DNA from: Clostridia bacterium
GTDB taxonomy: Bacteria > Bacillota > Clostridia > Oscillospirales > CAG-272
Reading direction: 5' to 3'
DNA: 44,984 bases
Assembly (NCBI GenBank): GCA_017452665.1
Contig: JAFTLZ010000104.1
Span: 1 to 44,984, forward strand
The position numbers and the translations under genes are program-made. Under the pieces are notes generated by a model. That model saw nothing but the letters and a program-made list of their open reading frames with translations. It did not search any database and was not told where the DNA came from. Positions 1 to 44,984 of this stretch are shown here, piece after piece. Positions within the stretch are counted from its first letter, which is position 1. Each line of letters opens with the position of its first letter.

Positions 1-38
1 CGCAGGGGCCCCAACGGCGGCTTTTATGAACGAATTGA

Positions 39-854
39 TTATTTTTCTGCCAGCAGATATTGCCTTGGTGTTTTTCCGTAGCAACGTTTAAAGCTGCGGA
101 TTAAGCTACAGGTGTCGCTGAATCCGCAGACCTCGGCGGCTTCTTGCTCGGTTTTTCCTTCGCGGAGCAGCCGGAGTGCACTTTTGACGCGAAAACGGAT
201 GACGTAATCGTTCAGCGTACAACCGATGTATTTTTTAAAGGCGGTCATCAGTGTCGTGCGTCCAACACCAAGACTCCATGCAAGCTCGGATGCTAAGATC
301 TTCTTTGCATAATTGGTGCTGATGTAGGTCAGGGCATCGCTGACAAAGCGCGGAATTTCAGTACCGTCATTTTCCTCGGTCCCGGCAATTTCTGCAATCA
401 GCGAGAGTAGGCAAAGAATCATCAAGCGTTGCCGAAAGGGATCTTTTTCGGCTTGAATTTCCAAAATCCGTGATTTGCAAAGCGCGGTTTGCTCGGGTGA
501 GAGCGTGACGACGCGCCCTGCTTTGCCAAATACCGTGGAAAGCTGCTTCCATTCCGGGATGTAATCGGCAATGAATTCATCCGAAAACAAAAGATTCAGA
601 CGGCTGTAAAAAATATCGGGGTGGCGGGACATTAGATGCGGTGTTTTTGGAGAGGCAAGAACGATACGCGGCTCAGTCCCTTCCCGCACGTGATCGGGGA
701 GGAGCACCTTGACCTTTCCGGAGAGGATCAGGCTGATCTCGTAATAGTCGTGCATATGAAAATCCGTCATGGTGGATTTATATCCTTCGTAATAGTCCAC
801 CGAGCAGTTGTGCCAGTTGCGGCGGTAATACATATTATCCAAATTGGTCGGCAT
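39..854 (-). CDS. AraC/XylS-family transcriptional regulator with N-terminal cupin domain
   Basis: HMHDYYEI cupin motif; C-terminal double HTH (AEVCGFSDTCSLIRSFKRCYGKTPRQY); divergent from a sugar-acid operon. Confidence 0.92.
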   Translation of the reverse strand: MPTNLDNMYYRRNWHNCSVDYYEGYKSTMTDFHMHDYYEISLILSGKVKVLLPDHVREGTEPRIVLASPKTPHLMSRHPDIFYSRLNLLFSDEFIADYIPEWKQLSTVFGKAGRVVTLSPEQTALCKSRILEIQAEKDPFRQRLMILCLLSLIAEIAGTEENDGTEIPRFVSDALTYISTNYAKKILASELAWSLGVGRTTLMTAFKKYIGCTLNDYVIRFRVKSALRLLREGKTEQEAAEVCGFSDTCSLIRSFKRCYGKTPRQYLLAEK

Positions 855-884
855 GCGGGATTTCTCCTCTCATTTCTTTTGATT

Positions 885-913
885 ATTGTAGCATAATTCT
901 GAATGATTTTCAA
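885..913 (-). promoter_or_regulatory. sigma-A promoter of the AraC gene
   Basis: minus strand TTGAAA-17 nt-TACAAT with extended TG. Confidence 0.6.
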
Positions 914-951
914 TACTAATTGCGGATTTTTTTAAAAAAAGCAAAAAAAAA

Positions 952-981
952 TGAACGATTTGCCTATGATGTGTACGATTT
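952..981 (+). promoter_or_regulatory. candidate AraC half-sites (direct repeat TGWACGATTT)
   Basis: TGAACGATTT 952-961 and TGTACGATTT 972-981 just upstream of the operon -35; related TGAATGATTT at 900-909. Confidence 0.55.
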
Positions 982-985
982 TATA

Positions 986-1014
986 TTGTTTTATTGCTCC
1001 GGATGGTTTATAAT
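986..1014 (+). promoter_or_regulatory. sigma-A promoter of the hexuronate operon
   Basis: TTGTTT-17 nt-TATAAT; the weak -35 fits activator dependence. Confidence 0.6.
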
Positions 1015-1045
1015 AAAATATATCCAAAATAACACGGAGGATGTT

Positions 1046-2779
1046 ATGACAAGAATATTTGACGAGCACGTGATTCGGCGTGTGCGTTCTTTGGACGGGG
1101 CATGGCATTTTCGCAAGGATCCCTTGAATTGCGGCAAGGAAACGGCGTGGTTTTTGGGAATTCCGCGCGGCGAGACGGTGGCGGTTCCGTCGGTTTGGAA
1201 TACCGAACAAGGAAACTTGAACTACGAGGGGGTTGCCTGGTATGAAAAGCACTTTTACAGCGAGGGCGGATGCTTGCGCCTGTGCTTTGGCGCGGTGATG
1301 ACCGAGGCGGAGGTTTGGCTTGATGGCAACTATCTCGGATCGCATTACGGCGGATTTTCACAGTTCGATTTTATCGTTTCGGACGTGGCGGCAGGGGAGC
1401 ACCGCTTGACGGTACGCGTGGATAACCGTTTTGATGCGGATTCCATTCCGCAGGAGTGGGTGGATTGGTATCATTACGGCGGGATTACGCGCGGCGTCAG
1501 CGTGGAAACCTTGCAGGGAATTTGCGTGCTTTGCAACCGTTTGGAGTATACGCTCTCCGAGGATCTGAAAAGCGCGACGGGGCAATTTGTGTTAGAGCTG
1601 TACAACGCAGGTGCCGAGCAGGCGGACACAGAAGTGAACATCTCTTTGGGCGGGACGCTTGTATCAACGGGGGTGGCAGAGCTGTCTGCCGGTGCGCGCA
1701 AAGAAGTGACGCTCTCGGAATTCACATTGGAAAACGTGGCGCTTTGGAACGTGGGGGCACCCGAGCTCTACGACGTTCGCATTACCACGGCAACCGACGA
1801 TTTGTGTGATCGCGTTGGATTCCGCAAGATTGAGGTAAAAGACGGCGCGGTGCTGCTCAACGGGAAGCCCGTGGAGTTCCGCGGTGTGAACCGACACGAG
1901 GAGCATCCCGATTGGGGCTTTGCATTTCCGTTTGGTTTGATGAAAAAGGATATTGATCTGGCGTTGGAGATGGGATGCAACGCCATTCGCGGATCACACT
2001 ATCCCAATTCGCAGGAGTTTGTGGATTTGTTGGACGAGCGCGGATTGATGTTTTGGAGTGAGATTCCGATTTGGGGCTGCGGCTTTTCGGATGAGGCATT
2101 GGCGAACGAGACGGTTGTGCGGCGCGGTCTTGAGATGCACCGCGAAATGGTGAAATATTATTACAACCACCCGTGTATCGTTTTGTGGGGAATGCACAAC
2201 GAAATTCATTCTTATCACGAAGCGGCATACCGCATGAGCAAGCTTTACTACGAATATCTCAAGGAGAACGGCGGCAATCGCTTGGTGGTGTATGCATCCT
2301 GCCACCCGCTGAAGGATATTTGCTTTGAATTTTCTGATTTGATTTGTCTCAACCAGTATTTCGGTTGGTATTACGGATACGAGGACGATGCTTGGGAGAA
2401 GTTTTTGGCAGAGTTCTGCGAGCATATCAAAACGCTTGGTATGGCTCACAAGCCCATCGTAATGAGCGAGTTCGGCTGTGCGGCGATTGCAGGATGCCAC
2501 GACGATGAGAATATTTTGTGGTGTGAGGAAAATCAGGCAAAACAGATTGCGCATTGCCTGAAGGTGTTCCACGAGCATCCGCAGGTGGCGGGTTCTTTTA
2601 TCTGGCAGTTCTTTGATATGCGTACCTGCTTGCAAGCCGGCCTGAACCGTGCGCGCGGCTTTAACAACAAGGGCCTGATGAATGAGTACCGCAAGCCGAA
2701 ATTGGCTTACCGCGCGGCAAAAGAGCTGTATCATGAATTTGCTGCAGAAGAAACGGATAGATTTGATTTTAAAGGCTGA
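1046..2779 (+). CDS. GH2 beta-hexuronidase (beta-glucuronidase or beta-galacturonidase)
   Basis: GH2 motifs RGSHYP, WGMHNE (acid/base), MSEFG (nucleophile), NQYFGWY, uronate-binding NxK (GFNNKG); start moved to ATG 1046 after GGAGG. Confidence 0.88.
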   Translation: MTRIFDEHVIRRVRSLDGAWHFRKDPLNCGKETAWFLGIPRGETVAVPSVWNTEQGNLNYEGVAWYEKHFYSEGGCLRLCFGAVMTEAEVWLDGNYLGSHYGGFSQFDFIVSDVAAGEHRLTVRVDNRFDADSIPQEWVDWYHYGGITRGVSVETLQGICVLCNRLEYTLSEDLKSATGQFVLELYNAGAEQADTEVNISLGGTLVSTGVAELSAGARKEVTLSEFTLENVALWNVGAPELYDVRITTATDDLCDRVGFRKIEVKDGAVLLNGKPVEFRGVNRHEEHPDWGFAFPFGLMKKDIDLALEMGCNAIRGSHYPNSQEFVDLLDERGLMFWSEIPIWGCGFSDEALANETVVRRGLEMHREMVKYYYNHPCIVLWGMHNEIHSYHEAAYRMSKLYYEYLKENGGNRLVVYASCHPLKDICFEFSDLICLNQYFGWYYGYEDDAWEKFLAEFCEHIKTLGMAHKPIVMSEFGCAAIAGCHDDENILWCEENQAKQIAHCLKVFHEHPQVAGSFIWQFFDMRTCLQAGLNRARGFNNKGLMNEYRKPKLAYRAAKELYHEFAAEETDRFDFKG

Positions 2780-2794
2780 AAAGGAGTGAGATAT

Positions 2795-4093
2795 ATGGAG
2801 CAAAAGAATATGAACCGCCCGGTGCGTGTGATTCAGTTTGGTGAGGGAGGATTTTTGCGCGGCTTTGCCGATTGGATGCTGCAAAAGCTGAACGATGAGG
2901 GGCTGTTTTGCGGCAGCGTTGCGGTGGTACAGCCGATTCGTGAAGGGTTGTGCGATTTGTTGACGGCACAAAATTGCACATATACGCACATCATTCGCGG
3001 TGCCGAGGGTGTGGAGCAGACACGCATTGATGTGATTTCGCACTGTGTGAAGCCGTACGAGGATTTTGAAGCCTATCTGAAGCTTGCCGAAAATCCGGAC
3101 GCGCGCTTTATCATTTCCAACACGACCGAGGCGGGGATTGAATTCCGTCCGAGCGATCGGGCAACCGACACACCGCCGGAAAGCTTTCCCGCAAAGCTGA
3201 CGCTGTTGCTCAAGCGCCGTTTTGATTTGGGATTGCAGGGCTTTATTCTGCTCCCCTGCGAGCTGATCGACCGCAACGGCGACAATTTGAAGCGCACGGT
3301 GCTGCAGTATGCCGAGCTTTGGAATTTTGGCACGGTTTTTGCGGAGTGGATTGAAAAAGATAACGTTTTTTGCAACACGCTGGTAGACCGCATTAACACG
3401 GGCTATCCCAAGGACGAGGTGATTGATCTTGGCTACGAGGACAAGATGGTGAACACCTCCGAATTCTTCCACCTGTGGGTGATCGAGACCGACTACGATC
3501 TGGAAAGCGAATTGCCGTTCTCACGCGCGGGCTTGAACGTGATTGTAACCAATGATGCCCTGGAGCGCTACCGCACGCGCAAGGTGCGGATCCTCAACGG
3601 GGCGCACACCTCGATGGTGCCGTATGCGTTGCTTTCGGGCTTTGATACCGTCAAATCCTGCATGGATGACGCACAGATGCAAGCCTTTATTCGCGCGTGT
3701 CTGTTTGAGGAGATCATCCCGACGCTGGATCTGCCGCGGGAGGAGCTGGAGTCGTATGCCGAGAATGTTCTGGTGCGTTTTTCCAATCCGTACATCAAGC
3801 ATTATCTTTCGTCCATTGTGCTCAATTCGGTCAGTAAATTTCGCGTGCGCGTGTTGCCCTCCATTTTGGAATATCGCGCAAGATTTGGAAGCTACCCCAA
3901 GCATCTGCTGTTCTCGTTTGGTAAGCTGATTGCATTTTACAAGCACGGAACACCAAACGATTCTCCCGAAATTGTGGAACGGATGCGGAGTTTGAGCGTT
4001 GCGGAGATCCTTTCCGACCGTACGCTTTGGGGCGAGGATCTTTCGGATATGACCGAGGAGGTTGCCGTGTATGCAGATTCATCCGTCGGATAA
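2795..4093 (+). CDS. uxaB: tagaturonate reductase (altronate oxidoreductase)
   Basis: QFGEGGFLRGF, SNTTEAGI, NTLVDRI, KVRILNGAHT, RFSNPYIKH; AAGGAG RBS before ATG 2795. Confidence 0.93.
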   Translation: MEQKNMNRPVRVIQFGEGGFLRGFADWMLQKLNDEGLFCGSVAVVQPIREGLCDLLTAQNCTYTHIIRGAEGVEQTRIDVISHCVKPYEDFEAYLKLAENPDARFIISNTTEAGIEFRPSDRATDTPPESFPAKLTLLLKRRFDLGLQGFILLPCELIDRNGDNLKRTVLQYAELWNFGTVFAEWIEKDNVFCNTLVDRINTGYPKDEVIDLGYEDKMVNTSEFFHLWVIETDYDLESELPFSRAGLNVIVTNDALERYRTRKVRILNGAHTSMVPYALLSGFDTVKSCMDDAQMQAFIRACLFEEIIPTLDLPREELESYAENVLVRFSNPYIKHYLSSIVLNSVSKFRVRVLPSILEYRARFGSYPKHLLFSFGKLIAFYKHGTPNDSPEIVERMRSLSVAEILSDRTLWGEDLSDMTEEVAVYADSSVG

Positions 4094-5444
4094 CGTGGAG
4101 GTGCGCGCAGACGGGCAAAAATACGCGCTGTGTCGAATTGCCGAGGGGGAAAACGTGATCAAATACGGTTTCCCGATCGGGGCGGCGAGGCGTGAGATTT
4201 GCGTGGGGGAGTTGGTCTCGCCCGAAAATCTGCGCTCCAATCTTGCCGGTCTTGGCGATTGGATCTATGAAAAGAGTGAAACGGCGCCGTTTGCGGTCAA
4301 GAACGGAACGTTCCGGGGATATTTGCGCAAAAACGGTGACGTGGGAATTCGCAACGAGCTGTGGATCGTGCCCACGGTAGGGTGCATCAACGACGTTGTC
4401 AAGCGGTTGGCGCAACAAAGCGGTGCGAAGGCTTTGTTGCATCCGTACGGGTGCTCGCAGCTTGGCGGGGATCTGCTGACCACGCAAAAAACGCTGTGCG
4501 GGCTGATTCGCCACCCGAATGCAGGCGGTGTGCTGGTGTTGGGGCTTGGATGCGAGAACAACCGCATGGAGGATATGCAGGTGATGCTTGCCGATACCGA
4601 CCCCGAACGTGTGCGCTTTTTGAATCTGCAGGATTGCAAAGACGAAATGGAAGAGGGAATGCGGATTCTGGACGAGCTGAAATCGTTGATGTTGACGGAC
4701 GTGCGTACCGAACAGCCGCTATCCAAGCTACGCGTGGCAGTCAAATGCGGCGGAAGCGACGGCTACAGCGGAATCACCGCAAACCCACTGGTGGGAAGAG
4801 CGATGGAATGCTTTTCTGCTTATGGCTCGACAGTATTGATGACCGAGATTCCGGAGGTATTTGGCGCGGAGCAGATCTTGCTTTCGCGAGCCAAAGATCA
4901 AGAAACGTTTGATCGGGTATCCGCAATGATCCGTGCCTTCCGACAGTATTTTATCAACCACGGGGAGGGGATTGCGGACAATCCGTCGCCCGGCAATATT
5001 GCGGGCGGAATTTCCACCTTGGAGGAAAAGTCACTTGGGTGCGTGCAAAAGGCAGGAAAGGTTCCGCTTTGCGGTGCATTGGATTTTGGTGAAGTGCCGA
5101 CGGGCGGCGGCTTGTATCTGGTCAACGGACCGGGCAACGACATGGTTGCCGTGACCAACCTTGCCGCGTCCGGTGCACACCTGATTCTGTTTACCACGGG
5201 ACGCGGTACGCCGCTGTCGGCGCCGGTTCCCACGCTGAAAATTTCCACCAATTCGGCACTGGCGCAAAAAAAGCCGCATTGGATCGATTTCAACGCCGGA
5301 AAGCTATTGGACGGCGGTGATTGGCAAAGTATGACCGAGAAATTGTTCTCGCTTTGCTGTGCGGTTGCAGAAGGTCGGCTGAGCTTGAGCGAAGAGAGGA
5401 ACGATTACGAAATTGCCATTTTTAAGGATGGCGTTACTTTATAG
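4071..5444 (+). CDS. uxaA: altronate dehydratase
   Basis: short SAF domain, GIRNELW, HPYGCSQ, LGCENN, KCGGSDG, NPSPGN, FTTGRGTP; overlaps the end of uxaB. Confidence 0.93.
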   Translation: MQIHPSDNVEVRADGQKYALCRIAEGENVIKYGFPIGAARREICVGELVSPENLRSNLAGLGDWIYEKSETAPFAVKNGTFRGYLRKNGDVGIRNELWIVPTVGCINDVVKRLAQQSGAKALLHPYGCSQLGGDLLTTQKTLCGLIRHPNAGGVLVLGLGCENNRMEDMQVMLADTDPERVRFLNLQDCKDEMEEGMRILDELKSLMLTDVRTEQPLSKLRVAVKCGGSDGYSGITANPLVGRAMECFSAYGSTVLMTEIPEVFGAEQILLSRAKDQETFDRVSAMIRAFRQYFINHGEGIADNPSPGNIAGGISTLEEKSLGCVQKAGKVPLCGALDFGEVPTGGGLYLVNGPGNDMVAVTNLAASGAHLILFTTGRGTPLSAPVPTLKISTNSALAQKKPHWIDFNAGKLLDGGDWQSMTEKLFSLCCAVAEGRLSLSEERNDYEIAIFKDGVTL

Positions 5445-5459
5445 AAGGGAGAGAACTGT

Positions 5460-6629
5460 ATGAAGCCTTATATCAGCGAATATGTTCCTGATTTTCAGAT
5501 TTTAACTCCCAACGACGGTGCGCATTACTTTTTTGCTTATTACGATATGCGCGCAACGGGCAGAGGCGGCAAGCATTTGTGCCACCGTGTGCCCTTTATG
5601 GATCGTTTGCAAACCGCTGGGGACGTGTGTGAGCTGGGGTACCTTGACGGGGGAAGGTTCGTCAAATTTGCCGAAACGAGTGCATGGAACTTTCAACAAG
5701 GGGCGATGCTGCAATATCATCCGTATCTGGAAAACACGGTGTACTACAACGTGTGCGAGGATGGGAAGTTTATGACCGTGACGCACAATTTTGCAACGGG
5801 AGAGAAGAAGTACGCCGACCGTGCGACGGCTTGTATTTCTCCTGACGGAAAGTGGGGCTTGGCGATCAATTTCGGACGGATTTTTGCATTCCGTCCGGGC
5901 TACGGATATGCGGGCTATGCGGATGAATATGCGAATGTCAATGCGCCTGCCGAGGACGGAGTGTTTTTGGTCGATATGGAGACTGGATGCTCCAGGCTGA
6001 TCATTTCCTACGACAAGCTGGCTCCCATTGCGGGATTCGGGGCGGACGAAAAGGTGTTGATCAATCACATTACCTTTAATACCTCCTCCGACCGTTTTGT
6101 GATGCTGGTTCGTAACTTTCCGACCGAGAAGAATCCGGGGTGGTCAACCTCGATGGTGATCGGCGATCTGCAGGGCAACTGCAAAACAGTGTTGATGAAT
6201 ACCTACGTTTCGCACTATTACTGGACCGCGCCCGACACCATTCTGGCGCATTGCACGGTGACGGGGGAGACGAAGAAAAGTATGTACAGCATCAACGTGG
6301 ATTCCTGCACGTGGACAGAGCATGATATGCCGTATTTTTATGAGGATCATAACCCGGACATTCATTGTAACACCTCTCCTGACGGTAAATATATTATTGG
6401 AGACGGATATGAGATCAAAGGTTATCGCTATCTGATGGCATATAGTCTGAAAACGGGAGAGAGCCGCGAGCTGTTGCGCGTAAAAAGTGTGACACCGCAA
6501 GGAATTATAGACATTCGTACCGATCTGCACGCCAGATTTGTATGGGGCGGGCAGTATATCAGCTTTGATACCACGCAAAACGGTCGCCGTGAGATTGCAT
6601 TGATCCCGACCGATTGTCTGAACTTTTAA
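5460..6629 (+). CDS. cytoplasmic beta-propeller protein, oligogalacturonate-lyase/TolB-like
   Basis: repeated SPDGKW/SPDGKY blades, HYFFAYYD, AWNFQQGAMLQ, DLHARF; no signal peptide; inside the uxa operon. Confidence 0.5.
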   Translation: MKPYISEYVPDFQILTPNDGAHYFFAYYDMRATGRGGKHLCHRVPFMDRLQTAGDVCELGYLDGGRFVKFAETSAWNFQQGAMLQYHPYLENTVYYNVCEDGKFMTVTHNFATGEKKYADRATACISPDGKWGLAINFGRIFAFRPGYGYAGYADEYANVNAPAEDGVFLVDMETGCSRLIISYDKLAPIAGFGADEKVLINHITFNTSSDRFVMLVRNFPTEKNPGWSTSMVIGDLQGNCKTVLMNTYVSHYYWTAPDTILAHCTVTGETKKSMYSINVDSCTWTEHDMPYFYEDHNPDIHCNTSPDGKYIIGDGYEIKGYRYLMAYSLKTGESRELLRVKSVTPQGIIDIRTDLHARFVWGGQYISFDTTQNGRREIALIPTDCLNF

Positions 6630-6662
6630 TACTGAAATAAATACAAAAAGGAGAATTTTATT

Positions 6663-7730
6663 ATGAATGAGAATCAAACCTTTCCGAAAGCGTATCACTA
6701 TGACGAAGAGCCTTGTCACAAGATGATTGTCAAGCAGATGAAGCAAGCATTGGCATATGATCCTACGAAGGAGTATGCAACATGGAAGCAGGAGATTCGC
6801 GAGAAGTTTTTGGAGCTTTCCGGGATGAACTTGATCGAGGCAAATGGGGATTGCGATCCGGAGCTGAATATTGAACATACCTTAGAAAAGGACGGGTATA
6901 CCGAAATTCGCTTTACGTTCCAGAGTGAAATTGGCTACCGCGTGCCTTGTTATCTTCTGATTCCCGACACGGGCAAGGCTTCCTATCCCGTTGCCATTAC
7001 CTTGCAGGGACATTCCACGGGCTTTCATAACTCGGTAGGAATTGCAAGATACGAACAAGATCTGGCTTATCGGCCGCGCGGACAGTTTGGAATTCAAGCG
7101 GTGCAGCACGGATATGCCGCTCTTTGCATCGAGCAAAGAGGCATGGGTGAGCGCCGTCCGCGTGCTTTGGAGGCGGATTCCTACCGCACCTGTAATTATA
7201 CCGCGATGCAGGCGTTTCAGCTGGGGCGTACGTTGCTTGCCGAGCGTGCATGGGATGTGCACAAGGCGATTGATCTGCTTGCCGCAACGTTTGAAAAGTG
7301 TGATACCGAAAAGGTTTTGATCACAGGCAACTCTGGCGGCGGTACGGCGTCCTTTTATTCCGCTTGCTATGACGAGCGCATCAAGCTTTGTGCGCCCAGC
7401 TGCTCCTTCTGCCCGTACGGCCCCTCTATTATGGATATGTACCACTGTCCTTGCAATTATATTCCGGGGTGCTACCAATGGTTTGATATGCAGGATCTTG
7501 CCTGCCTGATTGCACCGCGGAATCTGAGCGTGATCGCAGGTGTGAAGGATAACATTTTCCCGATCGAAGGGGTAAAGGCAGGATATGCCACGGTGGAAAA
7601 AATTTACGCCGCCGCTGGTGCCCCCGATGCTTGTAGCATGACGGTGACACCCGAAAAGCACTGGTGGTGCGAGGATATTGTTTGGGGCGAGATCGACCGT
7701 GTGACGGGTGCCTTGGGCTGGAAAAACTGA
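6663..7730 (+). CDS. alpha/beta-hydrolase, probable carbohydrate esterase
   Basis: nucleophile elbow GNSGGG, DLACLIAPR, candidate catalytic Asp (GVKD) and His (EKHW). Confidence 0.75.
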   Translation: MNENQTFPKAYHYDEEPCHKMIVKQMKQALAYDPTKEYATWKQEIREKFLELSGMNLIEANGDCDPELNIEHTLEKDGYTEIRFTFQSEIGYRVPCYLLIPDTGKASYPVAITLQGHSTGFHNSVGIARYEQDLAYRPRGQFGIQAVQHGYAALCIEQRGMGERRPRALEADSYRTCNYTAMQAFQLGRTLLAERAWDVHKAIDLLAATFEKCDTEKVLITGNSGGGTASFYSACYDERIKLCAPSCSFCPYGPSIMDMYHCPCNYIPGCYQWFDMQDLACLIAPRNLSVIAGVKDNIFPIEGVKAGYATVEKIYAAAGAPDACSMTVTPEKHWWCEDIVWGEIDRVTGALGWKN

Positions 7731-7745
7731 ATCGAGGAATTTGAG

Positions 7746-9140
7746 ATGAGTTACATTCGCAAGAATTTTCTTTTGAGCAATCCGACTGCCGAGAAGCTGT
7801 ACTTCGGTTATGCCAAGGAGATGCCGATTTTTGATTACCACTGTCATTTGCCCGAAAAGCAGATTTTGGAAAATAAGCCGTTTTCCGACCTGTTTGAGAT
7901 CTGGCTGGCGGGGGATCACTACAAGTGGCGCTTGATGCGCAACTTTGGCGTGAACGAGGAATATATCACGGGGAGCAGAAGCAACAAGGAGAAATTTTTG
8001 ACCTATTGCCGTGTGCTGGGCGGTGCGTTTGGAAATCCGCTGTATCATTGGTCGCAGGTGGAGCTGGAGGAGTTTTTCGGCTGTACCAAGGAGATCAACG
8101 AGCAGAATGCGGAGGCAATTTGGGAGGAGTGTAATGCCTACATCCGTGCACATAAGGTGACGCCGCAATCCTTGATTGAAGGCTCGAACGTTAAGCATTT
8201 GTACACGACGAACGAGGTGTTTGACGATCTGACCACCTTTGAAAAAATCAAAGAGAAGGGGTATGCGTTTACGGTGACGCCCGCATTCCGTGCAGACAAG
8301 ATCATGAACATTGACGCCCCGCGCTACCGTGAATTTATTGGAATGCTGGAGGCGCAAACGCACGCGGTACATACGCTGGCGGATCTGGAAGCTGCCATTG
8401 AAAAACGGCTGGTTGCATTTTTGGCGGTTGGTTGCCGTGCCAGCGACATTGCCGTGGAGCGTGTTTGCCCGATTTCATCTGCGGAAGAAGCCGAGTTGGT
8501 GTTGGAAAAAGCCTTGCGCGGAGAACAGCCAACGTTGGCAGAGGCCGAGATCTTTAAGGGATACCTGACCTATGCGCTGATGAAGCTGTATGCAAAATAC
8601 GGCGTTGCGACCGAGCTTCACATTGGCGCGATGCGCAACAACAATGCACAGATGCTGAAAAAGCTGGGCTTGGACACCGGATTTGACAGCATTTCCGATA
8701 CCAACAGCATCGGAAATCTTTCGCGCTTGTTTGACCGTCTCAACGACGAGGGGAGCCTGCCTAAGACCATTGTGTTCAATCTCAATCCCAAAATGAATAC
8801 CGAGATCATGACGCTGATCGGCTGTTTTCAAAGCAGTGAGGTAAAGGGAAAGATGCAATACGGCCCGGCATGGTGGTTCCTTGACAACAAGGTGGGCATG
8901 GAACAGCATTTGCGCGATTTGACCGCAACGGGGCATATTGCCGCATTTGTGGGTATGCTGACCGACAGCCGCTCGTTGCTCTCGTATCCGCGGCACCACT
9001 ATTTCCGTAGAATTTTGTGCAACTATTTTGGTACGATGATTGAAAACGGCGAAATGACCGACCACATGGAGCTTGTGGGCGGTATTGTGCAGGATATCTG
9101 CTATAACAATTCCGTTGCTTACTTTGGCATGGAGCCGTAA
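7746..9140 (+). CDS. uxaC: uronate isomerase
   Basis: DYHCHL, GDHYKWR, GNPLYHW, GPAWWFLD, GMLTDSRS, YPRHHYFRR. Confidence 0.96.
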   Translation: MSYIRKNFLLSNPTAEKLYFGYAKEMPIFDYHCHLPEKQILENKPFSDLFEIWLAGDHYKWRLMRNFGVNEEYITGSRSNKEKFLTYCRVLGGAFGNPLYHWSQVELEEFFGCTKEINEQNAEAIWEECNAYIRAHKVTPQSLIEGSNVKHLYTTNEVFDDLTTFEKIKEKGYAFTVTPAFRADKIMNIDAPRYREFIGMLEAQTHAVHTLADLEAAIEKRLVAFLAVGCRASDIAVERVCPISSAEEAELVLEKALRGEQPTLAEAEIFKGYLTYALMKLYAKYGVATELHIGAMRNNNAQMLKKLGLDTGFDSISDTNSIGNLSRLFDRLNDEGSLPKTIVFNLNPKMNTEIMTLIGCFQSSEVKGKMQYGPAWWFLDNKVGMEQHLRDLTATGHIAAFVGMLTDSRSLLSYPRHHYFRRILCNYFGTMIENGEMTDHMELVGGIVQDICYNNSVAYFGMEP

Positions 9141-9171
9141 CGGAAAGAAACTGATTCAAAAGGAGAACACT

Positions 9172-9945
9172 ATGAAATTTGGAATTTGCTGCAGCCCTGA
9201 AAGCGCGATGAACGATTATCCGAAAAAGGCTGACTATGTGGAGCTTTCTGCAATGGCGGTGCGAGATCTGGCACCGGAGCAATACAATGCTTTGAAGGCG
9301 GAGGTGGAAAAGGGAAGTATCATTACCTACAGCTCCAACGGGCTGGTTCCCGCAGATGTGCGCCTGACCGGACCTGATGTGAATTGGACGGTGGTTCGCA
9401 ACTACTGCGACGAGGTGTTTTACAAGCTTGCCGAGCTGAAGATTAAAATGCTGGTGTTTGGTTCCAGCAAAGCAAAGCACGTGCCGGACGGCTTTTCGCG
9501 GGAAAAGGCGTGGGATCAGCTTTACGAGGTGGGAAATCTGTTTGCAGATACCGCCGCGAAATACGGTCAGACGGTGGTGGTTGAGCCGCTTTCTTACACG
9601 GAGGTCAACATCGTGAATACCGTGCAGGAGGGCGCGGAGTACAGCCGTACGCTGAACCGCGATAATTTTAAGCTGTTGGTGGATTTTTACCACTTTGATC
9701 ACAACGAAGAGGATTGGGCGTCGTTGGAGCGGAACAAGGATCTGTTGATTCACGCACACATTGCAACTGCAAAGACCCGTACCAGACCGCAGAGCAAGGA
9801 GGATTGGGCGTTTTTTACAAAATGCCTCGGTGTGCTGAAAAAGATTGGATATACGGGAGATCTGAGCTTTGAAGGCGGCGGTCACGCGGGAGAGCTGATG
9901 AGCGAGATGGTTGTGCGGATGAAGGAGATTTATCCGACGGTATAA
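9172..9945 (+). CDS. sugar phosphate isomerase/epimerase (xylose-isomerase-like TIM barrel, tagatose-3-epimerase-like)
   Basis: metal-ligand motifs VVVEPL, LLVDFYH, HAHIA, LSFE; AGGAG RBS before ATG 9172. Confidence 0.85.
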   Translation: MKFGICCSPESAMNDYPKKADYVELSAMAVRDLAPEQYNALKAEVEKGSIITYSSNGLVPADVRLTGPDVNWTVVRNYCDEVFYKLAELKIKMLVFGSSKAKHVPDGFSREKAWDQLYEVGNLFADTAAKYGQTVVVEPLSYTEVNIVNTVQEGAEYSRTLNRDNFKLLVDFYHFDHNEEDWASLERNKDLLIHAHIATAKTRTRPQSKEDWAFFTKCLGVLKKIGYTGDLSFEGGGHAGELMSEMVVRMKEIYPTV

Positions 9946-9952
9946 GAACATA

Positions 9953-10004
9953 AAAAATGAGTCTGTCCCCCATGTACTTGTGCACGGGGGACAGACTCAT
10001 TTTT
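9953..10004. terminator. bidirectional intrinsic terminator
   Basis: AAAAATGAGTCTGTCCCCC...GGGGGACAGACTCATTTTT between convergent operons. Confidence 0.9.
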
Positions 10005-12114
10005 AGCTTTCCTTCCAGCACACGCCGTTGTGATCGGTGGTAAGTGAGGTGGAAGATGCGGTGGAATACTCGGCAGAGCTGCTGCCAAGGTAGATAACCC
10101 GTCCCGAAATGGAGGACGGGATTTTAAGGGTTACGACGGTCTCACCGCTGACCTTAACCGTAAGATACGAGCCGGAGCCGAGCGAAACGGTTTTGTTGGT
10201 TCCGACAGTGGAGAAGTTGGAGCATTTGGTGGCTTCTTCTGATATTCCGCCGGAGGGCATGATGGCTACGACGGAACCGCCGGTATACTGGTAGCCGCGC
10301 TCGGTGTCGATGGCGGAGTTCCCGTTCGAAGTGGAAATGACGATGGTGTTCCCGCCGGAGAACACGATGCCGCTATACTGGGTCTGGCTATTGGAATCAA
10401 TGCCGTCTCCGTTGCAGTAAATATAGACGGTTCCACCGCTGACAGTGATTGCCGTTCCGGTAGTGGCGGTGCCGTTGATGCCGTCATCGGAGGAGACGAC
10501 CGAAACCTGCCCGCCCGATATGGAAACATGTGTGCCTTCCAATCCCTCGTAACTGTTGGTGACGCTGACGGTTCCGTTGGTAATGGAGAGGGTTCCGTCG
10601 GCGTGCAGACCGTCGTCGTTGCTGTAAACGGTGATATTACCGCCGTTGACCGTGACGTTTCCGGTCGGTGCATCGCCGTTTTCCAGGGTGCTGTCGCAGT
10701 TGGCGTGAATGGCATCATCGTAGGCTTTGACGGTAACGTTACCGTCGTTGATGACGATCTCATTTCCCGCTTTCAATCCCTTCGTGGAGTGATCGCCCTT
10801 GTCGGTGTTGCCGTCGTTCATGCCCATGCCGCCCATTCCTCCCATGCCGCCTCCGCCCATCATGCCGTTGTTGATTTGGGTGGTGTAGTTGGTCCAGCCG
10901 CAGGAGAGGTTGTTTCCGCGAAGGACAAATGCAAAGGTGTCGTATCCCTCGCTGGGGCTGACGTAATCGGTGGACGCAAGATACTCATCCGCTTGGCTTT
11001 GCTCCATGGAAGAATCGTAAATAAAGAACTGCATTTTGCTGTAGTCGGGCATTTTGGGGAAGGTGTAGTAATAGTAGCGCCCCGAAACTGAGGAGTGGTA
11101 GGCGGCGTTGACCCAGACGAAATCGGAGTCGGAGTTGTAATATTTGACCGAATACCGATAGCTGTTACTGCTGAAGCGGATATAGTAAACGTCCTCGGAG
11201 ACTGCTGTGACCGTATCGGAATAGTTGGAATATTTGTCGGTGTAGATATTCAGTACGGTGGAGCTATCCTCGATTACCACGTTGTATGCCGCATCAATTC
11301 CGTCGCAGGCGGCGTAAATCGTATGCGTTCCGCCAATGACGGTTACAGTGCCGCGCTGATTGCCTTTTTCCGAAACATCGGTATTTGTAGTTTTGATGCC
11401 GTCACCGACGGTGGAGATCAGCTTGGTGGTTGCCGCCTCTAAGGTCACGCTATCGTTGCCCTTGAGCGCGTTGTCGGCACAGGTGACCGTCAACGTCAGG
11501 TTTTTGACCTGCAGATCATCTTTTGTATGGATGCCGTTGTTGTTTTCGGAGACGACGGTCAACGTGCCTTTTCCGGCAATTTCCAGATCGACCAGCGAAT
11601 AGATCGCCGCAGAGTAGAGCGTTTCATCGGTTTTGTCGATCGCCTCACGCATGTCGTAAATATAGTTTTCGAAATCTTTTTTTGCCGTGACAGAAACCTC
11701 GTCACCGCTAAGAATTGTGATCGAGTTGGTTGTGTCACTGACGAGCGAGAAGCCGTGCAGCTCCAGATCAAATTTGCAGCCGTCGCCAACGTCGATGACG
11801 ATGTTGCCCTTCAGCTGTCCCGAAATTGCGTAGACCGAGTCCTCCGTGACCGTGCCAAAGGTTAGCGTACTGCCTTCCCATGTGTAGCAATCCGGCGTAC
11901 CGGAGAGGCAGGTGATGACGGCTTCTTCGGTGGGGGCTTCAAAATATCCCTCGTACAGCTCAGACGAAAGCTCCTCGCCAAAGGCATCGTCAAAGCCGCC
12001 CAGGGAATTGGTTGTGGTACTGTTTTCGCCGTTGGAATCGGGAGTGGCATGGCATCCCGAAAGTATCAGAATTGCTGTTAGCAGGCAGAGGAAAAGGTGC
12101 GTTCTTTTTTTCAT
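10003..12114 (-). CDS. Cthe_2159 (DUF4353) carbohydrate-binding beta-helix lipoprotein with an inserted module
   Basis: lipobox LSGC; repeated DGIHS/DDAIHA/DDGIN/DGIDSN and ItIsGG beta-helix rungs; Gly/Met linker; start MKKRTH after AAGGGAG. Confidence 0.85.
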   Translation of the reverse strand: MKKRTHLFLCLLTAILILSGCHATPDSNGENSTTTNSLGGFDDAFGEELSSELYEGYFEAPTEEAVITCLSGTPDCYTWEGSTLTFGTVTEDSVYAISGQLKGNIVIDVGDGCKFDLELHGFSLVSDTTNSITILSGDEVSVTAKKDFENYIYDMREAIDKTDETLYSAAIYSLVDLEIAGKGTLTVVSENNNGIHTKDDLQVKNLTLTVTCADNALKGNDSVTLEAATTKLISTVGDGIKTTNTDVSEKGNQRGTVTVIGGTHTIYAACDGIDAAYNVVIEDSSTVLNIYTDKYSNYSDTVTAVSEDVYYIRFSSNSYRYSVKYYNSDSDFVWVNAAYHSSVSGRYYYYTFPKMPDYSKMQFFIYDSSMEQSQADEYLASTDYVSPSEGYDTFAFVLRGNNLSCGWTNYTTQINNGMMGGGGMGGMGGMGMNDGNTDKGDHSTKGLKAGNEIVINDGNVTVKAYDDAIHANCDSTLENGDAPTGNVTVNGGNITVYSNDDGLHADGTLSITNGTVSVTNSYEGLEGTHVSISGGQVSVVSSDDGINGTATTGTAITVSGGTVYIYCNGDGIDSNSQTQYSGIVFSGGNTIVISTSNGNSAIDTERGYQYTGGSVVAIMPSGGISEEATKCSNFSTVGTNKTVSLGSGSYLTVKVSGETVVTLKIPSSISGRVIYLGSSSAEYSTASSTSLTTDHNGVCWKES

Positions 12115-12128
12115 TGTGTCTCCCTTCA

Positions 12129-12824
12129 TTAAAGTTGGGTATCGACACTCTCCTGCTTTGAAACGGTGATTTCAAGGTTTCCGTTTCTGCAACGCAGCTT
12201 GTCGATCAGTTCCTTTTCCTTGGAAGGGTCACGCAAAACAACGTCGTAGGTCAAACGGAACATACTACCCATATTGGTGGATTTGACGCGTGTCAACTCG
12301 CAGGAGATGGCATATTCTGCAAAAATCTCCTCGAATACGCCGGTGTAGTCCAGGTCTTCCGGAATTGTGATCCGAAAGCTTTTGTATTTGGCACTGTTCT
12401 TTTTCGCGCCAAAGCTGATGCGATTGTAAAGCAGATTGATAACGGTGAGGATCACGGTAAACAAAAGTGCAAAGCCAAGGTAGCCCATACCGGCGATTAA
12501 TCCCGCTCCCATGGCGAGAAAGAGCATCCCGATCTCCTTTGCCGTGCCGGGAACCGAACGGAAGCGCACCAAGCTGAATGCACCTGCAACGGCTACGCCG
12601 GTTCCGATATTGCCGTTGACCATCATGATCACCACGCAGACCACGGCGGGAAGGGTTGCAAGTGTGACCACAAAGCTTTTGGTGTAGCGCGTGCGGTACA
12701 TATAGCCGAATGCAAGAATCAGACCGATGACCAACGAGCAGGCAATGCAAAGCAGAAAATCGGTGATGCTGATGACTGAGGTTATTTCCGCGTCGAAGAT
12801 TCCTTGAAAGAGCGTATCAAACAT
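12129..12824 (-). CDS. DUF4956 family membrane protein
   Basis: GAFSLVRFRSVPG signature, several TM helices, C-terminal ITIPEDLDY...LRCRNGNLEI domain. Confidence 0.88.
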   Translation of the reverse strand: MFDTLFQGIFDAEITSVISITDFLLCIACSLVIGLILAFGYMYRTRYTKSFVVTLATLPAVVCVVIMMVNGNIGTGVAVAGAFSLVRFRSVPGTAKEIGMLFLAMGAGLIAGMGYLGFALLFTVILTVINLLYNRISFGAKKNSAKYKSFRITIPEDLDYTGVFEEIFAEYAISCELTRVKSTNMGSMFRLTYDVVLRDPSKEKELIDKLRCRNGNLEITVSKQESVDTQL

Positions 12825-13563
12825 TTGCTAAGATCTCCTTTGTATTATACAGTATTTTTTGATTTTGTATTTCCGGGAAAATCAAGGTTTGGTATGCGGT
12901 TCCGTATTTGGAAAAGGAGGTTTTATAAACGCCGAGTTTTGAGAGCGTATGGACCATCCAAAGCGGCATTCCGCCGGCGCATTTGACCTCCATCAAAACC
13001 TTGCCATCCTCCAAAAGCGGGGTACCGTATATCGGTGCCGTGAGGGAAAGCTCGGTTTGGCGGCAAAGAATGTGATCGTCAAAGGTGACGCGAAAGGTAT
13101 CGTCATCTCTGGCGTAATACGCTTCGCGTTCGTAGGAAAGGAAAACGCTTGGGTGCAGGCTTTCATAATAGGAAAGGAAGTAGTCGATCTCGCGTGAGAT
13201 CTGTGTATTCTGTCCGATTGGGCTCTCATGACAAATCCAGTCCATGGCGACACGGTCGGGAAGTGATAGCCTGCGCTTGTACACAACGCCGTCGTATTTC
13301 TTTTTCAGCTCGACGAATACGGTGCTATCTGGCGTTGCCTGACAGTAGCTTCGGATGCGTAGCTTTTCCTTGTACATTGGTTTTTCAATGGAGCGGCGGA
13401 TCAACAGATAAGTATCGGTATCAAAATAAATATTGCGAATCGTGCTTCTGCCGTATTTATCCGGTTTCATATGTGGTTGCATTGCGGCAAGAATCTGTTC
13501 TTTTTGCGCTACTGTTAACAGATACTTCAGCTCATATCGCTTGAAAACGGTTTGAAATGCCAT
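12817..13563 (-). CDS. VTC-domain polyphosphate polymerase-like (triphosphate tunnel) protein
   Basis: RYELKY, IRNIYFDT, KEKLRIRSY, FVELKKK, YEREAY, RVTFD, LMEVK, FSKY; GGAGG RBS before ATG 13563. Confidence 0.9.
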   Translation of the reverse strand: MAFQTVFKRYELKYLLTVAQKEQILAAMQPHMKPDKYGRSTIRNIYFDTDTYLLIRRSIEKPMYKEKLRIRSYCQATPDSTVFVELKKKYDGVVYKRRLSLPDRVAMDWICHESPIGQNTQISREIDYFLSYYESLHPSVFLSYEREAYYARDDDTFRVTFDDHILCRQTELSLTAPIYGTPLLEDGKVLMEVKCAGGMPLWMVHTLSKLGVYKTSFSKYGTAYQTLIFPEIQNQKILYNTKEILANV

Positions 13564-13617
13564 GTACGCGCCTCCTTTCCGCACGGTCAGATTGAATTTG
13601 AGTTGTAGAGAGGATAT

Positions 13618-14346
13618 TTATCGGGGTTGCAATAAAGCGCTTTTTATCAGGTGTTGCATGGGTGGAAGCTTGAGGATACAATACAGCAGCATGGCACCGC
13701 CGCCGTTTAGAATCAAGTCGTCAATATCACAGCTGCCAACCATAAAGAGAAACTGTGCAGCCTCGGTCAGAATCACACACAGTAGTACGGTGGGAAGAAA
13801 GCAATACCACCTGCGCTGTGCCTTGAAGAACAGCGGCAGAAAGAGTGCGAAGGGCATAAATACGCAGATGTTGCCCAAAAGATTGAGCGCCGTGTAGTAT
13901 GCGTTGACGTATCCGTTGAGAAAGCCTTGAATATAGACCTGCCAGATGCTGTAAAACGGGCGGAGATTCAAGTAGTATTGAATGTAATATTCCCTGGCAT
14001 GCTCCCCCTCGGTCAGTATCAGTGCATTTCGCCCAAGCCCTCTTTCCAGCAGGGTGACGTTGAGCAAAAGATACAGATACATCAGAAAAAAGAAGAGAAA
14101 GAGCCGACGGAGTACCTCCCGCTTTTGTGTGCGTTGCACGTAAAGCACCCCGCCCAGATAGAACAGCAGGCAGACGATCAATAACAGCAACGCGCGCAAC
14201 AAGAAGGATTCCGAGCTAACGGAAACAAAGACATGCGCACGGACCTCGCCAGCGGCAAATGCGACTAATAGAAGGGAGGCGATGAAAAAAATCCATGTCT
14301 CGGTATGGCACAGCGAATGAAGCATTCGCGACAAAGTCCGCTTCAC
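13618..14346 (-). CDS. VanZ family membrane protein
   Basis: NLRPFYSI, NLLGNICVFMPF, EAAQF, GSCDIDDLILN. Confidence 0.88.
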   Translation of the reverse strand: MKRTLSRMLHSLCHTETWIFFIASLLLVAFAAGEVRAHVFVSVSSESFLLRALLLLIVCLLFYLGGVLYVQRTQKREVLRRLFLFFFLMYLYLLLNVTLLERGLGRNALILTEGEHAREYYIQYYLNLRPFYSIWQVYIQGFLNGYVNAYYTALNLLGNICVFMPFALFLPLFFKAQRRWYCFLPTVLLCVILTEAAQFLFMVGSCDIDDLILNGGGAMLLYCILKLPPMQHLIKSALLQPR

Positions 14347-14380
14347 GTTTTTTTCTTCCTCCTTGGTTCAATATAGATGC

Positions 14381-14409
14381 ATTATAACATAAAACAAGCG
14401 AAAAGTCTA
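14381..14409 (-). promoter_or_regulatory. sigma-A promoter of the vanZ-like gene
   Basis: minus strand TAGACT-17 nt-TATAAT with extended TG. Confidence 0.6.
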
Positions 14410-14456
14410 TAGATTTTATATAAAAAACTCTTCTTTTTTGTGCAAAAAAATTTTTC

Positions 14457-14485
14457 TTTACAAATTCTGTTTTTTGTGATATAAT
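14457..14485 (+). promoter_or_regulatory. sigma-A promoter of the nucleotidyltransferase
   Basis: TTTACA-17 nt-TATAAT with extended TG. Confidence 0.65.
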
Positions 14486-14530
14486 AGTGAGTACAGTAGG
14501 ATGAAGATCTGAATGAAAGGAAGAATTGCA

Positions 14531-15421
14531 ATGAAGGATACAACACTTGTGGTTTTGGCGGCAGGGCTTGGCAGCCGCTTTGGAGGAAATAAACAGATCT
14601 CTCAGGTAGGACCTCACGGAGAGATCTTGATGGAGTACTCGATCTATGATGCCATTGAGGCTGGATTTACACAGATTGTGTTTATTTTGAAGCCTGAGAT
14701 GGTAGATTTGATTCGGGAGAGCATTGGCAAACGCTTGGAAGGACGCGTTCGCGTGGACTATGCGGTGCAGGATGATACGACGCTGCCGGAATGGTACCAA
14801 AAGCCTACGGAACGCACCAAGCCGTTTGGAACCGTTCATGCCGTACTTTGCGCAAAGGATGTGATTCGCGGCGCATTTGCAACCGTGAATGCCGACGATT
14901 ACTACGGCAAAGAGGCATACCGTATCATGCACGGGCTGTTGCAGGGCTTGGAGACTGCGGAGGATGCGGCGATGGTGCCGTATGTTCTTGGTAACACCAT
15001 GAGCGACAACGGCGGTGTGACGCGCGGAATTTGCAGGATCGAAAACGGAAAGCTGGCGGACGTGGTGGAAACCAAAAACATTCATTACGAAGCCGACCGC
15101 ACGATCGTTGGAGATAGCGGCGTGCTGTCCTCCGATGCGATGGTCTCAATGAATATGTGGGGCTTCCACAAGGAGCTTTTGCCGCGGATGGACGCTTATT
15201 TTCTCGACTTTTTGAAAAATGCCGGTGCCGAGGATCTCAAAGCGGAATGCTTGTTGCCGATTATGGTGGGAGATTTTTTGGAGGCTGGAGATTTTACTGT
15301 TACTGCCCGTCCGTCCAGCGACAAATGGTTTGGCATTACCTACCGCGAGGATCGCGATGTGGTGGTGGAGCAGCTGCAGACTTTGCACGATCGCGGTGAT
15401 TATCCCGCAACGCTGTACTGA
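14531..15421 (+). CDS. sugar-phosphate nucleotidyltransferase family protein
   Basis: LAAGLGSRFGGNKQ, KPFGTVHAV, NADDYYG, SMNMWGF, WFGITY. Confidence 0.85.
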   Translation: MKDTTLVVLAAGLGSRFGGNKQISQVGPHGEILMEYSIYDAIEAGFTQIVFILKPEMVDLIRESIGKRLEGRVRVDYAVQDDTTLPEWYQKPTERTKPFGTVHAVLCAKDVIRGAFATVNADDYYGKEAYRIMHGLLQGLETAEDAAMVPYVLGNTMSDNGGVTRGICRIENGKLADVVETKNIHYEADRTIVGDSGVLSSDAMVSMNMWGFHKELLPRMDAYFLDFLKNAGAEDLKAECLLPIMVGDFLEAGDFTVTARPSSDKWFGITYREDRDVVVEQLQTLHDRGDYPATLY

Positions 15422-15430
15422 ATTTTTTTC

Positions 15431-15472
15431 AATCAACCCGTCGGAGATTGGATCTCGGGCGGGTTGATTTTT
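15431..15472. terminator. intrinsic terminator between convergent genes
   Basis: AATCAACCCGTC...GGCGGGTTGATT followed by a T run. Confidence 0.8.
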
Positions 15473-15475
15473 GCT

Positions 15476-16315
15476 TCAGGATTTTTTGGTTCGGTACTCT
15501 CGCGGGCGCATTCCGACGCGTGCGAAAAAAAGGGAGGAGAAGTAATGCTCGTCCGAGATGCATAGGCGGTCCGCGATCTCCTTGACCGACATGGTGGTTT
15601 CCCGCAACAGAATTTTTGCGGTCTCGGTTTTCAGCGTCAAAAGATATTCGTAGGGAGTGACGCCGTAGTTCTTTTTGAAGACGCGGATAAGATTGGATTT
15701 GGAAATGTGCAAATTGGATGCTACGGTGTCCAGATTGATCTTTTCGTACACGGAGGCGTCCAGCGCCTCACGGATTTTGTATTCGTCCGCGTTTTTGGAT
15801 GCGTTGATGGAGGCGGCGACAAGATGGATGATCTTGTGTACACATTCCGCAATCGTAAAACAGCTTTCGGAATATTTGTTCCCGTACTTGGCGGTCTCCA
15901 GTGCAAGCTCAAAATATTGGCGTGCGGTCTCGGAGGTGTAGATTCCCGATTGGATATGATAAGCGTCCAGATAGGCGGAGATGTAGCTCGCGGTATAGTT
16001 GATCCACATTTTTTTATAGGGGTGGGCGGAGTCGGAACGGTATTGGTGTTCCTCCTGCTCGCGCAGGATGTAGATGTCTCCGGATTTGACTTTTTTCCAC
16101 ATGCCGCCGATGCAAATCTCGCCCTCTCCCTCAAGCACGTACTCAAAGACGTTGATGTGGGTGTCGGCGTTGCGAAAGATCCGATAATCGGGATCCGGGT
16201 AACTGATTCCCACAAGGGCGTGCCGATAGGGGATTTGATCTGCCGGGAGAAAGGCATAGGTCCGTTCCTTTCGGTAAACCGACATCTTTGGTTGCATTTG
16301 TTCGAGATTGCTCAT
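15476..16315 (-). CDS. AraC/XylS-family transcriptional regulator
   Basis: cupin (FEYVLEGEG), HTH pair FKKNYGVTPYEY / SVKEIADRLCISDEHYFS; start at 16315 inferred from RBS. Confidence 0.9.
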   Translation of the reverse strand: MSNLEQMQPKMSVYRKERTYAFLPADQIPYRHALVGISYPDPDYRIFRNADTHINVFEYVLEGEGEICIGGMWKKVKSGDIYILREQEEHQYRSDSAHPYKKMWINYTASYISAYLDAYHIQSGIYTSETARQYFELALETAKYGNKYSESCFTIAECVHKIIHLVAASINASKNADEYKIREALDASVYEKINLDTVASNLHISKSNLIRVFKKNYGVTPYEYLLTLKTETAKILLRETTMSVKEIADRLCISDEHYFSSLFFARVGMRPREYRTKKS

Positions 16316-16344
16316 ATTCCACACCTTTTTGAATATATTTTGCA

Positions 16345-16394
16345 TTGAATTTTGCGCTTGTAAACATTATAATGGATTTAGCAAGAAAAGACAA
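16345..16394. promoter_or_regulatory. overlapping divergent sigma-A promoters sharing a palindromic -10
   Basis: plus: TTGAAT(16345)-17-TATAAT(16368); minus: TTGTCT(16394)-17-TATAAT(16371); core CATTATAATG. Confidence 0.65.
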
Positions 16395-16426
16395 GCCTTT
16401 TTGAAAAATTGAAAGGAGAATTTTTT

Positions 16427-18181
16427 ATGAATCGGAATCAAAATACGGGTTATCCCCGCGCGGAGCATCCCAATCCGCAATGGGAAAGAGAAAATTGGAA
16501 GAACCTGAACGGTGCGTGGATGTTTGAGATTGACAATGAAAAAAGCGGTGAGGAGCGCGGATTGCCTGCGGCAGAGACGCTTTCCGGGACGATCACACTG
16601 CCGTTTTGCCCTGAATCGGAGCTTTCCGGCGTTAACCGCAAGGATTTTATGTACTGTGTGTGGTACAAAAGGGTGCTCTCCTTTACCGAGGAAGATCTGA
16701 ATGGCAATCGCGTGCTGTTCCATATCGGCGCCGCCGACTTTGAGACCAAGGTATGGGTAAACGGCAAGCAGATCGGTATGCCGCACGTCGGCGGTGCAAC
16801 GCCCGTGGATTGCGACATCACCTCCGCACTGACGCCGGGAGAGAACATCGTGACGGTTGCGTGCTATGACGATACCCGTTCGCCGCGACAAGCGGGCGGT
16901 AAGCAGGCGATGCGCTATCATTCCCACGGCTGCTATTACACCCGCACCACGGGCATCTGGCAAACGGTGTGGTATGAGATCGTGCCCGAAAATTACATCA
17001 AATATGCGAAGATTCTGCCCGATCCGGTCAATGCCTCGGTTTCGGTCAGTGCAGAGCTTTGCGGTACGGGAGATTTGACTGCAGAGGTTTATTACGGGGG
17101 CAAAAAGGTTGGCGAGGCGTGCAAAAAGGCACTCTCTGTTACCGGACAGCTGGAGATTGCACTTTCCGAAACGCACTTGTGGGAAGTTGGAAACGGCCGC
17201 CTTTACGATTTGGTTTTGCGATTTGGTAAGGATGAGGTCAAGAGCTATTTCGGTTTGCGCTCGGTGGAGTTGAAGGATGGCAAGTTCCTGCTCAACGGCA
17301 AGAGTGTGTTCCAACGTCTGGTGCTCGATCAGGGCTTTTATCCGGACGGCATCTGGACTGCGCCCACCGAGGATGCACTGATAAAAGATATTGAGTGCAG
17401 CCTTTCTGCCGGATTTAACGGTGCAAGATTGCATCAAAAGGTCTTTGAGCCGCGCTTCCTTTATCATTGTGACCGTTTGGGTTACATTGTTTGGGGAGAA
17501 TACGGCAACTGGGGCTTGGATCACTCGGATATTGCCAATTTGTCAACCTTCCTTCCGGATTGGATGAGTGAGATCAGACGCGATTTCAACCATCCCGCGA
17601 TCATCGGCTGGTGTCCCTTTAACGAGACATGGGACTACGGTGTACAGTGCAAACGTCAGGACAACAGTCTTTTGCGCATTGTTTACGAACAAACCAAGCT
17701 TGCCGATCCGACGCGCCCCTGCATAGATACCAGCGGAAATTACCACGTTGTTACCGATATTTACGATGTACACGACTACGAGCAGGATCCCGCCATCTTC
17801 AAGGCAAACTACGACAAGCTTTATCTGGAGAACGAACTATTTGACAAGGTAAGCCACGGTCGCCAAACTTGGAAGGGAGAGCCCGTGTTTATCTCGGAGT
17901 ACGGAGGAATCGGTTTTCAGCTGGCCGACAACAAGGGAGACCGCACCGTGGCGTGGAGCTACGGTAAGGCGACGCACAGCTATGAGGAATTTTACGCACG
18001 CTATAAGGGATTGACCGATGCCATTTTGGACAATCCCCGCATCCTCGGCTTCTGCTACACACAGCTGACCGACGTAGAGCAGGAGCAGAACGGCTTCTTT
18101 ACCTACGAGGGACGTAATCCTAAATTCGATATGAAGGTTCTTGCCGAGATCAACCGCAGAAAAGCGGCAATCGAGGATTGA
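16427..18181 (+). CDS. GH2 glycoside hydrolase (beta-galactosidase-annotated subfamily)
   Basis: TTGIWQTVW, LDQGFYPDG, ARLHQK, WCPFNETW, ISEYGG, GFCYTQLTDVEQEQNG; AAAGGAG RBS. Confidence 0.88.
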   Translation: MNRNQNTGYPRAEHPNPQWERENWKNLNGAWMFEIDNEKSGEERGLPAAETLSGTITLPFCPESELSGVNRKDFMYCVWYKRVLSFTEEDLNGNRVLFHIGAADFETKVWVNGKQIGMPHVGGATPVDCDITSALTPGENIVTVACYDDTRSPRQAGGKQAMRYHSHGCYYTRTTGIWQTVWYEIVPENYIKYAKILPDPVNASVSVSAELCGTGDLTAEVYYGGKKVGEACKKALSVTGQLEIALSETHLWEVGNGRLYDLVLRFGKDEVKSYFGLRSVELKDGKFLLNGKSVFQRLVLDQGFYPDGIWTAPTEDALIKDIECSLSAGFNGARLHQKVFEPRFLYHCDRLGYIVWGEYGNWGLDHSDIANLSTFLPDWMSEIRRDFNHPAIIGWCPFNETWDYGVQCKRQDNSLLRIVYEQTKLADPTRPCIDTSGNYHVVTDIYDVHDYEQDPAIFKANYDKLYLENELFDKVSHGRQTWKGEPVFISEYGGIGFQLADNKGDRTVAWSYGKATHSYEEFYARYKGLTDAILDNPRILGFCYTQLTDVEQEQNGFFTYEGRNPKFDMKVLAEINRRKAAIED

Positions 18182-18194
18182 TATCTGTTGCTTA

Positions 18195-18240
18195 AAAACA
18201 ACCGCCCGTGTGCCATTGGTATGCGGGCGGGTGATTTTTT
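18195..18240 (+). terminator. intrinsic terminator
   Basis: CCGCCCGTGTGCCA-TTGGTATGCGGGCGG stem followed by a T run. Confidence 0.75.
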
Positions 18241-18337
18241 AGGCAAGATAGATCGGCTTGAAACACTTTGCACCATATGTGCGTTGCAAGCACTGATTTA
18301 ATGAAAGACATATTTTTTTGTGAAGTGAAATCCCGCC

Positions 18338-18519
18338 CGTGTCATCCTGAGCGGAGCAAAATCACGTAGCGATTGCGAAGTCGAACTGCGAAGCAGTGCG
18401 AGGCATACGCCGAGCAGGATATCGGGCGAAAGTAGATGTATTTCCCCTCGTAGATCCCGATGCTACGCATCGTCCTACAGATTCGACTGCGGGCTTTGCC
18501 CTCCGCTCAGGATGACACG
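18338..18519. repeat. palindromic REP/MITE-like element with perfect 19-bp terminal inverted repeats
   Basis: CGTGTCATCCTGAGCGGAG (18338-18356) and CTCCGCTCAGGATGACACG (18501-18519); internal mini-hairpins; no ORF. Confidence 0.8.
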
Positions 18520-18636
18520 AGGGGAGAGCGAGCACGCCTTCTGGAAGGTAGCAAAAAAATTACTTGCCATAAGTGCCTTTGCGTTACTTTTGTCATTTGT
18601 TTTGCTGTCCTTAATTAAGTCTTGCGAAAACAAGGA

Positions 18637-18663
18637 ATAGTCACACGCTTTTGATCATAAGGT
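18637..18663 (+). promoter_or_regulatory. candidate sigma-E (mother-cell) promoter
   Basis: ATA-16 nt-CATAAGGT upstream of a SpoIVFB-like gene. Confidence 0.45.
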
Positions 18664-18692
18664 AAACCAAATTGGAAAAAGAGGGGACATTT

Positions 18693-19295
18693 ATGAGAAA
18701 ACGAAAGCTGAAGGTGCAACCGTTGGCGTTGTTGTTTTTGCTTTGGATGCTGATCTCGGATCGTAGCGGTGTTGGAGTGATGACCGTGTTGGCGGCGCTG
18801 TTGCACGAGAGTGGGCATATGCTTGCGGCAAAATGCCTTCATATTCCGTTGCGCCATTTGCGCATGGATCTGTTAGGCGCGCGGTTGGAGGTGTGCGGTC
18901 GGATGCTCTCCTACAGCGAGGAGTGGCTGCTCTGTGCGGCGGGACCGTTTTCCAGCTTGTGCTTTGCCGCACTGGCGTCACCGCTTTGGAAGATTTCTTC
19001 GCTTGCCATTGCATTTTCCTGCGCATCGGTGCTGTTGGGCGCACTGAATTTGTTACCGATCCGAACCTTTGACGGCGGCAGAATGCTGGAATGCTTTTTG
19101 TCGATGTTTAGCGGACCGCGCACGGTCCGCCGTGTGATGCTGTGCTGTTCGTTCATGTTTTTGTTCCTTTTGTGGGCGGTTGCTGTCTATTTTTTGTTGC
19201 GCGCCGGAGACGGACTTTCTCTTTTTTTCTTTTCTATGAGCCTTTTTTCACGCTTTTTTGAAAAGGAGGTCAAAACCGAATTCATTCTGTCTTGA
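18693..19295 (+). CDS. spoIVFB: M50 site-2 intramembrane metalloprotease, SpoIVFB-like
   Basis: HESGH zinc motif, AAGP, NLLPIRTFDGG; several TM helices; no CBS domain. Confidence 0.7.
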   Translation: MRKRKLKVQPLALLFLLWMLISDRSGVGVMTVLAALLHESGHMLAAKCLHIPLRHLRMDLLGARLEVCGRMLSYSEEWLLCAAGPFSSLCFAALASPLWKISSLAIAFSCASVLLGALNLLPIRTFDGGRMLECFLSMFSGPRTVRRVMLCCSFMFLFLLWAVAVYFLLRAGDGLSLFFFSMSLFSRFFEKEVKTEFILS

Positions 19296-19370
19296 AAAAC
19301 GGTTGTGGGTATTGTTTTTTTTTCAAAACTGTGCTATAATGAAGCAAAACGATACGCACGGAGGATTCCA

Positions 19371-19844
19371 ATGAAGCTTTACATCAAACAACACGTTTTT
19401 ACATGGGGCGACCGTTTTTCCATCTATGACGAAGCGGGAAACGAAAAATATTTTGTAGAGGGAGAAGTCTTTACGCTCGGCAAAAAGCTGCATTTGATGG
19501 ATCTTGTCGGAAATGAACTGGCTTTTATCTATCAAAAGCTGTTTTCCTTCTTGCCGCGCTACTATATCAACCGCAACGGACACGATCTTGCTGAGGTTGT
19601 TAAGCATTTTACTTTTTTCTCGCAGGAATATAGCGTTGAAGGGCTTGGATGGAGCGTCACGGGTGACTTTTTTGCTCACGATTACCAAATCGCGGGTGGT
19701 GGTTCTTTGATTGCAAGCGTATATAAGGAATGGTTCACTTGGGGAGATGCATATGCAATCGAGATCAATCCGGGCATTGATGAAATTGCAGTGCTTGCAG
19801 TTGTCCTGATCATTGATGCGGTGATTTCGGACAGCAACAACTGA
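19371..19844 (+). CDS. LURP-one-related / tubby C-terminal-like (YxjI-like) protein
   Basis: MKLYIKQHVFTWGDRFSIYD, GDFFAHDY, KEWFTWGDAY; GGAGG RBS. Confidence 0.85.
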   Translation: MKLYIKQHVFTWGDRFSIYDEAGNEKYFVEGEVFTLGKKLHLMDLVGNELAFIYQKLFSFLPRYYINRNGHDLAEVVKHFTFFSQEYSVEGLGWSVTGDFFAHDYQIAGGGSLIASVYKEWFTWGDAYAIEINPGIDEIAVLAVVLIIDAVISDSNN

Positions 19845-19873
19845 CGAAAACGGTGTAAGGAGAATTTTGCTCA

Positions 19874-20923
19874 ATGATTTTTGCAATTTGCATAAGCGTT
19901 CTGCTCCTTCTTTTTCTTGCCATCATGCTGATCACACATCAGTTGATCAAGCTACAGTTCGGGCGTGGTTCCTATCAAAAGCCGCCTACGTCTGCGCTTT
20001 TTTATAGGGATTATGAAGATCGGTATGAACGTAAACCCGTCTCCTTTTTCTCCGGTAAAAATCGCTTGCAGGGATATCTTTACGGGGAGGGAAACCGTAA
20101 GGGTGTGTTGGTATTTGCCCATGGAATCGGCGCGGGACATGAAAATTATATTGGTGAGATCCTTTGGATGGTTGATCACGGCTGGCAGGTGTTTGCTTAC
20201 GATGCAACAGGCTGCTGTGAGAGTGAGGGAAAGGGAAGCGTGGGATTGGTGCAATCCATGCTTGACTTGGATGCGGCGCTGACCCATATTGAGACAGATC
20301 CCGCTTTTGCAGGCTTGCCGATCGCTGTGATGGGACACAGTTGGGGTGGATATGCGGCTGCGGCAGTGCTGAACCTTGATCACAACATTACGGCGGCGGT
20401 CAGCATTTCCGGATATGCCAAACCGGTGGCAATGATGATGCGATACGCGCAAAAATATATGGGCTCTGCTATGGTGCTGATGTATCCCTTTGTGTGGTTG
20501 GATACACTTTTTACCTTTGGAAAAAACACCTTCCGCACGGCGGTAAAGGGCATCAATCGCGGGGATACTCCTGTTCTTTTGGTTCACGGGAGCGAGGATG
20601 AGCTGATTCCAATTCCCAAGCTTTCGGTGATAGGGCAGGTTGATAAAATCACAAATCCGAATGTCAAAACGCTTGTGATCGACGGCAAGGGGCAAACCGG
20701 ACACGGAACGGTTTTCCGGAATGCGGAAAGCCTTCCTTATATCGACCGCGTAAATGCCGAACATCAAATATTGTGCGAGAAATACGGCGGGAACGTTCCG
20801 GATGACGAGCTTGCAAAATGGGTGGATTCTCTTGACAAAAAAACGATCAACCGCCCCAACGATGCGCTGTTGAATGAAATTTTGCGCTTTTTAACCGACG
20901 CGCGGGAGCGTAAAACCGATTAA
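19874..20923 (+). CDS. membrane-anchored alpha/beta-hydrolase
   Basis: N-terminal TM helix, AHGIG oxyanion motif, GHSWGG nucleophile, HGSEDE, C-terminal GH. Confidence 0.85.
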   Translation: MIFAICISVLLLLFLAIMLITHQLIKLQFGRGSYQKPPTSALFYRDYEDRYERKPVSFFSGKNRLQGYLYGEGNRKGVLVFAHGIGAGHENYIGEILWMVDHGWQVFAYDATGCCESEGKGSVGLVQSMLDLDAALTHIETDPAFAGLPIAVMGHSWGGYAAAAVLNLDHNITAAVSISGYAKPVAMMMRYAQKYMGSAMVLMYPFVWLDTLFTFGKNTFRTAVKGINRGDTPVLLVHGSEDELIPIPKLSVIGQVDKITNPNVKTLVIDGKGQTGHGTVFRNAESLPYIDRVNAEHQILCEKYGGNVPDDELAKWVDSLDKKTINRPNDALLNEILRFLTDARERKTD

Positions 20924-20940
20924 ATAAATTTCGCTTGCTT

Positions 20941-20980
20941 ATCCTCATGTTGGGCGTCTCTGCAAAACATGAGGATTTTT
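20941..20980 (+). terminator. intrinsic terminator
   Basis: ATCCTCATGTT...AACATGAGGAT followed by TTTT. Confidence 0.7.
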
Positions 20981-21109
20981 GCGCTTTTTAGAGGAAAATC
21001 AAGCATTTGAAAGATATTTGCAAACTAACTTCCTCTCTTTTGATTTGAACCCGAATCTTTGCGAATAATGAAGAATTTTGAAATATTTTGAATTATTTTC
21101 AGAAACCTA

Positions 21110-21138
21110 TTGCAATTTTGTCAGGATTCTGTTACAAT
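21110..21138 (+). promoter_or_regulatory. sigma-A promoter of the pot operon
   Basis: TTGCAA-17 nt-TACAAT with extended TG. Confidence 0.65.
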
Positions 21139-21288
21139 ATAGACTGTAGTTTATGGTCAGAGTGCCGGAGATACGTTTTTTTCAAAAAAATCAGCCGTTT
21201 GAAGATCTCGTTCCGGCAGCGGACACGTGTCCGTTTTGTTCCATGAATATTTTTTTATCTTTGATTTGTAAAGGAGTATTTATGCGGA

Positions 21289-22416
21289 ATGAACAAAGAA
21301 GTGCTAATCCGGCTGAACGGTATCTCCAAGTCCTTTGACGGGGAGTCCGTTCTCGATCGCATCAATCTGGAAATCCACGACAAAGAATTTATCACCCTGC
21401 TCGGTCCCTCCGGCTGCGGAAAAACGACAACCCTGCGCATCATCGGCGGCTTTGAAACGCCGGATGAGGGAGATGTCTTTTTTGACGGAAAACGGATCAA
21501 CGACATCCCCCCGTATCAAAGGCAGGTCAATACGGTTTTTCAGAGATATGCATTGTTTCCTCACTTAAATGTGTTTGACAACATCGCATTCGGTCTTCGA
21601 ATTCAAAAACGCTCTGATCAGGAAATCAAAACCAAGGTGAAGGAAATGCTGGCAATGGTCAACCTCAAGGGCTTTGAGCGCCGTCGAGTCAATACGCTCT
21701 CCGGTGGACAGCAGCAGCGTGTTGCCATTGCGCGCGCATTGATCAATCAACCCAAAGTGCTGCTTCTTGACGAGCCTTTGGCAGCTTTGGATCTCAAGCT
21801 CCGCAAGGATATGCAAAACGAGCTGAAAAATATTCAGCATCAAACCGGTATCACCTTTATTTACGTTACCCACGACCAGGAAGAGGCACTTTCAATGTCG
21901 GATACGGTGGTGGTGATGGCGCACGGACAGATTCAGCAGATCGGTACACCCACCGATATTTACAACGAGCCGGTAAACGCCTTTGTTGCCGATTTTATCG
22001 GAGAATCCAACATTGTGGACGGTACGATGCCCGAGGATTACCGCGCCAGATTTGCGGGGCACACCTTTGAGTGCGTGGATTATGGCTTTGCCAAAAACGA
22101 GCCGGTAGACGTGGTCATCCGCCCTGAGGACGTGGACGTTGTTCCTCCCGAAAAAGGAATGCTGAAGGGACTTGTCACCGGTGTGACCTTCAAGGGCGTG
22201 CATTACGAGATCATCGTGGACGTTAAGGGCTTTAAGTGGATGATTCAGAGTACCGATTTTGTTGCAGAGGGCGAGACCATCGGTCTTTCCATCGACCCCG
22301 ATGCGATTCATATCATGAAAAAGTCCGAATTTTCGGGTATGTTCGGAGATTACTCCTCCTTCAGCGATGAGCTGGAAAAGCTTTCCGATGTTACGGAGGA
22401 AATAGAAGAGGAATGA
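21289..22416 (+). CDS. potA: spermidine/putrescine ABC transporter ATPase
   Basis: [45 protein letters not shown]-terminal TOBE. Confidence 0.95.
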
Positions 22417-23237
22417 AAAAGAAACACTCTTTGTTCGAGCGATTTGCCGCCGCTCCGTATGTCGTATGGTCGGCTTTGTTTATCATCGGTCCGTTGCTTT
22501 TTGTAGCGTATTTTGCATTCACGGACCGAAGCGGCAATTTTACCTTTGAGAATATCATGTCGCTCTCCTCTTATTCTCAAACCTTTGTCATGTCCCTGGG
22601 CTTTTCTTTGATCGCAACGGCAATCTGCCTTTTGATCGGATATCCGCTGGCATATGCCATGTCCCGCACCTCCGAGCGATCCCGCAAGATCCTGACCGTG
22701 CTGTTGATGCTGCCGATGTGGATCAGCCTTTTGATCCGCACCTACTCTTTGATGGCACTGTTGGACAACGGAGGATTGATCAGTACCTTCCTGACCTCCC
22801 TCGGTTTTCAAAAGCTGACCTTTATTGGAACCGACGGTGCGGTAATCCTTGGTATGATTTACTAATTTTTGACTTACATGGTATTGCCAATCTATACCTC
22901 CATGACCAAGCTGGATAATCGCTATTTAGAGGCATCGGCAGATTTGGGCTGCAACAGCCGAAAAACGTTGACCCAGGTCATTCTTCCGCTCACTATGCCG
23001 GGTGTGATTTCGGGGGTGACGATGGTGTTTGTACCCTCTATCAGTACGTTCTATATTTCCCAAAAGCTGGGCGGCGGTTCCTTTGATTTGCTTGGTGACA
23101 CAATCGAGCGCCAGTTCCAGAATGCGGTGACTTATCACACGGGTGCGGCAATCTCGCTTGTGATGATGATTATGATTCTGATCTCCCTTGCGATCATGAA
23201 TAAATTTTCGGATAGTGGGGAGGATATCATCGTATGA
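22413..23237 (+). pseudogene. potB: spermidine/putrescine ABC permease interrupted by one in-frame TAA (22863-22865); pseudogene or base-calling error
   Basis: the two ORF fragments are in the same frame and read GMIY*FLTYMVLPIY; EASADLG motif in the second half; ATGA overlap with potA. Confidence 0.8.
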
Positions 23238-24064
23238 AATTTTTGTCAAGATTTTACATCGGATTGATCTTTTTGATTCTCTACGCGCCAATTTTGGTTG
23301 TGGTGTTGTTTTCCTTTAACGAGTCCGGCAGCTTGAGTCATTTTTCTGGCTTTTCGCTGTATTGGTATCAGGATCTGTTCCGCAACAGTGAGGCGCTGAC
23401 CGCATTGAAGAACTCTTTGCTGTTGGCGGTGACCTCCTCTTTGCTGGCAACCCTGATCGGTACCTTTGCGGCGTTCAGCATTGCGCGCTCCAAAAGCAAA
23501 TATTATCAGCGCACGATGGAAACGGTATCCAATATCCCCATGATGAACCCGGATATCGTCACCGGCGTGTCGATGATGCTTTTGTTTGTTGGCGTTGCCA
23601 CGATGCTGAATTTGAGCAATTCCTTGGGCTTTTGGACGATGCTGATCGCGCACACGACCTTCAATCTTCCGTATGTCATCTTGTCCGTTTTGCCGAAGTT
23701 CCGTCAGATGGACAAAAATTTGACCGAAGCAGCACTGGATCTGGGATGCACACCCGTGCAGACCTTTTTCCGCGTGGAGCTTCCCGGTATTATGCCCGGT
23801 GTGGTTTCTGGCTTGATGATGAGCTTTACGCTGTCGCTGGACGATTTCGTAATCAGCCATTTCGTCAGCTCGCCCGATTTCAAAACTCTGCCGCTCTACA
23901 TTTATACGCAGACCGCGCACGAGGTCAAATTCAGTATGTACGCGCTTTGTACCTTGCTGATCGTGGCGATCCTGATCCTCTTGATCGCAGTGAACGTGGC
24001 AGGCTCGATGGGTGAGCATCACGCGCGCAAAAAGCATTTGAAAAATTTGGCAGGGGGAAAATAA
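23234..24064 (+). CDS. potC: spermidine/putrescine ABC permease
   Basis: LYAPILVVVLFSFN, NPDIVTG, EAALDLG, FTLSLDDF. Confidence 0.94.
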   Translation: MKFLSRFYIGLIFLILYAPILVVVLFSFNESGSLSHFSGFSLYWYQDLFRNSEALTALKNSLLLAVTSSLLATLIGTFAAFSIARSKSKYYQRTMETVSNIPMMNPDIVTGVSMMLLFVGVATMLNLSNSLGFWTMLIAHTTFNLPYVILSVLPKFRQMDKNLTEAALDLGCTPVQTFFRVELPGIMPGVVSGLMMSFTLSLDDFVISHFVSSPDFKTLPLYIYTQTAHEVKFSMYALCTLLIVAILILLIAVNVAGSMGEHHARKKHLKNLAGGK

Positions 24065-24065
24065 T

Positions 24066-25307
24066 ATGAAGAAAAAGCTTTATTGGTCTCTGATCTGCCT
24101 TGCTTTGCTTGCCGCAACCTGCATCGTACTTTCTGCCTGCAGCGAAGAGAAGGTCGAAACGCTCTACGTGTATAACTGGGGCGAATATATCTCCGACGGC
24201 TCCGACGGTTCTCTTGACGTCAACGCCGCGTTTGAGGAATACTGCCGCGACGTACTGGGTAAAAATGTTAAGGTCAATTATTCCACTTATTCTAGCAACG
24301 AGAGTATGTATGCCAAGCTTAGCAGTGGTTCTGCGAGCTATGATGTCATCATCCCCTCGGACTATATGATCGAGCGCATGGTGAAGGAGGATATGCTCCT
24401 GCCGCTGAATCTTGATCTTATTGAGAATTATCAGTACGTTTCGGATGAATTCAAAGGCGAAAACGTCTATTATGAAGGTGATTCGGACGAAATTTATTCA
24501 GTGCCGTATTTTTACGGGATGATCGGTGTGATCTACAACACCTCCATCGTCTCCGAGGATGACGAACAGTTGGGAAGCTGGGAGCTGATGTGGGATACGG
24601 ACTACGAGGGCGATATCCTGCAGTTCAACAACAGCCGCGATGCCTTTGGAACGGCGCTCTATTTGCTTGGATACAGCGTCAACGACGAGACCGAAGCCAA
24701 CTGGCGAGAGGCGCTGGATAAGCTCCTGGAGCAAAAAAATATCGTGCAGGGCTATGTCATGGACGAAATTTTTAATAAAATGAAGAGCGGTTCTGCCGCG
24801 GTTGCTGCATACTATGCCGGGGATTATCTTTCGATGTACGAGGATAATGCGGATTTGTCCTTCTATTACCCCAGCGAGGGAACCAATCTTTATGTGGATG
24901 CAATGTGCGTACCAAAGAATTCTCAAAATCCCGAGCTTGCCATGGAGTACATCAACTTCATGTGCTCGGAGGAGATCGCCGTTGAAAATGCGCTGTATAC
25001 TTACTATGCATCTCCTTTGACTACCGTGATCAACAATGCGGATTATCAGGAGTGTATGGCAGAGGTACATGAGGATGCAATGGAGATCCTTTACGGCGAA
25101 ATGGCGCACACGGTCAAGCACGAGGCGTACCTTAACCTTTCTCCCGAAGGTCTTACCATGCTCAACGGGTTATGGGAGGAGTTTAAGGTTGAAAGCAGCA
25201 TCGGAACGGGAATTTACATCGGATGCGGGATCATCCTCGGCTCGCTTGCCGTAGTGGCTGTTTACCAAATCGTCAAAAAACGCCGCTGGGCGAAATTGTA
25301 CGATTGA
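24066..25307 (+). CDS. potD: spermidine/putrescine-binding lipoprotein with extra C-terminal TM anchor
   Basis: lipobox LSAC, YNWGEYI, YDVIIPSDYM, EGTNLYVD; C-terminal hydrophobic helix plus KKRR. Confidence 0.92.
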   Translation: MKKKLYWSLICLALLAATCIVLSACSEEKVETLYVYNWGEYISDGSDGSLDVNAAFEEYCRDVLGKNVKVNYSTYSSNESMYAKLSSGSASYDVIIPSDYMIERMVKEDMLLPLNLDLIENYQYVSDEFKGENVYYEGDSDEIYSVPYFYGMIGVIYNTSIVSEDDEQLGSWELMWDTDYEGDILQFNNSRDAFGTALYLLGYSVNDETEANWREALDKLLEQKNIVQGYVMDEIFNKMKSGSAAVAAYYAGDYLSMYEDNADLSFYYPSEGTNLYVDAMCVPKNSQNPELAMEYINFMCSEEIAVENALYTYYASPLTTVINNADYQECMAEVHEDAMEILYGEMAHTVKHEAYLNLSPEGLTMLNGLWEEFKVESSIGTGIYIGCGIILGSLAVVAVYQIVKKRRWAKLYD

Positions 25308-25340
25308 ATCATTTTAAATTTAGGAAGAAGGAATTTATCA

Positions 25341-26384
25341 ATGACGAAAATTGATATCTTTTCCGGCTTTTTGGGTGCCGGAAAAACGACGCTGATCAAA
25401 AAACTGTTAAAGGACGGATACGCCGGAGAAAAGCTGGTGCTGATTGAAAACGAGTTTGGTGAGATCGGCATCGACGGTGGATTTATGCAGGACGCCGGCA
25501 TTGAAGTTACCGAAATGAATAGCGGCTGTATTTGCTGCTCTTTGGTGGGAGACTTTGGTGAGGCGTTGAAAAAGGTGCTGGCAGAGTATGCACCGGATCG
25601 TATTCTGATCGAGCCGTCCGGTGTGGGGAAGCTGTCTGACATCATCCGTGCAGTCCAAAACGTAGCTGCAGACGGTGTGGTTCTCAACGGATTTACCACA
25701 GTTGCCGACGTGAAAAAATGCAAAATGTATATGAAAAACTTTGGCGAGTTTTTCAACGATCAGATTGAAAACGCCGGTTGCATTGTGCTTTCTCATACGC
25801 AGAGCGCAAGCGACGAAAAAATTGCCGAAACGATTGCACTGTTGCGCGAAAAAAATCCAACTGCTACGATCGTAACCACCCCGTGGGATCAGCTTGAGGG
25901 CAAGCAGCTCTTGGCGGCTATGGAGCGCCGCGATACCATTGAAGAGGAGCTTGCACGCCTGGCGGAAATGGTACACGATGAAGACGAGTGTGACGATCCC
26001 GATTGCTGTTGCCATCATCACGATGATCACGATGATCACGATCATGATGAACATCACCACCATCATCATGACCACGGACATCATCACCATCATCATGCAG
26101 ACGAGGTGTTCGTCAGCTGTGGCGCAGAAACCACCAAGAGCTTTGATGAGACAGAATTGCAGCAGATTCTGGATGCACTGTCCGACGAGGCAACCTACGG
26201 AACGGTTTTGCGCGCAAAGGGCATCTTAAAGGGAAGCGGCGAGACGTGGATTCATTTTGACTACGTTCCGGGAGAGGGCGATATCCGCCACGGCTCTGCG
26301 GGAATCATCGGCAGACTTTGCGTCATCGGCTCCAAGCTGAACCTCAAGGCGCTGTCCGAGCTGTTCGGTACCACTTTGAAATAA
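25341..26384 (+). CDS. COG0523/CobW-family metallochaperone GTPase with His-rich insert
   Basis: GFLGAGKTT, ENEFGEIGID, GCICC, IEPSGV, His/Asp-rich linker, CobW C-terminal (LRAKG). Confidence 0.92.
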   Translation: MTKIDIFSGFLGAGKTTLIKKLLKDGYAGEKLVLIENEFGEIGIDGGFMQDAGIEVTEMNSGCICCSLVGDFGEALKKVLAEYAPDRILIEPSGVGKLSDIIRAVQNVAADGVVLNGFTTVADVKKCKMYMKNFGEFFNDQIENAGCIVLSHTQSASDEKIAETIALLREKNPTATIVTTPWDQLEGKQLLAAMERRDTIEEELARLAEMVHDEDECDDPDCCCHHHDDHDDHDHDEHHHHHHDHGHHHHHHADEVFVSCGAETTKSFDETELQQILDALSDEATYGTVLRAKGILKGSGETWIHFDYVPGEGDIRHGSAGIIGRLCVIGSKLNLKALSELFGTTLK

Positions 26385-26396
26385 GGGGGCGTTATC

Positions 26397-27344
26397 ATGG
26401 CATCCAAGCTCCCCGTATACCTCTTTACCGGCTTTTTGGAGGGCGGCAAAACGCACATCATCCAGGAATCCATGGAGGATCAAAAGTTCAATTCCGGCGA
26501 AAAAACGCTGATCCTGCAGTGCGAAGAGGGAATTGATGAGTTCGATTTTTCCCGTTTTTACGGAAAAAACGTCTATTTGGAAACGGTTGAAAACGAGAGC
26601 GATATCAACAAGGAAAATCTGACCGCAATCGGCAAAAAGCACCGTCTCGACCGCGTGATCATCGAATACAACGGTATGTGGTCGTTGAATACGCTGTACG
26701 AAAATCTGCCCGACCAATGGGCGATCTATCAGGAGATGATGTTTGCCGACGCCAACACCTTTCTTTCCTACAATGCCAATATGCGCCAGTTGATGGTGGA
26801 TAAGCTGCTCAACGCCGAAATGGTGGTGCTTAACCGTACGCCCGAGCAGATTGACAAAGAGGAAATTCACAAGGTCGTTCGCGGTATTTCCCGCCGCACG
26901 GCAATTACCTACGACTATCCGGACGGACACGTGGAATACGACGATATCGAGGATCCGTTGCCCTTTGATCTGAACGCTCCGATTGTCAATATCGAGGACA
27001 ACGACTACGCAGTGTTCTACCGCGATCTTTCCAAGGATATGGAAAAATACAACGGTAAAACCGTGCGGTTCAAAGGAATTGTTGCACGCGACGCCTCCAT
27101 CGGAAACAACGGTTTTCTGGCAGGCAGACACGTGATGACCTGCTGTGCGGATGACATTGCCTACAATCCGCTGGTGTGCGTGTTCTCCGAAAAGACCGCG
27201 CTCAAAACCCGCGATTGGGTGGTTTTGACCGGCTCTATCAAGCTGGAAAAGCATAAGCTGTATCGCGGAATCGGTCCCGTGCTTTACGTTACGAAAACAG
27301 AATTTGCCGTTCCTCCGGTGCAAGAGGTTGCAACTTTTTATTAA
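26397..27344 (+). CDS. CobW-like N-terminal domain fused to a TIGR03943/DUF1980-like C-terminal domain
   Basis: GFLEGGKT, CEEG, IIEYNGMW; C-terminal GRHVMTCCADDI. Confidence 0.75.
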   Translation: MASKLPVYLFTGFLEGGKTHIIQESMEDQKFNSGEKTLILQCEEGIDEFDFSRFYGKNVYLETVENESDINKENLTAIGKKHRLDRVIIEYNGMWSLNTLYENLPDQWAIYQEMMFADANTFLSYNANMRQLMVDKLLNAEMVVLNRTPEQIDKEEIHKVVRGISRRTAITYDYPDGHVEYDDIEDPLPFDLNAPIVNIEDNDYAVFYRDLSKDMEKYNGKTVRFKGIVARDASIGNNGFLAGRHVMTCCADDIAYNPLVCVFSEKTALKTRDWVVLTGSIKLEKHKLYRGIGPVLYVTKTEFAVPPVQEVATFY

Positions 27345-27392
27345 AAAGAACACGGTATCATTTGAAATCTTTCGGTGATACCGTGTTCTTTT
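27344..27392. terminator. intrinsic terminator
   Basis: AAAAAGAACACGGTATCA...TGATACCGTGTTCTTTTT. Confidence 0.88.
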
Positions 27393-27437
27393 GGTGCTTT
27401 TGGGGCATACTGATCAAAAAACATTGGAGGGGTGCAT

Positions 27438-28139
27438 ATGGATTTTCTAAATGTGATTCTAACATCATTGCTGTCTGTGTTGGCGCTGTTTGTCATTGCC
27501 AAAATTATGGGGCACAAGCAGATGGCACAACTGGATTTTTTTGATTATATTAGCGGAATCACCGTCGGCTCGATTGCCGCAGAGCTGGCAACCGAGCTGG
27601 AGGAGCCGTGGAAACCACTGACCGCTTTGGTGATTTACGGCGGCATTTCGGTATTGTTGAGTTTGATTACGCATCACTTTCCAAAGTCGCGTAAATTCAT
27701 CAATGGTTCTCCAACCATACTGATGGATAACGGAAAGCTGTATCGGCAAAATCTCAAAAAGGCCAATCTAGATTTGAGTGAATTTATGGTATTGTGTCGA
27801 GAGCGCGGATATTTTGATTTGAACGATATTCAAACTGCGATCTTTGAGCACGATGGAAAGCTGACAGTTCTTCCCGTTAGCCAAAAGCGCCCCGCAACGC
27901 CTGCGGATATGGGGCTGAACCCCCCCGCAGAGCATATTGGAACCGAGGTGATTATGGACGGTAGAATTCTGGATGAAAATCTAAAGAGAATGGGGCTGAA
28001 CAGCCAATGGTTGGATAAGCAGTTGAAGGCACAAGGCTATCACAGCGCTAAGGATATTTTTCTTGGTGTGTGTGACCAAAACCAAAAGCTTTCTCTGTTT
28101 GCCATCACAGATGAGAAATCCTCCCGCCGCTCCGGTTGA
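27438..28139 (+). CDS. DUF421 (YetF-like) membrane protein
   Basis: KIMGHKQMAQLDFFDYISGITVGSIAAE, AIFEHDGKLTV, VIMDGRI. Confidence 0.9.
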   Translation: MDFLNVILTSLLSVLALFVIAKIMGHKQMAQLDFFDYISGITVGSIAAELATELEEPWKPLTALVIYGGISVLLSLITHHFPKSRKFINGSPTILMDNGKLYRQNLKKANLDLSEFMVLCRERGYFDLNDIQTAIFEHDGKLTVLPVSQKRPATPADMGLNPPAEHIGTEVIMDGRILDENLKRMGLNSQWLDKQLKAQGYHSAKDIFLGVCDQNQKLSLFAITDEKSSRRSG

Positions 28140-28149
28140 GAATTTGTAG

Positions 28150-28177
28150 CACCGCAATCCTTCTTTCCGCATATATT
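28150..28177 (+). promoter_or_regulatory. candidate sigma-K (late mother-cell) promoter
   Basis: CACC-16 nt-CATATATT matches the B. subtilis sigma-K consensus mACm-N16-CATAnnnT. Confidence 0.45.
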
Positions 28178-28181
28178 GTAA

Positions 28182-28510
28182 AAAGTCTGCATAGAAAAAT
28201 GAGACTCGGAAAAAAGATTGAAATGGTGGGACAACTCAAAATAAGGAGCTCAGCGTTCGAAAAAATGACTGTAGAGGTTCCTTTCAAATCAAGCTGGCTC
28301 TTATGATAGAGTCGGATATCAAAACCAATTTCACCGGTATCGTACTAATCCTGGTCACGTTGGCAGTAAGGCGGGGAGTTCACATACCAATCTGAAAAAC
28401 AGTGTCAAAAAGTTGTCGTATCATCGACAATGCACCAAACAGCGAGCAGAATGGATAGATCAGCTACTGTAAAAAAGCGTGGAAACCGTTATCGGGTTCC
28501 ACACTTTTTT
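28182..28510 (+). ncRNA. candidate structured non-coding RNA (~330 nt), family not recognised
   Basis: no RBS-led ORF; at least six stems, several with G-U pairs valid only on the plus strand; bounded by a promoter-like motif and a terminator. Confidence 0.4.
28471..28510. terminator. bidirectional intrinsic terminator
   Basis: AAAAAAGCGTGGAAACCG...CGGGTTCCACACTTTTTT. Confidence 0.85.
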
Positions 28511-28535
28511 GATTCGATCAATACTGTCAGAATCA

Positions 28536-29216
28536 TCATTCACCGCGCAGAGCTTGATTCATTGTCTTTGCAAGCTCGTCAGCATAAAAATCGTCCTTGC
28601 GGTGCAGTACCGTTCGTCTGCCGCCGTCATGCGTAATTACAAGGTCGCACAGCCTTGCGGTAATCTCCTGTTTTCCAACGGTAAACACCTGCTCGTCACG
28701 CTCAATCGCAATGCTTTCAATTGAGGAGAAGGGGATTTCCAGCGTCTGTTCGCTTTTTTCGTCTGAAATGAAGGAAAAAACGCGTGCTTTAATGTAAAAT
28801 GCATCGGTTAGTGTCACAATTTTTGCACAAAGATATTCGGACGAAACGGCATTTCCACCCTTTTGCTGCTTGATGAGCAGGTCTTTGCGAAACTGGTATC
28901 CGTCGCAAATTTCTTCACTCACCACGCGCGGCAGACGTTTGCGCAATTTTGAATCTTCCTTCAACTCAGGAAATTGGATCTGATCCAAATTTTTTTTGAT
29001 CACTTCCTTCAGATCACTTTCGCTTGCTCGTCCCGCATTCCCGTAAAAGTAGAGAACAAGTCCGAAGATCAGGATCACACCCCCGATCAAATACATGATA
29101 TAGGAGTACACAAACCCAAGAAAGAGAAATACCACGCCAATGCCGATTGCACCAAACCCGAAGGTCACGGTTTTATCCGAGCGCTTAAAATAATTGAGAA
29201 AGCTTGTATAGTTCAT
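28536..29216 (-). CDS. hypothetical membrane protein (two N-terminal TM helices, beta-rich C-terminus, possibly bacterial PH-like)
   Basis: start MNYTSF after TAAGGAG that overlaps the XRE stop; EIPFSSIESIAIE strand pattern. Confidence 0.7.
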   Translation of the reverse strand: MNYTSFLNYFKRSDKTVTFGFGAIGIGVVFLFLGFVYSYIMYLIGGVILIFGLVLYFYGNAGRASESDLKEVIKKNLDQIQFPELKEDSKLRKRLPRVVSEEICDGYQFRKDLLIKQQKGGNAVSSEYLCAKIVTLTDAFYIKARVFSFISDEKSEQTLEIPFSSIESIAIERDEQVFTVGKQEITARLCDLVITHDGGRRTVLHRKDDFYADELAKTMNQALRGE

Positions 29217-29226
29217 CTGATGCTCC

Positions 29227-29439
29227 TTATAATTGATTTGAAAATAATTCCGCGATCTCCACACCCAGGACAGATGCCACATCATCAAGGATCAGGATAT
29301 CGGGGCAGGAAAGACCTCGTTCCCATTTGGATACTGCCTGTGTCGAAACGCCCACAGCGGCGGCAACCTCCTGTTGCGTGCGTCCCGAGCGATGCCGCAG
29401 CTCGGCAATTCTGCGGCCGAATGTTTCAATGTCCAGCAC
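29227..29439 (-). CDS. XRE/Cro-CI family HTH regulator
   Basis: IAELRHRSGRTQQEVAAAVGVSTQAVSKWERGLSCPDI; AAAAGGAG RBS before GTG. Confidence 0.92.
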   Translation of the reverse strand: MLDIETFGRRIAELRHRSGRTQQEVAAAVGVSTQAVSKWERGLSCPDILILDDVASVLGVEIAELFSNQL

Positions 29440-29467
29440 TTAAAATCTCCTTTTGCTTTTTGGGTAG

Positions 29468-29505
29468 AAAAAAGGGGAACCGTGCGGAATCCGCAGGATT
29501 CCCCT
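29468..29505 (-). terminator. leader (attenuator-type) terminator upstream of the XRE gene
   Basis: minus strand AGGGGAATCCTGCGG-ATT-CCGCACGGTTCCCCT-TTTTT between the promoter and the XRE start. Confidence 0.8.
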
Positions 29506-29557
29506 AAAACTGTGTTCGGAGATTTTTATACTATGCCGTACAGGATGGGTTCCGCCT

Positions 29558-29620
29558 TCAGCGGAAGTGAGTCACCTTTGAGGCATACGAAAAATTTCCG
29601 ATTTTGTTTTGAATGAACAT
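29558..29620 (-). CDS. 20-aa leader peptide or small protein MFIQNKIGNFSYASKVTHFR
   Basis: AAAGGAGG RBS 8 nt before the ATG; below the ORF-track size cutoff. Confidence 0.6.
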   Translation of the reverse strand: MFIQNKIGNFSYASKVTHFR

Positions 29621-29651
29621 TCCATTAGCCTCCTTTCTTTTCATTTATTGA

Positions 29652-29697
29652 TCCGGTTGTACTTCCCGGAGCCGATGGAATCGGTTGTACTTCCCAA
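29652..29697 (-). repeat. twin hairpins with identical 9-nt loops GAAGUACAA
   Basis: 14-nt direct repeat GGGAAGTACAACCG at 29682-29695 and 29654-29667; stems TTGG/CCGA and TCCGG/CCGGA. Confidence 0.75.
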
Positions 29698-29714
29698 ATC
29701 CTTTCGACACAGCC

Positions 29715-29758
29715 AGTATACCATATTTTTTCATAAATGTCAATAAACTGTTAGTTTA
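29715..29758 (-). promoter_or_regulatory. strong sigma-A promoter with adjacent palindromic operator
   Basis: TTGACA-17 nt-TATACT with extended TG; TAAACT-N3-AGTTTA at 29744-29758 abuts the -35. Confidence 0.8.
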
Positions 29759-29855
29759 ATATGTCTCAACTTTTATGGGAGGGAGCTTTTGGTCTTCATA
29801 AATATAGTCTCCAAATATGCAAAAAGGTTCGCTGATTTTTGAAAAAAGAATGTGT

Positions 29856-32387
29856 TTAATTTCCCTTCTCCAATTTGCGGATGCCGGTTTGATTTTGCAA
29901 CAGCATCATCGCGCCGTTATCGTGGCGGCAGAAGGCGTATTCCGTGCCTGCAACAAAGCCGTCACTAAGACCGATCGCTTCGTATTTGCGATTCAAACCT
30001 TCGGCAATGGGGAAGTATCCCTCTCCGATGCCCGCATAGGAGGTTAGGTCGTAGGTCGCACATTGCGTATCCTCTTTGTAGTAGTGCTTTGCACGTACCA
30101 ACCCAACGCCGGGGGCAAACCAGTATTCCATTTTGCCGTTACGGTAGCTTAATCCTCCGCTCAAGCCGCTGACGTTCAAACGGAAGAGCATACAGTTCTC
30201 AAAGCTGCCGGCGGCTGTGGTTACTGTGCCGCCGTCTTCAATGCTGTAATCGTTTGTGGCATTTGCGGCATAGTTGATGCCCACAAGATGCCCGCTTTGT
30301 CCAATGCTCCACGCCTCATCCCACATACAGTGCATTGAATCCTCAAAAATGTCGTAGATGAAGTTGTAGAGCAGGGGATAGCCGCTGTTTTCAATCTTAC
30401 GCTTCCACTCAAACGAGTAGGTACGGTTGTCATACGTGGTGCTTTGATTTCCTTTTGTGCTGATCATGTTGCAAACAAAGAAGTTCCAGTGTCCGGATGC
30501 CGTGCGTGCCGGATTCATTCTTTCATCGGTTTCAAAAATGCGGCGCATCACCTCATTTGCCATGCGGGTGTGCTCCTTTTGGTAGGACGTTGCGGCAAGC
30601 TCCTCGGCGCGCTCCAGCCAATGCGACACATCCTTCAGTTGCGTTTCATTTTTGCGATCCCAATAATTTCCGCGCGCCGTGGTAATCACCTCGTCCCAGT
30701 CATTTTCGTTAATTCCGGTGCGTTGTGCGAGGGACGAGTGATACAAAACCGCCGAAGTTCCGTCAAACGAGGTGACCTCAAATACGTTTTCCATCTCGTA
30801 ATAGGCGGGATCAATACCCTGAGGAAGCGCGTATTCCCAGCGGTTTCCGACGGCAAAGGGAATCAAACCGGTTCCGCCGTTGATCTGATACCGCTTCAGC
30901 GTGGTGACGATTGTTCCTACCGGGAGTATCTTTTCCTGCCGTACGATTCCGATGTTGCGCTTGTACCAGGTTGTAATGATTTTCCCGGTCTTACCCTGAT
31001 ATTTCCACGCCTCACAGCCCCAAAAGGTTCCGGCGGCGGTTTGCACGGTCTCGTTGTTGGCAACAAAGGTGAGGGTGCTTTCTCCGTCTGAACTTTGGTA
31101 GCACTCTCCCGGCTTCATTTCGGAGTCGTAGAACGTGCGGTCGCACCGTGAGGCGTAGAAAAAGATAGATTCCCCCTGGTCAATTTCGGTTTTCATATGA
31201 CCGCCGCGGCTGTAGCCGGGTTGCTGCCAAAAGCGCAGCTTGCCGTCCAATAGGCGGTATTCCTCGCCGGTAGCACTGACACGAATCTTTTCATGCTCGG
31301 CAGATGCATAAGCTTTTTCTGCGCGGATGGCGGCAACGGCGTTGGCGTAGTAGATATCTGCAGGGGTCAGTAGAGAGAGAACCGTTTCAAAAGCCTCCAA
31401 CGCCTCGGTGCTTTGATGGGAATCGGAGTAGTTCAGACCCAGCCAGAACCAAACGTAAGCCGCTACTTTTTTGTAGCCTGCCTCCTCCAGGCGCGGGATC
31501 TGCTTGTTGCGCATAAAGTCGATTTGTTCCGTACCTTGAAATTTTTGGTACTCGTATGCCGCAATCATAGTCAGCACGTTTTCATTTTTGCCTTTTTCGG
31601 CAGCTTCACGGATTTTCTCTCGCATTTCGTCGCTTTTCTCACCCTCGCACCACCAAAATCCACATTGCAGTACATCGGCAAGCGCGCTGTATTTCTCCTG
31701 CGATTCGGGAAGTTGGTCGATGTCGGCAAGCACCTCGCGATACAGCACCTCAAATCCCGCTTTGTTATCCAAAAGCCTCCATTTTTTGATTTCTTCCACT
31801 TTTTTCATCACACGTTCGGTAAATGTTTCGTTGTTACTCATGGTATCCTCCATCTCCTTTCTAAGTTTGTCTCTTCCTTCATAAAGGCGATATTTTACGG
31901 TTCCCACGGGAATCGAAAGCCGATCCGAGATCTCCGCCAACGAAAGTCCTTCCACGTAGTGCATCAAAATCACCTTACGCACCTTTTCGGAAAGCTTGTG
32001 AATGCCGTTATGAAGCCGTTCATTCTTTTCGGAAAGCAAGGGAAAGGGAGGGAACTGCTCCTGCGCGAGGAGCTTTGTGTTTTGCAGATCCTCATAGTTG
32101 AGCATATCCCGAAACTGGCGAATGGTATTTTTTGCGCGGTTGCGGGCGATGCGGCAGATCCAAACGCCGAATTTGTCCGCCTCGCGCAAAGAATTCAGTT
32201 TGATCCAAGCCGAAACGAATGCATCCTGTGCCGCATCCTCGGCGAGATAGTGATCCCGCGTAACGGTGTAAGCCGAGGCGATTACAGCGCGTTGATAGCG
32301 CAGTACCAATTCTTCATAAGCTTTTTCCTTGCCAAGAAGAGTCATCATCACCAAGGTGTTATCATCGTGTTCCGAGTAATTCTCCAT
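29856..32387 (-). CDS. ECF sigma-70 factor with ~660-aa C-terminal extension (TPR-like helices plus two repeated beta domains)
   Basis: sigma2 (AEDAAQDAFVSAW, FGVWICRIARN), sigma4 (YVEGLSLAEIS, GTVKYRLYEGRDKLR); TPR-like WFWLGLNY...EALEAFETVL; duplicated TVxTAAGxF..C. Confidence 0.88.
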   Translation of the reverse strand: MENYSEHDDNTLVMMTLLGKEKAYEELVLRYQRAVIASAYTVTRDHYLAEDAAQDAFVSAWIKLNSLREADKFGVWICRIARNRAKNTIRQFRDMLNYEDLQNTKLLAQEQFPPFPLLSEKNERLHNGIHKLSEKVRKVILMHYVEGLSLAEISDRLSIPVGTVKYRLYEGRDKLRKEMEDTMSNNETFTERVMKKVEEIKKWRLLDNKAGFEVLYREVLADIDQLPESQEKYSALADVLQCGFWWCEGEKSDEMREKIREAAEKGKNENVLTMIAAYEYQKFQGTEQIDFMRNKQIPRLEEAGYKKVAAYVWFWLGLNYSDSHQSTEALEAFETVLSLLTPADIYYANAVAAIRAEKAYASAEHEKIRVSATGEEYRLLDGKLRFWQQPGYSRGGHMKTEIDQGESIFFYASRCDRTFYDSEMKPGECYQSSDGESTLTFVANNETVQTAAGTFWGCEAWKYQGKTGKIITTWYKRNIGIVRQEKILPVGTIVTTLKRYQINGGTGLIPFAVGNRWEYALPQGIDPAYYEMENVFEVTSFDGTSAVLYHSSLAQRTGINENDWDEVITTARGNYWDRKNETQLKDVSHWLERAEELAATSYQKEHTRMANEVMRRIFETDERMNPARTASGHWNFFVCNMISTKGNQSTTYDNRTYSFEWKRKIENSGYPLLYNFIYDIFEDSMHCMWDEAWSIGQSGHLVGINYAANATNDYSIEDGGTVTTAAGSFENCMLFRLNVSGLSGGLSYRNGKMEYWFAPGVGLVRAKHYYKEDTQCATYDLTSYAGIGEGYFPIAEGLNRKYEAIGLSDGFVAGTEYAFCRHDNGAMMLLQNQTGIRKLEKGN

Positions 32388-32444
32388 GTTGTTTCCTTTC
32401 TTTTTGCCTCCGTTTTTTGTGTTTGTATTTGCAGCTGCTACAGA

Positions 32445-32472
32445 TTAGACACAAAACAGACGGAAAAGGTTT
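32445..32472 (-). promoter_or_regulatory. candidate ECF-type autoregulatory promoter
   Basis: minus strand AAAC-18 nt-GTCTAA, resembling Bacillus sigma-M/V/W type promoters. Confidence 0.55.
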
Positions 32473-32542
32473 GGTTTTTTAGAAAAAATGAAAATTATTG
32501 GTCAAAATGTGATAAAAAAACTCTTAATTTTGTGTTTTCCTA

Positions 32543-32571
32543 TTGCAAATGATATTTTTTTGTGCTATAAT
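32543..32571 (+). promoter_or_regulatory. sigma-A promoter of the lipoprotein gene
   Basis: TTGCAA-17 nt-TATAAT with extended TG. Confidence 0.7.
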
Positions 32572-32621
32572 AAGAATAACAATATATAGATATTGTTTAA
32601 AAATGGAAAAGGAGATTGATT

Positions 32622-33407
32622 ATGAAAAAATTGTTGACATTATTGCTTGTGGGTTGTATGCTGTTTACAATCTGTGCAGGGCTTTCCTCTTGTATGTCTT
32701 TTCATCAATGTACATTTTCTGAGGTTTGGGCAATGGATGAAAGTTACCATTGGCATCGTTGTGAGGATGAAAACTGTACTGAAATTTCGGATAAAGCCGA
32801 TCACACCTGGGATGAAGGGGAAATTAAAACTGATGCAACGCAAGAAGCTGACGGTATCAAAACCTTTACTTGTACCGTTTGCGGTCAAACCAAAGAAGAA
32901 TCCGTTGCTTTTACCGGTATGACCGAGGATGAATGGAATAGTGCTTTTGCAGCGACAGTATTTGACAATTTGACATATACCGAGGTTGCAGTCATGGAGC
33001 CTGAAGGGATGGGAATACAAATAACTGCAACCAGCATCTATAAATTTACCGAAAACGATGTTATGATTTCGATGGAAATTGCCGGCCAAACCCAAGATGC
33101 AACTTATTCCGGGATAACGGCAGGAGAATACAAGCGCGCATTTTACGAATCCCTTATGCCGATTGTGGAATTTGAAGATTATCAATACGATGCAGAAACC
33201 AAATCGTATGTTCTTGTGGGAGAAGCAGAGATGGAAAGCCTTGACACAACGCTTTCCACGTCTGTTTTAAAATTTGAAAACGATAGGCTTGTGGAAATTA
33301 AGTATACCTGCCAGTATACAGATGCACAATCCGGAATCCTATATGATGTGGACACCACGATTACCTTTACTGATTACGGAACCACCGAACCACCGGAATC
33401 CACTTGA
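32622..33407 (+). CDS. acidic lipoprotein with His/Cys-rich N-terminal motif
   Basis: MKK signal peptide and LSSC lipobox; YHWHRC...C...HTW...CTVC; AAGGAG RBS. Confidence 0.8.
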   Translation: MKKLLTLLLVGCMLFTICAGLSSCMSFHQCTFSEVWAMDESYHWHRCEDENCTEISDKADHTWDEGEIKTDATQEADGIKTFTCTVCGQTKEESVAFTGMTEDEWNSAFAATVFDNLTYTEVAVMEPEGMGIQITATSIYKFTENDVMISMEIAGQTQDATYSGITAGEYKRAFYESLMPIVEFEDYQYDAETKSYVLVGEAEMESLDTTLSTSVLKFENDRLVEIKYTCQYTDAQSGILYDVDTTITFTDYGTTEPPEST

Positions 33408-33427
33408 TTGCCATAACCTTTGAATCG

Positions 33428-33456
33428 AAAAGGAGCGGATGTTTACCCGCTCCTTT
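33428..33456. terminator. bidirectional terminator
   Basis: AAAAGGAGCGG...CCGCTCCTTT between convergent genes. Confidence 0.75.
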
Positions 33457-33465
33457 CCTGCTTTT

Positions 33466-34941
33466 TCATTTATTTTGCATCTCCGCTTTTTGAAGGGATG
33501 GATGGAACGTATCCAAATAAATATAGTTGGTTCTTGATTTTGGGAGATGATTTTGTAATTGTTTTAAATGCGATACGCAAAGCCAGGAGATATGATCTTC
33601 ACTAAAATAAGTCAAAATATCCGCCAAGCCGCGCGCTCCTTCCTCATAAGCCGTTGTTTGAAATATCTCATTCAACAGGACCAATGATTCGGGTAGAATT
33701 TCCTGCAGCTTTTCCGAAAAATAACGCACTTCTTGCTCAAACCTTCCCGCATCGTCACAATTTTTCTCCTCGGATGCTGCAAACAGTGTGACAATATTTT
33801 TTCGAATTTTTAAAAGGCACTGATCTGCCGGAACAGGCAACCCGGCTTGTGCCAACAGCTGCATAGATCCGATGGAGCGCAAAAAGACGGTCTTTCCGCT
33901 CCCGTTGTTTCCAAAAATAACACAGCCCTTTTCGTCAAATGTAATACTGTGCGGTATTATTTCTTCAGTTTTTTTAAAAGTCAGTAAAAACAAATCGTAA
34001 AGTCCGCTGACTTGCCATTTTTCTGTTTCCGCAAACGTCGGGAAAACAATCGGTACTCGCTTTTGCTGCAAAAAATTGTAATAAAGAGCGCCAACCTCAA
34101 AAAATATCAGCTCGTTTTCAATCTCGCAAAAGCGATCTAAAATTTCTCCGTTTAATTGATCAAATAGATTTGCCAATTCGTAAAGCGGTTGAGAGATCAA
34201 ACGGTTGTAGACGGTATGGTTGGAAACTGCTAATTTGATCGATGGCGCATCCTCCGATTCCTTGCTTTTTTTGAAGAACATACGCTTGCTCTTTCGGTCG
34301 GGGTCTATGATACGAATAAAATGATGGTCGATCAAGCTTGCGTTTTTGATCATCCCAAGCTCATTCAATTCAACTCTGATATCGATCGGCTCGGAGGAAC
34401 CGAAAAACTCTAATCGGCTGCACAGAGATATCAGCTCCGAAAAAGCGGGAGAGGTTGAAAGCTTTTCTGCCTCGGTTCTCATTTCTTGAAGTCCTGTGGA
34501 GGAAACCGGAAATTCTTCCAACAGCTGAAATAAAGCTTTGACAAATAATAGGCAGGTTTTCAAATTTAAGGCACTTGTGCGCATATCCGTGCGTGCGGCC
34601 TCACAAAAAATTTGCATAGAGGCGTCGCGAAGATTTTTCAGTCTGTTTCTGCGGTATTGTTCGCGTGCGGTTTTGCATTTTCCAAAGCGCTCCATCAAAT
34701 CCGACATTTGCGAAAGCAATGCCGGAAATTGAATAAAATCCTTGAAAACCGCCTGCCGATACTGCACGTCTTGCGGTGAGCTTGGAAGTCGGGTGAGGTA
34801 CTTTAAAAAAGCTTTTCTTTTTTGTGGGTTTTCGCATATGAAAGAGATCATGCGATGTAGCGAAAGGTGCTCGACGGTTTGCGGAGATACTTGACTGTAT
34901 TGTTCATCACCGCGGTTGAGAAGACTAAGTTGCATCGCCAT
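33466..34941 (-). CDS. MutS-related protein, ATPase domain V only (partner B)
   Basis: GNNGSGKTVFLRS, QLLAQAGLPVPA, GRFEQE, LLNEIFQTT, VSHL; no mismatch-binding or Smr domain seen. Confidence 0.85.
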   Translation of the reverse strand: MAMQLSLLNRGDEQYSQVSPQTVEHLSLHRMISFICENPQKRKAFLKYLTRLPSSPQDVQYRQAVFKDFIQFPALLSQMSDLMERFGKCKTAREQYRRNRLKNLRDASMQIFCEAARTDMRTSALNLKTCLLFVKALFQLLEEFPVSSTGLQEMRTEAEKLSTSPAFSELISLCSRLEFFGSSEPIDIRVELNELGMIKNASLIDHHFIRIIDPDRKSKRMFFKKSKESEDAPSIKLAVSNHTVYNRLISQPLYELANLFDQLNGEILDRFCEIENELIFFEVGALYYNFLQQKRVPIVFPTFAETEKWQVSGLYDLFLLTFKKTEEIIPHSITFDEKGCVIFGNNGSGKTVFLRSIGSMQLLAQAGLPVPADQCLLKIRKNIVTLFAASEEKNCDDAGRFEQEVRYFSEKLQEILPESLVLLNEIFQTTAYEEGARGLADILTYFSEDHISWLCVSHLKQLQNHLPKSRTNYIYLDTFHPSLQKAEMQNK

Positions 34942-36352
34942 GCCTCCTTTTTACAAGAGATTGATAATCCAATCTGTATTTTTTTAAAATATCTGCGGCA
35001 TAGGAGCTGCTGACCTTGCTTTTTTTGGTAATTTTATACGTGCGGGTATTCCCGGCATTGATATCTACTAAGGGCTGTAAAATCGGAAAATCCGCTTTTT
35101 CGACCTCGTAAAAATGCGTTACAAAAATTCCGCATTTTTTGTGCGTTTTCATTTTGTCGGCAACGTCCAGTGCCAACTGACTCCCGCGCTGATCGTCGGT
35201 TCCGCTGAAGGTTTCATTAAAAAGAAAAAATGCATTCGGTTGCCTCAGCATTTCCTCAACCCGTAAAAACTCCTCATCCAAACGCCCCACGTTTGTAAAG
35301 CATTCGTCTTTGGGAAAATGCGATAAAACCGTATCAAACGGGAAGATCTCGGCTTTTTTTGCAAAAATCGGACAGCCGCTCAAAAAAAGAATCAGATTGA
35401 TTCCAACGGTTCGTATATAGGTGGTTTTTCCACCGCCGTTTGCACCTAACAGGAAAAAGAAAGGTTCTTCTTCCGTTACAAAAATATCATTCGGTATGAC
35501 AGGATTCACATTTTTGGAAATCAAAAAAACATCATACGCATCCGTAGCCCAAATTTCTTTTCGGGGCGCTATCAATGGATAGCAGTGGGGCAGGCTGTGC
35601 TTTTTTGTAAAACGGTGTACTTCCAAAAAGAATTTTAATTCTTTTCGATCATTCAAAAAGTCCGCAATCGGAAGGCTGTCGTATCGGTCGTGATAGGTTT
35701 TCAGCGCGTTGATTTGAGCAGGGAATAACGCTGTTACAGCATGGGATAGTGTTTCATCCGGAGGGATGGAATCGGATTTTTGCGGTTCTGTTTTTAACCC
35801 TAATGATTTTGCCGAAGCAACGATACGTTCATAAAAGGATTCGCTTTGATGATCGGGCGTGAGCCAGGATTGAACAGAGAAGCTGAGATCAAACAACTGA
35901 ACGGTACTAAGCAGATGTTCCATTTCTGCCAAATCGGCTTTGACAGAAGCGAGCAAATTCAAATGAGCCGAGTTGCTTCGAGCTTCAATGATTCGATCGG
36001 TTAACGAACATCCTTTTAACAAAGACAGAGCCTGATGTGCATCAAGGTATCCTTTTAACTGTTCTTTCAGGATCCAAAAACGCGAAACCGTGTTTGCAGA
36101 TTGCCGCTTCAGAATCTCAAGCTTGTTTAAGCGTTCCAGAACCGTATAAAAAGCAGATACTTTTTCAAAAAAGTCGGTGTTTTCCAAAAGCCGAAAAAAA
36201 TCCTGCCGCGCTTTGATTTCTGCCGCATCACAAGGATGCGAAAGAACCTGAACGACATCATCCGAAAAGATTTGTGCAAATTGCAAATCTTGAAATACGG
36301 AAAAAGGAATTCGTCTTTCACCTTGCAAATTCAAAAAAGAGCGAGCTTTCAT
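34925..36352 (-). CDS. MutS-related protein, ATPase domain V only (partner A)
   Basis: VIPND, GANGGGKTTYIR, GRLDEE, LFNETFSGT, FVTHF, SSYAADI. Confidence 0.85.
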   Translation of the reverse strand: MKARSFLNLQGERRIPFSVFQDLQFAQIFSDDVVQVLSHPCDAAEIKARQDFFRLLENTDFFEKVSAFYTVLERLNKLEILKRQSANTVSRFWILKEQLKGYLDAHQALSLLKGCSLTDRIIEARSNSAHLNLLASVKADLAEMEHLLSTVQLFDLSFSVQSWLTPDHQSESFYERIVASAKSLGLKTEPQKSDSIPPDETLSHAVTALFPAQINALKTYHDRYDSLPIADFLNDRKELKFFLEVHRFTKKHSLPHCYPLIAPRKEIWATDAYDVFLISKNVNPVIPNDIFVTEEEPFFFLLGANGGGKTTYIRTVGINLILFLSGCPIFAKKAEIFPFDTVLSHFPKDECFTNVGRLDEEFLRVEEMLRQPNAFFLFNETFSGTDDQRGSQLALDVADKMKTHKKCGIFVTHFYEVEKADFPILQPLVDINAGNTRTYKITKKSKVSSSYAADILKKYRLDYQSLVKRRHGDAT

Positions 36353-36912
36353 TTGCGATCCTCCAATTCATCCAGAAAAGAAGACAAGGTATAAAGATAA
36401 AAATCGTTTACAAGCTGTCCTCTGCCAATAATTTCGCTTTTTTTGTCTTGCGTCGTAAATCTGACTTCATAACAAGTGGGGTTGATCAGTAAAATCGGTT
36501 TGAATTCCTTAATATACCAATCCTCCCGAAACCGGTATCGGAATTGAAATTTCGGAACCGGCTTCCATTTGGAATCCACAGGGGTTTTCATCAGCTGCAT
36601 TCCCGCCGCCATGGCAATAAAGCTGCGAATAAAATAACGCCCATTATCGGTAAAAAATAATTCGGTGTGATATTTTTTCATCGCCCACAGTTTTACGGAG
36701 TATACCGCAGTATTTTTGACGATATAAAAATCACATTTTTCACCTTTTCTGCTTCCCAAAAACCAAAAGAAATGGGTTTTGATCAGCTGGCAATGATTCC
36801 TCGTACAAAACCGTTTGATTTTGATCAGTAGTGTCAGCCGCTTGACCAAAATGCGAATATAAGGAATCAAAAAGAGAATCAGTATGATACCAAAAACAAC
36901 GATCCATTCCAT
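36349..36912 (-). CDS. hypothetical protein with N-terminal membrane anchor
   Basis: single TM helix then a basic soluble domain; ATGA overlap with the MutS-like gene; start 36912 or 36921. Confidence 0.7.
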   Translation of the reverse strand: MEWIVVFGIILILFLIPYIRILVKRLTLLIKIKRFCTRNHCQLIKTHFFWFLGSRKGEKCDFYIVKNTAVYSVKLWAMKKYHTELFFTDNGRYFIRSFIAMAAGMQLMKTPVDSKWKPVPKFQFRYRFREDWYIKEFKPILLINPTCYEVRFTTQDKKSEIIGRGQLVNDFYLYTLSSFLDELEDRK

Positions 36913-37151
36913 AATCAACATTCACCTGTCATAAATTAGGATTTTAAAAAATGATAACAATCCTTATTTATATTTTAACATATAAAAATAAAAATTTCAA
37001 CCGTTTCAAATGCAAATATGATTGGTTGTTTTGTACAAAAATTATCATAGGACTTTGTTATCTTATTAGAACCAACGTTGTCTCGCCTATATGATATAAT
37101 AAAACCATAACGTATGCAGGCGATTTGATGACGGGCAATTTGTGCGATTTT

Positions 37152-37184
37152 AAAACAAAAGGGAGCAGACCTCATCTGCTCCCC
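37152..37184 (-). terminator. terminator of rubrerythrin
   Basis: minus strand GGGAGCAGA...TCTGCTCCC-TTTTGTTTT. Confidence 0.8.
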
Positions 37185-37196
37185 AAGCGTTAAAAA

Positions 37197-37748
37197 TTAT
37201 TTTCCAAAGTATCTCTCCAGCAGACCGGCAAACGCTCTGCCGTGGCGAGCCTCGTCCTTTGCCATTTCGTGCACGGTGTCGTGAATAGCATCCAGATTGA
37301 GCTGCTTTGCCATTTTTGCAAGCTCAAATTTGCCTGCCGTTGCGCCGTTTTCTGCCTCTACGCGAACCGCAAGGTTCTTTTCAGTCGAGTCGGAAACGCA
37401 CTCACCCAACAGCTCTGCAAACTTTGCTGCGTGTTCAGCTTCTTCCAGTGCGGCTTCTTTCCAGTAGAGCGCGATTTCGGGGTAGCCCTCACGTGCTGCC
37501 ACGCGGGACATTGCCAAGTACATACCAACCTCGGTGCATTCGCCCTGGAAGTTTGCGCGCAGGCCCTCAATAATTTCAGCGGGAGCGTCCTTCGCAATTC
37601 CAACCACGTGCTCGGTTGCCCAGGTCATCTCTGCGGACTCAACGATCTCCTCAAACTTCTCGCCCGGCGCCTTGCAAAGCGGACATTTGTCGGGACGAAC
37701 GTCCGACTCTACGATTTCACCGCAAACGGTGCATCTCCATTTTTTCAT
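37197..37748 (-). CDS. rbr: reverse rubrerythrin (NADH peroxidase)
   Basis: N-terminal rubredoxin CTVC...CPLC; ferritin-like [20 protein letters not shown]. Confidence 0.93.
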
Positions 37749-37802
37749 AAGAAAAATCTCCTTTTATGTAGTTTCGAAAAAACTGTTTTTTTCGGCACTA
37801 TT

Positions 37803-37831
37803 ATTCTAACACATTTTTATCCGTCTGTCAA
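37803..37831 (-). promoter_or_regulatory. sigma-A promoter of rubrerythrin
   Basis: TTGACA-17 nt-TAGAAT with extended TG. Confidence 0.75.
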
Positions 37832-37875
37832 TTCCCAAACGACAGAATTTTTTTTAAAATCTTTGGGAAAACATC

Positions 37876-37904
37876 TTGACTTTATCTGCTTTTTGGAGTA
37901 AAAT
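37876..37904 (+). promoter_or_regulatory. sigma-A promoter of the carboxypeptidase
   Basis: TTGACT-17 nt-TAAAAT. Confidence 0.65.
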
Positions 37905-37923
37905 TTATAGTAAAGGAAGAAAA

Positions 37924-39054
37924 ATGAAAGGATACCTTTGCGTGGAACAACAAAACAAAACTCCTGTTGCAAAAAAGCGGAATTCGGAAGCGCTTTTGGC
38001 AATATTTTTTATTTTACTGTGCTTTTTTATTGCTATTTTAAGCGTGGTTCTGCTGGCGCGCTCCTGCTCCATGTCGCCTGATAAAGGAGATACGAGCGAC
38101 AGCGAAAGCGAAACCACAACCGAGACACCGCCTCCCGTGGACGTTCCCGTATTTGCCGGAGGCACGGTCCCAACACCGCCCTATGCAAGCAGCTCCACCG
38201 CAGCCATCAGCGCTTCGTTGGCATCGCAATATGTCGCACTCGTCAATGCCGAAACCGGTGAGATCGTTGCATCGCTGAATTCCAACGCCCGTTTTTCGCC
38301 TGCTTCCATGACCAAGGTGATGACCTTGATCGTTGCCTGCGAAATGCTCAATGAGGACGATCTTGATGCCAAGCTGACAATGACGCAGGAGATCTATGAT
38401 TACGTCCGCTCCGGTGATTATTTTGGTTCTACGATCTTTGGAATCGACGTTGGAGATGAATATGTCCTGCGCGATCTGCTGTACGGAATCGGTATGGAAT
38501 CCGCATCCGATTGCGTGATGCCCGTCGTTCTGTATCTATGCGATTCTGAGGCGGATTTTGCGGTTTTGATGAATCAAAAGGCGACAGAGCTGGGACTGAA
38601 AAACACCAAGTTTGATAACGCCATCGGCTACGACAGCGAAAACAATTATACCACTGCCGAGGATATGGCCGTGATTATGGCGTATGCAATGCAGAGCGAT
38701 TTGATCCGCGATATTTTGGGAAAAGAGACCTACCGCAGTTACGCGGCAGGGTATAATTCTTCAGGCGAATACGTTCCCAGCTTTGGATTCACTTTTTACA
38801 GCACGCTGTTTGGCTCTCATGATAGTAGCCGTATGTCGGCATACAAATCGCACTACGGCACGGCATTCTCTTTAAAAACCTCCAGGCTTCTGGCAGGCAA
38901 AACCGGATATCTGACCGATAACCATTGCTTGGTCACCTATATTTCTGCCAATTCCGGCGGGACAAAATATGTGCTGATTCTTGGCGGCAGTGCCCAAAAG
39001 CAATACCGCACCATGGCAGACCTCAAAGAAATTCTGGATACCTACATCCCATAA
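37924..39054 (+). CDS. D-alanyl-D-alanine carboxypeptidase (peptidase S11) with N-terminal anchor
   Basis: PASMTK (SxxK), ESASD at the SxN position, MNQKATELGLKNT, GKTGY. Confidence 0.88.
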   Translation: MKGYLCVEQQNKTPVAKKRNSEALLAIFFILLCFFIAILSVVLLARSCSMSPDKGDTSDSESETTTETPPPVDVPVFAGGTVPTPPYASSSTAAISASLASQYVALVNAETGEIVASLNSNARFSPASMTKVMTLIVACEMLNEDDLDAKLTMTQEIYDYVRSGDYFGSTIFGIDVGDEYVLRDLLYGIGMESASDCVMPVVLYLCDSEADFAVLMNQKATELGLKNTKFDNAIGYDSENNYTTAEDMAVIMAYAMQSDLIRDILGKETYRSYAAGYNSSGEYVPSFGFTFYSTLFGSHDSSRMSAYKSHYGTAFSLKTSRLLAGKTGYLTDNHCLVTYISANSGGTKYVLILGGSAQKQYRTMADLKEILDTYIP

Positions 39055-39117
39055 AAAATCACGTTTCCTTGCCGTTTCGTATATACTGTAACGAGAACAG
39101 CAAGGAGGCGTTTTTGT

Positions 39118-39675
39118 ATGCTGATTACAAAAGATTATAACCGCGAGCGTGCCGTGGAGTATGCCAAAGCCTGGGCAATGAGCCGCAATCCTTTGTTTGC
39201 GGATTTTACCGGGATCGGTGGAAATTGCACCAATTTCGTATCGCAAAGTATCCTGGCAGGGAGCTGCACGATGAACTATACCCCCAATTTTGGCTGGTAT
39301 TACATCTCGCTGGAGGAGCGCGCTCCCGCATGGAGCAGTGTAGAATACTTTTACGATTTTATGACGGGAAAGGAACGCTTTGCCGAACAGAACGGCGGAA
39401 TCGGCCCGTTTGCAACCGAGGTGCCGCGTGAGTCGGCAGAGCTTGGAGACGTTGTACAGTATGCAACCGCAGAAGGGGATTGGTACCACACCGTCATCAT
39501 TACGGGCTTTGACGGAGAAGAGATCTTAGTCAGCGCGCAATCCGACGATGCGCTTGACCGACCGATTTCTTCTTATAATTTTGCCCAAGCACGTTTTTTA
39601 CACATAGAGGGGGTGCGGGTGGAGCTGAGCGACGACAGCTGCTTCGAAATTCTCTTGCGCGGCGGTAATGAATAA
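39118..39675 (+). CDS. putative amidase domain (Amidase_6) protein
   Basis: YNRERAVEYAKAWA, GGNCTNFVSQ, GDVVQY, WYHTVII; AAGGAGG RBS. Confidence 0.85.
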   Translation: MLITKDYNRERAVEYAKAWAMSRNPLFADFTGIGGNCTNFVSQSILAGSCTMNYTPNFGWYYISLEERAPAWSSVEYFYDFMTGKERFAEQNGGIGPFATEVPRESAELGDVVQYATAEGDWYHTVIITGFDGEEILVSAQSDDALDRPISSYNFAQARFLHIEGVRVELSDDSCFEILLRGGNE

Positions 39676-39732
39676 AAAGGGGGTGAGTATCAAATGCGAA
39701 AAACGCATTTGATACTCACCTCCGTCGTTTTT
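39674..39732. terminator. intrinsic terminator
   Basis: GGTGAGTATCAAATGCG-AAAAA-CGCATTTGATACTCACC perfect 17-bp stem. Confidence 0.8.
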
Positions 39733-39835
39733 GCTTGACGGCTAAACGCCGTCATTTTTGCCCTTTTGATGGTTTTATATGTATTTCGGATAGAAAACGG
39801 GCAAAAAACGCAAATTCCGCAGCCCCTTTTGGTTT

Positions 39836-40555
39836 TCAACGCATTTCCTCAATGTGGTAAATGTAATCCAGCGAACGCAAAGCTTCAATAATTTCCTTAT
39901 GCGTTTTATATTTTTTCAGCTCCTTGCTGTCAATAGAGATTGCAATCGAGTAAACGCTGAGTCCGGAATTCTGATATGCGGTGTTGGATTCGATGTCATC
40001 CACACGCATTCCCAGCTCGCGGATCGTCGTCACAAAATTTTGCAGATACGCAATATTCTTCAGCTCCAGATGGATCTCAAAATGGTTGGAGCGGTTTTTC
40101 AGATACCGTTCAAACGAGGGGAAGATCGACAGCGCACAAAGCAGGGCAATGAATGCAACCAACGTAACGGTATAAAATCCCGCACCGATGCAAAGACCGA
40201 TAATTCCGCATGCCCAAAGACCGACCGAGGTCGTCAATCCTCGAATTTGACTGCGAGAATTGTAAAGAATGGAATTGACCGTGATGATGGCAATGCCGAT
40301 CACGCTGGCGGCAGAGATCAGATAAAATCCGGTGGCAACGCCTTGCATCAGGTAAATATCCAACAGCATCGAGGCAGTGGATGCCAACGCAACCACCATA
40401 AAGGTTCGAAGCCCTGCAGAGTGCCGTTTGCTGGAGCGCTCGCATCCCAAAATGGCAGAGAGAAGCAAGCAGAGCAAAACACGCAGGATCACGGAATAAA
40501 GATTCAACTCGGAGGCCCAAGCTCCAAGCAATTTTGCAATCGGATCGTTTATCAT
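39836..40555 (-). CDS. MgtC/SapB family protein
   Basis: LGCER..KRHSAGLRTF, IRGLTTSVGLW, GLCIGAGFY; soluble C-terminal domain. Confidence 0.9.
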   Translation of the reverse strand: MINDPIAKLLGAWASELNLYSVILRVLLCLLLSAILGCERSSKRHSAGLRTFMVVALASTASMLLDIYLMQGVATGFYLISAASVIGIAIITVNSILYNSRSQIRGLTTSVGLWACGIIGLCIGAGFYTVTLVAFIALLCALSIFPSFERYLKNRSNHFEIHLELKNIAYLQNFVTTIRELGMRVDDIESNTAYQNSGLSVYSIAISIDSKELKKYKTHKEIIEALRSLDYIYHIEEMR

Positions 40556-40567
40556 AACAGTTCTCCT

Positions 40568-42022
40568 TTATTTTTTGATTTGACGCTGATGCTGACGTCG
40601 GTTCGGCATCATGCCGTACTGTTCCTCAGCTGCCTCAGTGAACGCTTGCTCGTTTTCCTCATTTGCAAGCATCACAGGAGGAATGTGCTCTTGAATTTTC
40701 TGAATCCGTTCGATCAATAGCTCCACCTCGTTCTTTGGTTTTCCGGAGGCGTGCGTTTCTTCCACGGGAGCCAGATCCTCCAATGCGTTGGAGTAAGAGC
40801 CGGAAAGATACAGCGAAAGCTTTGCACACGCAGGGCCAACCAACTCATATAGGATACTCGATGCCAAAATGATGGTTTCCAGCGCAACGCCAATTTCGCC
40901 GCCAAGGGTTCTGGCGCCCATCGTTGCAAGACCAATGGCAACGCCTGCCTGCGGGATCAATGCAAGACCGAGATAGTTTCGTACCTTGCAGGATTTTTGC
41001 GTTACGAAGGACCCCAAAAACGCGCCAACGTATTTTCCCGCAATTCGAACGATAAAATAAAGCAATCCCACCACGATCAGCGGCGTCGTTCCGATAGAGC
41101 CCAGGGAAGAGAAGAGGGAATCCAGCCGGAAATTGACGCTGGAGCGCACGAAATACAGCAGTAGAATCGGTGGACTGAAATAGTTGAGCTGCTTGAAGAG
41201 CTTGTCGTCACCGGTGATGTTGATGTAAACGGTTCCCATCGACATACATCCCAGCAGCGGAGAAATATCCAACAGCGCGCAAATGCCGCAAAAAGCAAAC
41301 AAGCAGGCAATGGAAATGATCAAGCGGTTGTCGGTAGAACGGTTCTTCGGCATCAACAGCTTCATCAGTACTCCAAACACACCGCCAAAGATCAAAACGC
41401 CGATGTTGGTCAACAGAGGCATTACAATATTGATAGGTGAGATGGGATCCCCGGAGTTGTACGCAACCGCCACCGAAATTGCCACGCTGTAAGCCAGCAG
41501 TGCCACGATGTTATCTACCGCCACCACCTGCAGCAGCGTATTGACAAAGTCCCCCTTGGCGCCTGTTTGACGAATGGTCATCATGGTGGAGGCAGATGCC
41601 GTAGCCGCGGCAAGTGCCGAGAGTACGATTGAAAAGGCAAATTGCAACCGCAGAATGCAAAACGTCAGGATAAAAATGAAAACCGACGCCATGCAAGCTT
41701 CCATCAAAGTGATCACCAGTACCTTTACGCCGTTCTTTTTTAAAATATGTAGCTTAAAAAATTCTCCCGTGCTGAATGCAATCAGCGCAAGTGCAATATC
41801 CGAGCAGAATTCCATTCCGTTCACAACGGTTTGCGGGATCAGATCCAGACAGTAAGGCCCGATCAAAATACCCGTCAAAATATACGCCGTTACATTTGGT
41901 AGGCGTAGCCGTTTGGTCAATCGGGTCATCGCAAAGCCGAAAAACAGCATAAAAGCAATGGCAATGATCACCGATGCAACCGACGAGCGGCTTTCCAGCA
42001 GTTGATGCAAGCTTGATAACAA
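40568..42022 (-). CDS. cation:proton antiporter (CPA2 / Na_H_Exchanger family)
   Basis: LPNVTAYILTGILIGP, IAFSTGEFF, VVAVDN, PQAGVAIGLA, YELVGP; about 12 TM helices. Confidence 0.9.
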   Translation of the reverse strand: MLSSLHQLLESRSSVASVIIAIAFMLFFGFAMTRLTKRLRLPNVTAYILTGILIGPYCLDLIPQTVVNGMEFCSDIALALIAFSTGEFFKLHILKKNGVKVLVITLMEACMASVFIFILTFCILRLQFAFSIVLSALAAATASASTMMTIRQTGAKGDFVNTLLQVVAVDNIVALLAYSVAISVAVAYNSGDPISPINIVMPLLTNIGVLIFGGVFGVLMKLLMPKNRSTDNRLIISIACLFAFCGICALLDISPLLGCMSMGTVYINITGDDKLFKQLNYFSPPILLLYFVRSSVNFRLDSLFSSLGSIGTTPLIVVGLLYFIVRIAGKYVGAFLGSFVTQKSCKVRNYLGLALIPQAGVAIGLATMGARTLGGEIGVALETIILASSILYELVGPACAKLSLYLSGSYSNALEDLAPVEETHASGKPKNEVELLIERIQKIQEHIPPVMLANEENEQAFTEAAEEQYGMMPNRRQHQRQIKK

Positions 42023-42060
42023 AAGTAGTTCCTCCGTTTCTATTTGGTTAAGATTTACAT

Positions 42061-42089
42061 ATTATATCACAATGTATGGTAAAAATCAA
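42061..42089 (-). promoter_or_regulatory. sigma-A promoter of the antiporter-mgtC operon
   Basis: TTGATT-17 nt-TATAAT with extended TG. Confidence 0.65.
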
Positions 42090-42197
42090 TAGGAAAGTAA
42101 AATTTAAATCAGAGAAATGTAAAATTTGCGTAAAGTGGATGCTTTTTCAAATTCCGCATGACAATCACGCAAAAATGTGAAAAAACAACTCAAGATA

Positions 42198-42226
42198 TTG
42201 ACAGCATCATTGATTTGGTGTATAAT
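42198..42226 (+). promoter_or_regulatory. consensus sigma-A promoter
   Basis: TTGACA-17 nt-TATAAT. Confidence 0.85.
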
Positions 42227-42262
42227 AAAAGGGATCTTTTTACACAGAAAGTAGGAACAGCA

Positions 42263-43222
42263 ATGCAAATTTTTGAGTCCGTGCTCGGACAAACTCTATA
42301 TCTTTTGATTCTGATCCTGATCGGCTTCCTTTTGGCAAAGCTGAAGATTCTGCCCGAATCCGCTGCGGGAATCCTCGGTAAGCTTGAAAATACGGTTCTG
42401 GTCCCGGCACTTGTGCTGGCAACCTTTATGAACGATTTTACCGTGACTAAGCTCGCCACATCGGGAGGAGCGTTTTTGTTCAGTGCCGTGTTGCTGATCC
42501 CCGTGGTTCCCATGGCGATCTTTCTGTCCCGTCTGCTGACCAAGGATGGCTTTACCCGCAATATTTATACATACGGTTTGGCGTTTGCTAATTTTGGGTA
42601 TATGGGGAACTCGGTCGTAAAAGCCGTGTTTCCGGGGTATTTCAGCGAGTATCTGATTTTTACCATGCCGCTGTATATCATCATCTATCTTTGGGGTGTT
42701 CCCACCCTTTTGATGAATGATGAAAAAAGCTCGTTCAAGCAAAACCTCAAATCTCTGCTCAATCCCATGTTTATCGCAATGCTGATCGGAATGGCGATCG
42801 GATTGACCTCCTCCTTGCTTCCAAGCATGACTTTGCCTACCGTCGTACAAACGCCGCTGAATGCGGTCAATAACTGCATTACCGTGCTCGGCAACTGTAT
42901 GTCGCCCGTCGCCATGCTTTTAACGGGTATCACTGTGGCGAATATCGACTTGCGCAAAACCTTTTCCAATCTCAGCATTTATGCAGTTACCGCCATCCGT
43001 CTTTTGGCGATTCCGCTTGTGTTCCTCGGTGTATTTGCCATTTTGCCCCTGCCGGAGTATTTGGAGGTTTGCGCTATGTGTGCGGTTTCCATGCCGCTGG
43101 GGCTCAACACCGTTGTAATCCCAAGTGCGTACGGAAAGGATACCTCTGTCGCTGCGGGAATGGCGCTGATTTCGCATTTGCTTTCCTGTATTACCATTCC
43201 GTTGATCTTTCTGCTGTTTTAA
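42263..43222 (+). CDS. AEC (auxin efflux carrier / malate permease) family transporter
   Basis: VLVPAL, FANFGYMG, LLNPMF, SPVAMLLTG, SMP...V, SHLLSCITIP; start 42263 lies downstream of the promoter. Confidence 0.88.
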   Translation: MQIFESVLGQTLYLLILILIGFLLAKLKILPESAAGILGKLENTVLVPALVLATFMNDFTVTKLATSGGAFLFSAVLLIPVVPMAIFLSRLLTKDGFTRNIYTYGLAFANFGYMGNSVVKAVFPGYFSEYLIFTMPLYIIIYLWGVPTLLMNDEKSSFKQNLKSLLNPMFIAMLIGMAIGLTSSLLPSMTLPTVVQTPLNAVNNCITVLGNCMSPVAMLLTGITVANIDLRKTFSNLSIYAVTAIRLLAIPLVFLGVFAILPLPEYLEVCAMCAVSMPLGLNTVVIPSAYGKDTSVAAGMALISHLLSCITIPLIFLLF

Positions 43223-43245
43223 AAAATCTAAAAAAGGAGTTCACT

Positions 43246-44154
43246 ATGAAGAAACCAATCGGAATCAGCATTTTTGCGTTACAAAAGCGATACGGAGACC
43301 GCCGCGCGCTGGAGATTTGCGCCGAAAGTGGATTTGATGCGGTGGATTTTAATCTTTGCGAATTTGGCGCGGAGGGAGAACCGATCTACGCGGCGGGGGA
43401 TGATGCCATCCTTGCATATTTTTCAGATCTGGCAGATTATGCGCGCTCGCTGGGCTTGGAGATCAGCCAAACGCACGGCAGACTCCGTAATTACGTTCCG
43501 GATGAGACATACAATCGCTGGGCGCATGAGGTCAGCCGCAAGGATCTGCTTGCCACGCACGCTCTCGGCGCTCCGTCCTGCGTGATTCACAGCATGACCA
43601 CCGGGCGCTGGCCGGAGGCAGATGCCGCATTTATGCACGCTAAAAATTTAGATTTCTTTCAAGGGCTCATTCCGTTTGCCGAGACTTATGATGTCAATCT
43701 GGCTTTGGAGACGTTTGGGGATTCCAAACGGTACGGAAAACGCGTCATCGATTTTTTTGGTGATTCCAGGGAACTGAAAAAGCAGTTTGACCTTCTGCAA
43801 ACCGATCATAAGGTGCTCTGCATGGATACGGGGCATACCAACAAGGCGCACTCGGTTGGCGCCGATGACGGGAGCGCCGTTCCGGATGTGGTAGAATCCA
43901 TCTATCTGCTTGGCTCTGATATCAAATTGTTGCACTTGAACGATAACAACGGCTTTACCGATCAGCATCTGCCCCCGATGTACAATATGCAGGGGAGCGT
44001 TCCGTGGAAAGCCGTGTTCAAGGCATTGGATGAGATCGGCTATCAGGGCGTCTATAATTTCGAGCTTTCGCTTGACAATTTCGGCGCCGCGACGGAGGAT
44101 GCCGTCCGCTTTTTGGCGGGATATTTACGCCGTGCCGTGGAAGGAACGCTGTAA
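43246..44154 (+). CDS. sugar phosphate isomerase/epimerase (xylose-isomerase-like TIM barrel)
   Basis: GFDAVD, LALET, CMDTGH, LHLNDNNGFTDQHLPP, YNFE; AAGGAG RBS. Confidence 0.87.
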   Translation: MKKPIGISIFALQKRYGDRRALEICAESGFDAVDFNLCEFGAEGEPIYAAGDDAILAYFSDLADYARSLGLEISQTHGRLRNYVPDETYNRWAHEVSRKDLLATHALGAPSCVIHSMTTGRWPEADAAFMHAKNLDFFQGLIPFAETYDVNLALETFGDSKRYGKRVIDFFGDSRELKKQFDLLQTDHKVLCMDTGHTNKAHSVGADDGSAVPDVVESIYLLGSDIKLLHLNDNNGFTDQHLPPMYNMQGSVPWKAVFKALDEIGYQGVYNFELSLDNFGAATEDAVRFLAGYLRRAVEGTL

Positions 44155-44206
44155 AAATCTTCAAAAACGCCTTTCAAAAGCACTTCAAAAACACCTCAAA
44201 AAGTGC

Positions 44207-44256
44207 AAAAAACAGCCCCAAAAGCTCTCAAAACAGAACTTTTTGGGCTGTTTTTT
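44207..44256. terminator. bidirectional terminator
   Basis: AAAAAACAGCCC...GGGCTGTTTTTT between convergent genes. Confidence 0.75.
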
Positions 44257-44262
44257 ACTCTT

Positions 44263-44934
44263 TTATGCCTGATAAGGATGCTCTTGTGCCACTTCGTGCA
44301 TCGCGGCAATCACTGCACGCGGGTGTTTTGCGTGGAAAATTGCAGACCCGGCAACGATAATATTTGCACCCGCCTCGGTTGCAAGCGCGATATTATCCGG
44401 CTTCAAGCCGCCGTCTACTTCAATATCCAGCTTTAATTGCTGACTGTCTGCGTAACGGCGAATGGTACGCACCTTTTCCAGCGTTTCGGGGATCAATGCC
44501 TGTCCGCCAAAGCCGGGAACTACGGTCATCACCAGCGCCATATCAATTTCGGATAAGTAGGGCATGATCCTTTCCACGGGAGTCGCAGGCGAAATAGCAA
44601 GCCCGCAACGCACCTCCCTTGCACGAATGGCACGGATGGTTTTTTCGGGATCGGAGCAGCTCTCCAGATGTACTGTAATGATATCGGCTCCCGCCTTGAT
44701 AAAGTCATCTAAATAACGAATTGGTTCATTGATCATCAGATGAACATCAAAAATCAATTTGCTGTGTGGGCGCAGTGCGGCGATTACCGGTGCACCAAAG
44801 CTGATATTGGGAACAAACGCACCATCCATTACGTCCAGATGCAGGTAGTTTGCACCCGCGTCTGCCATGCGTTTGACCTCAGTTGCCAGGTGGGCAAAGT
44901 CAGCCGCCAACAAAGAGGGAGCGATATAAATCAT
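44263..44934 (-). CDS. rpe: ribulose-phosphate 3-epimerase
   Basis: IAPSLLAADF, HLDVMDG.FVPNISFG, DVHLM, MTVVPGFGGQ, EVDGG, VAGSAIF. Confidence 0.97.
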   Translation of the reverse strand: MIYIAPSLLAADFAHLATEVKRMADAGANYLHLDVMDGAFVPNISFGAPVIAALRPHSKLIFDVHLMINEPIRYLDDFIKAGADIITVHLESCSDPEKTIRAIRAREVRCGLAISPATPVERIMPYLSEIDMALVMTVVPGFGGQALIPETLEKVRTIRRYADSQQLKLDIEVDGGLKPDNIALATEAGANIIVAGSAIFHAKHPRAVIAAMHEVAQEHPYQA

Positions 44935-44984
44935 AAGACAGAATCCTTTCTGAAATATTTGGCGAATCTTGTCACATTTTGAAA

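Follow-up and report, generated by a model that had tools for sequence, protein, structure and literature searches.

A conserved leader RNA with a short upstream open reading frame looks like a translation-sensing switch ahead of a small XRE regulator gene in many gut Oscillospiraceae

Leaders that contain a short upstream open reading frame (uORF) are well known before amino-acid and antibiotic-resistance genes. The trp- and his-type leaders and the antibiotic-responsive leaders seen by Term-seq are attenuators of the leader-peptide kind. In the translational attenuation of erm and cat genes, the leader sequesters the ribosome-binding site of the target, and stalling of a ribosome in the leader ORF sets this site free. 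Salmonella mgtA/mgtL, SecM-secA and MifM-yidC2 each sense a particular signal, such as proline or secretion force, by means of specific codons or arrest sequences. ANTAR targets have a different layout, with two adjacent hairpins that carry six-base loops, the second overlapping a terminator. To our knowledge, uORF leaders ahead of transcription factors have very rarely been described, and uncultured gut Clostridia have supplied few uORF leaders. A further leader-peptide attenuator is the bmrB leader of Bacillus subtilis bmrCD, described as a ribosome-mediated transcription attenuator (PMC4191407).

We analysed a leader in a 44,984-nt stretch of a Clostridia bacterium genome (contig JAFTLZ010000104.1), referred to below as the window. 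The leader elements all lie on the minus strand, from 29758 to 29440, ahead of a 70-aa XRE gene. As in bmrB-type attenuators, there is a short ORF in the 5' leader, alternative stem-loops overlap this ORF, and an intrinsic terminator precedes the regulated gene (in the window and 19 of 35 homologues), which lacks its own promoter. The XRE leader differs in having neither regulatory codon runs nor a conserved peptide. Its target gene encodes a transcription factor and no biosynthetic or resistance function, and its candidate antiterminator is the ORF strand itself, not a segment after the ORF. Almost half of its homologues have no U-tail, a long hairpin has the stop codon at its tip, and there is an extra 5' hairpin with a conserved loop. 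As with erm and cat, ribosome occupancy of the leader ORF would re-pair downstream segments, one of which is complementary to the downstream ribosome-binding site. However, the predicted polarity is opposite, as occupancy of the uORF would here free the masking strand and not the masked site. The XRE leader also has no drug-dependent arrest motif, and a stable hairpin lies between the masking strand and the masked site. As in mgtA/mgtL, SecM-secA and MifM-yidC2, translation of an upstream short ORF would choose between stem-loops that control the downstream gene, but no signal-sensing codons or arrest sequence are conserved in the XRE leader. Two other resemblances were rejected. An ANTAR-type dual hairpin does not fit loops of nine bases, a hairpin pair seen in the window only and a terminator about 150 nt further on, and an RRNPP-type cassette, which pairs a secreted propeptide with a receptor whose HTH is fused to a peptide-binding repeat domain, does not fit an XRE protein that is a 70-aa HTH only, with a uORF that has no signal-like segment.

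The original prediction had read in the window a near-consensus promoter, two hairpins with the same loop, a strong uORF ribosome-binding site, a 20-aa uORF folded into nested stems, and a strong terminator, and each of these was recovered. The promoter (29715-29743) is of the sigma-A type with an extended -10 element. Its -35 hexamer (29743-29738) and -10 hexamer (29720-29715) match the consensus at 11 of 12 positions, with a TG before the -10 and a 17-nt spacer whose length is the same in homologues. Two 5' hairpins follow, P1a (29671-29708) and P1b (29652-29670), with loops (29693-29685 and 29665-29657) of nine identical bases; P1b is the counterpart of the single P1 hairpin of the homologues, and P1a is an extra copy. 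The uORF ribosome-binding site (SD1, 29629-29636) precedes 20 codons and a TGA stop (29558-29620), and the encoded peptide is exactly the one predicted. A second ATG, 5 bases upstream of the start and just 3 nt from the ribosome-binding core, was rejected as the uORF start, since the homologues do not use it. The long hairpin (29516-29601) pairs uORF codons 7-16 with downstream RNA, codons 7-13 pairing with 29537-29516. At its apex, folding and the homologue parses place a small hairpin (29550-29566) with the stop codon at the loop. Read by eye, two of the three stop-codon bases are in this loop in the window, which was left out of the automatic parse. The terminator (29468-29505) consists of a 33-nt stem-loop (29505-29473, -22.3 kcal/mol) and six U. 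The folds show it, while a simple terminator scan omits it because its rules demand a loop of 3-8 nt. The XRE ribosome-binding site (SD2, 29445-29450) is complementary to the stretch 29527-29519; this lies within the long hairpin's 3' arm, which includes a six-base complement of the site. In the minimum free energy (MFE) fold of the whole leader, nine bases are paired around SD2 and 29527-29519. The MFE of the 248-nt leader was -77.9 kcal/mol, compared with -61.2 +/- 4.9 kcal/mol for shuffled sequences (z = -3.42; 2 of 200 shuffles as stable).

Homologues of this leader were collected as 35 distinct leaders and four divergent ones read by eye, giving 39 variants; the sequences compared are related, most come from one genus, and every fold is a prediction. 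Of the 78 species genomes of the window's genus, 26 carried the leader, and it also occurred in gut metagenomes and in one further genus of the family. A pattern search of the genus matched 22 of the 78 genomes, against no control matches. With a pattern of loop plus ribosome-binding site, 22 of 29 genome matches were leaders, the other seven lying in unrelated phyla with no uORF; with a loop-independent pattern, all 14 metagenome matches were leaders. The sampled family genomes outside the genus gave one true homologue and one chance match. Among 14 loci fetched by the exact loop word, nine carried the leader and five were chance matches, and the twelve-base loop word with one mismatch allowed was no commoner in the genus than its reversed control. 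The blastn matches listed for the leader in 201 family genomes were at most about 46 nt long, most of them over the promoter hexamers, and none spanned the leader; we therefore took these as chance matches. Within the genus, 26 of 27 XRE orthologues had such a leader, and in alignment A1 an XRE orthologue lay downstream in 20 of 22 cases. The remaining orthologue in the genus had no uORF leader at all, which makes the leader dispensable. Comparison with Rfam release 15 (4227 families) gave no significant match on the leader in the window or in nine homologous loci. In the window, its three matches at E values up to 10 all had E > 2 and lay on the opposite strand. In the nine loci, the sole matches above the gathering score were cobalamin riboswitches in neighbouring intergenic regions. 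Full-text searches of the literature turned up no account of this leader, which thus looks like a translation-sensing RNA switch that is new to the literature searched.

The uORF is a constant part of the leader. An ORF of 18-20 codons was found in 35 of 35 distinct leaders (20 codons in 25, 19 in nine and 18 in one). Across leaders, 6-9 nt separate the ribosome-binding core from the start codon, and SD1 and the start codon are invariant in A1. The invariant bases within the uORF are nevertheless read in two frames, following a 1-nt insertion, with ORF length and stop position retained. That the same bases are kept in two frames within an ORF of conserved length implies that translation matters and the peptide does not. 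We infer that the uORF is actually translated, and from the aligned sequences its peptide appears to have no role of its own. Neither regulatory codon runs nor a conserved arrest peptide was found among the homologues, whose peptides vary, and thus no specific signal can be named.

The conservation of the uORF and its stems that the original prediction implied was seen in the homologues, together with covariation. Four conserved parts are backed by covariation, namely the 5' hairpin, the long hairpin, the apical hairpin at the stop codon and the last hairpin. When P1, the last hairpin and the pairing of SD1 with an anti-SD1 stretch were counted together on A1, 95.6% of cells were paired. Shuffles reached 82.1 +/- 1.0% (0 of 500 as high) and slid registers 43-52%. 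Thirteen of the pairs had changed on both sides: five of the eight P1 pairs, which enclose an invariant loop, seven of the ten in the last hairpin, and one of the seven in the SD1:anti-SD1 helix. The anti-SD1 is a five-to-seven-base stretch inside the uORF (29584-29580), pairing with which would give an SD1-sequestered state. RNAalifold predicted this helix on the homologues, and it is lengthened to 8 bp in the distant homologue L157. Five of its seven pairs never vary, and with so little variation, covariation speaks neither for nor against this helix.

The long hairpin was analysed sequence by sequence and not on one alignment. When folding of each leader began at the uORF and stopped short of the last hairpin, the long hairpin was recovered in 34 of 34, and its arms vary by lineage yet stay complementary. 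Between 9 and 19 pairs joined the uORF to downstream RNA in all 30 parsed leaders. The stop codon lay wholly in the apical loop in 25 of the 30 parsed homologues, partly in three and outside in two, with the reservation that some automatic parses behind this count, and behind the SD2 and accessibility counts below, mispicked hairpins or starts (for example in the window, L075, L080, L099, L103 and L123). In many leaders, the fold with SD1 forced into pairing was within a few kcal/mol of that with SD1 free, and the MFE predictions switch between two folds across homologues. The models support three mutually exclusive partners for the uORF strand, predicted to be SD1, the long hairpin's downstream arm and the last hairpin's 5' arm.

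The third of these partners bears on transcription termination. A U-rich tail followed the last hairpin in 19 of 35 leaders and was missing from 16, which means that not every leader can work through termination. When 20 leaders were scanned for the best upstream partner of the last-hairpin 5' arm, this partner overlapped the uORF in 19. A perfect complement of at least 6 nt to this arm was found in 13 of the 19 U-tailed leaders versus none of the 16 others. The sole formal test of the pairing, the count on A1, gave no excess over shuffles (76.6% against a shuffle mean of 76.6; 280 of 500 reached it), exceeding the slid registers only (33-52%). The window is exceptional here, since the longest perfect complement between its uORF and its terminator 5' arm is 3 nt. 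The best partner of that arm is a broken duplex around the stop codon (-12.9 kcal/mol). The original prediction had proposed another exclusive fold, between the segment after the stop codon and the terminator 3' arm. The window does have this complementarity, but the homologues showed nothing equivalent, and we rejected this pairing as kinetically implausible because the adjacent 5' arm competes.

Only 33 nt separate the terminator from the XRE start in the window, and about 20-60 nt lie between the last hairpin and XRE across leaders. A separate XRE promoter, which would have spoken against attenuation, did not appear, as the scan lists no promoter-like site in the 33-nt gap; the XRE gene must therefore be read through from the leader promoter. 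The attenuator read by a ribosome, as originally proposed, is thus backed in its layout by the comparative data. However, classical attenuation cannot be the whole story, given the 16 of 35 leaders that lack a U-tail and the single XRE orthologue without any leader.

The XRE ribosome-binding site offers a second point of control. Complementarity between the 3' arm region of the long hairpin and this site exceeded 95% of shuffles in 20 of 33 leaders. When the uORF was blocked in the model, the unpaired probability of SD2 decreased from a mean of 0.42 to 0.32, going down in 16 leaders, up in one and remaining unchanged in 14 (n = 31). Blocking left it flat in the window (0.21 vs 0.20). As modelled occupancy of the uORF lowers SD2 accessibility, XRE synthesis would fall when uORF translation is busy.

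The XRE gene (29227-29439, minus strand) starts with GTG at 29439 and encodes 70 aa matching Pfam HTH_3 (E = 3.3e-15), a Cro/C1-type HTH only. A candidate operator, a 15-bp perfect palindrome (6-3-6) at 29744-29758, abuts the -35 hexamer and has a single exact occurrence in the genome from which the window comes. All 31 leaders with 5' sequence (31 of 31) have a related block next to the -35 that is partly symmetric. From this arrangement, XRE probably autoregulates the leader promoter by binding the palindrome. In the window, the same operon includes a gene for a 226-aa protein of no known family (28536-29216, minus strand). Its translation shows hydrophobic stretches near the N-terminus and gave no Pfam or NCBIfam family above the cut-off. 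This gene is downstream of XRE in only some homologues, and thus lies outside the conserved core. It was found in 108 of 401 family genomes, but of the 30 loci fetched, only one (L032) carried the leader and the XRE gene ahead of it. In L032, a block similar to the palindrome lies upstream of the 226-aa gene, which is transcribed separately.

We hold with moderate confidence that this RNA is a cis-acting 5' leader of the XRE mRNA, with its state set by ribosomes translating the 20-codon uORF. The transcript would begin a few bases before the 5' hairpin, which is duplicated in this genome, and the strong SD1 would put ribosomes on the uORF. The second half of the uORF would serve as one strand of three rival helices: with its own ribosome-binding site; with the downstream segment, forming the long hairpin with the stop codon at the tip; and, for many species, with the last hairpin's 5' arm, this hairpin being an intrinsic terminator in roughly half of those species. 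A ribosome that reaches the stop codon would strip the entire 5' strand of the long hairpin and nothing further. This would free the 3' strand and remove the uORF strand from the other helices, so that formation of the terminator or clamp hairpin, and likewise masking of SD2, would be decided by uORF translation. We infer that the switch acts on XRE with the polarity given above, and that its signal may be general translation capacity or ribosome-targeting stress.

Other readings give the ribosome a lesser part or none. The original prediction had also invoked an RNA-binding factor and a dual binding site formed by the two hairpins. A protein or RNA recognising the 5' loop would then set the fold, and the uORF would be an expression platform or incidental; a processive antiterminator, a translational repressor or loop-loop pairing between transcripts could be responsible. 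The nine-base loop is identical in 30 of 34 leaders on a freely covarying stem, and stays unchanged even where the closing pairs differ. The hairpin is at the extreme 5' end, upstream of the terminators, and its duplication in the window would also suit a binding site. Nonetheless, unrelated loops, one of them a tetraloop, take its place in L157, G420 and G453 with the rest of the leader kept, the conserved neighbourhood contains no candidate RNA-binding protein gene, and there is no Rfam match. Several replacement loops retain a self-complementary core of 4-6 nt, but with about five independent loop types this tendency is not significant by a rough binomial estimate. We regard factor or ligand binding as unlikely. 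The loop replacements weaken the case for a factor, and the dual site is not supported, since the duplication was seen in the window only: a single 5' hairpin is present in the 33 other leaders with 5' sequence and the four read by eye, the closest relative included. Binding of the GGA-motif or CsrA-like type was dropped, since the motif is partly within stems and the evidence is no more than a resemblance. The inverted repeats could alternatively be DNA operators for an XRE dimer, the leader then amounting to no more than a long untranslated region. Proteins of the XRE type bind palindromes, a block of this kind abuts the -35, and it has a five-base word in common with the hairpin DNA. Yet the similarity is merely half-site-like, and the hairpin arms covary around a conserved asymmetric centre, the opposite of what a dimer operator would show. 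On this pattern we rejected the 5' hairpins as XRE operators; the long, apical and last hairpins also covary as RNA helices, leaving the operator reading very improbable.

The leader could instead be an independent transcript of about 240 nt ending at the terminator, either a small-protein mRNA or a dual-function small RNA, with XRE expressed by incidental read-through. This would account for the strong promoter and the strong U-tailed terminator of the window, the two tandem terminators of the metagenome homologue L122, and the conserved ribosome-binding site and ORF, and other mRNAs would in principle be possible pairing partners of the freed 3' arm. We doubt it, however, because the 16 leaders with no U-tail must run into XRE, the last hairpin lies so close to that gene, and the leader adjoins the orthologue in all but one of the 27 genus cases. 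The uORF product argues the same way, being variable around invariant bases that are read in two frames and having no long hydrophobic stretch or signal-like segment. The same properties tell against a type I toxin-antitoxin-like locus, in which RNA structure would restrain a toxic peptide; type I toxin mRNAs encode a hydrophobic membrane peptide and have a cognate antisense RNA. Such an arrangement was suggested by the short ORF within a long hairpin and a short terminated transcript, and the original prediction had offered it along with a stand-alone peptide. However, the window peptide is polar, with 20 aa and no hydrophobic run of transmembrane length, and its sequence is not conserved. 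The promoter and element scan of the window showed no antisense promoter or antisense RNA gene, and the locus is single-copy and chromosomal with conserved synteny. A toxin locus is therefore the least credible reading, with hardly any probability.

The leader set by uORF translation thus remains our preferred reading. A bolder form of it, offered as speculation that we think improbable in its entirety, is a peptide-independent "translation gauge". Here the ribosome itself would be the ligand, and a stop codon at the hairpin tip would toggle a three-way switch that sets termination and SD2 masking, so that the autoregulated XRE would report global translation capacity. The 5' loop, in which a self-complementary core is frequent, may be a second input, through loop-loop pairing between transcripts or a dedicated binding factor.

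The 39 variants provide a clean comparative case in which RNA helices covary and a reading frame is preserved while the peptide is irrelevant, and the leader is a ready candidate for a new Rfam family. Its geometry is unusual: a long hairpin bears the stop codon at its apex, and the ORF strand has three rival partners. If the model is true, a small XRE regulator, together with an uncharacterised membrane protein under its control in many species, would be wired to the translation status of these bacteria.

All elements listed in the original prediction ahead of the XRE gene were confirmed on the minus strand, and the predicted fold of the window leader was more stable than that of shuffled sequences (z = -3.42), with only 2 of 200 shuffles equally stable. 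The promoter (-35 at 29743-29738, -10 at 29720-29715, 17-nt spacer) matches 11 of 12 consensus positions and carries an upstream TG. A perfect 15-bp palindrome (29758-29744, arranged 6-3-6 and centred near -43) directly abuts the -35. Two adjoining 5' hairpins (29708-29671 and 29670-29652) have identical nine-base loops, and an A-rich linker connects the second to a strong ribosome-binding site (29636-29629). The uORF that follows (29620-29558) has 20 codons and encodes the peptide quoted in the original prediction. Its interior (29601-29580) is predicted to pair with downstream RNA (29537-29516) in a long hairpin, at whose tip a small apical hairpin (29566-29550) carries the stop codon. A 33-nt terminator stem (29505-29473) and six U precede the XRE gene (29439-29227, 70 aa; Pfam HTH_3, E = 3.3e-15), whose GTG start lies 33 nt past the terminator. 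The next gene (29216-28536) encodes a 226-aa protein that belongs to no known family and has hydrophobic stretches at its N-terminus. The leader is single-copy in the window's own genome. The ORF listing also gave an in-frame ATG at 29644, 24 nt upstream of the uORF start, which would make a frame of 28 codons; it lacks a ribosome-binding site, and homologues do not conserve it. The gene upstream of the leader (29856-32387, minus strand) encodes an 843-aa fusion: an ECF-type sigma factor (regions 2 and 4) makes up the N-terminal part, and the long C-terminal part contains a DUF3108-like domain.

Searching 201 genomes of the family with the leader by blastn gave short matches only, mostly over the promoter. 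The first homologue (L032), in a genome of the same genus, was reached through the neighbouring 226-aa gene. Its XRE protein is 66% identical and its leader clearly related, with a single 5' hairpin and no U-tail. A first pattern (loop word, gap and ribosome-binding site), run on a species-level genome collection, found 29 stretches. Leaders accounted for 22, from Oscillospiraceae, Clostridia or Eubacteriales gut MAGs, one being cut by a contig end; the other seven, from unrelated phyla and without the ORF, were taken as chance. A second pattern, built without the loop, required the ribosome-binding core and start codon plus two words that are invariant within the ORF. All 14 of its matches in metagenomes were true leaders, and in the window's genus it matched 22 of 78 species genomes, against none for a reversed control. 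In a 401-genome family sample it matched four genomes, two of them in the window's genus (its own included); the third match is a genuine, divergent homologue from another genus (L157) and the fourth a chance match at the start of an ordinary gene. XRE orthologues (E of 1.2e-18 or better) were present in 27 of the 78 genus genomes. Pattern-defined leaders preceded 22 of them and divergent leaders, read directly, four; the last (L163, genome G440; 59% identity) has the same promoter block and a short untranslated region without a uORF, implying that the leader can be lost.

The collection comprised 35 distinct leaders plus the four divergent ones; the sequences come mostly from one genus, and these counts are not independent. 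The uORF and stems, whose conservation the original prediction had made decisive, are conserved among the homologues. No Rfam 15 family matched the leader in cmscan at a permissive E-value, and none did so in nine homologous loci. The two significant matches among those nine loci were cobalamin riboswitches above the gathering threshold (L135, 1092-1277; L140, 1810-2022) in neighbouring intergenic regions upstream of the leader. Full-text literature searching found no account of the leader. The element is real, conserved and absent from Rfam.

Conservation of the predicted pairing was assessed on an alignment of 22 leaders. The 5' hairpin stem has eight pairs, five with compensatory changes, and the last hairpin, which is the terminator hairpin of the window, has ten, seven of them compensated. 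Together with a helix in which the uORF ribosome-binding site pairs with a complementary word of the ORF, they were 95.6% paired, compared with 82.1 +/- 1.0 for shuffles (none of 500 reached the observed value) and 43-52% for slid registers. The long hairpin was assessed leader by leader, each being folded over the segment that starts with the ORF and stops short of the last hairpin. It was predicted in 34 of 34 leaders, with arms that are lineage-specific yet complementary. The ORF was predicted to form 9-19 pairs with downstream RNA in all 30 parsed leaders, and the stop codon to lie wholly within the apical loop in 25, partly in three and not at all in two. The apical stems covary between leaders. 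One metagenome contig (L122) has an extra stem inserted in the long hairpin and two tandem U-tailed terminators before XRE.

The ribosome-binding site and start codon of the uORF were invariant in the alignment. Among the 35 distinct leaders the frame has 20 codons in 25, 19 in nine and 18 in one (the window's start being set by the second-pattern anchor), ending in TAA in 30, TGA in four and TAG in one. Both words inside the ORF are invariant in nucleotides, third codon positions included. Five leaders carry a 1-nt insertion that puts the second word in another frame, encoding different amino acids, and their ORFs remain open and end at about the same place. Amino acids also vary freely at the covarying positions of the long hairpin. 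Judged from these patterns, selection maintains the RNA and a reading frame of that extent, rather than the peptide. This speaks against the uORF encoding a functional small protein, toxin, signalling peptide or sequence-specific arrest peptide. The type I toxin-like transcript offered as an alternative in the original prediction thus becomes extremely improbable. An independent small RNA or peptide transcript is unlikely, a functional small protein being disfavoured on the same grounds. In the window's closest relative (L160, genome G447), the optimal spacing from the uORF ribosome-binding site is taken by a start codon with a stop codon directly after it; the 20-codon uORF begins a few bases further on, possibly a start-stop or re-initiation arrangement.

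A factor might also read the leader, chiefly through its 5' hairpin. Of 34 leaders, 30 have the identical nine-base loop, which is retained where the closing pairs differ and has one base changed in the closest relative; other loops replace it in L127/L129, L128, L157, G420 and G453. We regard this reading as unlikely. The loop variants of the window, L128, L127 and L164 share a self-complementary core of 4-6 bases, which is suggestive of loop-loop pairing; the independent types are few, and two other variants lack the core. The closest relative has the same upstream ECF-sigma fusion gene and one 5' hairpin, so the simplest account of the window's twin is a recent duplication. It is very unlikely that the inverted repeats of the hairpins are DNA operators. 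For the palindrome itself, promoter spacing is constant among homologues, and all 31 leaders with enough 5' sequence have a partly palindromic block directly next to the -35. The window's palindrome has one exact occurrence in its own genome, and a block related to it stands upstream of the separately transcribed 226-aa gene in L032 (about 1424-1445). The palindrome is probably an operator for XRE autoregulation.

We consider it reasonably probable that the leader acts in cis, uORF translation selecting among alternative RNA folds and so controlling XRE expression. RNAalifold paired the uORF ribosome-binding site with the complementary word inside the ORF. This helix is nearly invariant (five of seven pairs never vary, one compensatory change) and has 8 bp in the distant homologue L157. 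It is predicted to be mutually exclusive with the inner part of the long hairpin; whole-leader minimum free energy structures flip between the two states among homologues, and the forced-state energies lie within a few kcal/mol of each other in many leaders. In 19 of 20 leaders scanned, the upstream stretch that makes the best duplex with the 5' arm of the last hairpin lies inside the ORF. Perfect complementarity of 6 nt or more between that arm and ORF codons 6-10 was present in 13 of 19 U-tailed leaders and in none of the 16 that lack the tail; no more than 0.7% of shuffles reach any one case, and lineages show matching two-sided changes. On the alignment, however, this pairing exceeded slid registers only (33-52%) and not column shuffles (76.6% vs 76.6%; 280 of 500 reached it). 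The window is exceptional: its longest perfect complement has 3 nt, and the best pairing available is a broken duplex around the stop codon. The helix is therefore only a candidate antiterminator.

Of the 35 leaders, 19 have a U-rich tail after the last hairpin; the other 16 have an A-rich run before the hairpin and none after it, indicating two output designs, with and without an intrinsic terminator. Complementarity to the XRE ribosome-binding site is present in the long hairpin's 3' arm and the linker that follows, exceeding 95% of shuffles in 20 of 33 leaders (some with parsing errors). In the window's minimum free energy structure, a nine-base stretch around 29527-29519 is paired to another around 29450-29442, enclosing the terminator. 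With the ORF barred from pairing, the mean unpaired probability of the XRE site in partition functions fell from 0.42 to 0.32; accessibility went down in 16, up in one and was unchanged in 14 of 31 leaders, the window among the last (0.21 vs 0.20). In leaders without a U-tail (e.g. L068, L087, L100, L104), the last-hairpin loop often has a pyrimidine-rich word, complementary to a ribosome-binding site and about 10 nt upstream of the XRE site, which could form a pseudoknot masking that site.

Selection among alternative folds by uORF translation is the best-supported reading; as for the attenuator originally proposed, the U-tail is confined to 19 of 35 leaders and the antiterminator stays a candidate. 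By this reading, uORF translation would control termination in some species and, in most, the XRE ribosome-binding site. The uORF stops right at the apex of the long hairpin, a geometry that points to the ribosome as effector: it would unzip the whole 5' strand and leave the 3' strand untouched, freeing it to act in turn. XRE probably also autoregulates at the palindrome. The leader would be a variation on the leader-ORF attenuator theme, with several unusual features. Busy uORF translation would mean less XRE translation, a polarity taken from the model. Since neither codon bias nor an arrest motif was found in the uORF among the leaders compared, the natural guess is that the signal is general translation capacity or ribosome-targeting stress.
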